From Chlorokybus atmophyticus (taxonomy: Eukaryota > Plantae > Mesostigma and Chlorokybus algae): a stretch of 64,000 bases of DNA. The notes under the pieces are model-generated. The model was not told where the DNA came from and made no database searches. It saw only the letters and a list, made by a program, of their open reading frames with translations. Shown here one piece after another: positions 1 through 64,000 of this stretch (positions are counted from its first letter, which is position 1; every line of letters starts with the position of its first letter). The DNA is taken from the NCBI GenBank assembly GCA_009103225.1, contig RHPI01001327.1, forward strand, positions 62,001-126,000, written 5' to 3'. The translations under genes and the position numbers were made by a program.

Positions 1-1257
1 CAACTGCATATTGACTGCTGGATGTCTATTGGGGTAGAGGCAGTACGTTAGCGTGCTAGTAGTAGCCCGGTGGTCAACCAATGGTCATTTATATAACACC
101 TTGCATGTGTTGCTGCGTGCTGACTGGACTACACGTTGTGCATGCGCATGCATGTCCTGCATTTGATGTACATTACACGCGCATCACACAAGGGCCAACA
201 GTGGCCATCACAAACGGCACCCACGACTGTTGGGCTGCGCGGTATGCGCGGCCCGTCAGCCTCTCATTTGCTAGACGGCGACTATCTGCTGGCCGTTTGA
301 TCTGTTCTTAAACAGATCACGACCGTTCAAAGCACATCCCCATATCATGCAACCGCTTAGAATATATGCGCATAAGTGAAAACCCTGAGCACAACATGTT
401 GCACATTTGGCAGCCCATTATTTTATATGGCCTATATGTTATGAGCATGTACCACATTTATTAGTAGATTAAGTACAAGCGTTCCTGCCACGTCACGTGC
501 GCAATTTTCTAGTAAGTAGCACAAAGGTTAGGATACAAAATAATGCTAACCCTAAACTCATTAACGTTAAGATTCTTGTAAACAAAACTTATCTTAGTTA
601 TGCCACCGTTTTAATAACCGCGCGCATGATTACATGACAACGGTAACAGCCGCCATTGCCTAGAAAGGCAAAAGAGATGTCAATCATTGCAAAGTTGCTC
701 ATGAATATGTCAGCGGCAACGACATTTCAAAAGCAAGTCGAAACCTAGCGCTTTTCGGCGCCTTAATAACAGTTTGCGGTTAAAACGCGCGCGTCTTGGA
801 AGGTAGGAGGTGGGGGTGGGCCTTATACCCCAAACACATGCCGCCATCATTAACCATCACTTTAACAGATTCGCTCACTGCTACTTAGCATTAATTGATT
901 GCACATCTCAGCTACAGTCCGGCAACTATGGTCTTTAGCCGAACAACACACGCGTTTAAACATGACAATCAGCCATGCTTATTGCATTCGATCAAACAAG
1001 GTTTGAAAAAATATTCACAGATTGTACTTACTAATAATGGGTGAGTACTCTTGCCATAAGCCTCCGTTAATTTTATGCTTTGTGAGTAGTTGCTTGTCAT
1101 GCACAGATTGTGGCAAGACTCAATGCATGCATATGCCCCTCCTGCGGAATATAGATCCGAGCAGGCTGCGAGATTGAACAGCACGCAATATGAACGCAAG
1201 GTAAGCAGGACGTTATGAGGGTAACGAGCGCGCGGGGGGCGGGGGATGGCGCCAACA

Positions 1258-1492
1258 NNNNNNNNNNNNNNNNNNNNNNNNNNNNNNNNNNNNNNNNNNN
1301 NNNNNNNNNNNNNNNNNNNNNNNNNNNNNNNNNNNNNNNNNNNNNNNNNNNNNNNNNNNNNNNNNNNNNNNNNNNNNNNNNNNNNNNNNNNNNNNNNNNN
1401 NNNNNNNNNNNNNNNNNNNNNNNNNNNNNNNNNNNNNNNNNNNNNNNNNNNNNNNNNNNNNNNNNNNNNNNNNNNNNNNNNNNNNNNNNNNN
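1258..1492. other. Assembly gap (run of N)
   Basis: 235 consecutive N; the ORFs spanning it are artefacts. Confidence 0.99.
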
Positions 1493-2274
1493 GGGGGGCG
1501 GGGTGTCTCTTTTTAATTTTGCCATATCTTAATGATGTGATTTCTTTGCTCGATGTTAATGCCGTACGGTGTCATTCATATTAAAATTACTAGCATATTC
1601 GTTTTAATATACTTCGTAACATATGGGCCTAACATGTATGTTTTAACATTGCGCATGTTTATCACTTGCAGACTTACCACACTCAGATCCTCGGTTACGC
1701 AGGTGTTGCGGTAAAGTATTAATGTATTGCAATTATGTTCTTCAATTAATGAATGCATACAAGCACATGCAATCGACAAAGGTGCATACAACATGAAAAC
1801 GATGCTTCACATGCAGCATGCATATCCAAGACGTGCTAGCTACTATGGCGATCAACACTCATGATGAGTTGCATGGTGCAGTGCGATGTGCGCTGTATTT
1901 GGAATAATGCTATGAGTTGCACACGTATTTGCGACTGTGACTCAGATTTGACCCGTCATCATCCACAATGTCACATTCAACACCACGTATACTTCTCTGA
2001 ATCGAAACTGGACGAATGTAAGTTACTTGACGTTGTGTATGTATGATATATATAACGTTTTTACACATGCATACCTGCTGGTTGGCTTGCAAAGCCAATC
2101 TTGTGAACAACTTTGTGGCAAACTTATTGACAAGCATAAGGACTTACATTACTTATGGATGGAAGTCCCATCAGCACCACCGGTGGTGCAGCACTTTTAG
2201 AGCGAAGTCACAACACCGCACAAATGTGGAGAGGATGACCATTAGCCTTTTTACCTAGCTTCAACTCAAGGCGT

Positions 2275-2275
<1 letters not shown>

Positions 2276-2336
<61 letters not shown>
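2276..2336. repeat. (CA)n microsatellite, about 30 units
   Basis: Uninterrupted CACACA run. Confidence 0.98.
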
Positions 2337-2339
<3 letters not shown>

Positions 2340-3789
2340 ATAAGGGATGACAGGGAGAGCCCCTTAAATATCTGTTGGTCAGACACCCACGCACAAGTTG
2401 CCCTCTTGTATGTTGAATACACACAATGACGGGACCTCACACAATGTTACAACTTAGCCTGCATGCCACAGCTGGCTCCCCAAATTGGCATACGAACTCT
2501 AAGGATAACTCACTGCGCTCTGACCTATCACACGACACTTTGTACTTGTTGCAAATCCGCCCATATCATTACATGGACTATGTATGACGGCCGATGACGG
2601 CATCCTTGTTGCCCCGGAAGTTGGCTCATACCGACAATATAATGCCCGTCTACGGTAAGTGACGGCAGACTTCCATAGTGGCCTGCCGTTCGCGGCGCCG
2701 ACTGGAAGATGACCACTAGTTGACCGCATCTTTGCGTGGTCAATCGATGTTGACTGAGAGGTAATTGTGGTTTTGAAAATATTTCGCTAACTACAAAGCG
2801 ACTTATGCTGAAGAAGCGATAGCTAACTTACATTGTTTACGTGGAAACAGTGTAAGTTAGCTCAAAGGCAACTTGTTAACAGCTCGATTACTTGTACGTA
2901 AATGAAACAAAAAGCAAGTTGGCTCGTAGTCGACTGAAGGTAACCAACGGGTACCGGTTGGTTCATTCGGTGAGTTGGCGAGCAAATGACTGACGATGAC
3001 TTACCGTCAACTTTGACATGCCTCAACATGTGGTGTGGTTAGCGGTCAGGTGACTACCTAAGTATTGGGGAAGTATAAGTCAACAGCTACATGTGATGTG
3101 CTTACAATTATGTGTAATGCGCCTGTCAATGACTAGGGCTGGATGTATAGGTGACCGCAGGGCAATTGCAAGTCATGCATAACGATACTATCATCAACAT
3201 TGTGAATTAGATTGACATACGTTTTTATACACGTGTTAAGCAACAACTATTAATGCACCAAATTTATATAAACATCACATATAGTAAATTTATAACATAA
3301 CCTACATATATACATACAATCTATGTACTTGTATCAGCATTGCTAGAAAGCCTATGTATATACCACATGCAGATTAATGCACATGTCACATAGTGGTATA
3401 TCATACATTAACATGTGCCTTGGTGGTGCATGCCTTTGTGTTCACATGGTGTCAGCTGGCTTGGTGCGGCATCAAAAGATGAGCAACGACTCTTATAACG
3501 AGGGAACGCCTTCGTTCAAACTCTGCGCAGTCCCCCTTATCGTGGGCGGCAACCTCCGCGCCATTGCCACCGCCACCACCGCGCAAGCCTTGCGCAGCTC
3601 TCTACGTGCTCGCTAACCACTGGCCTGGCTGCAGTGACGGAGCTCAGAAAGGAAGACAAGGCACTCGCCTAACGAATCAGGTGAGAGAGTTTAGGGTGCT
3701 GCGTGCAGGGTGCTGCTCAGCAAGCTATGAGCAGCAGCAGTGGTGGCGGTGGAGGAAGGGGAGGAGAGTGATCGCCGTCATTAGCTGCC

Positions 3790-4560
3790 ATGGATGAAAC
3801 AGCGCCGGAGCACCCACACAATAGGTCTAAGACCGCCCTCTGCCGCTACTTCGCCCAGGGCAGTTGCTTCCGAGGCAGCCGCTGCACCATCACCCACGAA
3901 CCCAGGTGTGCGTGGATACAAAGTAGTTGAAATGCGTGTGCGTGTGTGTGCTTCAGTGCGTGTTTCAGTGTGCGTGCGTGTGTGCGTGCTCCAAACACCC
4001 GGTTTCCTTTTGATTGTTGTCAGAACTAGTTCAGCTCTTGCTCTCGCACAACAGATGAGTAAGCAAACAAGCCAATAAAAGAGTAGCAGACACGCAGGAC
4101 CAATAGTCAGTGATAGCCGTGCCATTCGCATGCGCAATCTAGTCAAGTCCTATTCTCATGCACATTGCTTTCTTGCTGCTGCTGGGAGCTCCTGCGCATA
4201 GCAACATCCATCAATGCATCCGCCAACCCTCCTCCTTCTGCTTCGCTACCCCCACACTTCCCTCATTGGTCCCCAATTATAAGCCTCACATGTACAAGAC
4301 GCAAATGTGCGGGTTCCAGTTGGGAGGGTACTGCGCTTGGGGCCACATGCATGTTACGATTTGGAATAAATCGTGACAGACCTCACTCATGGTAGCGTCT
4401 TTTGCTACCATAGCCTAATGGTCGAGGCCCACTTGTTACATGCACATTCGCTCATGGTGAGCAGTAAGCACCATGTGACCGGTTTCTTGCTTGCTTACTG
4501 TGATTCTGCTGCGTACATATCAGCTCTCACACATGCTATTAACAGAGAGTTGCGTGCGAT
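3790..4560 (+). pseudogene. Tandem CCCH zinc-finger gene; first finger intact, second disrupted (pseudogene or partial model)
   Basis: ATG 3790 reads MDETAPEHPHNRSKTALCRYFAQGSCFRGSRCTITHEP (C-x7-C-x5-C-x3-H) up to the donor AG|GTGTGC at 3905/3906. A second finger begins at about 4280 (PHMYKTQMCGFQLGGYCAWG) but loses frame; an AHSL..ELR-like tail follows at 4440-4560. Exon 1 is too short for the ORF track. Confidence 0.6.
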
Positions 4561-5127
4561 GGCATACCAACCCAAGTATTTAGTACCTGAAGTGCAGGTC
4601 AATGTAGGGCATGAACCAACTTTTACTCCTATGTTAAGGCCGCCATCCAATCCCCCGATGTATACTTATATGCAGTGAAATTGTTTTAAACCCGCAGTAT
4701 ATGAATCGCATGCTGACCGCAGCAACAGTGTAGGTGACAGTACAGGTATCAATAGTAGCGGTAGCAGTTACAACTATAATACACGAGCCACTTGTTGATA
4801 TAGTCGGTATAGGCATGACAAGAAGCTTTATTTATATAATAGCCAACTTTCTTTCTTGCCATCAGTCAATGAAGCTGCTCTCACGGAGTACCACATGCAA
4901 GTTGAGTCTATCACACATGAAACATTATGTCACATTCCGAGCGTGACAGATGTCTGCGGCAAGCTGCTGCTGTGCTTGCCAATCCATCTAGGATACAAAC
5001 CGACGTGTTGCAACAACACATGTAGTACTGCAGTTGGGCTTGTGCAGCTGGATGACACACTGAGCAAATTAGCCGTACACTCAGTTCCAATAAAAACACC
5101 TTACCATACGCCACCTAAGCCCAACAC

Positions 5128-5341
5128 ATGCGCAGCCTTGAAGAGAGATTTTTCAGACTGCGCCTCACACCACACTGCAACCACCAAGGCCAGAGTCCAT
5201 TCCACCCAAGCGCCTTTGGGCCAAGGCACAATAAATGCGCAGCCTTGAAGAGAGATTTCTCAGACTGCGCCTCACACCACACTGCAACCACCAAGGCCAG
5301 AATCCATTCCACCCAAGCGCCTTTGGGCAAGGCACAAAAAA
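5128..5341. repeat. Direct tandem duplication, two copies of about 107 bp
   Basis: ATGCGCAGCCTTGAAGAGAGATTT...GCAAGGCACA starts at 5128 and 5235 with few differences. Confidence 0.95.
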
Positions 5342-5515
5342 TGCACGCTTGTAGCCTGCTCGCGACACGCGCGCGGCTAAGGCACGAAGCAGGGCAAACA
5401 CACGCCACTGCACTTCAGTCGCGTCTGACCAATAGGAGGGCAGCGTCTGGCTGCAAGCGGGGGCTGATCTCTTTGCCAAAGCGAAGACGGCGGCGGCGTT
5501 GGCGTGGGAGAGGTC

Positions 5516-7816
5516 ATGGCGGCGGCGACGGTGTACCTCGGGGTGGTGGGTGTGGTGGGTGGGAGTGAGACCGTGGTGAGCCATCCACGCCAGCAGCAGG
5601 CGGCATGCTCGTCCGCCGCGGCGACGGGGGCGTCGTCGCCGCAGCTCGGCCTGGTCTTGAGGGGCGGGCGGCGGCGGCGGCACGGCAGCCATGCGGGAGA
5701 ACGTTTGTCCACAAGAGCTGGCGCCGCCGCCCCGGCAGGCAGCACCACCACCGAGCGGAGCAAGGTGCGTGCCAGGTTCACCTGCCCTTACTTGCCTCTG
5801 GGGTGTCTTGAACCATGAGCATTGTCTGCTGCATTGCGTGACTGTGGTTGTGTGTGAACATACAGTCTCTCTGAGTCAAACATGCTTGCTTTTACGGCTG
5901 CAGTTGACACCTGTCGCGCTGGCAATGCATTGCAGGATGGCGACGCCTCCAGCAACGGGCTCAGCCGGCGCCGTCCGACACAGGAGCAGGACACAGTGCA
6001 TGCACCCCGTGCCGCAGTAGACTTCGCGGATGAAACGTATTCACAGCAGGTACGAAAAGCATCGACTTGTTACCCTTTGCTTCATGCAACAAATGCCCAT
6101 GGTTGTTTTCTCGCTGCAAGAAATGGCAACAGTGGCAGAAGCAGCACTGGTTTGTTGCACTCAGGGTCCAGTGTACTCACGCACACACCCACATGCACAT
6201 TCGCGCCCAGGTGCCAGAGGGTCACAAGGAGCTGCATGGTTTCTTGTATGGTGACGGTGGTGCAGAGGTGCACGGGGACGCGAGCTCGACGAGCGTATAC
6301 GTGCCTCGCGATGGCGAGGATGACGGTGCGGTGGTGGTTGAGCTCGAGCAGTGGGCTTCTGTGCGGGAGCTGGCAAAACCCGCCGGCGTGTACGCTATCT
6401 ACGATGAGGCCGACACCCTCCAGTACGTTGGGTACTCCCGCAGCATGGCTGTGGCCGTGCGCGCCCACCGCGCCCGCGCGGGCCCACACAAGGCCGCGAA
6501 GGTCCGCGCACGTGTTGTTCGTGACCCCGCCATGATCACGCGTACACGCCTCGAGGCCGTGCGCGACGAGTGGATGACAGATGAGTTTGGACACGTCCCG
6601 CTTGGCAATGGCTCAGAGAAGGAGTTGTGGGAGGGTGTTGGGAGCCTTGCAGCCGTCATGACGGACGCCGAGCGTGCTGCTTACGAGGAGAAGAAGCTGA
6701 AGATGCGCAAGGCCATGGGCGAGAATCTCTACGATGATGTGGAAGGCGAGGCCGAAGACTCCAAACAGCGTCGCCTCAACCTGCTCAGGGCTGTGGAAGG
6801 TGTGTGAAACAGGACCAACTCACGTGTGCAAGCGCGTGCGTGCACGGGTGCGTGTTTGTCTGCGGTGGTACTTGCATGCTCCTTTTTGAATAGGCCTTTG
6901 TCAAGCGTGCATGTGGCATTGTGCAAGCATGAAAGCACCTGTGTCTGACGTGGTTTTGTGTGTATTGCAGGTGATGACTGGAGTGGTGTGATTGATGGTC
7001 AGACCAAAGAAACGGTTGCCATTCCCAGCAGAACGCCAATTCCGTCACCAGCCCCAGTGGAACAGATTGTCAGCCCATTTGCTCGAGCCAATGCACCGAG
7101 TGTGGGCTCTACTGCGTTGCCTATGCTAGAGCTCACGCCCGCAAATGTTGACAAGGTCCTGGATGAGGTGGGTGTAGATCATTTCTGAAATTTATTTGTC
7201 AGTGCCTGAAGCAATGTCAATGTCAACACATGTTACTTGTCAGGTGCGGCCGTATCTGATTGCCGATGGAGGCAATGTGGAGGTGGCGGGTGTGCATGAC
7301 GGTGTGGTAGCTTTGCGCTTGCAAGGTTGGTGTAGTTTGGTACATCATGAGGTGATGGTATTGTGCAGAAGTGATATTGCAGACGCTAATTTGGCTCTCG
7401 CCAGGTGCGTGCGGGACATGCCCGAGCTCAACAGCAACAATGAAGATGGGTCTTGAGAAGTCGCTGCGGGCACACTTTGGTGACATACTCAAAGAAGTGG
7501 TGCAAGTGGACAAGACTGACATCACCGCCACAGTACAAGTATGCCTTTCCCAAACGTTTCCTATGTTTGTTCATTAGAAACAATGGCTTGAATCTGACAA
7601 AACTTGGCTCGTCCTTTGCAGAAAGTTGATGCGCACTTGGACATGTTGAGGCCGGCGATCACCAATTATGGCGGGAGCGTGGAGGTTGTGTCGGTGGATG
7701 CGGCGGCGGGTACGTGCGAGGTGCGCTACTCTGGGCCCCCGCCCATCGGCATGGGCGTCCAGGCTGCCATCAAGGACAAGTTCCCGGACATCAGACAGGT
7801 CACTCTGTTGCAGTAG
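5516..7816 (+). CDS. NFU1: Plastid NFU-type Fe-S cluster transfer protein with an N-terminal GIY-YIG-like domain
   Basis: Seven in-frame exons: 5516-5764, 5936-6049, 6211-6799, 6971-7167, 7244-7325, 7405-7538, 7622-7816. Transit-like N-terminus; GVYAIYD..LQYVGYS motif; NFU domain VRPYLIADGGNVEV..LQGACGTCPSS (CxxC); second NFU domain lacks CxxC. Confidence 0.9.
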
Positions 7817-8708
7817 TCGTAGCGCTGCGGTAGTCAACCTATGGCTAGCTTGTATACATTCATGTAGATTGCTGTTGACACATTTTGCGTTAGGTAGGTA
7901 GCTGACGGTGTAAGCTGCGTGTGTATTGTTCAAATGTAAACGACCAGTTCATGAAGAGTCTGTCATGTAAGGCCGTGTTGGGATCACGAGTTACAGTGTG
8001 TGTCAACTGCAAGTATGCGCGCTGGCGGCTGCGCACTGGCGGTGATGTCCGTCAGCGGCATGTCAATCACAGTGCACAGCGTTGTGCCAATTGGTACAGA
8101 CAACAATAGCACAAGATGTCAGCTTATGTCGCGACTGTGCATGCGTAGCCTCTGTGCCACTATGTAATGCGCTGTTTGTCACCAGCCTGACAATGCGACT
8201 ACTACCAGTGTCACCAATCACAATGCGATATACTGCGGCCCGCAATGCGCAGCTGTAGGTGACAGTACACACAAGGTGAATGGCGTGATGTTGAAGTCAG
8301 TGCACTGCAACCAGCCGGATGCGAGCCTGTGCATTGCAACTGCAGAATCAAATCAGCCACTTCCATGCAAAGCCCTATCCACCTTCCCACTATCGTCGCC
8401 GCGCATCATACAGTCTGACAAGCAACTTGCGTCGGCACATGGTCACTCCAACAGTCAGGTGTGCGCCATAAGCATTTGCATACCGTATGATATTGCAGTG
8501 TAAACCATTGATACAACGCAATAGAGTAGCCTACAAATACAAGAAGAGCACCAGGACTGTCCAGTGACTGGCCACAGCTCTGGCCCCTGCACATGCTTCT
8601 GAGCACCTACTGCGCAGCAAGCAGTATTAATAATAGTAATAATAATTATGCAAAGAATATGTGCTAAGGCCGGTCACTGTCAACTCGCTTACTATCCTCA
8701 CCAACTGA

Positions 8709-9974
8709 CTACTTGACGGCATCAATGAGCGTTTGAAAGCTGGTGACGAACCAATCAGCATTGGCCTTCACAGTGGGCCGCACTTGCATGCCACCATAAC
8801 CGATCACAACATCCGCAGCACCGGGTTGGCGCGCCTGCAGTGATGACACGTGAGCCTGATGTCATAGTGTGAGCACACAAGAGTGCCACACATACCAGCG
8901 CAACGCACCTGAGACTTTGGCATTGCCAGCGCAAAAAGCGAATTGTGGGCAATGGACGTCACACACGCATGTGCATGCCAGAACAAGAAATGTGCATACG
9001 CATACACATTGAATGGAACAGTTGACATGCAGAGAACTTTGTGCGTCAGATTTTCAAGAGAAGTAACGCAGCTTCTTGTCAGATGTCAATCACAACTTTA
9101 CATAGTGTCAATCGCATAGGAGCGCATGCTGCGTTGTATGCGACAAAGCGAGCGTGCATTGCACTCAGTGCCAAGCATGACCACCCACCTCAAGGTCAGT
9201 GGCGCCGTCACCGAGCATGACAACAGGCCCGCGATAAGCATTATCTCTTCGCAGCTGCGCGACGGCGCGAGCCTTGCCGCCCGCGCGTGACGTGGGTTCA
9301 GTGGGGTCAAAGCCCACATACTCCCCTTGTTCATCAAACAGCAGGCGATTCGCCCGCACCCTGCTGGTAGGGATGCCCAGCATGTCGGCGGCGGGCTCAA
9401 CCATCTCCCTGAACCCGCCGGAGACAAGCCAGACGTGGGCGCCACGGGCGTGGAGGAGGTGGACGAGGTCGGCGACGCCGGGGCTGAGGGGAGGGGGGCG
9501 GGCGGCGAGGAAGCGCTGGAGGGCTTGCCGGGAGGGGCGCATGAGGTTGAGGCGGGCGGCGAGGGCCTCGTGGAAGGGGGCGCCGCCCTCCATGGCACGC
9601 GCAGTCAGCTCGGCCACCGCCTCGCCCACGCCCAGGTGGGCGGCGAGCTCGTCTATGCCCTCGTCGATGCACACCGTGCTGTCCACGTCCATGCATACGC
9701 AGTCCGCCTCTCTCAGTGCGGCCCTCGCCGCATCCTCCCTCAGCTGCATGTCCTCAACCACACTCGCCCCTCCCATCGCTGACGCCGACGAAGAGGAGGA
9801 GGACATACTGGCTGCTGCCATCACAGACGGCGACATCCTCACCATGCATGCGGGCTGCTGCGCCGTTCTCCTCATCCTCCTCGCTGACACCCTGTTGGTG
9901 GCCTGGGAGGTCATGTCGCCCAGACCATCCACCATGCCAACGCTCCGCCCCACCGCCGCCGCCGTCGCCACCAT
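8709..9974 (-). CDS. PSP: Phosphoserine phosphatase (HAD family), probably plastidial
   Basis: Exons 9974-9189 and 8834-8709. HAD motif I DVDSTV, LVSGGF, GGKARAV, GDGATDLE|ARQPGAADVVIGYGG; stop TAG at 8711-8709. Confidence 0.93.
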
Positions 9975-9976
9975 GA

Positions 9977-11925
<1,949 letters not shown>

Positions 11926-13800
11926 TGTCCCCATAACGTAGCTGGTTGTTCCTTTGTGCAGTAATGGTATACAAGCTGTCAGCATGGGCAAGCTGGCTGT
12001 TGTCTGCTACATATATCTATCTAACAGCTAGGGATAGTTATGACATCAGTTGGGTTAACTAGCGACGCCCAGCATTGTTCTGGTCAAAGCAGACTGTTGG
12101 TTAACTGGTCAGTGCTGCTTCTTTCATGGACTCTTTGCAGAGTATGCCGTGCCACGGTTACCCTTGTGCGTGTTGATGTGCGACTGCATTGCTGGGCCAA
12201 GCAGTTGTTTGTTCTGCTCCGCAAGCTAAGTCCCCAATGTCAGCTATTTTATCGAGTGTGAATGCATTCATAGGGTATAGTGGTATTCTATGGAGTGTGA
12301 ACGTATTCATAGGGTGTTGAGTTAACCAGCCAGTCACAAAGCAACCGCACAGTAGGCAGGGCACAAAGCTATGTGTGCCCTGCCTACTGCTGATTATCAA
12401 CCACAACCACTACCACCAAAACCACCAACAAGCAGCACAAACTAGCTGTGGCTCAAGGCCCTTCGACTACTGAGGCGGACGCGGCACTTGTTTAGCGTGC
12501 CAGTGTGTGTACAGGATATGCACGAAGCAGTTTTAAGCATGCATTGCGCACACAAGCACATACTGCAAACACATGCAAGCATGCTCCTACACACATCACC
12601 ACCGGGCTATTATCTATTGCTTGTTCTTACTCACACTCGCTACACGATGCTAGACCGCCCCGTTAGACATGCATACATGCATATCAATGTGACTTACCTG
12701 CCCAGACGGGCACACAAGTGTACAGGATATCGAAGTTGCTATTGTGTGTGGATTGTCCGTGAATTTGATGCAAGACGCACACTCAAGCACACAGTCCACC
12801 AGCATGCACACAAGCACAGAAGCATGCACAGAAGCAGCACCAGGCAACCTTTTACCACAGGGGCACGTAACTAAGTGCTGTAACTAAGTGAATGCAACAG
12901 GGTGGTGAGGAGCAGGCAGAGTTGTTGGGCAAACAAACCTGGGCACAGACGCTGTGTGTGTAGATCGGTGTGTTTGTTGTGTTCGGTTGGGCATGGTGGC
13001 AATTAGGTCTGGTGACAGCACTGATATCCAACGCTTGGTTGTCAATCATAATCGAGAGGTGTGTTGTTAGCTAAGGAGCTGGGTTCCTATGTGTATGGCA
13101 AGGCAAGACCAGGGCAGGGGCAGGCGAGGGCAGGTTGGAGTTGTGCTATATCTACCTGCAGATGGCAGCAGAGGGGCAGAGGAGAAGAATAGGTTTGTTA
13201 AGCGCCCAAGGGCGACTGCAACGACGACCAGGACCAGGACCAACAGCCCCATTCATGAGCTAGCTCAACGGTATTGCCTGTTTTGACTAGTAGAATTTGT
13301 TCACATCACGTATACTCTGGTGTAAAACCGGAGATAGTCATCATACCAGATAAGTGGTTAGAATCAGCATACAGCATAATATTGACAATGCACACAGCAA
13401 CTTGTGCATATCTCGTGGTGTTCAATGAAAAAATTCTGTTGTGACCAAATTCAATGTAGTGACAGTCATGTGCAGCAACTGTTGGGCCAAGCGATGCGCA
13501 TTGTAGGCGAGTGATCCAAGAATATCACGCACACATTGTCTCAAGACCGCAATGCAGAGCAGGACTGGGCAGAGCGATGTCAACATCAAACCATACGCAA
13601 GACATGAGACAAGCACATATGCCTTCACAGTTGCCACATCTCAGAAGAAACTGCAGTACTGCAGCACCAGCGACAAGATCATCCACAGCTGTAGGTAATC
13701 CTTATATTAACAACCACAAAGCTGTACAGCAAGTGTTTGTGTCAACAGCACTAAAAACACGATGTGATAATCTACACAATGGGTGGTGGGGAATCTACGC

Positions 13801-16052
<2,252 letters not shown>

Positions 16053-16076
16053 CTACACCAACACACTGCCTCCACC

Positions 16077-16085
16077 TTAGGGTTT
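16077..16085 (-). promoter_or_regulatory. Telo-box (AAACCCTAA) just upstream of the FtsH start codon
   Basis: TTAGGGTTT on +, 34 nt before ATG 16043; function inferred from plant telo-box knowledge. Confidence 0.45.
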
Positions 16086-16427
16086 GGTCTCGCTCTTTAC
16101 ACTGCACGGTGGCAAGGCAATCTGTATGCCACATATCGGACGCAGAAACGCAAAGTGCCAACATGGACCCACGGTCCGTGGGGCCACGGACACCGTTGAT
16201 ATTGAAGGAGATAAAGCCCTCAGCCTACGTGGTGGGCGCGACGTTGGCGAAGCGCCTCTATCGGACGACACACAGTCGCCCACGGCGTTGCCATCCCCGC
16301 GGCTGGCGCTATCCACGTCGACTAGCGTGACAAGTTAGGGCTAAGCATCGGACGGTCGAACTGTAGTGTCAACTTCAACGGCTCGGATAGGCCGGAGTCG
16401 GGCCGCGGCGGCAGTGTTGTCAGCAAG

Positions 16428-20969
<4,542 letters not shown>

Positions 20970-22480
20970 GGTGTTGGCTGTTTGGTTAGATTTGCGTAGT
21001 TACTTAATACTTGTTAGACCTGGATACAGGTGTATTTAGATGGTTGTACATATGAATCACTGGCTTCAGCTGGTTGTTGGTCTTGGCAGCTGTTGTCCTA
21101 TGCTGGCTGGTTGCTGCCATATTGCAGCAGGGACCAAAATTCTCGCTGTGACTCGAGATGACACGACATTGCTGCTGTTAACCGACCATGCCTCCACTGA
21201 TCTTGCAATCTGTGTTATCAATGATTGCATTGGTACGCATGCGTACAATCCTCAAGCGGTTGTTTGGATAAAGTCCGCAAAGATGATGACCCGTGGAAAA
21301 GATGAACCGTCAGACACAATCATTGAGTATTGTACTTTGCGAATGTCTGTGTTGCATATGCAAACACACTGGCATATGGTATAGCAATAGGCATTAGCAC
21401 AAAGCATTACACGAGACCAACACCTTCATTAACCATAGAGCACCTTCATTAACCATAGAGCAACAAAGCACAGCTACGCGGGGCTGGACTTTGTGTACCT
21501 ATGTGCGTGCAATAACAAGCAGTAACCGAGGCTGGGGAGTAGCAGTGTAGCAGCTGGTAGCTACCTGCACAGCACGAGAGAGGAGTAGGGAGAGAGAGGA
21601 AGCTGTTAGGCCTTGACCGACCCGGACCACAAGAAAGTGAGAGCGCACCGCCAGGCAATATATACCCCTTCTAAAAGCATTGGAACAATGGCTGTAGGCA
21701 TTGCCCATGCCAATATATTAATATGGCATGTAAGCACCAGGTTAGCATATGCAGTTGTGTTGATACTTGGCCTTGAATGGCTCAGACCCGTAGACCTGGC
21801 TCAGGCACACGGACCTGCCACGTTACTGCAACCACTGCATCTGCTTTCTCTTTTGTTTTGTCGCTACACAGGCGGTATCCAAGTTTGTTTGTTATACCCC
21901 TTGCATTGTGCTGGTGTATGGTGTCTAACAACGGTGGTGCCTGTGCTCATTCAACAATGCTGCTGCACAGTAGACAACAGTGCTATAACGCAGCACGAGC
22001 CGACTTCCCTACTGGCTGTAGATGAATATCTCAGAGAATTAGCGACTTCTACCAGCACACAGTGTCTCATCCACTTATGTATGGTCCAACACTTATCCAC
22101 TTATATCAACTGTCCCCTCCGTAGTGTACAGCCGATGCAGTTGAGGGGAAACGGGGAAGGGGCGGGGGGGGGCTTAGTCTGAATCCATGTGTGTGAATGG
22201 GGCCCATTGGAAGTTATCATGGTGATTGCCACCTCGACCACTGAGACGCATGTTAACTGTACTGCGATTGCATACTTCCAGCAATAGTCGTCATGCTTAG
22301 CAACTTAAGCAACGATTGTCTCACTGCATGTCAACCAATCCCGGAACACCAACCCAAGGATTGGCATCGACACACGTTAAAAACAATTCAAAGAAACACA
22401 CACATTGAAAAAGACATAAGCTAACTGCTGATCCCTGTCTAGGCTGTCAACTCAACTCAACCCTCAGCACCATCTGTCAC

Positions 22481-22640
22481 TCACTGGATGTATTGCGACA
22501 TTTACTTGATGCCTTTTCATAGCCCATGCGGCGCACGACTGAGCACACGAAAACCTCAATGGGTTGCATGTTGGTGTCTGCCAGAGCCAACCCCTCGCCG
22601 CGGCCACCGCTGATAATCTCCGCGTCCGCGTTGAAGCTGC
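22481..22640 (-). pseudogene. SAR1: SAR1 GTPase last-exon remnant
   Basis: LALADTNMQPIEVFVCSVVRRMGY matches the SAR1 C-terminus (VNLADSNVRPLEVFMCSIVRKMGY, recalled). After a frameshift it reads IK*MSQYIQ* (W replaced by stop). No upstream exons visible. Confidence 0.8.
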
Positions 22641-22756
22641 CAGCTGGCGTGGAACAGTGGTTTGTTAGCAATCGCGGCCCAACATGATGCACACCTCACG
22701 ATGTTGTGCCAAAGCGCACCCAACATAACGCGCACCCTGGTTGATGTGTCGCAGAA

Positions 22757-22783
22757 TTAGGGTTAGGGTTTGCTGCTAACCCT
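22757..22783. promoter_or_regulatory. Telo-box cluster upstream of BMS1
   Basis: TTAGGGTTAGGGTTT at 22757-22771 plus TAACCCT at 22777-22783, within 60 nt of ATG 22816. Confidence 0.55.
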
Positions 22784-22815
22784 GCGGCAGGGGCAGCGGC
22801 GGCGGCGGCGGCGGT

Positions 22816-25800
22816 ATGGCGGCCGACGGTGGTGAGAGGGTGCAGAAGGGGCACAGGGAGCGGCAGGCTGGTCCGAAGGCCGTCAAGAAGAAAGAAAAGA
22901 AGAGGAAGAAAGGAGGACCACCTGACCCCAACCACAAGAACCCCAAGGCGTTCACTGTCCGCTCCACAAGAGTTGCAAAACGGGTGTGTTGCCGAGCGTG
23001 CTGATGACATCTATTTTCACGCAGTTATGCTTTGTGCACACTCTGCAAACATCTTCTTTACCACTGGGTGTCGTGTTCTACGCACATGCGCACGCATGTG
23101 CGTAGAACATCACAATTGTTAACAACTTCATATCAGGTGTGTACTTACTGCATGCACTCATTTGCATGCAGTAAATACATACATACTTGGTATGCGCACA
23201 CTACAGGTAATGCCGTGCCTGAATTTTTCGAGAGGATGTTTGCTGTATACGTTGGTTCTATTGCAGTAGCTCCTGTCATGTGAAGGTCGTAGTTTTGACT
23301 GTGTGCATGGCGTATCACTGCATGTCAGCAGGCATGTACTATGACCACTTACTCGTGGCATGTGCACATGGTAAAGGTTACTCATGGGGCGGTTGTCTTC
23401 CACTGCAACAGGTGCTAAGTGATCCCCAAAAGCGAGAGATCTACGACCAATATGGGGAGGAGGGGCTCAAGGGAGGGATGCCTGGCGCTGGGCCTAGCCC
23501 TGATATGGGAGGGATGCCTGGCGCTGGTCCCAGCTTCAGGAGCAGCGGTGTTCGCTTCAGCGCGCGCAATCCTGAGGATATCTTCAGGGAGTTCTTCGGT
23601 GGCGGCAGTCCATTTGGGGACTTTGGAGGGTGAGTGGTGATGACTCTGCATCTGGCGGACTGCACGATGCTTGATGCCATAGCCACCTGCTGCTTGGACC
23701 TGTGAGCTCATCTGTCTTATCTCTGGCAGGATGGGCGGGATGTTTGGCGATGGTGGAGGGATGGGCGGCATGTTTGGGAGCAGGATGGGCGGCATGCATG
23801 ACTTTGCCGGGATGTCGCGCGCGCCAGCAGGGCCGAAGAAGCAGCCCCCAGTGGTTCAGAAGCTCATGTGNTGAGCTGTTCATCATTTTGCATGCAGACC
23901 GGTAAAACAACCCTCATTCAGTCCCTGATCAAGCATTACACAAAGCACAATTTGTCGGAGGTAAAAGGCCCGATCACTGTCGTCTCTGGTAAGTTCACAG
24001 CTAGCCCCTGCAAGTTACCTGTTTGTTGTTGCCTTTTTGCTGCCAACTGCCTGTACAGACAACTTGACTGCCAACCATGTGTTCAGGCAAGCACAGAAGG
24101 TTGCAGTTTGTAGAGGTTGGAGCCGGGCTGTGCGATATGATTGACGCTGCCAAGTATGCGGATCTTGTGCTGCTGTTAATAGATGGCGCTTTCGGCTTTG
24201 AAATGGTAAATACATGGGTGGGTTGGTGCAGTCACATTGGCGCTAATAAATGGCGCTAGTTGTTTCAGCTGTCCTGATGATGGTGTTCATATGCGCAGGA
24301 AACGTTTGAGTTTTTGAATGTGCTGCAAGTGCATGGTTTCCCCCGCGTGATGGGGGTGCTGACCCATCTGGACCACTTCAAGGATGCGAAGCGCTTGCGC
24401 AAAACAAAGAAGCGGATGAAGCAGCGGTTTTGGACTGAAATCTATGACGGGGCGAAGCTGTTCTATCTGTCTGGCTTACTGCATGGACGGTACCCGAAGC
24501 GGGAGGTACTGAATCTGGCCCGCTTCATCTCCGTATGCAAGTTCCGCCCGCTGCAATGGCGGTCCGCACACCCTTACATGCTGATGGACCGTGTGGAGGA
24601 CGTCACACCACCTGAGGAGATACGCGTCAATGCCAAAGGCGACCGCACCGTTGCGTTGTACGGGTACCTTCGCGGCGCCAACTTGAAGCCGGCCATGAAG
24701 GTGCATGTGGCTGGAGTAGGCGACTTCCCGTTGGCCTCAGTTCGGACCCTTCCTGATCCCTGCCCTCTTCCTGGTCAAGGACGCAAAAAGGGACTTGGTG
24801 ACCGGGAGCGGCTCATCTATGCGCCCATGTCAGATGTTGGAGAGATGCTCTACGACAAGGATGCCACATATGTTCAGGTCCCTGATAGGCATACACAGTT
24901 TTCAAGACCCGAGCAAGGCAAGTAGCCTCCAGCTCAGAGTGTTGTTGTATGGCTGTGCAGTACTGCGGGTTGCTGTTACTCAACCTTTTATGTTGCAGGT
25001 GGAGAAGAAGGTGAAGTTGAGGAGGGTGTGCGCATGGTTCGGGAGCTGCAGGTATGTTAAGAAATGCCATGAATTGCACGCAGGTGTTTACATGTAAGTG
25101 CGCTTACATCAGGTTTGTACTGCAGGACACACCGCACACCATCGATGAACTCCTGCAAGGGTCAGACATTTGCTTACTTTCCAACTCGCAAGCCCTCAAG
25201 GCCTCATCTCTAGGTAACGCCACACACTATGCGCACTGCATAGTTGCCAATGCACCTGTTTGGCCTGAGTCTTCGTTCCCTGCAGCTGACACTGTTGACA
25301 ATGGCTTGGATGAGATTGATGACCAAGCAGAGAGCGGGCCTGAGGAGGGCTCAGAGGAGGAGGATGGTGACGATGACGTGTCAACAAGCGGAGATGAGGC
25401 TCCTGCAGCTGCGCACAAACAGGCCGTAGTTGTGCAAGATGGTCGCGTTCGCCGGCGCGCATTGTTTGCCGATGAGGTGCGCATTGATGCAGCACAACAC
25501 GCGTCATGTGGCAGACTTTTTGAATCCTCATCGATTTCTGGGATGCTTGCAGGAGCAAGGTCGACTAAGCACCTCTGATGCAGAAGAGGATGTAGAGTAC
25601 GCGGATGACGATGCAGGTACTCTAACTTGTCACGCGCATGGCCTGTACCGCAAACAACCACACACTCATAGCCGTTTGTAGCGATATATGTGTATGTCGT
25701 GCTTCGTTTGGTTCCTGCGGTTCATGAAACTTTCGCCACAGATCTTGGGCAAGCTGCAGCATGGAAGGACAACCTGGCGGAGCGCACGAAACAGCTGTTT

Positions 25801-28089
25801 CAGAAACACGTGAGACTGGAGGAGCTGGTGTATGGTAGGCCAGGCCGGGTTGCAACTTCTACATTAGATGAAGAGCGGCCTAGTAGCAGTGAGCATGAGG
25901 ACGGTGATGGTGATGATGATGATGAGCTGTTTCGAGTCCGTCGGCCCAAGGTAAGGCATAGCAAGCTACAATGGCCGGGGTGTGTCTAGACAGCGTGTGG
26001 TTCTGGCATCATGCTTTAGACTTGTGTGTGCTTCAGACCCCGCAAGCAGAGCGGCCTTTGGAAGATGTTGATGCCTTAGATACAAGCAAAACAATCTGGA
26101 GAGAGGAGCAGTTGCGATTGTGGGACACAGAGGAGGTAATGCTTTGTAGGCTTATACCTTGCTCATTTGTACTCGGTAGTACAGTTTGCTGCTTGTGCTG
26201 CCTGTTCATCTTCATCAATGCGCTTCTTGCATGGCGGCAGGCAACAGAGCAGTTGCGCAACCGGTTTGTGACTGGTGACTGGGACGCCGCTGCGAGGCGG
26301 CAGCGAGGCGAGGGCGAACCAGCTGATGCACATTCCAACGATGCGTTGTATGGAGATTTTGAGGACTTGGAAACAGGCCAGAAGGTATGCATGCATTTTT
26401 CGCTACTGATGCATAGCCATGAGCAGAACTAACCATGTGTAACATGTCAAACGATGTGTGACTTCCGGCGGATGCAGGTGACAGCTGGTGGTGAAGCCGT
26501 TGGCGCAGAAGAGCAGGCTGGCGCCAAGGAAGATGAAGCACAAGCACGGCTGGCCAAAAAGCTACAGTTGAGACACAAGTTTGATGCCAAGCATGATGGC
26601 TCTGGCGGTGAAGATGAAGAAGCCGATTATTTCACAGAAGTAAAGGCAGATTTGGCTGCACGCGCTCAGCGCACGCGCGATGCCTTGGCAAGTCTTGATC
26701 CAGAAACTCGCACAGCGGTGAGCATTTGTGTCGCGTCATGTACGCATGCGGGACCGTTCTATTGAATTCGCGCTCACTATGTTTCACTGCAGTTGGAAGG
26801 TTACAGAGCGGGAATGTACCTGCGATTGGAACTTCGGCGCATCCCTTACGAGTTCATTGAGTACTTCGATCCATGTGTACCTGTGCTTGTTGGTGGTTTG
26901 CTAGCCAATGAAGAAGCTCGGGGCTTCGTGCGAGCAAGGCTGAAGAAGCACAGGTGGCAACGAAAGGTGCTGAAGAATCGCGACCCGCTAGTCTGTTCGG
27001 TGGGTTGGCGTCGCTTTCAAACCATCCCTGTGTATGCTCTGGAAGATCCCAATGGGCGCCTGCGCATGCTCAAGTACACGCCCGAGCACATGCATTGCTT
27101 AGCAACCTTCCATGGCCCGATCAGCCCGCAAGGTACCGGCCTGGTAGCCTTCCAGAGTGTGACAGGCTCGGCATCTGCGGGTTTCCGTGTGGCTGCTACA
27201 GGTGTGGTGCTGGAGCTGGACCACTCTGCTCCCATTGTAAAGAAGCTCAAGCTGGTCGGCTACCCGTACAAGATATTCAAGAACACTGCCTTCCTCAAGG
27301 ACATGTTCAACTCTGACCTTGAAGTGGCTCGCTTCGAGGGTGCGGCGGTGCGCACGGTTAGCGGCATCCGCGGCCAGCTGAAGAGGGCTGTGAAGGCAGG
27401 GCAAGGAAAGGAGGGTTGCGTGCGCGCCACATTTGAAGACAAGATACTCATGTCGGATGTTGTCTTCCTTCGTGCGTGGGTGCCCGTGGATGTCCCCATC
27501 TACTACAACCCGGTCACCAGCCTGCTGCAGTCCCCTGATACACCATGGCACGGCATGCGCACTGTTGGGCAACTCCGCCGCGAAAACAACATTCCTATCC
27601 CAGTGCAAAGGGACTCGCTGTACAAGCCGATTGAGCGCCACACCCGCAAGTTTAACCCTCTTAAAGTGCCCAAAACTCTGCAGGCTGCGCTGCCGTTCAA
27701 GTCCAAACCCAAGGATGCTACAGCTCGCAAGAAAAAGAGCTACGAAGCACGGCGGGCTGTTATTCTTGAGCCACATGAGAAGCGGGCATACACGCTGTTG
27801 CAGCAGCTGAACACCCTGCGCAACTACAAAGCGGAGAAGCGCAAAGAACAGCAGGCTCGTCGGCGAGGGGAGTATGAAAAGAAAAAGGCCAAGGAGGACG
27901 CCGTCCGCAATGAACATAGCAAGGCAATTCGCAAGAAAAGGTGATAACCTGGTAGTCTAATTCTTTGCCACTGCCTTTGTGACGTATGTCGTGGTTTGGT
28001 TACTTTAACCGTGTGTGTGCATGTGTAGGTACCGCATGGAGGGGTTGACAGATCTTGCTCGCCAGAAGAAGCAACGTACTTCCCAGTAA
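22816..28089 (+). CDS. BMS1: Ribosome biogenesis GTPase BMS1 (one early exon not visible)
   Basis: Exon 1 22816-22983 ([14 protein letters not shown]); exon from 23898 [19 protein letters not shown]; [27 protein letters not shown]; long exon 26792-27940 [30 protein letters not shown]; last exon 28029-28089. Confidence 0.92.
23412..23870 (+). other. Internal two-exon fragment of a class B DnaJ/Hsp40 gene inside BMS1 intron 1, cut at an N
   Basis: [21 protein letters not shown] (end of J domain), G/F region [12 protein letters not shown], intron 23630-23729, [18 protein letters not shown], then N at 23871. Confidence 0.85.
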
Positions 28090-31000
28090 TCCAAGTAGTC
28101 ATGGGAAAAGTATATGTGTGGGTGGTTGCTTCGGCAAAATGCTGTACAGTTACAGGCTGTTGTGCGTATCTCTTTGGTGCAACAATTGGTTCATGCACCA
28201 GATCCGACACGAAAAGGTTTTATATTGCTGTGTGGCGTGAGACAGAAAGGCGCATTCGTTGTGACGCATATAGTGCAAAGCGCGCATGTGTGCTATGTGT
28301 TGTGTGCCATGCTGCGGCCAGTACGGCACACACTCATATTGTCAATGCATGTGTGTAGACTAGCTGACACCATTTGGAGGGGACGATGCTGCTTGTACAG
28401 GTATCAGTTGGGATTGGAAGGTTCGAAACGCGGGTTGCAGGCAGAGAAGTTCATTGGCTGCAACAGATACAGTGTGTGACCAATGCATATGGGCGACAAG
28501 GCTGCCATACACACCTCGGGTACCCATCAAAAGCTGTACATGGGTTGTCTTGACCAGTTGTTGCAGGACATGTCTGGTGAGCGAACCTGAGCTAAACAAG
28601 GTCGGGCTAATGCTTGACAGTGCATCTGCCGGGAGATAATCAGTGCAGAATGAATGAGAGTTTCTACGCCACCTTGGTAATCAGGCTGTCAGCCGTTTAC
28701 TTGCCCCTCGTTTCCTCGTCCGCTTGAGTTTCCACGTTCTGCCACAAGTCACAATTCTGTTAGCCTTATGCCATGGGTGCGTTGCACGCTCTCCAGCAAA
28801 GTGTGGCCTGCCAAGCTTGCTGCAGACACGTACCTGGCGGATGTAGTTCTCAGGTGGTTGTGCATCTCTTCGTTGTGGCATTTTGGCTGCCTCGCAAGAG
28901 AGTTGTTTTCGTTTGCCTTGTGTGGCAAGCAGGCCGCTGCTTGTCGACTCCGAAGCTGCGTTACCATCAACCAAGGTAGTGGCCTGGGAGTGGGCTGAAT
29001 ATTTCTGCTCTGTCTCTTGCTGCTTAGCTAGTGGATGCCACTGCAATGCTGCAGTGGCATACGATGCTGCTTTCTTGGCCCCAAAGTCCCTCAAACCCTC
29101 AAGGTTGCGGATGCAGTTTGCAGCATTGGCCAGCACGCCTTTCATCGAGCTGTCTTCTGCGCACAGCAGGTATGCAGCATGTTCAGGAGCATTGGAGTTG
29201 CCTGCCTTCAGCAACTTCACTGCTGCTGCTGCTGCTCACCTACCCTCTCAGACTTGGACAAGAAGGTGCCATGGCCCAACAGACCACCTAGACAGTAGCG
29301 AGAGAGAGCGTCTCACTTGCAAGCTCAGGCTGCGTCTATCCCTCAGCACCTCCGCGCCCACAAGCCTGACGCTGCTACTGCTGCCCACGAGAGATGGAGA
29401 ACCACAGCTGGCTGTGTGGATAGCCGCCTGACTGGTTGTGATTGGCCCTCTACAGAGCGAGCGGCTACCGTTTCAGGGGCTTGTCACGTCAGTCATGGCT
29501 GGGTGATGTGACAGCTGACGCTTATTAGCCTGCCAAATGAAGCAACTGCGATGTGATGTGACTGCATGTAATCTCTGGGAACAAGACGCAATGTGAACTT
29601 GCTACCAAACAAGGACCGTGCAGCAGGGGCTGTCAACTCGTGTGGCAGACAGAGACCCACCGGTCACATCAACCATGTAGTACATGCTAGCTTGCGTATC
29701 TGGCATGCTAAGTAAGACAAGTGACATTAAAGGCCATGTCGTGCGAATGTTGCTGTCTACTATGGGACTCCCTGCGACTGTGGAAGGCGGATGCGACTAG
29801 GGCTCATGGCGGCAATGTGAAGGCGACGACAGAGCGCTGACGATGTGAAGCAGGCGGTGGCGGGCTGTGGCGTGAGGGTAAGGAGCTTGTGTAGGCGACT
29901 GTGGACAGAAAATGCAAGTGGTCATGATACACGCAACATGCATGACACATGCCTTGTTCACCAAGCTCATCATCATGCAATGCTTATCTACCACCGGGGT
30001 TTACCTATACTAGCCACACGTAACTAATGTAACTACTGCCTTCAACCCCCATCAGACATATATGCATGCATTTGCTCATTACCTGTACACAAGGTGTCAA
30101 AACACGTTAGCTAGCGGCACAGCTTCAGGCGAGGCAGCAGCAGACAGCAGACGGACTCCCCCGCCTCTCTCTTCCTCTCTCTCCGCCACCCTCCTCCTTC
30201 CTCCGCTCCCTCCTCTCCCTGTGCCCTTGCTGCAACGGCTTGCAAGGGTTGTAGTGTGAACGTCAGCAGAGCACCGTGCTCTGCTCAGGCGACCTGCCCA
30301 GAGGGCTGCACACGTGTGCAGTCAGTTAGTCTTGCAGTTCTTTGCAGCAGCCAGGAGCATGAGCAGCCGAAGGACTCCCACTCCCACTCCCCCTCTCCCG
30401 TTCTCCTTCACCCACAGCCTCGCTCCCGCCATTTACACGCAGCTCTGTATGTTGTAACCCTGGCTGAGGGCTCAGCCCCGCCCCTCCACCCCGTCCCTGT
30501 GCCCGGCCTTCGCGCCCTGCCCTGTCGGCAGCGGTGCTGTTGTACTAGCAGCTGCTGTATGTGCCGGTTAGGCGCTGGCAGTGGGGTTAAGTAGGTGGGT
30601 TGGCGTGTGAGATTCCCATGTGCGATGTGGTGTAAAGGTTGGAGAAACAGATGCAGCAACATACCCATGTACAGTTGCAGATAATACTGTTGCCATCATG
30701 GCAGAATGGCCAGACCAAGACCAGCATCAGCAAGCCCTGCCTGTCTCCGAAACAGTCTGACCAGCCTTTGGTCATACATGCCACATGGGTTGGCGCAGCT
30801 TTGGCAACATTAACGACGTTGCTACAGCTTCTTGACAATTACACAAGGCAGTACACGCATGGCTTCCTGTTGGTATACAGCACCAAGTGCGGCACATCGC
30901 ATAAGTCGCAGGAAACTCATGACAAGCAAAAATAAACTCTACGCCATACTACTTGCAACAAGTATACCTATATATGGAATAGTGAAACGGACTGCTCTAC

Positions 31001-31158
31001 AAAAACATGTAATGCGAAGCTCAGCTGAAGCAGCTGTCATACGCAATCAACTGCTGCAGAGAAATGTGTTGGTGGCGCTGCTAATACGCAGCTCACCGGT
31101 CCTGCAACCTGTGGTAGTCAACCTGTCAAATGAGAGCAATCAACAGTACCATGTAATG

Positions 31159-33072
31159 CTACGACAACACTAACTGGATAGGTGCACTAGCGATGTACAA
31201 ACACATGGCAGCGCAAGCTGTCATGCAAACAAAGGACTTCTCGGCCACATAAGTTGCCTTCTTGACGCCCCTCCAGACCAACCCATCGCTCGCCTTGCCA
31301 GCAGCAAACTCAATGCGCTCGCCCTCAGCTCCCGGCTTCTGCCCTCGGGCTCGCACAAACTCCCCAGCCGCCTTGAGGATTGTATGCACTGCTTCGCTCG
31401 ACACAGTGCCTGCTTGTTGGGTCTTGTTCAGATTTCAGAAGTGTGCAAGGCCGCCCGTATACTGCAACGCGGGTCTCTTACCGGCAACGTCTTTCACTAG
31501 GCCTCGGTTCTCAGGCACCCGTGCCACGCGACAGACTTCGGACATCCAGCTGGCATCCTTCTTGTCCAGTCTATCTGCGTGCTCATGTGAGGGGCGTTTG
31601 CCTTTCACAAGCCTGTCATCAAAGCCGTTGCACTCCTCTGTATGTGCACTGCTATCATCCTTGTTTTCCTGCTCTGCTGCTGCAGAGGCCTGCAAGTTCA
31701 CACCAAACAGAGTCAGAGTTGGTAAGCCATGAACACTACCATTGGATAAAGTGACAGTGTGCGTATTACAAAACAAACTGAATCAACGCTTGCAAACCTT
31801 TACATAGGAAGTGACCACTTCGTTGCAGAAGGTGCGCACAACATCAGTCACAGCGGGGCCGTACTCCGGTTTTGAAATGGAAGCAAACAACTCATCGTAA
31901 TAGTTAACTTCCTTCGTTTTGTCAACGTAAGAATGGACAGCCGTCTGTACCACAGCACACCATACAAATGAACAAAGTCAATTACGATACTCAAGAAAAC
32001 AAGCCAATCTAACCTTTGTACGCAGCCACAACAACAATGTTGCATTCACCTGCACAAACACGGTAATCACCGAATGAACGAGCTGCTTGCCCTTTCTGCT
32101 GCTGGCAATGTTGAGCACATGTTCCAGCAAGCTGGGGCCGCTGCTTTCGGCATCTTTTTGCACGTTTTCTGTGCATTTGAAGTATGTTGCCACGGCCTCT
32201 CGCACAGCCGCCCCAACAACCACAGAAGCAAAGTTCGCCGCTTCTGATGTCAACACGCGATCCAACACGCGGTCGAGCAGCTCTGCTGTCCTATCGGGCT
32301 TGTGTCGCTGCACAAAAACAGTTAACCAAAACTCTAAGCAAACAGTCCATTGCAATCTCTGCTGAGCATGTTTACATCACGTACAGGTCTTGAGGGTTCA
32401 CCCGAGTCGCTGGTGAAATCTGACAAGTCCTCTTCTTGAGCAGACGGGGTTTGCGCGCCGGCAACAATGCCGCGCACAAAGGCGGATGTCCAGCTGGCAA
32501 TGCAATCCCCGGCCTCCCGGGACGCTGCCAACCTTAACAGCTGGCGCACACTCTGTGGCACCTATCATTGTGGAGCGAGAATGCTCTATTAACATCGTTT
32601 TCAATCATCCACGCTACAATCAGAACCCTAGACACTAGTGAGCAATGTGACTTGTGATAACTGAACGAATCACGAATGACAGACACCAAAACAACAGCAA
32701 AACAGACAGACATAGTCCAGTAGTCGAGTAAATAAGCGAGCTTGTGGTTTCTACAAACACAGCACCCATGACTGAAGGGAACAATTGGTTAGACTTACGT
32801 TCAGTCTGCCATTGGCGCATGTTGTGCGCAGGCTAGCACAACCTGACATACTCTACCTCTTCAGCGTCAGACTTGACGAACGCCCGGAGATCCTGGGAGA
32901 GAGAGGCGGCGACGTCGGAAGAGGCTGCGAGGACGTCAGTGGCGGCGGCGGCAGCGCTGCGAAGCTGTTGCAACCGAGCAGAGCGCTGGAGTCTCCAGGC
33001 GGCGTAGGCCACGACCGCAACCCCCCCGCACCAATACGCCGCCCGCCGGGCGCGGCCGGGGCCACCGCTCAT
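31159..33072 (-). CDS. PHLOEM PROTEIN 2-LIKE A10 (At1g10150-family) protein
   Basis: Six in-frame exons: 33072-32857, 32561-32385, 32307-32050, 31944-31799, 31689-31482, 31409-31159. Segments SQDLRAFVKSDAEE|VPQSVRQL, DRVLDRVL..FASVVVG and YYDELF..PEYGPAVTDVV resemble the family as recalled; N- and C-terminal hydrophobic stretches. Confidence 0.72.
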
Positions 33073-34599
33073 GCCACGGGCCTGGCCAGGCCCACCGCCA
33101 ACCACACCAGCGACGCTGGCACAATCGTCAAGCGCAAAGAGGGGCAGACCAGCAAGAGGACGAGGAGGAGGAGGCAGCGGCGGCGCAGGAGGAGGAGCCT
33201 GTCGTCCACGTCAGCCGCCTGTGGATAGGCTCAATTCAAGCTGACTGGACTGCTGAGCTCGCATCACTTTTAGGGTTTGATGTTGCCCGCGGCGAGAGAC
33301 TTTACGTTGCAATTCACACGTTCAAGTTGCGAAAGAGGCAACGCACGCATGCGCGAAAACGGAAACACGGAATGCGCTTCTGGCGGGTGGCGACGCTGTC
33401 AATTGCGTTAAGGCAATCCAACGTGGCGGAACGCGAGTGGTGATAGTCTCGAGAGATTCTCAGCAGTCGGGAAAACATGCATCATACATCACGCAATCCC
33501 TCACCTCGCTCACTCGTGTAACAACGAGTTGTGTTACAAACTAAAATTTCCATGGCTGATTGCAGCCAACGAGGGTGAGCAAAGGTGATTGTGTAAGTTG
33601 AGTTCAATGGACTCATTATCTATATATGCTCGTATCATCCTCAACTCACTTTCTATTAATGCATGTTTATGTTCATCTACGTTAGCATGCACTGACATGC
33701 TGCCGCAAAGTCCTTAAAAAGCCCTATAACAGAGATAGCATTTCCTCATTGTCGCTTACAGTAACACGCGGCACCATGTTGTCGTAATAAAGTTATTTAA
33801 TTGGGACACCTTGCACTCAATTTCAATACACGTGCGATCGTGTTTTTAAAACATATAATGTAATTAATATAAGAGTTGCAATAAAGCAATCTTACACGAT
33901 GTTGTATGCAATCAGTCATATGTGCAACGGTAAAGATTGAAAACGATACGATATTATATTGCTTACCATAACGCTCAAGATCAACGGCCGTTTCAACTGA
34001 TAAGCTAGCAACACGCATCGAGTTGACAATTGCAATATCGTAGCAGCAGCCAATGCTGGACATACTTACGCGCATAATGAATGGCTGGCGTACAGCTACT
34101 AGCTACGGCAGATACGCTCTTTGCAACAATTTGAAACGGCCGCAAGCGAAAACAGCGTTAAAGCTTTTGCTTCCTACGGAGGGGTAGCCAATATGGTGAA
34201 GTTCATATGCCGTAAAAGCGATTGCTTCTTAAAAAAGAGATCGCAATTCCTTGCCCAATGCCCGTCACAGCAGGTTTGGACTTACCTTGGATCCGATCGA
34301 GTGGCATTAACAAGAGGGTGACCCTCCCCGCCATAAGCGAGCGGGCTTGCAAGTCGTTGATATGCCAACCATCGGCTGAACGACCATCTTATGGCGCACA
34401 CATGAAGCCCCCTTAAAGCCTCCGTCGCATTTAACTGAGGATTGGAGCTGAGCACACCAAAACACAAAGGTTAAAGCTCATAACCTTCGTTATGTACGAA
34501 GGGTACTTAACGATAAAATTAACTAGTTCTGTACAGTTCTCTGACCAGTTCTACACTTACTGGTAGACAGTGTCATGTGTAGCTGCTATAAGCAATTCT

Positions 34600-37030
34600 T
34601 TCATAGATTGAGTGCGTCTGGCATAGTTAACTTGCCTTCACGGTATCACGTACTCTTGTGGCAAGTAATCTTATCGTCTTTTTGCTTTAGCAACTCAACA
34701 AACCAGTTGTCGAGTGCAAAAGCCTGCGGTGACATGCAATAATGTCTTGCGCATCATCAGCGAGTGGGTCCTCCCCACTTGCATCAGCAACCACCATTCG
34801 TTCCTCATTACAAACTGATTCACCTGCAATTGGCAACTCTTCAACACAAGCCTTACTTGGTTGTGACTCGGATTGCCTTTGCATTTGAGACCAAATTATT
34901 GGTCCCACTTTTGTGGTTGTGCTCCCCTTTCCTAGGATGCATACTTGACCGAGTCATTGTTGCCAGCAACAGAGGCGAGCGACTCAAAGAATTTGCCACA
35001 TTCACTCTTCCTGGTCTGTATACCCAAGTGAAGTTGAAACGTGATAAAAACTCAGCCCACCATGCTTGTCTCCGGAACAGGGTTGGTTGGGTCTAAAAGA
35101 AAAGAAGGGGGTTATGATATGTTACCACCGAAAACCCACCTTCCACCCTCTCTGGATAGCAACGCCACTCCTGTAGCGCATGAACTACTCCCAACAACTC
35201 TTGTTTAGTTGTGGTATAGTTTCTCTCAACTGGAGAGAACTTCTTGCTCTGGTACGCGAGAGGGTGTCCTTCCTGGAATTACACTGCGCCAGTGCCATCA
35301 AGGGATGCATGACTTCAACCTCAAAGTACTTGGTGAAGTTAGGCAGCTGTAGCACAGGTGCTGTTACCAAGGCCTCTTATATGAACTCAAAACACCTTCT
35401 CCTGCCCTTGCGTCCATCTCCACACGAATTTGTCACGCAACAAGTTGGTGAAGGGTGCTACTCGCGATGAGTAACCCAGAATGTCCTGCCGAAAATGGTT
35501 GCTCAAGCCCAAAAAGGCGCACAACTCGCGCACATTCTTAGGAGAAGGCCACTCTTTGACCTTTGCAATTTTCATGGGGTCATGGCACACGACCTTTTCC
35601 ACTCATAATGTGTCTGAAAAATTCCAGCTCAGTTATTTGACATGAAAACATATACGCAAAGAACTTGTTGGCATGCAACGTGTCCAACACCTCACGTACA
35701 TATACAGCATGAGACTCAGAGCTCTTACTGCACACCATGATATTATTCAAGTGCACAAATATTGACTTCAAGGAAGTCTCTAATCAGCTTATGGAACACC
35801 CGGTTCATAGCTTGAATTGTGGCTTGCGCATTCGGCAGCCCCAAAGGGAGTACTTTGTACTAGAAGTGGCCTACAGACGTCCTACACGCAGTCCAGGCAC
35901 GTCTTCCAGGGTAATCCGCATCGAATCCAACGAATTGTATATTGAGGCTCCGCTTAGCTAATCCAACCTATCATTAATCCTTAACAGTGGGTACCTATTT
36001 TTGATGATGAGCTTGTTCAAAGTCCTGTAATCTACGCACATGCGTAGCCTGCCGTCCTTTTCAAGTATAAACAGAACAGGTGCTCCGAAGGGAGAGCTAC
36101 TTGGCTCAATCAATCACTTCGCAAGCAATGCCTTGATTTGCTAGCGATTATACATGTGCGCATGCTCAGCTAACCTCAGCCTATACAAAAATCTAAATGG
36201 AGGTTGTGATCCCGTCACGAGAGGAATAGCATGCCGGACTTCCCTTTCAGGTGGCATCTCAGGCAGCTCAGCTCTAAACACATCAGAATACTCATGCACA
36301 AGAGCCTTTGCTGTGCCTTGCTCATTGCCAACAGTCTCACCGAGTGAAGTGGGACTCTCGTCAGCAAATGGCTTGACTAGCACCAGAAGAGGTGTAGCAC
36401 CTTTCTTCGAAGCTCTTTTCACCTGCATGGCATTTATTAGCAAGGTTAATCACATGATGCATCACTAGAGATAGTGGAGGTATCATCACATCCATGTGCT
36501 CTCGGTCACACGCCCTCTCCCTTTGCGGACATTGCACATGCTAGTGTCTGCATTTGTGCGCAGGCCATTAGCACGCTCTTAACGAGCACCAACGATGGCA
36601 TCAACATCTGGTACCTGTACTAGTACCACAAGTAACCCAAGTTGGGCGTGATAGCCTTGCACACGTAACGCTAGACGCATGGACCCCTTTACCAAAATCA
36701 TAGAGTCATCAGGCGTAGCTACGGTTTTGCTGGCTTAACACACATGGATACCTAGCCTTTGTACTAGAGCTTCACTCACAAAGTTCTCCTGAGTGTTAGT
36801 ATCAATCATTAGAGTGGCTGGCACACGTGCAACTGTTGCCTTGAACATCCACGTTAAATCGAAGTGATTTCCCCGGTGGAGAATTTGCGAGTCATACAAA
36901 ACTCGCACTGAGCATCTCAAGCCAATCTGAGCCATGTCAATCTCCTGCATCACTGCATACCCTTTGAATAGGACAACCATGATCCACTGCACTTAGGCAC
37001 AATGACACATGCACTTGTGTTATGCGTACT
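34600..37030 (-). mobile_element. Element C, pol remnant of a decayed Ty3/gypsy retrotransposon (protease, RT, RNase H, start of integrase); 3' end truncated
   Basis: LMIDTNTQENFVS (protease); [16 protein letters not shown] and KVKEWPSPKNVRELCAFLGL (RT); GVVHALQEWRCY..RRQAWWAEFLSRF (RNase H); many stops and frameshifts. Confidence 0.88.
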
Positions 37031-37035
37031 CTTGC

Positions 37036-37355
37036 TGTAAAGGGAGAATTGCCAATGCCCCCTTTAATCCTCTACCCCAACACCCACGCCAACGACCCTA
37101 CCCATGCCGCCGCCGTACTGTCGTGTCAAGAACCCCCGTTCCTTCACTCACTATCAGCCATAGCTTTGACTAGTTTGGTTGATATCAACCAATTGAGGAA
37201 TAGCGAATATCACCCGTTGGAACTCATAACTTAAATAAGACTCATATAAGGGTCTTAATTAAGCACCAATGGAGCTTGGCATATAATTGACCAATAATGG
37301 TCATATAAAATGATGTCAAGGTGAAAACCTTTTCTAAAGGGAAAAGCCCTTGACA
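37036..37355 (-). repeat. Element D 3' LTR with adjacent polypurine tract
   Basis: TGTAAAGGG...CCCTTGACA termini; C-run 37359-37366 reads GAGGGGGGGGCAA on minus, directly before the LTR. Confidence 0.92.
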
Positions 37356-37524
37356 TTGCCCCCCCCTCAACGAAGGCGGCTCCCGACGCCGTTAGTTGAT
37401 CACTTTAACAGCCGGATCCATTTTAAAAAAGGGACGAGGGTTGCACACTAAACACATGCTGCCTCACGCCCTGTCAGTAGTGCGGTGGGCACACACGTTA
37501 GCGAGAGTTGTAATGCCGAAGAAC

Positions 37525-40500
37525 CTACTGGCAGATTGTCAAGTTCCTTTCAGGCTCCCACGAGTTGTGCTCAACACCATACCCTTTCCACTTGACCAGA
37601 TAAGATGTGCGTCTACGCTTATCCTTTCTATGATCAAGTTTACTCTCCACCTCATATTCCGGGCCCGCACTGTCATTCAAGACAACAGCAGGAGGTGGTG
37701 GTTGAGTCCGTCCATCAGCACGATAGGCCGCAAGGAGGCTCACAGGAAATACATCATGTATCTTTTGCCATCGATGCTAGCAACTCCAACCGGTATGCAA
37801 GTTTGCCAACTCGCTCGCGTACTGCGAACAGTCCTACAAAGCGTGGCATGAGTTTGCAGGTACCCTTTGCTTTGAGTGACAGGTTCTTGGTGTTTAGCAA
37901 CATGTCACCAATTTCAAACTCAACATTACGCTGATGCTTATCAGCATACGCTTTGTATCAATCTTGCGCCGCACGCATGCACTCACGTGCTCGTTGCGTG
38001 CGTGATTGCAATTTAAGTGCAAGATCGCGTGCAACTGGCACCTTATAACTAGGTGGCAATCTCAGATCAGCCACCCCCAATGGGTGTTTGCCATAATTTG
38101 CAAAGAAGGGCGTGTCGTTTATGCTTGCTTGCCACGCGTTAATTGCAAATTCTGCCATTGGTAAGTAGACATCCCAATCGGTTTGATTAGGTGCAACATA
38201 ATGTCACAAAGTCTCTTCCACAATCTGATTGGCACGTTCAGTTTGCCCATCCGTCTGAGGATGAAACGCAGTGCTCATGTGTTAGTCAATGTGCAAGAAG
38301 TCACGCACTGATCTCCAAAACTGAGTCGTAAATTTCGGATCTCTATCCGATACCATGTTGCGTGGCAAACCATGCAAACGGAACACCAAGGAGAGGAACA
38401 GCATAGCTGATTCCCGAGCACCCGTGTCCGTACGGCAAGGAGCTAGGTGAGCCATCTTAGTCAGGCGATTCCCAAACACCACAATCGCTGTATGACTTGA
38501 GGTAGTTTTAGGCAGTGCAGTGATAAGGTCCATGCTGACATTCTCCCAACTGAGCAATGGGATAGGCAATGGCTGTAAAAGGCCGGATGTTCTTTGCCGT
38601 CTCGGCTTGTTGCGCTGACATGCATCGCATGTTGCAACATACCGATTGACATCCACTGTCAACTCGAGCCAATAAAAGCGTCGTTGAGTTGTAGCAGTAG
38701 TCTTGGACCGCCCAAAATGACCAGCATGCGGGGGGTCATGCACAGCAGTGATACACTTAGTGCGCAAGCCATTTTGACCAGGTATGACAAGAGCATTGCC
38801 CTTATACCATAGTCCATCCCGCAATTTAAAGCCCGTCACGCGTTCATGGTTGTTAAACCAAGAGTCACACTTGTACCTCGTCTTAACATGTATTAAGACT
38901 GATATGTCCGGTGTAACAGCGACAACGGCATTGATGTATGCCTCAATGCTGTTGATCATCACCGGTATGCGGCTTAACGGTCCGCCACATTCGTACGACC
39001 AGGACGATTGCACCATTCGAAAACATAACGATACAAAAACTCATTTCAGCGTGCCTGACGACGAGAAAGCATCGGCTAAGTCTAAAAGAATACGGGAGGG
39101 TTGTGGTCTGTTATCACTGTAGAGTATGCCCTCGAGATAGCAATGCCACGTTTTCAGTGCGTGCACCACCCCCAATAGTTCTTGCTCAATAGCGGTATAG
39201 TTCACCTCAGCCGGAATGAACTTGCGAGACTCATACGCACACACACGATCATCTTGCATGAGCACCGCCCCACACCCCAACTTGGAAGCATCACTTATCA
39301 CAGTAAATTGTTTCTTCCAATCCGGCATTGCCAGTACAGGTGTTGATGTTGGTGCACACTTGATCCAGCGCATGGATTCGTCTTGTTTTGCATCCCATGT
39401 AAAGCATTGTCCTTTCCGCAACAATGTTGTCAACGAAAAAAAGTCCAAGTCAATGAACTGTAGCCGAGTATAAAACGTCCAGAGTAGTAGTTAGCCAGGC
39501 CCAAAAATGACATCAGCTCATGATAATTGCGAGGCGTAGGCCAATCTTCCACGACCTTAACTTTAGTAGGATCAGGCTTGATGCCATCAGCACCAACCAT
39601 GTGCCCCAAGTATGGCAACTCCTGCTTACCAAAATTGCATTTGCTGAGGTTGGCAAATAACTTGTGCTTTCGCAACCGCTCAAGAGAGCGATTGTCACAT
39701 GTTGTTGATGTTCATCCAGGTAGACCTTTGCAAACTTGCTAAGCAAGTCGTCAAACACAGCATTATCTCGTCTTGAAAGACTGCGGGTGCGTTGGTCAAA
39801 CGAACGGCAACACCTTGTATTTATAATGGCCAATCGGCGTTCTAAAAGCAGTCTTATGTACATCATCGGGATGCAACCGGATCGAATGATAACCACTAAC
39901 TAAATTGAGTGATGTGAAGTACTTACTCCCCGATAATGAGTCAAGCATGTCATCAATGCGTGGTAAAGGGTACCCATTTTTGACTGTGATCTTGTTTAAT
40001 GCACGATAATCCACACACATGCGTAGCTTCCCGTCTTTCTTTCTCACAAAGAGAATGGGAGAGCCGTATGGGGATTTACTCCGCTGAATTGAACCTTTGG
40101 CCAATAACTCATGATCTGCTTTTCCATTTCCATCCTCTCTACAGGACTTAGCCTACAGGTAGGTCGTGAAGGAGGGGCAGACCCTCGTTCAATAGGAATG
40201 GTGTGACCAATACCTCTATCCGGTGGTAGTTCCGGCAAAGCGTCAGCAAAGACATCGCTGAATGTATTCACCACTTGTTGCATTTCAGGAATGCCATCGA
40301 AAGATGCACGTATATGAGCCAAAGAGGCCATTGATCTGTGCTTGCGATAGCTTGCAGAGCATTCAATAGCCCTGCTGGCTCAGGCAAAGTTTGTCGCAAT
40401 TGCGTGGTGCGCGTAACTTTACGCTTACCTTTGCGTACAGAACATGTTTTCGCATATGTGTCTAGAGTCAGACGCACAGCTTGTTGCCAATCAAGCCCCA

Positions 40501-40760
40501 GTATGACATCAGTATTGTCAACCCCAAGATCTGTGACTAACAGCTTAAACATGCCCGAGTATGCACCAATGCGCATGCATGCATTGACCACGCCATATAG
40601 AGGCAAAGCGTTACGCCCTGCGGCATGCAACATGCAGCATGTTTGCTGGTGACGTAGCCAACGATAAGCGTTTCACCAAAGAATGATTAATGAAGCTATG
40701 CGTAGCAGGGGTGTTTAACACAAATGAAGCACGATAACCCGCTAAAGAACCCTGAAAGAT
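37525..40760 (-). pseudogene. Element D pol: protease, RT, RNase H, integrase, chromodomain (disrupted)
   Basis: VLNTPATHSFI (protease); [27 protein letters not shown] (RT); VISDASKLGCGAVL..EQELLGVVHAL (RNase H); HDPPHAGHFG..CDAC, SMDLIT, SDRDPKF (integrase); EYEVES..YLVKWKGYGVEHNSWEPERNL (chromodomain, about 37535-37656). Confidence 0.93.
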
Positions 40761-41440
40761 CTATAGTAAGGGAATAAGATGACCATAAAATGCGGCCACA
40801 AGTGCATGGTCACTGTGCGACGGAAGCACCACCAACTTCATATAAGTAGGCATGTCGGTTATCCGCTTGAACTTAGCCACAAGGTGTCCATGTGATGTCC
40901 ATTTGAACCATGAGCCATGATAGCATGGCATGAGGACATACCCTGTGATAGCAAGATGCTGTTTTTGAAACATAGCAAACTCTGCTAAATTAGTTGCTAA
41001 CACACGGATTGACGTTCAAGGACCATGAATGGTCCGTGACGCAGGACCGGGATTTCCCCCTGCTAAATGAAATGGGTGGACCTTGCATGGTCTGTTTTTC
41101 ATCGACAGTCGGACCATTCATGGTCCGAATTTCACGTGAATGATACCATTGTCCCTTGGTACGCACCACTTAAGGTACGGCCGATTACTGTTGCGTCAGG
41201 ACCAGGTATGGTCCGGCTATCGGACCAGGGACTAAATCATATTATTACAATACTTCAATCATAACTGGTCCGGCCAGCGGACCATGGACCGAAATTTATT
41301 ATGGACCAATGTAAATATGAGTGCAAATGCAGTAAAAGTTGAGACATCTTTGCCGGCGGCACCGGCCACGCCCAACCTGCGGCGCACGAGGCCGCGGCCA
41401 GCTCCGCGGCGTTAGTGGAATGATTAGTCAAGAACACACG

Positions 41441-41512
41441 CATCGGCCGGATTCGAACCCATCACCTTTAGCATATCAAAGACGACGCCCTAACCACTAA
41501 GCTACAAGTGCA
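41441..41512 (-). ncRNA. tRNA-like sequence (pseudo-tRNA or SINE head)
   Basis: Minus strand has A box TAGCTTAGTGGTTAG and B box GGTTCGAATCC at tRNA spacing; anticodon and T stems pair poorly. Confidence 0.55.
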
Positions 41513-41549
41513 CGTACCGGTAGGGTCGCATGGCAACCTGTATCATGTG

Positions 41550-41996
41550 CAGTCTACCCTCAATATAAGAGCCACGTTTATGCGAGCCCTTTTGGCTCTT
41601 ATATTGAGGTGCTCTTACCTCGAAATAAGAGCATGTGCTCTTTGAAAGAGGGAACCTCGTAATAAGAGCTGTAGCTCTTATTATGAGGTAACACCCTGCG
41701 TAACCCTTCGTAACACCCTGCGTAACCCTGCGCAACGTGTAACCCGTAACTCGTAACCGTAACCTTAACCCGTAACCCTGCGTAAATCTGCGTAAATCTG
41801 CGTAACTAGAGCCTAACAGCCTGCGTAGCCCCCTCTCGATAAGAGAGTTGCCTGTGAGGCCAGAGCGCTCTTATATCGAGTGCTTTTACTCTTATTGGGA
41901 GGTAGTTTTGCCTGGTGTACGAAATTGCAAAGGCCTTTTGGCTCTTATATCGTAGATGCTCTTATTGTGAGGGTATATTATATCGAGGGTAGACTG
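41550..41996. mobile_element. pogo/Tc1-mariner-like MITE inside element A
   Basis: TIRs CAGTCTACCCTCAATATAA / TTATATCGAGGGTAGACTG; right flank TA, left flank TG; internal GCTCTTATATCGAG repeats and a CGTAACC micro-array at 41690-41815. Confidence 0.7.
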
Positions 41997-44141
41997 TAGT
42001 TTATTGCATGCGCCGACAGCCGCTTGGCGACTGTCGGCCGGCGGCAGTAATTGATTGTGTGTCGCTTTGATAGGCCCATAGGCTGAGCCTATGCAATTGT
42101 AGCATTTATAGGTTGTACCAGTTACATGGACTGTGATAAACTACATGTCGGTAGCCGCGAACTCGGCGGTTGTCAATACGCCAGTACAATTTGTAGACTT
42201 GTTAGGGGCTGTCATTAAGACAATGCTTAGTGATAGTAGCCAAATTGCGACTGTCAATGCAGCCAGTGTACCTTATCGGGCTGTCGATGATTCTGTGGTC
42301 GCATGAGGCTTGTATAGGCCATTTATGAGGTTATACAAGTAAGGCTATAAGTCATAACATCTGACATTGCTTGCGCTTTCGTTTCATACAAATTATTGAA
42401 ATCAATCATACCATAAATTACGCTTAGCAATGCAACATGCGAACAGCATCAACATATGTATTCATGGTATGATGTTAACGGTTGTGAACATTATGATAAT
42501 GTAATAACCAACGAACTATATTTTATGTAATTAACACGCGCAATGCATGCATGTAAATTTAATATAGTTATTATTGTAGACCATGTAATTGTACAGTAAT
42601 CATAACACTTTGTACAATCATATTCTGATACATTACTTACGATGTATATAATTTTGCATATGAAAGGTCTAATGCACATGTGTACGCGCATCAATATACT
42701 TACAACAATGTATGTACATTAAATGATGAATATGAAGTAATTGCACTGCTGCAAATTGCGGCCGCAATACGTCAACAGTTCTTGCTTATATACTTTAAGC
42801 CTATTCCTACATGCACACACACGTATATTTGTCAACATATATATACATATGCATGTTGAAGGTGAGTGAGTGTGGGGAGCAGCATCAAGCTGCCCACATG
42901 TATGTCATGGGCTGTGTGTGTGCTGTTTGGGTTCTGTTTGTGGGCTGCACTGTGTGACTCATGAAAGCCAGGTGGTGGCTTGCTATACTCGTTGGTGCTA
43001 ACGGTCATAAACGGCTATGTGACTCACTAATGCCTGCTGACTATGGCTGCTACTTGGGTCTTTGTGGGTTACTACACAGGTGGGGGTGGTAAGACCGGAC
43101 TACCCTACTTCGCGGCTGGCGGCTGGCAACTTGAGAGCGGGGGCCAGGCAGTTGTCGTCGCAGTCAGAGTCGTGCATGCCACACCCGTCGTGGACCACGC
43201 CGCTCACCTCTCCATCTGCTGCGTCCGTGTCCTCTGCAGGTGGTTACTTCTTATGCCTTCTCATGCCGTTGCCGCCTGAGCTCTGGTACAAGTAGTGTCT
43301 TAGCGTTAGCATGCTGTAGGTGTACAACTCTGCCTTGGCCCCCGCCTAATTTGTTGCCTTGTGTTTGGTTTCTGGAATTTGCTTGAGCTTGTGTGAGCTT
43401 GTGTGAGCTTGCATCTTTCACAAACATTCTTTGAGCGTGCCTAGCGCAGCTCTTATGTGATCTATGTATACATATATATATGTGTATATATACACATATA
43501 TTTATATGTATACACATATCCATTTATACATATATAGGCCACAAGTGGACAGCCGCAACTGGTCGGCAGCTGTCCACTTGTGTTAAGTTAAAATGTACAT
43601 GGACAGCCGGCTGTCAACATACATTGACAGCCGCCGACCATTTGCGACTGTCCACTTTATGGTAAGCGGCGACAGTCGGTGCGGCCTGTCATTTACTAAA
43701 TGATGATACACACAATGTATATATATATATATATATATATATACCTATGTACTCGTACATGCAATAAGTATACTTCAGGCATGGTACACGTGTAGCGCGC
43801 CCTGCAGGGCCGCCAACCAGCAACATTGCTGGTCCATGCCGCCCCATACATGGTGCGGCACGGACCATGTACGGTGCGCGGCTGCCGGGCCGCTGAGGCG
43901 CGGGCCCACTCCTGGTCGCATCCAGGAACCAGCGTAGAGTACTGGTCCGTGCCGCACCATACAAGGTGCGGCACGGACCATATGTGGTGCGCGACTGCGC
44001 GCCAGTTGTTGGGGCCCCAAAAGGACCATGGACGGTCCGTCCCTCGCGGACCAGACACTCGTGGTCCACGGGGACGGACCATGTATGGCCCGCGGGGTCC
44101 GTGGAAGGACCATGCATGGTCCCCGAACGTCAATCCGTGTG

Positions 44142-45084
44142 TAAGTCAGCTGGTTTGCACGAAAGTAACACACGCGCATCATGCACTGGTTCATCACGCC
44201 GCATTACAGGCAACATATCATGATCAATCCAAGCATGTGTAACACCATGTGTACGTAAAATAGATGTCATGTCTAAACCAATGTCTCTTGGCACAGTGGC
44301 CATGGCTAATCCCTACGGCTGCTGCTGAATCTTCTGGCCTTTGCCCTTGCCCATCTTTTGAGACGCAGAGGCCTTTAGCTCAGGGTGCAGCTGCCAACAA
44401 CGATTTGCCGTGTGACCAGGTTTCCTGCAAGAAGCACAAGTAACTTTTTGCTTATCACAGACACCGCAGCTGTATCCTTAGGATAAGTTGCTTTGGTAAA
44501 TCATGAAAATGGTCAAGACTGATGACAGCCTTGATGTACTCATCCAGATCCTTAGGCCCCCGCACAATGTTGTCCCCTCTCAGCTGCAAGCTGGTAACGA
44601 GATCCTTGCGTAATCCACTACGAAAGGAGTGCATCTGTGCAGCCGCATCGTTCGGAAGTGGTCCTTGGTTGAACTTCATCAACCAACAGGCGCCACTCGC
44701 GCGCATACACATCAGCACTCTTGTTGCCCATTCAAAGTTGGCCCAATTTCTCATCTGCTTCCACCCAAGGCGCAACACTCTGGTAGTGACTGCACATGTA
44801 GTCCAGCAGTGCTTGCATGGTACTGGCAAAGTTGCCCTTCTTATGCTGCATCTGCAACTCAATTGCTGCCAAATTGAGAACAATGTTCAACTGTTGACTG
44901 TTGAACTGTTGAACTTGTCCTCCTCTGACATGTCATTGGCTAACGCCAACCAGTTGTTGATGGACACGATCCACTTCATACTAGTCTTCTTCTCAGTGGT
45001 ATCAAACTTGAATGGCTTGACCAATGCCATCTTGGCACTGGCAGACATACTGCTTGTGGCGGGTGCAGAGCGCAATGTCGTCAC
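44142..45084 (-). pseudogene. Element D gag with zinc knuckle and start of the extra domain (disrupted)
   Basis: KPFKFD..KWIVSINNW, FRSGLRKDL (retrotransposon gag-like); CASCRKPGHTANRC knuckle at 44438-44397. Confidence 0.8.
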
Positions 45085-45549
45085 TTGCTAAGACAGATGA
45101 GAGATCAATGACTGTGCTTTCACCAATCTAGAGTTAACGCCTCGCGCCAACGCTTCCAGATGGCGATAATACTGTGCCAAAAATTGTAATGCGCAACGCG
45201 GGCCATTGAAAGCAGCGTCAAAGACGCGCAGTAAATTCTAAATGAATTCATCACTGGTCTCAATGGGTTGCAACACAAAAAGTTGGCTCTGTTGAGCTCC
45301 CACTGAAGTGGTGCGAGCAGCTGCTGGTGCAGGTTGTTGCTGTGTAGTTTTCTCCCCAGGCTCATTGACATAAACATGCACAATCTAAGCAGGGTCTGCT
45401 GGCAACTTCAATGGGGTTGCCCGAAGTTCAACATCTTTCAACCGGTTCTTCACATCAGGTATAAGGCGCTGTTGCCTAACGGGTTTAAGTTTGTCGAACT
45501 GTTCACTAACAAGAAGGTGCCTTCGTACATCACTTGCAAAACGTCGCAA

Positions 45550-47113
45550 AATGTTTCCTTTGCCGGCCGACTAAATATTGGCAACGGCCGTGTACCTAAT
45601 GATACTCATTTTGGTTGTCGACCTTCAGTCCACCGGCGATCTCGATACAGGGACCGGCGCATAACGGCCGTCACCATTAGTTGGCGGCCGTCTGCATAAA
45701 GGGACTAACCTCAATTAATAAGTACCTGTCAGGTACTCAACAGTTAAGCAAATGGAACTTGACCTAACCAACAGGTAAATGACCGATACCTATCACTTAG
45801 GTACCTGCGACTGTACGCTAACTGAGCTAACTGAGAAATTGTCAGGTACCTTAAGGTACCTACCGTTAATGATGTGTACTTTTAAAGGTACATGCTGGTA
45901 CCGCTCAGTCATGAATAGGTGTCACACGTAATTGTCGTCATCAGCTGTGCAAGAATGCGTGACAAATAATAAAAAACAAAAAAATCAATTACAATGTGAT
46001 ATACTGAGCTACTACTACTATTGCTAGTACAACTAGACTACCACAACTGCGACCACTACCACTACTGCTACTACTACCTTAGGTACTACTGCTAGTACTA
46101 CCCTTGTACTGAGCTGCGGCTCCTGCACCGCCCGCTCCAGCTCCGCCGCCGCCGTTCCTTCTCCGCCGCCGCTGCCGCCGCCTGGCCTCGTCTGGCCTAG
46201 CCTGGTCTGGCCTGGCCGCCCTAAGGCAAGGAGGGTGGTTAGCTGACATGCGGTGTTGCACGTAGTACAACGTCAGACAGCAACTAAGCTCACCTGCTGT
46301 TAGCCGTTGCCGCCGCCACCGCCGCCATCACCGCCGCCGCCGCCGCCGCTGCCTACAACTCTCTCTTCGACTTGAAGCCGTTGAGCGTTTGAAAAACTTG
46401 GGCAGCCCAAGTTATTCAAACGCGTTTTCGAAACGTGACTCACATTTCGATTCGGACTCGCGACGGCATTATCGTATAAGTATAATAGTACGAAAGTACC
46501 ATTGTCGCAACGGCACTATCGTAACATCAGTATGGTATTGCGACAGTCGCACTGTTCGTACTATTGACGTAGTACGGCGGCGGCATTATACCAGTGTTTC
46601 GACTTGCCGGCCGGTACCACCGTCCCGACTTGCCGACTTTTGAGGACCAGCAGTCACTTGCTTATCATATTTGACACACAATAAGTAGGTCGCCGCCGCG
46701 TTAAGTGCGCGACCGGCGATCGGCCGTCACTTAATAAACGCGGTAAGGTCATCTGATAGGGACTAACGGTGACTGGCTTGCCAAAGTAGGTAGGCCGTCG
46801 CGCATACCTTTTGACGGTCAGGGTACGACCGTCGGTCGGCCGTCACTGAATGTGACCAAAACGTGACTTATCTGTTATACAGATAGGTCGCCATCGCACA
46901 AATGGGACGACCAACAATCAACCGTCATCTTAAAGTGCGGTGTTGCCGTCACAGGCAGGCCGCCGTGGATTGTATCAATCGGTCGACCGCTTGCCGTCGG
47001 TATATATTGCTTAGTTGTAACGGCCGACCTAAAAAGTCCCTTTATGGACCAATCCGTTACGTCAGGTAGGGTCAGGCACCCGTCAGTCCCTTAGTCCCTT
47101 GTCAGTCACCGTG
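45550..47113. mobile_element. Degenerate DNA-transposon-like segment with subterminal repeats
   Basis: Many (G)GCCGTCAC/GACGGCC repeats; CATAAAGGGACT (about 45697) is inverted at about 47036; right end GTCAGTCACCGTG (CAC terminus); left end not found. Confidence 0.4.
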
Positions 47114-47435
47114 TATAATTTGCAACGAACGCTTCGCCTCCCCCACAGAGTAAGGGTTGACTGCAGAGAAAGCGTTCTTGCTTGGTAAGCTCAAAGAGAA
47201 TGGCCCCTTCAGTCTCATCTTGTGGGTTAATTGTATCCTCCATTTGCCCCTCTACTTGCGTAGCGGTAAGCGGGGATTTTTAGTGCCCTGAGATGTCTTT
47301 TCTGACTTGCCTTTTGCCATGTCTGAACACAGCAATACAGCTTGTAAGAACGAAGCTGTGTAAGCAAAAAGAGTTGTGCAAGCAAAGCTTGCAACAACAA
47401 CCAACAACAATTGTTGGTTGTTGTTACAAGCTTTG

Positions 47436-48708
47436 CACACGGGTTGACGTTGAAGGACCATGCATGGTCCTTTTATGAACCCCGCGGCCCATGCATGGTC
47501 CGTACCTTGCGGGCCAGGACTGCCTGGTCCGCGGAGGACGGAACGTATGTGGTCCGTTCGGGGCCCCGCGGCCCGTCAGGCGACGCGCATCACGCATGGT
47601 CCGTGCCGCACCATGAATGGTGCGGCACGGACCAGTAATGTACGCTGTACTTGACTGCGGACCAGGTGCGGTCCCGCGGTCCTGTGGCCTACTAGCGCGC
47701 ACCGTACATGCTGCCGCACGGTCCGTGCCGCATAATGTACGGTGCGGCACGGACCAGTAATCGCGGCCCTGCCGCTATCATGAGTAACAACAACCTACGT
47801 GAGGTACAGTATTGCCTAAATGCCTGATTGCACAAGTGCACTTAACTTGTTGACAAGCCGCACCGACTGTCGGCTATACACAGTGGACAGCCGCAAGTGG
47901 ATAGCAAATGGTCGGCGGCTGATTGACAGCCGGCCGGCTGTCAATTAAGCTGTAAGGAGCTGTCTATGCAATCAACATACTTCATAATACCGTAAGTGTA
48001 TTTGCAAAACTTGTGACCATGCACCATTAACATGTTCTATGCGTTTATCTAAGTATTATATCTATTGTCTAATAGATATACATATTTTAGCGTGTGCACA
48101 AATGGATCTATTTTTATACGCTTACGCAGGTCTACATGGTTATAACAGCAGTATTTTGGGTCAACCGTATACAAGGTATGTTGCATATAATAATATACAT
48201 AAAAAGTATACATGATTTACGTCACTTGTCACTACTAGCCTCTCATAAGACCGCAAATGACTGACAGCCCAATCTGAGCATTGTGTTCAACCAGCCAGTT
48301 AACATCTACGTTGGTGCCGCAATGCGACTTTAATATTTATATTATGTAAACACATATATATACACATTCACTGCACTTTGCCTGCAACAAAATCTGATGC
48401 TTATGAATAAATATTGCGGTCGATGGTCCGCTAGCCGGACCAAGAATGATTGTTAAGTATATTTTCATAATTAAGTCCCTAGTCCGCTGGCTGGCTCGTA
48501 CCTGATCCTGACGCTACCGAAAACCGGCTGAACCAGACATGGTGCGACCCCAAAAAAACATGGGACCGTCCACGTGAGGTTTGGACCATGCATGGTCCCA
48601 CTGTCAATGACAGCCGGACCATACATGATCCACCAATTTCACTAAGCAGGGCAACATCCCGGCCCGAAGGCACGGACCATTCATGGTCCTGTAACGTCAA
48701 GCGGTGTG
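47436..48708. mobile_element. Element B, shorter inverted relative of element A
   Basis: CACACGGGTTGACGTT..GGACCATGCATGGTCC left end and ..AACGTCAAGCGGTGTG right end; its left arm resembles the reverse complement of A's right arm and vice versa; no TSD (TTG / CAA). Confidence 0.8.
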
Positions 48709-49987
48709 CAAGTCTTATGCCTGGGGCTGCTCGTGTTGTGAAATTGAGTGTAATGCCACTCGAAGAATGGTGTTAACATGCAGAGTTGCTGCTTGATGTA
48801 GCCATCTGGCAATAGACGTTAACAACATTGTTGTTGCATGCTTTGCATTGGGTGTATCGACGTTGCTCAGCTCGTACAAATTTGGCAGTAGAGAGCAGCC
48901 GTTGAGCTGCTCATCCTCAGAGGGATAACACAGCACGGTCAGCCCGGTCACTAGTTCAACGGGACTGATCGAACGGTTGCACTCAGACAAGTGTCGCGCG
49001 CGCACAGCCGTCCGTTTGTGGTCATAAATGGACGGCTGATGGGCGACCATGTCGGTTCGCGCGAGCCCCCTAGGCCCTTAGGGTTGGGTGGGTGGGTCAA
49101 ACAGCGCTCAGAGCAACAAATGTAAGCGCCTGGGGCGCTGTAAACAACAACAACAACAACAACGACGACGGCGGGGTGTCATGCCTATCGCCCGGGCATG
49201 CCAGTCGTCATCGGGCATGCCTACAGCGAGACCCTCGCCCGGCTTACTAGCATGGCGACCCGCGCGCGTCACTGACCAGTTGCTAGGTCATGTCTCTAGA
49301 GTAGCTCATGATCATAGCCTACATAGGCACCGCGCTATTCAGTTGTGAGTTCAGTTATAAGTTGGGTTCTATATCGAGTGGGGATTTCCTGTGAAAATAG
49401 CCTCGATATGACCGGTAGCTTATGTTCTGGACAGTCATGAGTTGACTTGTATAAGTAGGCACAGTGTTCACCGGATCAGCTGGTGACACTGTAAGTGAGA
49501 AAGCTAAGAGCTTGTGAAGCGACTTGAACTACGAAACACGCCGTCCCGGTTGCCCAGAATCCCCTCACCGTGTGAGAGCCTGTGCATATTCTTGTGCACT
49601 GTGCTTGTACTTGTTGTGAGCTTGGTGTACTTGGTCGCGGGGTGCTTGTTGGCATCAGTCAGGGCATAGCATCCACGTGTTGCTTGCTCATTCACCTCAC
49701 TTAACAGTGTAATTTCTCTTCCACTCATGCAAAGAACTGTGTAAACAGCACTACCTATAGTAGTGGCTTGTTGACTTAAAGTGTCACCCTCTTTGCTCAA
49801 GTGAGTGTAGCTGCAGGCTGCACATCAGCATCGCAATCTGTAGTTGTACACATCGCAGTGCATTGTTGTCACCGTCATCGCATAGCGCGCACAAGCGCTA
49901 GTGTGTTGGGTGATAGCAGCACTAGAGATCCCATTGTAGAGCACAAACACTCTACCCTTCATCCACTTTCACCATCGCATCAGCTGT

Positions 49988-51454
49988 ATGAGCAGGCCCA
50001 CCCCCTTCTCGCCAATAGAAGAAGGGAACCTCAACAGCTGGAGCCCAACCTCCAACCTTACCTACGAGCGCGCAAGTGAAGGGAGAGATTACCGTAGCAG
50101 CAGAGGCTCACGCCCCGTCTCCGACTTCACCTCCTCTCACTCCACTCCTCGACAACGAGCATCTCCACCACTGTCAGACAGTGACGACGAGGAGATGGAG
50201 CCTTCCAGCTCAACCAACTCCCTACGCTTCTCCGGACGCCCTGGCACCACCTCACTTGACGAGTTCATCATCAAGTTCCACTCCAAGATGAGGCAGCAAG
50301 CCCTCAAGAGCAAGGACTGGACAGATGAGGTATTGTTTCATATGTCCGCTCAATACCTTGATCACGAAGCACATGATGTGTGGAAGTCCGTCGCTGAGTT
50401 GCACAAGATTAATGGCTATGGCGAATTAGCCAGCACAATATCCTCCACGTCACTGCATAGCCCATCGGTTACTGTTCCTGTAGCAGCGGCCCCGCCAGCC
50501 TCAGTCACGGGTCTCACTCTAGCTGCAGCCAGAGAAGGCAGAGAATGAAGAAGTTGAGGTGGTAGTGGCCTCATTGACTCCGGCAGAGGTCGAAAGCAAG
50601 AAGGCCGAGCGCCGGATCAAGATACTCAACCGCACCGCTGCCATCATCAGGGAGCAACAAGAGGAGCAGCAAGCTGCAGCATTTAAAAATGGGTACGGCC
50701 CTGCTACCAACACCAAACTCGCGTGCTCCAGCAAGAAGCAGTGTTTTCACCCTCGGCTCAGTGGCATTGCGTGCACCCGCGCTTACAATGGGCGCGGCCA
50801 TGTCGGACTCCCCGTTGAAGGACCTCTACGCCGCACTCCGGCGCACCTTCCCACCTCAAACCAACAGCAAGGTGGAGGAGTTGAGGCGTTTTTTACGGAA
50901 GCCCAACGAGGACCCTCTCCGACTGTATTCACGGTTGGAAGGGTTGCTTAAAGACACTGACTACAAGATCGTCAGTGAGGAGGCGGCAGCAGTGGTGTAT
51001 GTGGAGTTGGATCCCACACGGAGTGAGTCAACGCGCCTGACGCTGAACTACAGCAGGCCCCTCGGCTTACCCTCAAGGAAGCTTTCGAGACTGCACAAGT
51101 CATCCATAAGCGCGCAGTGTATGAGAAAGCGGTGCTGGACACCAACCGCAGTGCCTCGCGGCCTATGGCAAGCACGAGTGCAGAGCCTCTTCGGCGGGAC
51201 CGCAGCCGAGAGCCGCAAGGCATCCACAACAAGGATACACGGTCAGCTCATGCTGCCCTTGTGGCTGCAGTGCTGTGCCACCGGTGTGGTCGACATGGCC
51301 ACTACCAAAAAGAGTGCACCGAAGATTACGGCAACCTTGTGTGCGACTACTGCCACAAGACGGGACACTTGGAGACAGTATGCTGGCTCAAGTTCTCTGA
51401 GCTGCGGCCCTCTATTGGCTACAACAACGGCAACAACGCTGTTAGCTACCGCGG

Positions 51455-51486
<32 letters not shown>

Positions 51487-52229
51487 ACAACGGGGGCTAC
51501 AACAACAGCAACCGCGCTGGCGGCTACAACAACAGCAACAACGCTGGTGGTCGCAACAATGGCAACAACGCTGGTGGCCACAACCCCAACAACAACAACA
51601 ACGCTGGGGCCCGCAAGGAGAAAGCTGGCTACAGAGGGAAAAACCGCCCTCCACAGCACAAAGGACCTGAGGGACGTCCTCGCGCTGGAGCTGCTGCTGC
51701 AAAGGCACCAACCAATCCACCAGCTATTGACCAAGTGACAGCTCTGATGGCGCGCGTGGCACATCTGGAGGAGCACAAGGAGCAGGACTATCAAGCCTGC
51801 TATGCTGCTAGGGAAGCTGGCGCGTCGTCAACAGCGGCATCGTCGGACGCCACAAGTGGTGCTGCCTCGGCATCTACAACCACTGCTGGGACGACGCCGT
51901 CGACGACACCGTCGGCGTCCACACCGACCACGACAGCAGGTGCCAGCACTCTTGGCACCACGCTGTCCCCGGTGATGGAAAGCACCCACGCCGCAACAAC
52001 CATGGTCGTTTGGTTCGTGGGTGGTGAATCCACCACTCCAGCCTCCATCGAAGCGATCACATCGGCCGCAACTGCTGCCACCCTCAAAGCCGCCACCTCA
52101 GTAACGACGACTGCTGCAGGTGCCACCACCATTGCCTCCGGTAGTGCTGCCGCACCCACTGCACCACTTCCTGAGATTCGAACGGCACCGCCACCAGCAC
52201 TTGACGTCACACAGCAAGTGCCACGCTGA
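49988..52229 (+). pseudogene. Element E gag with two CCHC zinc knuckles and an Asn/Gly-rich tract (frameshifted)
   Basis: FSGRPGTTSLDEFI..; CHRCGRHGHYQKEC and CDYCHKTGHLETVC; (AAC)n tract at about 51420-51600. Confidence 0.85.
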
Positions 52230-52268
52230 CCACAAGCAGAACGCGCCTGGGCGTCGGTTCTACGCAAC

Positions 52269-54800
52269 GTGGAGCCCACCACCATTGCGTACGGACCAGG
52301 GGGGCAACGTACCACGCGTGTGGCACGCGATGATCGCATCTTGCCCCTACCACCTTCAGAGTACCACACGCTGCCGGAACCCACACAACAGCAGATGGAG
52401 GATGAAATCCTCGCCGGCACTGCACCAGAGATGAGGGGTCGTCTCTTCGGGGTCACCTATCGGAGACCTGCAGTATTAGAGCTGGCCATTCAGTTGTTCT
52501 TGGCATTACACGCACGGTTGCAGGGCGCACCCAGTCAAACGCGGCAACCCATGCCCGCTCTGCAGATCGACTTCAAGCCCTCACCACTGGACCCACTCGG
52601 ACTCCAGCGCCACAAAATACAAGACCTCGTGGTCACCATGACGGACATCGCGCTGGGCACTGATCCCGCTCTCCGGGGGCTCACTCCAGGCAGCCGTCGA
52701 GAGCGATTTTTTGCCCTCGAACAGGCACATCAATATCAGGTGGACCAAGCTGCCCAAGTGGACGCGCGCCGACAGGCGTACGAAGCAGCACACGCCGTTA
52801 TCGTACCAACCGTAGCTCCGATAAATGTTGCCAGCGCCTCCACGACGCTGACCACAGGGTACTCCACGGCAGTCGCCATCGAACAACCAAGACAAGCAAC
52901 TGTTGCAGACCAAGCGAGGGCGTTGGCGCAACAATCGAGGGGGGTAATCGCCCCGCTGCTGCCTCCTTTGGTCGAAGACATGCCTGAGGATCAACGCGAT
53001 GCAGGGCGAGGGTACCTCACCCCGCAAGGGGACACCACACAACGAGGAGGAGCTGGTATGGTGGGGGAGCAACAACTCAGTACCGCACTCATCCGGCAAG
53101 CAGTCATGATGCACAGGCCTGAGGGCAACACATTAAGACAGATGATGGGGATGCGAGAGGGCAGCGCCGCTCGAGCCCGGCTCGTGACATGGCTCGTTGC
53201 CAATCACCCTGCTGTCCCCATGTTTGCCTTTGGCAACCGAGCATCATGGTTGGGGGCATTCGTTCGTTCGCTGCGACAAGCATACGACGAGGCTGCCACC
53301 ACAGCCCCGGACACGCTGGAGGGAGTGCAAGAGGCAATGCTGCGGTTGCCAGGGGTGGAAGCCGTACGACAACGGCGGCGCATCGCCATTGCTCATGAGC
53401 TACACGCACAGCAGACTGACCTCCAGCGCACCCTACACGCGCGCGCCATGACCGTGCTCGATGTGGGAGTGGTACAAGGAAGGTGGGATGCCTACATGGC
53501 AGGGATCTTGCGAGTCCCCACCATCACTCACGACATGCGGCGACAGCTACTACGCGCCGTATACCTGCAGCCCATGCCTCAATATCATCATTGGACCAAC
53601 ACTGACACCGAGCCCACGGCCACGTGGGAAGGGACGTTGGTCAGAGAAGCGGCTCATGCTGTCCGATGGACGTACGCCGCGGAGCAAGAGGAACGCGAGG
53701 CAGGCCCACAAACACCGGGTCCGCCGGGGTTTCCTCCACAGCCATTGGGTACACCCGCGGGCATGATTCCATCTTCGCAAAGGCAGCATCCACTTGCGCC
53801 GCCCCCACAATCGGCGCCGGAACCTCCAGCACCGAGGCCCCCCCGTGTCTACCAACCACCACGACAAGGTCGGTTCGGCAGAGGGCAAGGAGGGGGTTCT
53901 TCGGACCCAGCAGGCAGAGGAGCTCTGGCTGCCATGCGCTCAGCACCCCCAGCTGAGAGAACTAAGGCAAAGGTGCAGACAGCTCGTATGAGGAGGCTGC
54001 GCATCAACGCCAATGCTGCCATGGTGGCCAACCAAGGCAAGCACATTACTATTAACAGCCTGGCACCCAAGCGGGTGATGTTGGACACCGGAGCACAGCC
54101 TGTCATCATCGGGCGCTCCCTCGGCATAACCAGCTCCGACTTGGTGCCTTGCCCGTACGTGTTGGACACTGCCACAGGTAGCCGAGATAAGGTGATGGGA
54201 GTCACCAGGGAGGCCTTTTGCATTCGGTTGACCGGGCTGGACCTCACCCACACAACCAAGATCGTCCAGCAATATGTAGTCACCAATGCCGGCTCCTTCG
54301 ACTTTCTGCTTAGGCAGGACTTCAACTTTGCTGTGGGCATGGGCCTCTACTGCTGGACAGAGCAGGCGTGGTTTCGGCCACATTGGGATGAGGATGACGG
54401 AAAGGTGCAGGGTTTTCTGCCTCTCGAGTTGGTCTCGCGCACGCGCGCCCAGCGCAAAGTGGCTGCCGTGGCCACACGCAGCCACGCCCGCACACGGGAG
54501 TCTGCAACGGCCACATACGACGGCGCTTGGACGCAAGCCGCTACTGGTGCCACGGCCCCGTGTCGAACCATTGACTCTTCTCCCACCCAGTACAACGAGG
54601 AGCAAAAGGATGCCACCGTGGAAGTAGCATTGCAAGACCCAGCTGAACAGCGCTGGCGCGCACAGGTGGACGCACATGTCTTGCTCAGCCATCCACTGAT
54701 CACCACGCGCTTCCCCAACTACCTAAGCCACAACAAGGTGCAGGACCGCCATATGGTGGCCACCGGAGTGGTGGAGTGCCACACCTTTCGCAGACAACAG
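52269..54800 (+). CDS. Element E polyprotein segment: long unassigned region followed by the aspartic protease
   Basis: Open for 873 aa; VMLDTGAQPVIIG protease motif near 54075. Confidence 0.75.
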
Positions 54801-56230
54801 GGCATCACAGTGTTGGAGCTGTTTGGAGGCATTGGCAGCGGTCTTGCCGCGGTTCTCAACACGGGTGTGAAGGTTGTCAAATACTATTGACCCAGACCCA
54901 CACGCGCAAACGGTCCTCAAACACCACTTACGCCAACTGCACGAAAGGTATTCACGTCAACTACCCCTCTCGGCGTTGCAAGGCAGCCTTAAAGCATTGC
55001 CACAAGACATCCGGCTAATCACCGAAGATCACCTACTGTCCCTCGGCAACGTCGACCTATTAATAGCTGGGTGGGAATGCCAAGGGCACTCCAGGGCAGG
55101 CAAGGGGCAAGGCCTCGAACACCCTCGCTCAGGGCTGTTTTGGGAGCTCATGAGAATCATCACCTCCTTCAACACCACCAGATCTCCAGACCCCTGGGGT
55201 ACGTCATCGAAAATGTGCATTCAGAGGACGACAAGCGTCCGCACGTGGCCTCCAGCTACTAACAAGTTGTTGAAGGTATTACATGGGTGATGCTTGTATC
55301 CGGTTAGCTTGCCCTTCATACAGGAGTCGAGGGTCGAAGGTACCAAAAAGAAGCGCGTGGACTCCAGACTTAGCAAGACGGTCGAGTCATGACGGACTCC
55401 GGACCAGGCTACTTGGTAGAGCCTTGGGAGAAATCGCGTAGCTTTGTGAATACGTAAGCTTAGCAGGCGTGGCTTAACTTGTTGGAAAGCTCTGGTTGTG
55501 AGCTAGACAGCGTAGCTTACAGAACAGCAATCGGCTGAGTATAGCGCACGCGGTGCTTGCCCATGTAGACGTGTGTAGAGACTGGCGGGGTATAAAGCCC
55601 AGACTTGTTGCAATGAAGAAAAGAGGTCACGATGTAGCATGTGTGCGGATGCTATGGCGGCAGTAGCAGTCATGCTCTTGTGTTGATGTTGTTGGCGTGT
55701 CACTTGTACGTGTGTATGTCAACACAAGTTTGCTTCATTCTGGGGCACCCACTTAAGGTGAACGCGGCACGACATGGCTCGCGCGCACATCGTGTACGTG
55801 CCAAGTGGACAAATTTGGCCACCGTGGAGGAACTCATGACCGCAGAATACACGCGCAGCGCTCGGCCGCGCAACCTGCTGGTCGATGACATCCTTGACCC
55901 CGGCCGCAAAGCACAACATGTCCTGCGTCATGACCACAACCACTTCTACCCGTGCAATCAGCCCGGTCAGCCCCGTCGCGCACTCCCCACATTGGTGTCC
56001 TACCCGGGCTCCTACGCATTTTGAAACGGTGGTGACGGGATGGTGTTTGATGCGACCACTAACAGGCTGGAGAAACTCAACGCACGCGAACGTGAACGCG
56101 CCATGGGATTCTTCCACAACAGCATCACGGGTTCATCGCTGACAGATAGTCAGCAATGCCAGCTGCTTGGCCGCGCCATGGACCAGAACATCATGGTATG
56201 GCTGCTGGAGCTGAGCTTCGCGTTGCAGGA
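54800..56230 (+). pseudogene. Element E Dnmt3-like C5 cytosine methyltransferase domain, split by a solo LTR
   Basis: Motif I VLELFGGIGSG (about 54810); IV DLLIAGWECQGHS (Cys 55078-55080); VI YVIENV (55209); VIII GSRAHRVRAKWTNL (about 55790); IX ERERAMGF (about 56090); X QLLGRAMDQNIM (about 56165). Confidence 0.9.
55268..55724. mobile_element. Solo LTR (457 bp) inserted in the methyltransferase domain
   Basis: TGTTGA...TCAACA termini; TSD CAAGT at 55263-55267 and 55725-55729; removing it joins motif VI to motif VIII in frame, apart from one TAA. Confidence 0.9.
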
Positions 56231-56439
56231 CCGCCACGTGTCCTTCGAAGATCTCGAACACTTGGCTGGGGGGTGGGCTGATCGCGTAGCCGACACCAAG
56301 GCAGCTCACACAGCCCTCGAGGTGGTCCACATGGAGGAGCAAGCAGCAGTGACAGTGGAGGACATTCCCGTGGTTGCCAATGCAACCTCCTGGGACCATG
56401 CCATTGGCCCGTTGGCCACAGAAGACACTGGAGAGAAGC

Positions 56440-57830
56440 TGGAGGCTCTCCTCACCAAATGGAGGAGCCAATTCAGCTTCAATGTGAAGGAATTGGGTAC
56501 ATGTTCAGTGTACCAGATGGACATCGAGCTGGTGGACACTGAGCCGGTGTTCCGGCGGCAATACAGGCTCTCCAAGTTGGAAGAGGACTTGGTGGAACAG
56601 AGATGTAAGGCGCTGCTTGATGCAGGCCTTATCGAAGAGTCCACATCGAACTTCGCAGCAGCAACCGTCATGCCACTGAAGAAGGATTTAGCAGGCAGTT
56701 GGACAGAGCGACGCATGTGTGGCGACTATCGCCCCCTCAACAACAAGACCAAGCAAGACAGGTACCCCATGCCCACAGCAGAGGGTATCTTTGATGATGT
56801 GGGAAACTGCACAGTCTTCAGCATCCTGGACATGCGTCAATGGTACAACCAAATCGCCATCAAGGACGAGGACAAGCACAAGACCTCCTTCTGAGGCAAT
56901 CGACAGTTGTACCAATTGAAGGTAATGCCGTTCGGGCTGAAGAATGCCCCCGCCAAGTTCAACGCGTCATGGACAAGGCCTTGAAGGGGCTGGACTGCGC
57001 GCGGTGCTACATCGATAACATCTTCATTTTCAGCCGCAGCAACGAGGAGCATCTTCAGCACATTGAAGCGGTGCTGGAACGACTCAAGGGAGTGGGGATG
57101 ACCGTACACCCCGTCAAGTGTACCTTCTTCACCCACAAGGTGCCGTACTTAGGGCACATGATTGTGCCCCATGGTGTGTATGTGCAGCAGGCAAAAGTAG
57201 AGGCTCTGGCAGCTATCCACGCCCCGACAGACCTCACACGTCTGCGCGCTTTCTTGGGACTTGCCAACTACTATCGCCGGTTCGTGAAGGACTTCGCGAA
57301 GATCGCAAGGCCCCTCAACGAGCTACTGAAGAAGGAGGTGGAGTTCGCATGGAAGGAGCCGCAACAGCAGGCCTTCGAGGAGCTGAAGAGCAGGCTCACC
57401 ACCGCTCCCATCCTTCAACGTCCGGACTACGCCAAGCCTTTCATCCTTCACACCGATTGGAGCAAGCTGGGGATGGGAGCGGTGCTGGTGCAGCACGATG
57501 AGAACAAGAAGGAGCGGGTGGTTTCATACGCCAGCCGAAGCAACAACAGCGTCGGGGCCAACTACAGCAGCTACGAAGGGGAGTGCCTCGCTGCAGTGTG
57601 GGCCATCTCCTTCTTCCGACCTTTCCTTTTTGGTCGGCGGTTCCAACTGATCACCGATCATCAGCCCCTCAAGTGGCTGATGACCAACCAACATCTGACA
57701 GGGAAACTTGCTCGATGGGCCCTGCTGTTGCAGGAATACGACTTTAAGATCGACCACCGCGCCGGCCTCACCAACCAAGACGCCGATAGCCTCAGTCGCA
57801 ACCCTCACCTCAGCACCAACGACGCAACTG
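56440..57830 (+). pseudogene. Element E reverse transcriptase and RNase H
   Basis: RMCGDYRPLN, ILDMRQWYNQI, MPFGLKNAP, YIDN (YxDD mutated), FILHTDWSKLGMGAVL, YEGECLAAVWAI, ITDHQPL; stop at 56892. Confidence 0.93.
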
Positions 57831-58119
57831 GAGCTCGGCATGAGCTCGTGCGTGCAGCAACAGCCCCCACCTTGGCAGCCATGTTTGCTGCTGCCGCGTT
57901 GCGCTCAAGGCGCAAGACCAACACCACGGCCTCAGCAGTGGCAGAGGAAATTCCTGCCTTTGAGCCTACCGGCCCTGCGGCAACCACACCCTTGAGAGAC
58001 GCCACGCAGCCGACATTGACGTCGATAACACAGAGCTGGCGCCCACTGACATCAGGCAGGACATATGGCAGGACAAGCCATCACTCTCCTTTCTTCAAAG
58101 TGGCCAGCTTCCCTCCAGC

Positions 58120-59527
58120 ATGAGCGCCCGAGAGAAGAACCGAGTCAACCAACGCACCCGTCACTATCGATGGGCAGGTGACAAGCTGTATCGCCGCTTC
58201 CACGACGAGGACAAGGAAGTGCCGACAACGGTCACGCGCGAGGGCATCATCACTTCCCTCCACACTGAGCTTGGGCACTTCAGTGTCAAGCGTACAGTCA
58301 GCCTAGTGAGGGCACAATATTGGTGGTATGGGTTAACAAAACAGGTGCAGGGGTTCGTCAGCCATTGCCATCAGTGTGACATGGTGCGCGCCAGCCTCAA
58401 CACGCGTAGCGCTACCTTGCACCCACTCCCCATCTCCGGTCTTTTTTACCGATGGGGGCTCGACATCTTGGGGGACTTGGCACCCTCAGCGCGTGGCAAC
58501 CGTTACATCCTGGTGGTGGATGATCGAGCACTTCTCCAAATGGGTGGAGCTGGTACCGTTACCCGACAAGAGCAGCAGGGGGGTATCTCAAGCCTTCCTC
58601 TCTCACGTTCTCAGCCGATTTGGCAGCTGTGCCAAGGTCATCACTGACCAAGATACTGAGTTCAGAGGGGAATTCGACACCCTCTTGGACAAATGTTACA
58701 TCGACCACCGCCGTACCTCGCGTGATCACCCTCAAGCCGACGGCCTCGTCGAGCGTACAGTACAGACCATCAAGAAGGCACTCCGCAAGTACGTGCTGGA
58801 GTACGACAAGAACACTTGGGATGACCACCTCCCGTGGGTGGCCCTCGGATATCGATTGTCAAACCAGGCGGCTCTGCGGGAGTACAGCCCGTACTACTTG
58901 CTGTTCGGGCGACCACCATTGCTCCCCTTCCGTGCGCAGCAGGAGGTGGATCGCGTCGTGAACAACCTCGACGACCCTGACTGGATGCACCACAACATCA
59001 CCACGCGCGCCGCGCTTTTCAAGCGTACCGTCCCCATGGTCTTCAACAACCTGCGCATCGCGCAGCATCGTGACACGCTGCGCTACGAGCGCGTACGCAG
59101 CGGCTACTACAAGGAGCGCCAACGGCGGTTCCAAGCGGGGGACTTTGCCTATCGCATGGCAGCCACCAAAGACACGCTTGACACCTCCGTAGGTTGCACC
59201 GTCCACAAGGTACTCAAAGTGTACCCCACAGGGGTGCTGGACCTCCTTGGTCAAAACGGAGAGAGGTTGAAGGACAACATGGTGAACTGTGCGCCATGTC
59301 ACCTTCCTTACGTAGCCGGCTTCGGGCGTATCCAGCACCCTCGTCCCGCGCGCAGCACACGCTGTGAACGCTGCGGCAGCGCCGGCGACGACGCACTCAT
59401 GATGCTCTGCGATGGCTGCAACAAGGGCCTGCATTGCTACTGCCTGGAGCCACCTTTGGACGCGATACCTATGGAGGAGCATTGGTGCGACGATTGCCGT
59501 ACCAACGGCCCTCCTCACTTGCGCTAG
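58120..59527 (+). pseudogene. Element E DDE integrase with a C-terminal PHD finger
   Basis: HTELGHF..CHQC zinc domain; WGLDILG, TDQDTEF, DGLVERT core; PHD CERC..MMLCDGCNKGLHCYCLEPPL..WCDDC at about 59360-59500. Confidence 0.93.
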
Positions 59528-59577
59528 CAGCTGAGCTCTGGAGCTGGAACCTCCCCCAGAACCCAGGGGGGGTGGCT

Positions 59578-60297
59578 TGTTGACTTTGTGTGCTACAGCA
59601 CAGCATGTACACTAGGGAGAACACCGACTCCACCTGCCCGGTCTACCCAGCAGCAGCAGACCAGCTGCACAAAGCACTTGTCACCATGAGGGTTGGGGTC
59701 ATCTTTTGTTTTTGCTGCGCGTTACACAGGTGGCGCAGCAGCATGTCCAGCAAGCATGGCTGTCCATGCAGCTGTCCGAGACAGCGTGACCTTCGACTCC
59801 CCTCGACCCGACAGGGGAGGTCGCCCTGCTGGAGGTTATGGAGAGGGAGGCCGTACAAGGCTGGCCTTTAGCTGCCATGAAGCAGCCAGAGCCAGCTCAG
59901 CGGGCTAGCTCTTCAGCGGCGGCGGAGGCAGCTGTCACATTGCCGTTGAGCCAGCCTGGGCGGCAGGGAGGTGAGCTCTTGTGCGGTCTTTTAGCATGCC
60001 GCACTTCTAGTGCTGCATGTGTACGTGCTCAGCTCCTCAACGGCTAAGTTGATGAAGAGCGGTAGGCCCATTGCGCTGCTCAGCCAACGGGCAGGCTGCT
60101 CATCATGCTTAAACATGTGAGTGAGTGCTGTCACCTATTGCGATGCAAAGCAAAGCAACTTAATAATGACTAAGTGCTTTACTGCAGCGCAAGGAATATT
60201 TGAGACTCCCTCAATTATTGAGAGGATTATGTCAAAAGGCTCTCTTTGCTATTAATTGTGCACAAATACGCGCACAATGCACGCGAGCCAGTCAACA
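59578..60297 (+). repeat. Putative 3' LTR of element E (720 bp) preceded by a PPT
   Basis: AGGGGGGG at 59565-59572; TGTTGACT...AGTCAACA 8-bp inverted termini; no second copy found in the window. Confidence 0.65.
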
Positions 60298-60704
60298 CTC
60301 ACGCACATCCACCTCTCCACACTGAAGAGGGGCCAGGTTAGCACAAAACAACCTATACAAGGTAATTATTTACTTGTTTAAGTTGAAAGTCTAGCTGGTC
60401 GCGGCGACTTGCCAGGCTTTGGTTGCCGCTGGCCTGGCGGCGGTCGGCCGCTGGCCTGGCGGCGGTCGACCACAGGGGGCAGGATTTGACGCGCGCGGCA
60501 GTCAGTCCGGCGGCCGATACAATGGTACCGGCGGCGACGCAGGTTGCGTCGCAGGAGGTTGCGCAGTAGGTGGCTTGCCAGGCTTCTGGCCTAGAGGATG
60601 TGAACGGCAGTGTTGCTAGCGGCCTGGTGGCTTGCTGGCGGCGTTGCTCTACCACGATAAATAACCACAATAACACAATAAGGCCCACCCACAATGAGGA
60701 CCTT

Positions 60705-61051
60705 GCTCCGATACCAAATGTGAAGGGAGAAATGTTAACTCCCCCTTTAATCCTCTACCCCAACACCCACGCCAACGACCCTACCCATGCCGCCGCCGTG
60801 ACTGTCGTGTTAAGAACCCCCGTTCCCTCACTGACTATCAGACATAGCTTTTACCAGTTTGGTTGATATCAATCGATTAGGGTAAGAATCGCGGATATCA
60901 CCTGTTGGGACTCGTGACTCAACTAACAATCATATAAGGGTCTTAATTAAGCATGGAGCGAGGAACCAATGGAGCTTGGCATATAACTGATCAATTAAGG
61001 TCATATAAAATGTCAAAGTGAAAACCTTCTTTAAGGGAAAAGCCCTTGACA
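60705..61051 (-). repeat. Element D 5' LTR plus initiator-Met-type primer binding site
   Basis: LTR 60719-61051 is homologous to 37036-37355; TGGTATCGGAGC on minus at 60716-60705, 2 nt from the LTR end. Confidence 0.92.
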
Positions 61052-61056
61052 CTTGC

Positions 61057-63177
61057 TCTTGCACTATATATAGTGCTTAAGCATCGTTGACAACTTGTTA
61101 AAAGCACATTGCGCAGCACATGCTTGCCCACAGTCATGTAACAGCAAGTTGGAATCAACAACAGGCACACCTATATCATTGTCCCATACAGCAACATCAC
61201 ATGTGCGCATGGAAGGGTGTATATTCAATATACAAGTAAGTTACCAAAAAAGTTTAACACAATTGGGGTAGCTGGCAGGGCCTTGCTGCTAAGAAAGCAG
61301 CTCTCCACCCCGTCATCCTATGCAATGGGCTTGTCTTTGGCCGGGTTGGGGCAGGTGACCACTCGATGGCCCTCCTCGCACTTAAGGCACACTCCGGCCT
61401 TAAAGCGGGCACCCTTTAGCTCTAGCTGACCTCTTGAAGGATACTAATGCGCTTCTTATTGGCAGGCTGGAAAGGTTGCTTACCCTTGTTGTGTGGGCGA
61501 CAGTGCTTGCCATTATTGCTTTTGCCATAGCCATTGCCGCCAGCAATTGTGGTGGTGGACGATGAGGGCTGGGAGCTATTCACAAGAGTCAGCTTCTTGG
61601 CCTAGTCGATCATGCGCTAGCTATTGTTATGCTGCATAGCCGTGGGCTTTGTCAAATTGTAGTCAGCATGCGTAAAGGATTCACGGCCTTCCTTGAAGGC
61701 CAATTGCTTCTGCATATCTTTTAGCAGAGCAGCTCAGTACTTGTCCATCTTCTGCGCATTAGAGAGCGGCATGTCGACCTCGGCACACATTGACTCGCAG
61801 AAATAAGTAAAGTCCTCCACTTACTACCCGGGCTTTACCTTCAAGCACCTGAGCTTGTCACGTGCTTTTTGCGATGGGTTCACACCCCCATAAGCCTGCA
61901 ACATCGTTGCCAGGCTCGTGACATCGTTGCCAGCCTCTAGGCGTGGAGAAGCCCCTTCCCACATGCGTGCAGCATTGCCCCGCAAGTAGGGTGCAACAGT
62001 GCAGTTACCTTGGCCTCGTGCTTAGGCATAATGCCAGCAGCACTTAACACACGCTTGCATCTAAATAACCAGTCACGCACAGCAACACCACGATCCTTGC
62101 CTTTCCCCTCATGAGCGCCTAATAAGAACTCAAGGCGTGGCATCATCTTGTAAGCGCGTGCAGCTGACATCTTAGCCAGCTGCTGCTCATGCTGTTCCTT
62201 CATGGATGTGTTGGCAGCCAACATGGCCTGCACCTGGATCTGGAGCTCAACTACTTGAGCTGCTAGCAGGTTGGCAGCATTTGCATCAGCCAAATTCATT
62301 GTAAAACTTTCAGTTGTGCACAAGCACGTAATGAGTGTGAATGCAACTGTCACACCCTCTCAACACCGCTCAAAGTGTATGCAACAATGCACAACGTGAA
62401 TGCCAGAGGCAGCGTTGGTTATAGCCCATACCTGATATGCAAGTGTGCCCGCAGCTGGAACAATCAACTAGCATGCAATCTCAGCCACACTGCTATAAAG
62501 CATCTGCAAGCAAAGAATGCAATGCATGTGCCAGCAACATATGTGCAAGCTGATGCACAAGCATGTAAGGCTTGGAAAAATATCACCGATACCAATGTCA
62601 CGTTGACCTCTTGGTACCTGCTGAGAGGGTTACAAACTTCTGCACAAGCATCTGAACTTTACTACACACCATGCGACCAGCAACAACCCACAAGGGAGTT
62701 GATTGGGAGAGCACCCTCCAATAGCTTTAGTCAGGCACCCCACACACAAGTAGCTGTGCAAGGCCAGTAATTGATTGCCACCACAAAGTGGTAGTCACGC
62801 GTTTATACTACCTGCTTCTCTCCAATCTGGCATAAAGGATGTGAGGTGGCGAGGCCAACAAGACCTCGCCACCTATGCGCTGAGCTGTTAGTACAGGCTG
62901 ACTGTGTCCACCCTTAGACACTTCAACATAGGCAGCACTCTTGCTGCCGTGGCGACTATGTGCTTAACACTGACCAGTCCAGTACTTACTAGTAAACAAT
63001 GACATGGGTAGCTGCTATGTTCGTATGCATTAAGTACATAACCACTGACTTCGTGAGCACATATGCCAGGTGCTACACACACCATGACTATATGGAATCC
63101 TCACTTGGTCCTTCTTACCACATAAATTGGGAACCGAGAGTGTCATAAGTGTTCTGTCCTGTCCTTTGAATGTGACA
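61057..63177 (-). mobile_element. Element C 5' half: gag, PBS and putative 5' LTR
   Basis: gag VRDWLFRCKR..; knuckle CLKCEEGHRVVTC at about 61389-61351; PBS TGGTATCGGTG on minus at 62594-62584; LTR 62596-63177 bounded by TGTCAC...GTGACA; frame continues across element D into 37030. Confidence 0.75.
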
Positions 63178-64000
63178 CCAACCTTGCATTATCATCAATT
63201 TGTGTATAACTAACATGTCATACCCATGTGCACTCATCTAGTTTGTGACATTGCTCGAATGATGGTATTCAATATAATAGCTTAAATATGTTGTGGAATC
63301 TAATTGTACATCCGTATTGTACGAATGTGGGTTACTCAACCATAAGCATCGCAAGAATGAACTGTCATGTTAAATTTAACTTGCGTGCAAGTTAATATGT
63401 AATCTTTCATACCACATCGTAAGGATTGCTTCTGCAAACAAAGGTATGAGGAGGGGGTGTGATGTTTGAGGTTAACAATACTAATGGTATATCACTCGAA
63501 TTTAATGCAGTGCACATGTGACAATATCGAATGTAATACACGTAGAAATTAGCCTTGTATTACCACTTCTACCACAATAGGACAATTAGCGATCAAGCAT
63601 TTGACCACATTTAATTTCACCACGCCATACACACCATTAGCAGCGTCGCGTTATAGCTCTCAACAATTGCGATACTTCTTTATGAGAGCTTGACAGCAAG
63701 GTGCATGGGCTGTGCTGTGTCAGCTTATTGTTAACATACCAATGGGCAAGAATGCCGGTGTTCTTTGAGTTGAAACCATTTATGTAACGGGAAGGGACCG
63801 CGGAATTCGTGTGTGAGGATTCCTGCCTTGCACACGAATTCCGCGGTCGTTGTTTCTCGATCCAGTAACGTTGTAAATGGTCATAAGTGCCGTCATCGAT
63901 GGGTCGCAACTTGCCTAATGGCAGTCGCGCCGGCATTTAGTCGGCGCGGCAGGACGCGACCTGCCTGTCGCGATGCGACCTGTGGGGCCGGCAGCGCTAT

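Follow-up and report, generated by a model that had tools for sequence, protein, structure and literature searches.

A decayed Ty3/gypsy element of Chlorokybus atmophyticus with a Dnmt3-like methyltransferase domain and a PHD finger, a member of the Gypsy-DNMT3 lineage

Why retrotransposons carry cytosine methyltransferases is an open question, and the one Gypsy-borne domain that has been tested was inactive in yeast. KnitGypsy-Dnmt3 was described in Klebsormidium nitens, with split repeats in the arrangement A-coding-B-A-B (de Mendoza et al. 2018, PMC5890265), and elements of this kind are named Gypsy-DNMT3 of streptophytes in the accessible part of a preprint (bioRxiv 10.64898/2026.05.21.726589). 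Purifying selection on the methyltransferase (DNMT) domain, with Ka/Ks below 0.2, serves as a criterion for KnitGypsy-Dnmt3. The K. nitens Gypsy domain produced no methylation in yeast, where human DNMT3B failed too, and the authors draw no firm conclusion from that result (PMC5890265). The text and readable supplements of that paper mention no PHD finger for KnitGypsy-Dnmt3, and its Fig. 4c may draw one.

SymbioDIRS-Dnmt3 and SymbioLINE-Dnmt of Symbiodinium also bear a DNMT on a retroelement (PMC5890265). SymbioDIRS-Dnmt3 carries a Dnmt3-like domain in Pol and A-coding-B-A-B repeats; it gave de novo CG methylation in yeast, and cDNA methylation was proposed (de Mendoza 2018, PMC5890265). These elements have a tyrosine recombinase or a LINE endonuclease rather than a DDE integrase, and represent independent captures. 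The EpiLTRs of Cymbomonas and Euglena, as described in the available part of the preprint cited above, are LTR elements in which a cytosine methyltransferase and a histone reader likewise occur together. Their domains include a chromodomain, an adenine methyltransferase and one that is sister to DNMT4, whereas the element studied here has just a PHD and a Dnmt3-like domain.

The element studied here lies in a 64,000-nucleotide stretch of C. atmophyticus DNA (the window). It occupies 49177–59813 on the forward strand, as do its coding features and repeats, has the ends TGTCATG and CCCGACA with GGGG flanking both, and is arranged as A-coding-B with the domain order gag-PR-DNMT-RT-RH-IN-PHD. The order PR-RT-RH-IN, the TG...CA ends, a target duplication and a polypurine tract (PPT) are all Ty3/gypsy hallmarks. 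A 4-bp target-site duplication is present in the sequence at 49173–49176 and 59814–59817, and 4-bp duplications matched in three of six related loci with both ends located. Read contigs mapped on the window rise in depth over 49117–59958, a depth that does not equal copy number. By our interpretation of its joint from 51603 to 59814, one contig reads the empty site. A joint from 60111 to 48775 was considered as a B–A junction and rejected, since the same contig also reads the empty site; the insertion target is therefore itself a repeat. On inspection, the neighboring genes resemble plastid FtsH, TrpRS, AlaRS and BMS1; the nearest named relatives are from streptophytes, which suggests a streptophyte algal host. 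The ratio of observed to expected CpG is 0.80 in the element and 0.69–0.81 in host genes; it resembles that of host genes and is uninformative about self-methylation.

No long direct repeat that would represent two whole LTRs was found on the flanks of the element. In their place are the halves of a split terminal repeat. Repeat A, the 5' half (49177–49762), starts with TGTCATG as in the A repeats of relatives; its right limit is approximate and was set where 15 nt at 49763–49777 match the beginning of B. Depth is raised over this region, and run X2 contains a contig from this element's own family that spans a B-to-A junction. Repeat B, the 3' half (59573–59813), directly follows a G-run polypurine tract (59566–59572) and ends in CGACA as in relatives. 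A run of at least six G residues follows the PHD reading frame in 56 of 80 related loci. By eye, no TGG-type tRNA primer-binding site was seen after A in six relatives or the window element.

Gag (49991–51440) contains frame changes, matches PF00098 (E 8.6e-4) and has CCHC knuckles at 51276–51317 and 51342–51383; BLASTP matches it weakly to the gag ends of proteins P0251, P0237, P0262 and P0398. Between gag and the protease is an open frame of 580 codons (52230–53969), for which Pfam gave a single weak match far under the cut-off, BLASTP no match among the fetched proteins, and an atlas search with 52230–53729 no match. The aspartic protease (54045–54390, LDTGAQ at 54081–54098) falls below the cut-off for PF13650 (E 0.006); it is 35% identical to the protease of P0262, which passes.

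The DNMT domain (54801–56231) is in pieces. The first-pass annotation reported all six core motifs of a Dnmt3-like C5 methyltransferase in order between the protease and RT, and each was located: I at 54810–54842, IV at 55060–55092, VI at 55200–55217, VIII at 55785–55817, IX at 56088–56111 and X at 56163–56183. Searched singly, the piece 54871–55200 matches PF00145 (E 7.1e-11), while three others have no Pfam match, nor had two pieces in a separate Pfam scan. When every break is bridged with X, the domain reaches 337 bits against a profile built from 52 relatives, from which the window row is absent. This score is not fully independent because the relatives were chosen by BLASTP with the same read-through; the reversed sequence and the best of 200 shuffles reach at most 1.2 bits. 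The domain is 45% identical to P0262 and 35% to K. nitens KFL_013780020, and the DNMT domains of relatives match DNMT3A/B/C first, both by sequence and by fold. By its motif order and the fold of a relative, the window domain is of the C5 methyltransferase type, and its Dnmt3-like character is borne out. Overlooked earlier was that motif IV reads GWECQ, with no Pro ahead of the catalytic Cys.

RT and RNase H (56496–57799; PF00078, PF17917, PF17919) are broken. The integrase (58060–59310) has an HHCC zinc finger (PF17921, E 1.1e-14) and a DDE core (PF00665, E 1e-3), with D near 58462, D near 58649 and E near 58751; a DDE integrase takes the place of the tyrosine recombinase of a SymbioDIRS-type element. 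As first annotated, a full C4HC3 PHD finger closes the integrase (59363–59497; PF00628, E 2.6e-7 for the last reading frame), with complete spacing and 31 bits against a Pfam cut-off of 24. Neither a chromodomain nor an adenine methyltransferase had a Pfam match in the window reading frames or P0262. The solved structures that best match the PHD are KMT2C/D, UHRF1/2, ATXR5, WSTF and BAZ2A/B, which we take to be readers of unmodified H3. At what we take to be the position of the methyl-lysine cage Trp, 158 of 176 matched PHDs have Gly (top ten listed). An Asp three residues ahead of the first PHD Cys is found in many relatives and is absent from the window PHD. REM1 is reportedly a PHD-bearing Gypsy element of Chlamydomonas. 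Compared by description, REM1 and Gypsy-7a_cRei, also from Chlamydomonas, are like the window element in having a Gypsy PHD finger proposed to bias insertion. According to the part of the source that is accessible, Gypsy-7a_cRei favors intergenic sites 2.6-fold, and, unlike the window element, has no DNMT listed in the legend (PMC9940879).

The window copy is dead, as had been proposed, and is an ordinary fossil. There are stops at 55259, 56022 and 56892, and the RT catalytic motif reads YIDN (57008–57019), a codon at which the contigs of sister copies differ from the window copy. Frameshifts had been placed near 54885 and 55175; frame changes were found near 54885 and within 55165–55190, and further ones near 56950, within 57845–58050 and near 58519. 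The DNMT region is also interrupted by a solo-LTR-like insert of 457 bp with TG...CA ends (55268–55724), flanked by a 5-bp duplication at 55263–55267 and 55725–55729. The first-pass annotation gave 55268–55729 for removal, which is the insert together with one copy of the duplication. In runs X1 and X2, contigs continue directly from one side of 55268–55724 to the other, so the insert is absent from sister copies.

The same annotation suggested that the architecture PR-DNMT-RT-RH-IN-PHD might be a new family, which proved not to be so. In K. nitens, KFL_013780020 is CCHC-PR-DNMT and KFL_015960010 is IN-PHD; contig L031 (DNMT-RT-RH-IN-PHD) links them, being 93% identical to KFL_015960010 in the IN-PHD stretch and 73% identical to KFL_013780020 in the tail of the DNMT. 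The element so reconstructed gives the same order and is presumably KnitGypsy-Dnmt3. On these sequence comparisons, the window element is a member of the known KnitGypsy-Dnmt3/Gypsy-DNMT3 lineage. The two share an intronless, unrearranged Dnmt3-like domain within Gypsy Pol, CCHC-PR-DNMT followed by RT-RH-IN-PHD (read from the K. nitens proteins and L031), and DIRS-like split repeats, present in relatives of the window copy, which itself is just A-coding-B. They differ in that DNMT identity is 35%, with GWECQ in the window and GFPCQ in K. nitens, that the window copy lacks a stop between DNMT and RT, and that it has the extra 580 codons ahead of its protease.

Searches gave 267 clusters of relatives (50% identity, E up to 1e-30), some with open reading frames; P0262 has the same domain order in a single open frame. 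Coleochaete has a transcript of the family. No relative was found in viral contigs. Among 80 related loci, 50 were too short or deleted; the 30 in which 1.5 kb or more precedes RT have DNMT ahead of RT in 27 cases, after RH in two and nowhere in one. The RT-RH tree groups the window element with Coleochaete, Marchantia and locus L007; a Klebsormidium-type clade, with L031 as proxy for the element of K. nitens, is its sister (FastTree support 0.955 with L031 and 0.85 without, deep nodes being weak). In the DNMT tree, from which the K. nitens domain was left out, every DNMT-before-RT domain and that of the window fall in one clade with support 1.0. A chlorophyte-type layout, RT-RH-DNMT-IN-PHD, separates from the window-type layout on both trees. 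The DNMT is dispensable in some lines, because open-frame members lack it (P0151, P0155, P0175 and P0157) and locus L056 has no trace of it. The PHD is retained in lines that lost the DNMT.

Among 52 aligned relatives, with an overall identity of about 35–45%, 49 conserve the catalytic Cys, 49 the Glu of motif VI and 49 the two Arg residues of motif VIII. The residue ahead of the catalytic Cys is Glu in 73 of 150 representatives and Pro in 49. Glu-Cys is found in the window, where the Cys is retained, and in 35 of the 52, and the state changes several times along the tree. An EC-type relative was predicted with pLDDT 96 from an alignment (33 from a single sequence), and its model superimposes on DNMT3A/3B with E 1e-18 and TMq 0.70.

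In L007 and L031, a stop codon in frame with RT follows the DNMT, and 15 further clusters end where L007 ends. A CARYYA context occurs in one of the 27 DNMT-before-RT loci (L007); we take the stop contexts of L007 and L031 to match read-through signals. Read-through there would put the DNMT at the same abundance as Gag. Such a stop in the window linker was considered and rejected, the frame being open between DNMT and RT.

Complete A-coding-B-A-B arrangements occur in L015, L055, L059, L062, L063 and L065. Of the 63 loci that extend far enough downstream, 34 have a CGACA-NN-TGTCATG junction (one of these is spurious), with GC, GT or AC as spacer in 28 of the 34. By our count, the first B, next to the PPT, and the second B share their starting base in 28 of 33 rows, and the A side shifts by a few bases; several rows are one insertion seen in different assemblies. 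The palindromic B–A junction lies inside, to the right of the seam defined by the PPT, an arrangement that suggests an integrase that cuts circular cDNA.

We did not find in the literature searched the spread of the lineage to Marchantia, Closterium and chlorophytes (the last with DNMT between RH and IN), the replacement of catalytic PC by EC in about half of the family, window included, the leaky-looking stop after DNMT in two sublineages, or the internal palindromic B–A junction to the right of the PPT-defined seam.

The window copy is a dead member of a Ty3/gypsy lineage that is old in green plants. We consider it probable that in active members the DNMT is packed into the particle and methylates the new cDNA there, that the integrase PHD binds unmodified H3 tails, and that insertion proceeds from a circle. 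One polyprotein would then combine a methylation writer with a chromatin reader. The protease would free the DNMT within the particle, where cDNA would be the nearest substrate, and the PHD would remain on the integrase, steering insertion away from H3K4me3 promoters. Reverse transcription would yield LTRs of the form B-spacer-A whose ends join, and the integrase would cut the internal palindromic B–A junction. A two-LTR circle would give A-coding-B-A-B; the A-coding-B form of this copy would derive from a one-LTR circle or arise by B-by-B recombination.

The DNMT and PHD could instead act jointly on chromatin, much as the catalytic domain of Dnmt3 does with its ADD finger. Once in the nucleus, the element would then methylate its target site or related copies, and not cDNA in the particle. 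The chlorophyte-type layout, with the enzyme directly before the integrase, fits this, as does a PHD resembling readers of unmodified H3. We nevertheless regard it as unlikely: RT and RH intervene in the window-type layout, and the PHD persists where the DNMT was lost. In the K. nitens and L007 types, the stop also divides the DNMT from RT-RH-IN-PHD, so that one fused enzyme is improbable there.

It also seems rather unlikely that the DNMT is weak or non-catalytic and is retained because it binds DNA or SAM, or because it decoys silencing factors of the host. That the K. nitens domain was inactive in yeast would agree with this, yet human DNMT3B was negative in the same assay (PMC5890265); and although Pro has repeatedly given way to Glu and some lines have lost the domain, the catalytic residues persist in 49 of 52 divergent relatives and the predicted EC-type model keeps the DNMT3 fold. 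Finally, a one-off chimera, in which part of a host DNMT or PHD gene entered a single dead element through capture or misassembly, finds support solely in the broken state of the copy and is refuted by sister-copy contigs covering the DNMT region at a depth similar to that elsewhere in the element, by the same order in open-frame relatives and 27 loci, and by the separation of layouts on both trees; the DNMT is a family feature.

The many open-frame relatives, of EC and PC types and in two layouts, include annotated copies in the genetic model Marchantia polymorpha; cDNA methylation, PHD specificity and circle integration are therefore directly testable. We put forward only tentatively, as a doubtful but possible extension of the preferred reading, that a lineage spread across green plants inserts through a circle cut at an LTR-encoded palindrome, that a Glu-Cys Dnmt3-like enzyme pre-methylates its cDNA, and that the PHD leads it to chromatin lacking H3K4 methylation. 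The textbook route of Gypsy integration uses linear ends, and integration through a circle junction would, if true, depart from it. The element would then arrive already methylated, at a chromatin state chosen in advance.

The element spans positions 49177-59813, between GGGG duplications. It contains a broken gag that bears two CCHC knuckles, a stretch of 580 codons that has no assignment, the protease, DNMT, RT, RH, integrase and PHD domains, and after them a G-run and repeat B. The 580-codon open stretch (52230-53969, between gag and protease) matched no family, atlas entry or relative. When the sequence was re-read, the six DNMT motifs, the insertion, the breaks, the YIDN and the PHD all lay where the first-pass annotation had placed them, and its description of the copy as dead holds. 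Pfam identified the PHD in the last ORF (PF00628, 2.6e-7); for the DNMT, the motif IV piece was recognized (PF00145, 7.1e-11) whereas the remaining pieces did not score alone. With X at each break, the DNMT scored 337 bits against a profile of 52 relatives with the window row left out, a value that is not fully independent, because these relatives had been picked with the same X-bridged sequence; on this profile, 200 shuffles and the reversed sequence reached at most 1.2 bits. The insertion in the DNMT is 457 bp long, with TG...CA ends and a 5-bp duplication, and is skipped by contigs from two sequencing runs. The window is matched by 1518 contigs of run X1 at 80-100% likeness, indicating that the family has many diverged copies; contig depth is not equivalent to copy number. 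Judging by the neighbouring genes and the closest named relatives, the host is probably a streptophyte alga.

The architecture had been thought possibly to represent a new family. It belongs instead to a known kind: in the RT-RH tree its clade is sister to that of the metagenome locus L031, which encodes a DNMT tail (73% to Klebsormidium nitens KFL_013780020), RT, RH and an IN-PHD that is 93% like K. nitens KFL_015960010, itself IN-PHD. KFL_013780020 is CCHC-PR-DNMT, and is 35% identical to the window DNMT. The text and supplements examined of de Mendoza 2018 (PMC5890265) describe KnitGypsy-Dnmt3 as a Gypsy Pol with a Dnmt3-like DNMT, a feature common to the window element, and with DIRS-like repeats; its DNMT was without activity in a yeast assay, and the term PHD is absent from that material. 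We infer that the two K. nitens proteins are KnitGypsy-Dnmt3. The window element is thus a real, dead representative of an already known retrotransposon kind. The family is named for streptophytes in PMC12344493 and in bioRxiv 10.64898/2026.05.21.726589, the latter calling it Gypsy-DNMT3 and also describing EpiLTRs with a chromodomain.

Searching with the window IN-PHD end gave 158 relatives of near-equal length and 113 that are longer, the named sources being K. nitens, Calypogeia, Marchantia, Haematococcus, Chromochloris, Tetrabaena and Pleodorina; 61 of the longer relatives have a DNMT match by BLASTP and 67 by profile. The DNMT search added Marchantia and Closterium proteins. In Coleochaete, a protein derived from a transcript has the order RT-RH-IN-PHD. 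One related protein, P0262, is a single open frame with the domain order and motif IV of the window. With E values up to 1e-30, the representative library comprises 267 clusters. Four Marchantia "hypothetical proteins", P0250, P0252, P0256 and P0257 (Mp4g09160, MARPO_0091s0058, MARPO_0008s0049, Mp6g11220), are gag-PR-DNMT parts of the family, several keeping PC in motif IV. NCBI labels one member of the plant retrotransposon cluster P0129 as coming from an uncultured cyanobacterium, which probably reflects a binning error.

The DNMT is, as proposed, a family trait: among 80 metagenome loci, mostly low-GC contigs with integrases 80-84% like that of Calypogeia, 30 have enough sequence upstream of RT for its position to be judged, and it lies before RT in 27, after RH in 2 and is missing in 1. 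A second layout, RT-RH-DNMT-IN-PHD, occurs in Haematococcus and, decayed, in Tetrabaena, and forms a separate clade on the RT-RH tree (support 0.94 and 0.998 in two trees), while DNMT-before-RT domains form one clade on the DNMT tree (support 1.0). Support is weak at the deep nodes, and the DNMT has been lost from some members. From the separation of the two layouts on both trees, the DNMT seems to have been inherited with the element and relocated once.

By sequence and modelled fold, the domain is a putative Dnmt3-like C5-methyltransferase. The best solved structures for a relative with Pro before the catalytic Cys (PC type) are DNMT3A/3C/3B (E 6e-8), and a relative with Glu there (EC type, as in the window) has a predicted fold of pLDDT 96 that matches DNMT3A at E 1e-18. 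The catalytic Cys, Glu and both Arg are each kept in 49 of the 52 relatives (13 shorter hits left out). In 150 representatives the residue before Cys is Glu in 73, Pro in 49 and another in 12, the motif being unreadable in 16. A stop follows the DNMT in L031 and in a second metagenome locus, L007, and the position of the L031 stop is also where KFL_013780020 terminates. The in-frame contexts, TAG-CAG-TTA (L007:5083-5091) and TGA-CGG (L031:210-215), presumably match read-through signals; the CARYYA context occurs in only 1 of the 27 DNMT-before-RT loci, and the window element has no stop between DNMT and RT.

The fingers nearest to the window PHD are those of KMT2C/D, UHRF1/2, ATXR5, WSTF and BAZ2. 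The cage Trp is missing, which, given what we take to be its position and the specificities of these fingers, predicts binding to unmodified H3. Chlamydomonas Gypsy elements with PHD are already known (PMC9940879, PMC6673714), and fusions of chromatin readers with transposons are common (10.1101/2021.11.30.470311).

No long direct repeat was found flanking the window element. Its relatives have the layout A-coding-PPT-B-NN-A-B, where A and B are the halves of the split repeat. Of the 63 loci that extend far enough downstream, 34 (one of them spurious) show the near-palindromic B-NN-A junction, which is also present in run contigs of the window's own family; its spacer is GC, GT or AC in 28 of the 34, GT and AC being single-deamination products of GC. 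The spacer is missing at the outer ends, where 3 of 6 loci show duplications of 4 bp. In an alignment of 33 rows, the second B and the PPT-adjacent B have an identical starting base in 28; 2 rows are misaligned, 3 share another seam and several repeat one insertion. The A end is variable. We infer from these sequences that the family may integrate through circle junctions. Plus-strand priming at the PPT would yield an LTR of form B-NN-A; joining of the cDNA ends and cutting of one junction would give A-coding-B-NN-A-B, and a one-LTR circle would give A-coding-B, the form of the window copy.

The end of repeat A (49763-49777) and the start of B (59572-59586) share a 15-nt exact match at the position expected for a primer-binding site; inspection by eye did not show it in six low-GC relatives. 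The element has inserted into a sequence that is itself repeated (48775-49172, 59814-60111): in runs X1 and X2, one contig connects 60111 with 48775 and also covers the empty site. Elsewhere, two LTR-like repeats that share 84% identity and are separated by 23.7 kb (37036-37359 and 60719-61056), with a minus-strand gypsy integrase zinc-finger remnant (38282-39040), are a separate, older element. Two pairs of long inverted repeats, one nested inside the other and each with about 75% likeness (41001-41300/48406-48708 and 43825-44144/47433-47761), suggest decayed DNA transposons.

Searches of the open-access literature found no paper that reports PHD together with DNMT3 in a single Gypsy, members from bryophytes or chlorophytes, the EC variant (by searches not aimed at EC itself) or circle integration in the family (probed via "split direct repeats" only). 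PMC6338049, PMC12477816 and PMC11982613 contributed nothing decisive. The interest of the family lies in its wider host range, its EC active site and a testable circle-junction model.

Follow-up and report, generated by a model that had tools for sequence, protein, structure and literature searches.

The window, i.e. the whole stretch of 64,000 nucleotides analysed here, very probably contains the remains of an old Ty3/Gypsy retrotransposon (element C), now dead, that belongs to the chromovirus neighbourhood and whose Pol once opened with a small N6-adenine methyltransferase domain of the Dam-like (PF05869) type, placed immediately before the protease. The copy of this domain in element C is a pseudogene without the Asn-Pro-Pro (NPP) triplet, and is therefore not an enzyme; it is 'methyltransferase-derived' and has no function now. 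A decayed N6-adenine methyltransferase-like module in a Ty3/gypsy element had been proposed in a preliminary description of this DNA, and the proposal is supported by a profile search of the window, by the PF05869 matches of the relatives and by the fold modelled for one relative.

Layout of element C and the insertion of element D

Element C lies on the minus strand, and its parts follow one another in the order of zinc knuckle (61389-61351), Dam-like remnant (61138-61052 and 37030-36953), protease (about 36880-36735), and reverse transcriptase (RT) and RNase H (36446-34844). The Dam-like remnant is therefore inside the element and collinear with the Ty3/Gypsy pol domains. The CCHC knuckle of gag (C-x2-C-x4-H-x4-C; 61351-61389) and the gag stop (TAG 61320-61318) may be read directly. 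The gag stop is overlapped by a tentative Pol start and Dam-like N-terminus (61257-61322), which shares the frame of the protease and, compared by eye, reads 'HRM...RAAF' against the 'DRM..RAEF' of the relatives; its match to the profile described below is not significant. The eroded N-terminal half of the domain follows at 61139-61228, with about 12 residues missing and with a pattern that fits the relatives but is not significant alone. The core of the remnant (61052-61138) corresponds to profile positions 50/55-83, and the continuation (36953-37030; 'HNTSACVIVPK..W....GMQ', then TGA 36952-36950) to positions 83-110. About 25 profile positions are absent between GMQ and 'GLRCSVRVLYDSQ' (36882-36929, protease frame), the tentative C-terminal end of the domain, which is comparable to the 'G.PWPV.VYYDPP' of the relatives (profile 135/137-150, not significant alone).

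The start of the retropepsin (36735-36880) is indicated by weak Pfam matches to gag-asp_proteas and Asp_protease_2 and by collinear tblastn matches to the protease of the relatives; its active site reads D-T-N (36803-36795), not D-S/T-G. RT and RNase H (34844-36446) are riddled with stops and frame changes, and 3' of the RNase H neither integrase nor chromodomain is left. The hallmark of chromoviruses, a chromodomain at the C-terminus of the integrase, is thus missing from element C, but is present in its closest pol relatives and in element D. A possible LTR match of element C (49 bp, 82%; 63018-62970 versus 34589-34541) is too weak to set the ends of the element.

Element C is interrupted by a nested chromovirus, element D (37036-61051, minus strand), which bears nested insertions of its own and is delimited by LTRs and a 5-bp target duplication. 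On the minus strand, element C stops at 61052, the first LTR of element D starts at 61051 (TGTCAAGG...), the matching second one finishes at 37036 (...CTTTACA), and element C resumes at 37030; the duplicated target site, GCAAG, is at 61056-61052 and 37035-37031. This 24-kb insertion splits the Dam-like domain of element C at profile position 83. The LTRs of element D (37036-37355 and 60719-61051) are only 84% identical over 337 nt, so that element D is already old, and element C, into which it was inserted, is older.

Element D has its own gag, knuckle, protease, RT, RNase H, integrase and chromodomain. The similarity between the two elements in tblastx and blastn extends only from the C-terminal half of the protease to the RNase H, and the gag-protease interval of element C shows no tblastx similarity to element D. 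The interval between the knuckle (about 44450) and the protease (about 40720) of element D, with its two stretches at 44150-44450 and 40842-40952 (minus strand), is broken by another insertion. The pre-protease stretch at 40952-40842 ('..AITGYVLMPCYHGSW..') is in the right place for a Dam-like domain, and scores 1.6 bits against the profile, which does not confirm such a domain in element D.

The cluster of nested retrotransposons begins at about 34500. It also includes, inside element D, a third Ty3/Gypsy element on the plus strand (56040-59524), with RT and RNase H at 56840-58120 and an integrase ORF (58376-59524) that ends in a PHD finger (PF00628, E 2.4e-7). An upstream ORF of 873 amino acids (52269-54887) matches no Pfam family, and no cytosine methyltransferase domain was seen in the scanned ORFs. 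The left part of the window (5800-28000) consists of ordinary host genes, among them those for a HAD hydrolase (9168-10034, minus), a class-I Tyr/Trp tRNA synthetase (9995-10708, plus), an FtsH protease (13804-16052, minus), an alanyl-tRNA synthetase (17122-18009, plus) and a Tsr1/BMS1 ribosome-biogenesis GTPase (24314-27941, plus). A 107-nt unit is present in two tandem copies (93% identical) at 5114-5327. Just beyond the 3' end of the Tsr1/BMS1-like gene, with no retroelement domains detected beside it, lies the third-best match to the Dam-like profile (28225-28332, minus; profile 93-129, E 0.07 among pieces, 'CVPYWPQHG..HIAHMRALH'), which could be a chance match or a very old fragment.

The Dam-like domain in the window and in natural relatives

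Relatives were collected by an exhaustive HMMER search with the intact integrase ORF of element D, which returned 150 sequences, these being ORFs from metagenome assemblies. The domain that precedes the protease in 17 natural chromovirus relatives was aligned and made into a profile of 158 positions, without any sequence of the window; the natural relatives, rather than a consensus of the family of element C, thus served as its basis. The joined read-through of element C was scored in scripts with X at each break, and the Pfam and PDB searches covered its separate pieces.

In tblastn, the relatives give weak but collinear matches to the window on both sides of the junction. P0119 aligns with 61132-61052 through its residues 106-132, and with 37033-36953 through its residues 132-160; P0123 (229-255, at 48% identity) and P0085 (148-174) match 37036/33-36956/53. 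Among 2928 stop-to-stop pieces in six frames, the best match to the profile is 37033-36953 (profile 83-110, E 0.0015), and 61141-61070 (profile 54-77) ranks fourth. When stops are read as X, 61138-61052 (profile 55-83) and 37033-36944 (profile 83-113) become the two best matches in the window; they are collinear, and the point at which they meet, position 83 of the profile, is the junction set by the target-site duplication. Joined in a single frame, with the stop replaced by X, the sequence reaches 40.6-41.6 bits (E 3.3e-11 to 1.6e-11, Z=2928); a switch of eight codons to the adjacent frame, with X at the breaks, raises this to 49.6 bits (E 5e-14, Z=2928), and the highest score among 2000 shuffles with the same profile is 8.3 bits. 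The firmly recognisable part of the domain in element C spans profile positions of about 50-110, while its N-terminal half and C-terminal end are below statistical detection. The two flanking stretches, 61138-61052 and 37030-36953, represent the recognisable middle of the domain: the catalytic loop, the helix that comes after it (..HY..CK.K) and then a strand (TSA..V.PKW).

The best pairwise match of the stretch in element C is to residues 197-255 of P0123 (blastp, 39% identity over 59 residues). The stop-free pieces of element C itself match no Pfam family in hmmscan at E<=10, and no PDB sequence in phmmer. The link to Dam is, therefore, a transitive one, by way of relatives whose identity to the stretch is only about 39%.

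In the relatives, a Gag ORF is followed by a Pol ORF with the order Dam-like domain, protease, RT, RNase H, integrase and chromodomain. The Pol ORF opens with the Dam-like domain, and no CCHC knuckle is found upstream in the same ORF; gag is therefore separately encoded, which fits element C, where gag stops at 61320. The domain precedes the protease in 20 of the 44 relatives that are long enough to show the region, and the pol of element C is most similar to that of P0076, P0131 and P0054, all of which bear it. With the Pfam Dam model (cut-off 28.1 bits), P0123 scores 33.5 bits (residues 161-238, with the protease from 325), and P0085 (26.4 bits), P0118 (22 bits) and P0014 (16.2 bits) score below the cut-off; in all of these the domain sits directly ahead of the protease.

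The conserved layout of the relatives' domain begins with DRM..EF..LQ, FT-x-DA....G-x-N and SFL..D..G..VW-x-NPP-F/Y and continues with ....HY..CK.K.P..TSA..VLPKW, GM.L..EYP.G..LF and WPV.VYYDPP. The motif layout given in the preliminary description for phage Dam-family and DIRS methyltransferases is essentially the same. Three checks named there, a search for NPPF/NPPY, a comparison with PF05869 and a search for a Rossmann methyltransferase fold, also turned out in its favour: the motif is present in natural relatives that are alignable to the stretch in element C, some close ones keeping V-W-I-N-P-P-F/Y exactly, the domain of P0123 scores above the PF05869 cut-off, and a class-I SAM fold is seen in the model of P0159.

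This AlphaFold2 model, built on the alignment for P0159 (a relative with an NAPF motif), has a pLDDT of about 80-95 over residues 167-320. Foldseek with the model finds the N6-adenosine methyltransferase PCIF1/CAPAM (E 2e-5). A comparison with all representatives by VIA-align gives Z scores of 11.3 for PCIF1 (135 residues aligned, rmsd 2.9), 8.7 for both T4 Dam and E. coli Dam, and 8.2 for TaqI, together with matches to many further class-I SAM methyltransferases. As modelled, the domain of this one relative has the class-I SAM methyltransferase fold and is nearest to N6-adenine enzymes.

Decay of the copy and alternative explanations

The ORF at 61228-61067 (minus strand) ends at TAG 61066-61064, and the same frame runs on as CKSK, followed by STHNTSACVIVPKCSGSWLSYSKGMQ, to TGA 36952-36950. 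The frame of this ORF is neither that of the knuckle nor that of the protease of element C, but the third one. The preliminary description had joined the two flanks of element D at the coordinates given above, which the LTR ends and the GCAAG duplication bear out, and the peptide printed there is true to the sequence, with the eight codons of 'KHVLRNVxF' (61128-61105) taken from the adjacent frame. This switch is justified, as it takes the match to the profile from 41.6 bits up to 49.6 bits. Frame changes are located near 61129 and at 61104-61102, and there are several (at least four) in all across the Dam-like stretch.

At the catalytic loop (61119-61100), element C reads V-L-R-N-V-x-F, compared with V-W-x-N-P-P-F/Y in the relatives. 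The Asn and the aromatic residue are kept, the first Pro is replaced by Val, and the second falls at the frame break, so that the motif is N-V-x-F (61110-61100) rather than Asn-Pro-Pro-aromatic. No [DNS]PP[FYW] motif was found in any frame of the gag-protease interval or of element C, and no SAM motif I in the gag-protease interval of element C. The N-terminal half of the domain (profile 1-49; 61215-61139) is undetectable with the profile, although its patterns (T-x-D-x-A...D-x-G and DS-x-L...D-x-G) fit the FT-x-DA...G-x-N and SFL..D..G of the relatives. In place of the uninterrupted ORF with SAM-binding and catalytic residues of an active methyltransferase, element C thus has two stops (61066-61064 and 36952-36950), frame changes, deletions and the 24-kb insertion.

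The interval was initially taken for a decayed linker or a chance ORF, a reading that was ruled out by the tblastn, Pfam and profile results with the relatives. If the resemblance were due to chance, the interval would be an ordinary decayed gag-protease linker and its 54-codon ORF a random open frame, as the third reading frame, the absence of NPP and SAM motifs, the empty Pfam and PDB searches of the pieces and the lack of tblastx similarity to element D in the interval might suggest. However, an independent profile would then have picked, as its two best matches in the window with stops read as X, precisely the two flanks of the insertion, abutting at a single position, and the joined E values of 1.6e-11 to 5e-14 would have to arise where shuffles reach at most 8.3 bits. 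Chance is thus almost certainly not the explanation. DIRS elements are the classical carriers of Dam-like domains, and the remnant might also be a piece of such an element, or of another with a Dam domain, that was inserted between the gag and protease of element C. This is very unlikely, as the order of knuckle, gag stop, Dam-like domain, protease, RT and RNase H is that of the single Pol ORF of the relatives, the two tentative ends of the domain share the frame of the protease, and neither a tyrosine recombinase nor an extra boundary is seen.

A different question is whether the module, although real, was ever catalytic. It might be a structural or nucleic-acid-binding domain of methyltransferase ancestry that selection in this chromovirus lineage retained for a use other than methylation, and the methyltransferase of element C would then never have been active. 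Among the aligned relatives with intact ORFs, about half show a non-canonical catalytic motif (NAPF, NFPF, CPPP, QPPA, HPPV, EPPV or DPPP), as found in the intact-looking Pol ORFs of P0018, P0028, P0040, P0007, P0112, P0113, P0118 and P0119, which suggests, as far as the sequences go, that the domain can be kept without the Asn-Pro-Pro triplet. Such motifs, on the other hand, may come from decaying copies among the metagenome ORFs, and in other close relatives V-W-I-N-P-P-F/Y is unchanged. In comparison with bacterial Dam the eukaryotic domain is truncated, without CD-1 and TR-1, and no 6mA was detected in E. coli assays of the domain, but higher 6mA was reported for DAM-LTR retrotransposon copies in ichthyosporeans (bioRxiv 10.64898/2026.05.21.726589). 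Given the several intact relatives without NPP and the negative E. coli assays, the ancestral domain in the lineage of element C may not have been an active enzyme, and in part of the lineage the role of the domain may be a non-catalytic one; as an account of element C, the non-catalytic reading is nevertheless considered unlikely. For the preferred reading, a once-encoded Dam-like methyltransferase domain, the homology, the position, the lesions and the fold of a relative are observed, and beyond them an ancestral enzymatic role may be inferred.

Comparison with known systems

Structurally, the relatives' domain comes closest to PCIF1/CAPAM (PDB 6irw, 6irx), a cap-specific N6-adenine enzyme of the NPPF type. 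PCIF1 acts on RNA caps and has additional helical domains, and at only 16% identity the likeness is at the level of the fold only. With Pfam Dam (PF05869), the family of phage-type DNA N-6-adenine methyltransferases, the relatives' domain matches positions of about 19-91 of 169, including the catalytic loop, whereas the pieces of element C itself have no match at E<=10.

The DIRS1-group retrotransposons carry a methyltransferase from the same Dam-like domain family. The DIRS elements, however, combine this domain with a tyrosine recombinase, and have neither an aspartic protease nor a DDE integrase. In element C it is located between gag and retropepsin in the Ty3/Gypsy gene order, with the retropepsin and the other Ty3/Gypsy domains following it. 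LTR elements are inferred to have captured the Dam domain from DIRS elements (bioRxiv 10.64898/2026.05.21.726589).

The preliminary description stated that such a domain is not part of the textbook Ty3/Gypsy architecture, but the architecture is by now on record, because DAM-LTR retrotransposons, including a 'Chlorophyta DAM-chromovirus-like clade', were defined by Fernandez-Moreno et al. in May 2026 (bioRxiv 10.64898/2026.05.21.726589). In the collection of papers that was searched, no further one on Dam-bearing LTR elements was found. Five DAM-LTR lineages are distinguished, and in the proposed model the domain in living elements puts 6mA on cDNA or new insertions, recruiting or mimicking AMT1-dependent permissive chromatin (bioRxiv 10.64898/2026.05.21.726589). 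The present finding bears on this proposed link to host 6mA chromatin, while the copy in element C alone is a non-functional fossil.

DAM-LTRs were reported absent from Streptophyta, in a screen that used getORF and the Pfam DAM model at E<=1e-5 (bioRxiv 10.64898/2026.05.21.726589). At that threshold the relatives are recovered and the stop-free pieces of element C are not, and, as with the missing NPP motif, this is because the copy is decayed. With a lineage-specific profile, eroded copies can thus be recovered that such a screen would miss. Should the host be a streptophyte, DAM-LTRs would have a wider host range than known so far, and it is nearly as likely as not that Dam-bearing chromoviruses were once present in the plant lineage and survive only as old wrecks not seen by an ORF and Pfam screen. 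Such wrecks would agree with the view that the elements disappear when AMT1 and 6mA are lost from the host, and would open this view to testing.

Element C, which may be a member of the chromovirus-like clade or may stem from a separate capture, resembles the clade in being Ty3/Gypsy, in its chromovirus neighbourhood and in the short, eukaryotic-type Dam domain in Pol. It differs in that its copy of the domain is pseudogenic (no NPP, stops, frame changes, deletions and the split) and in that integrase and chromodomain are gone. By architecture and homology, the closest known kind for element C is the DAM-LTR, and specifically its chromovirus-like clade.
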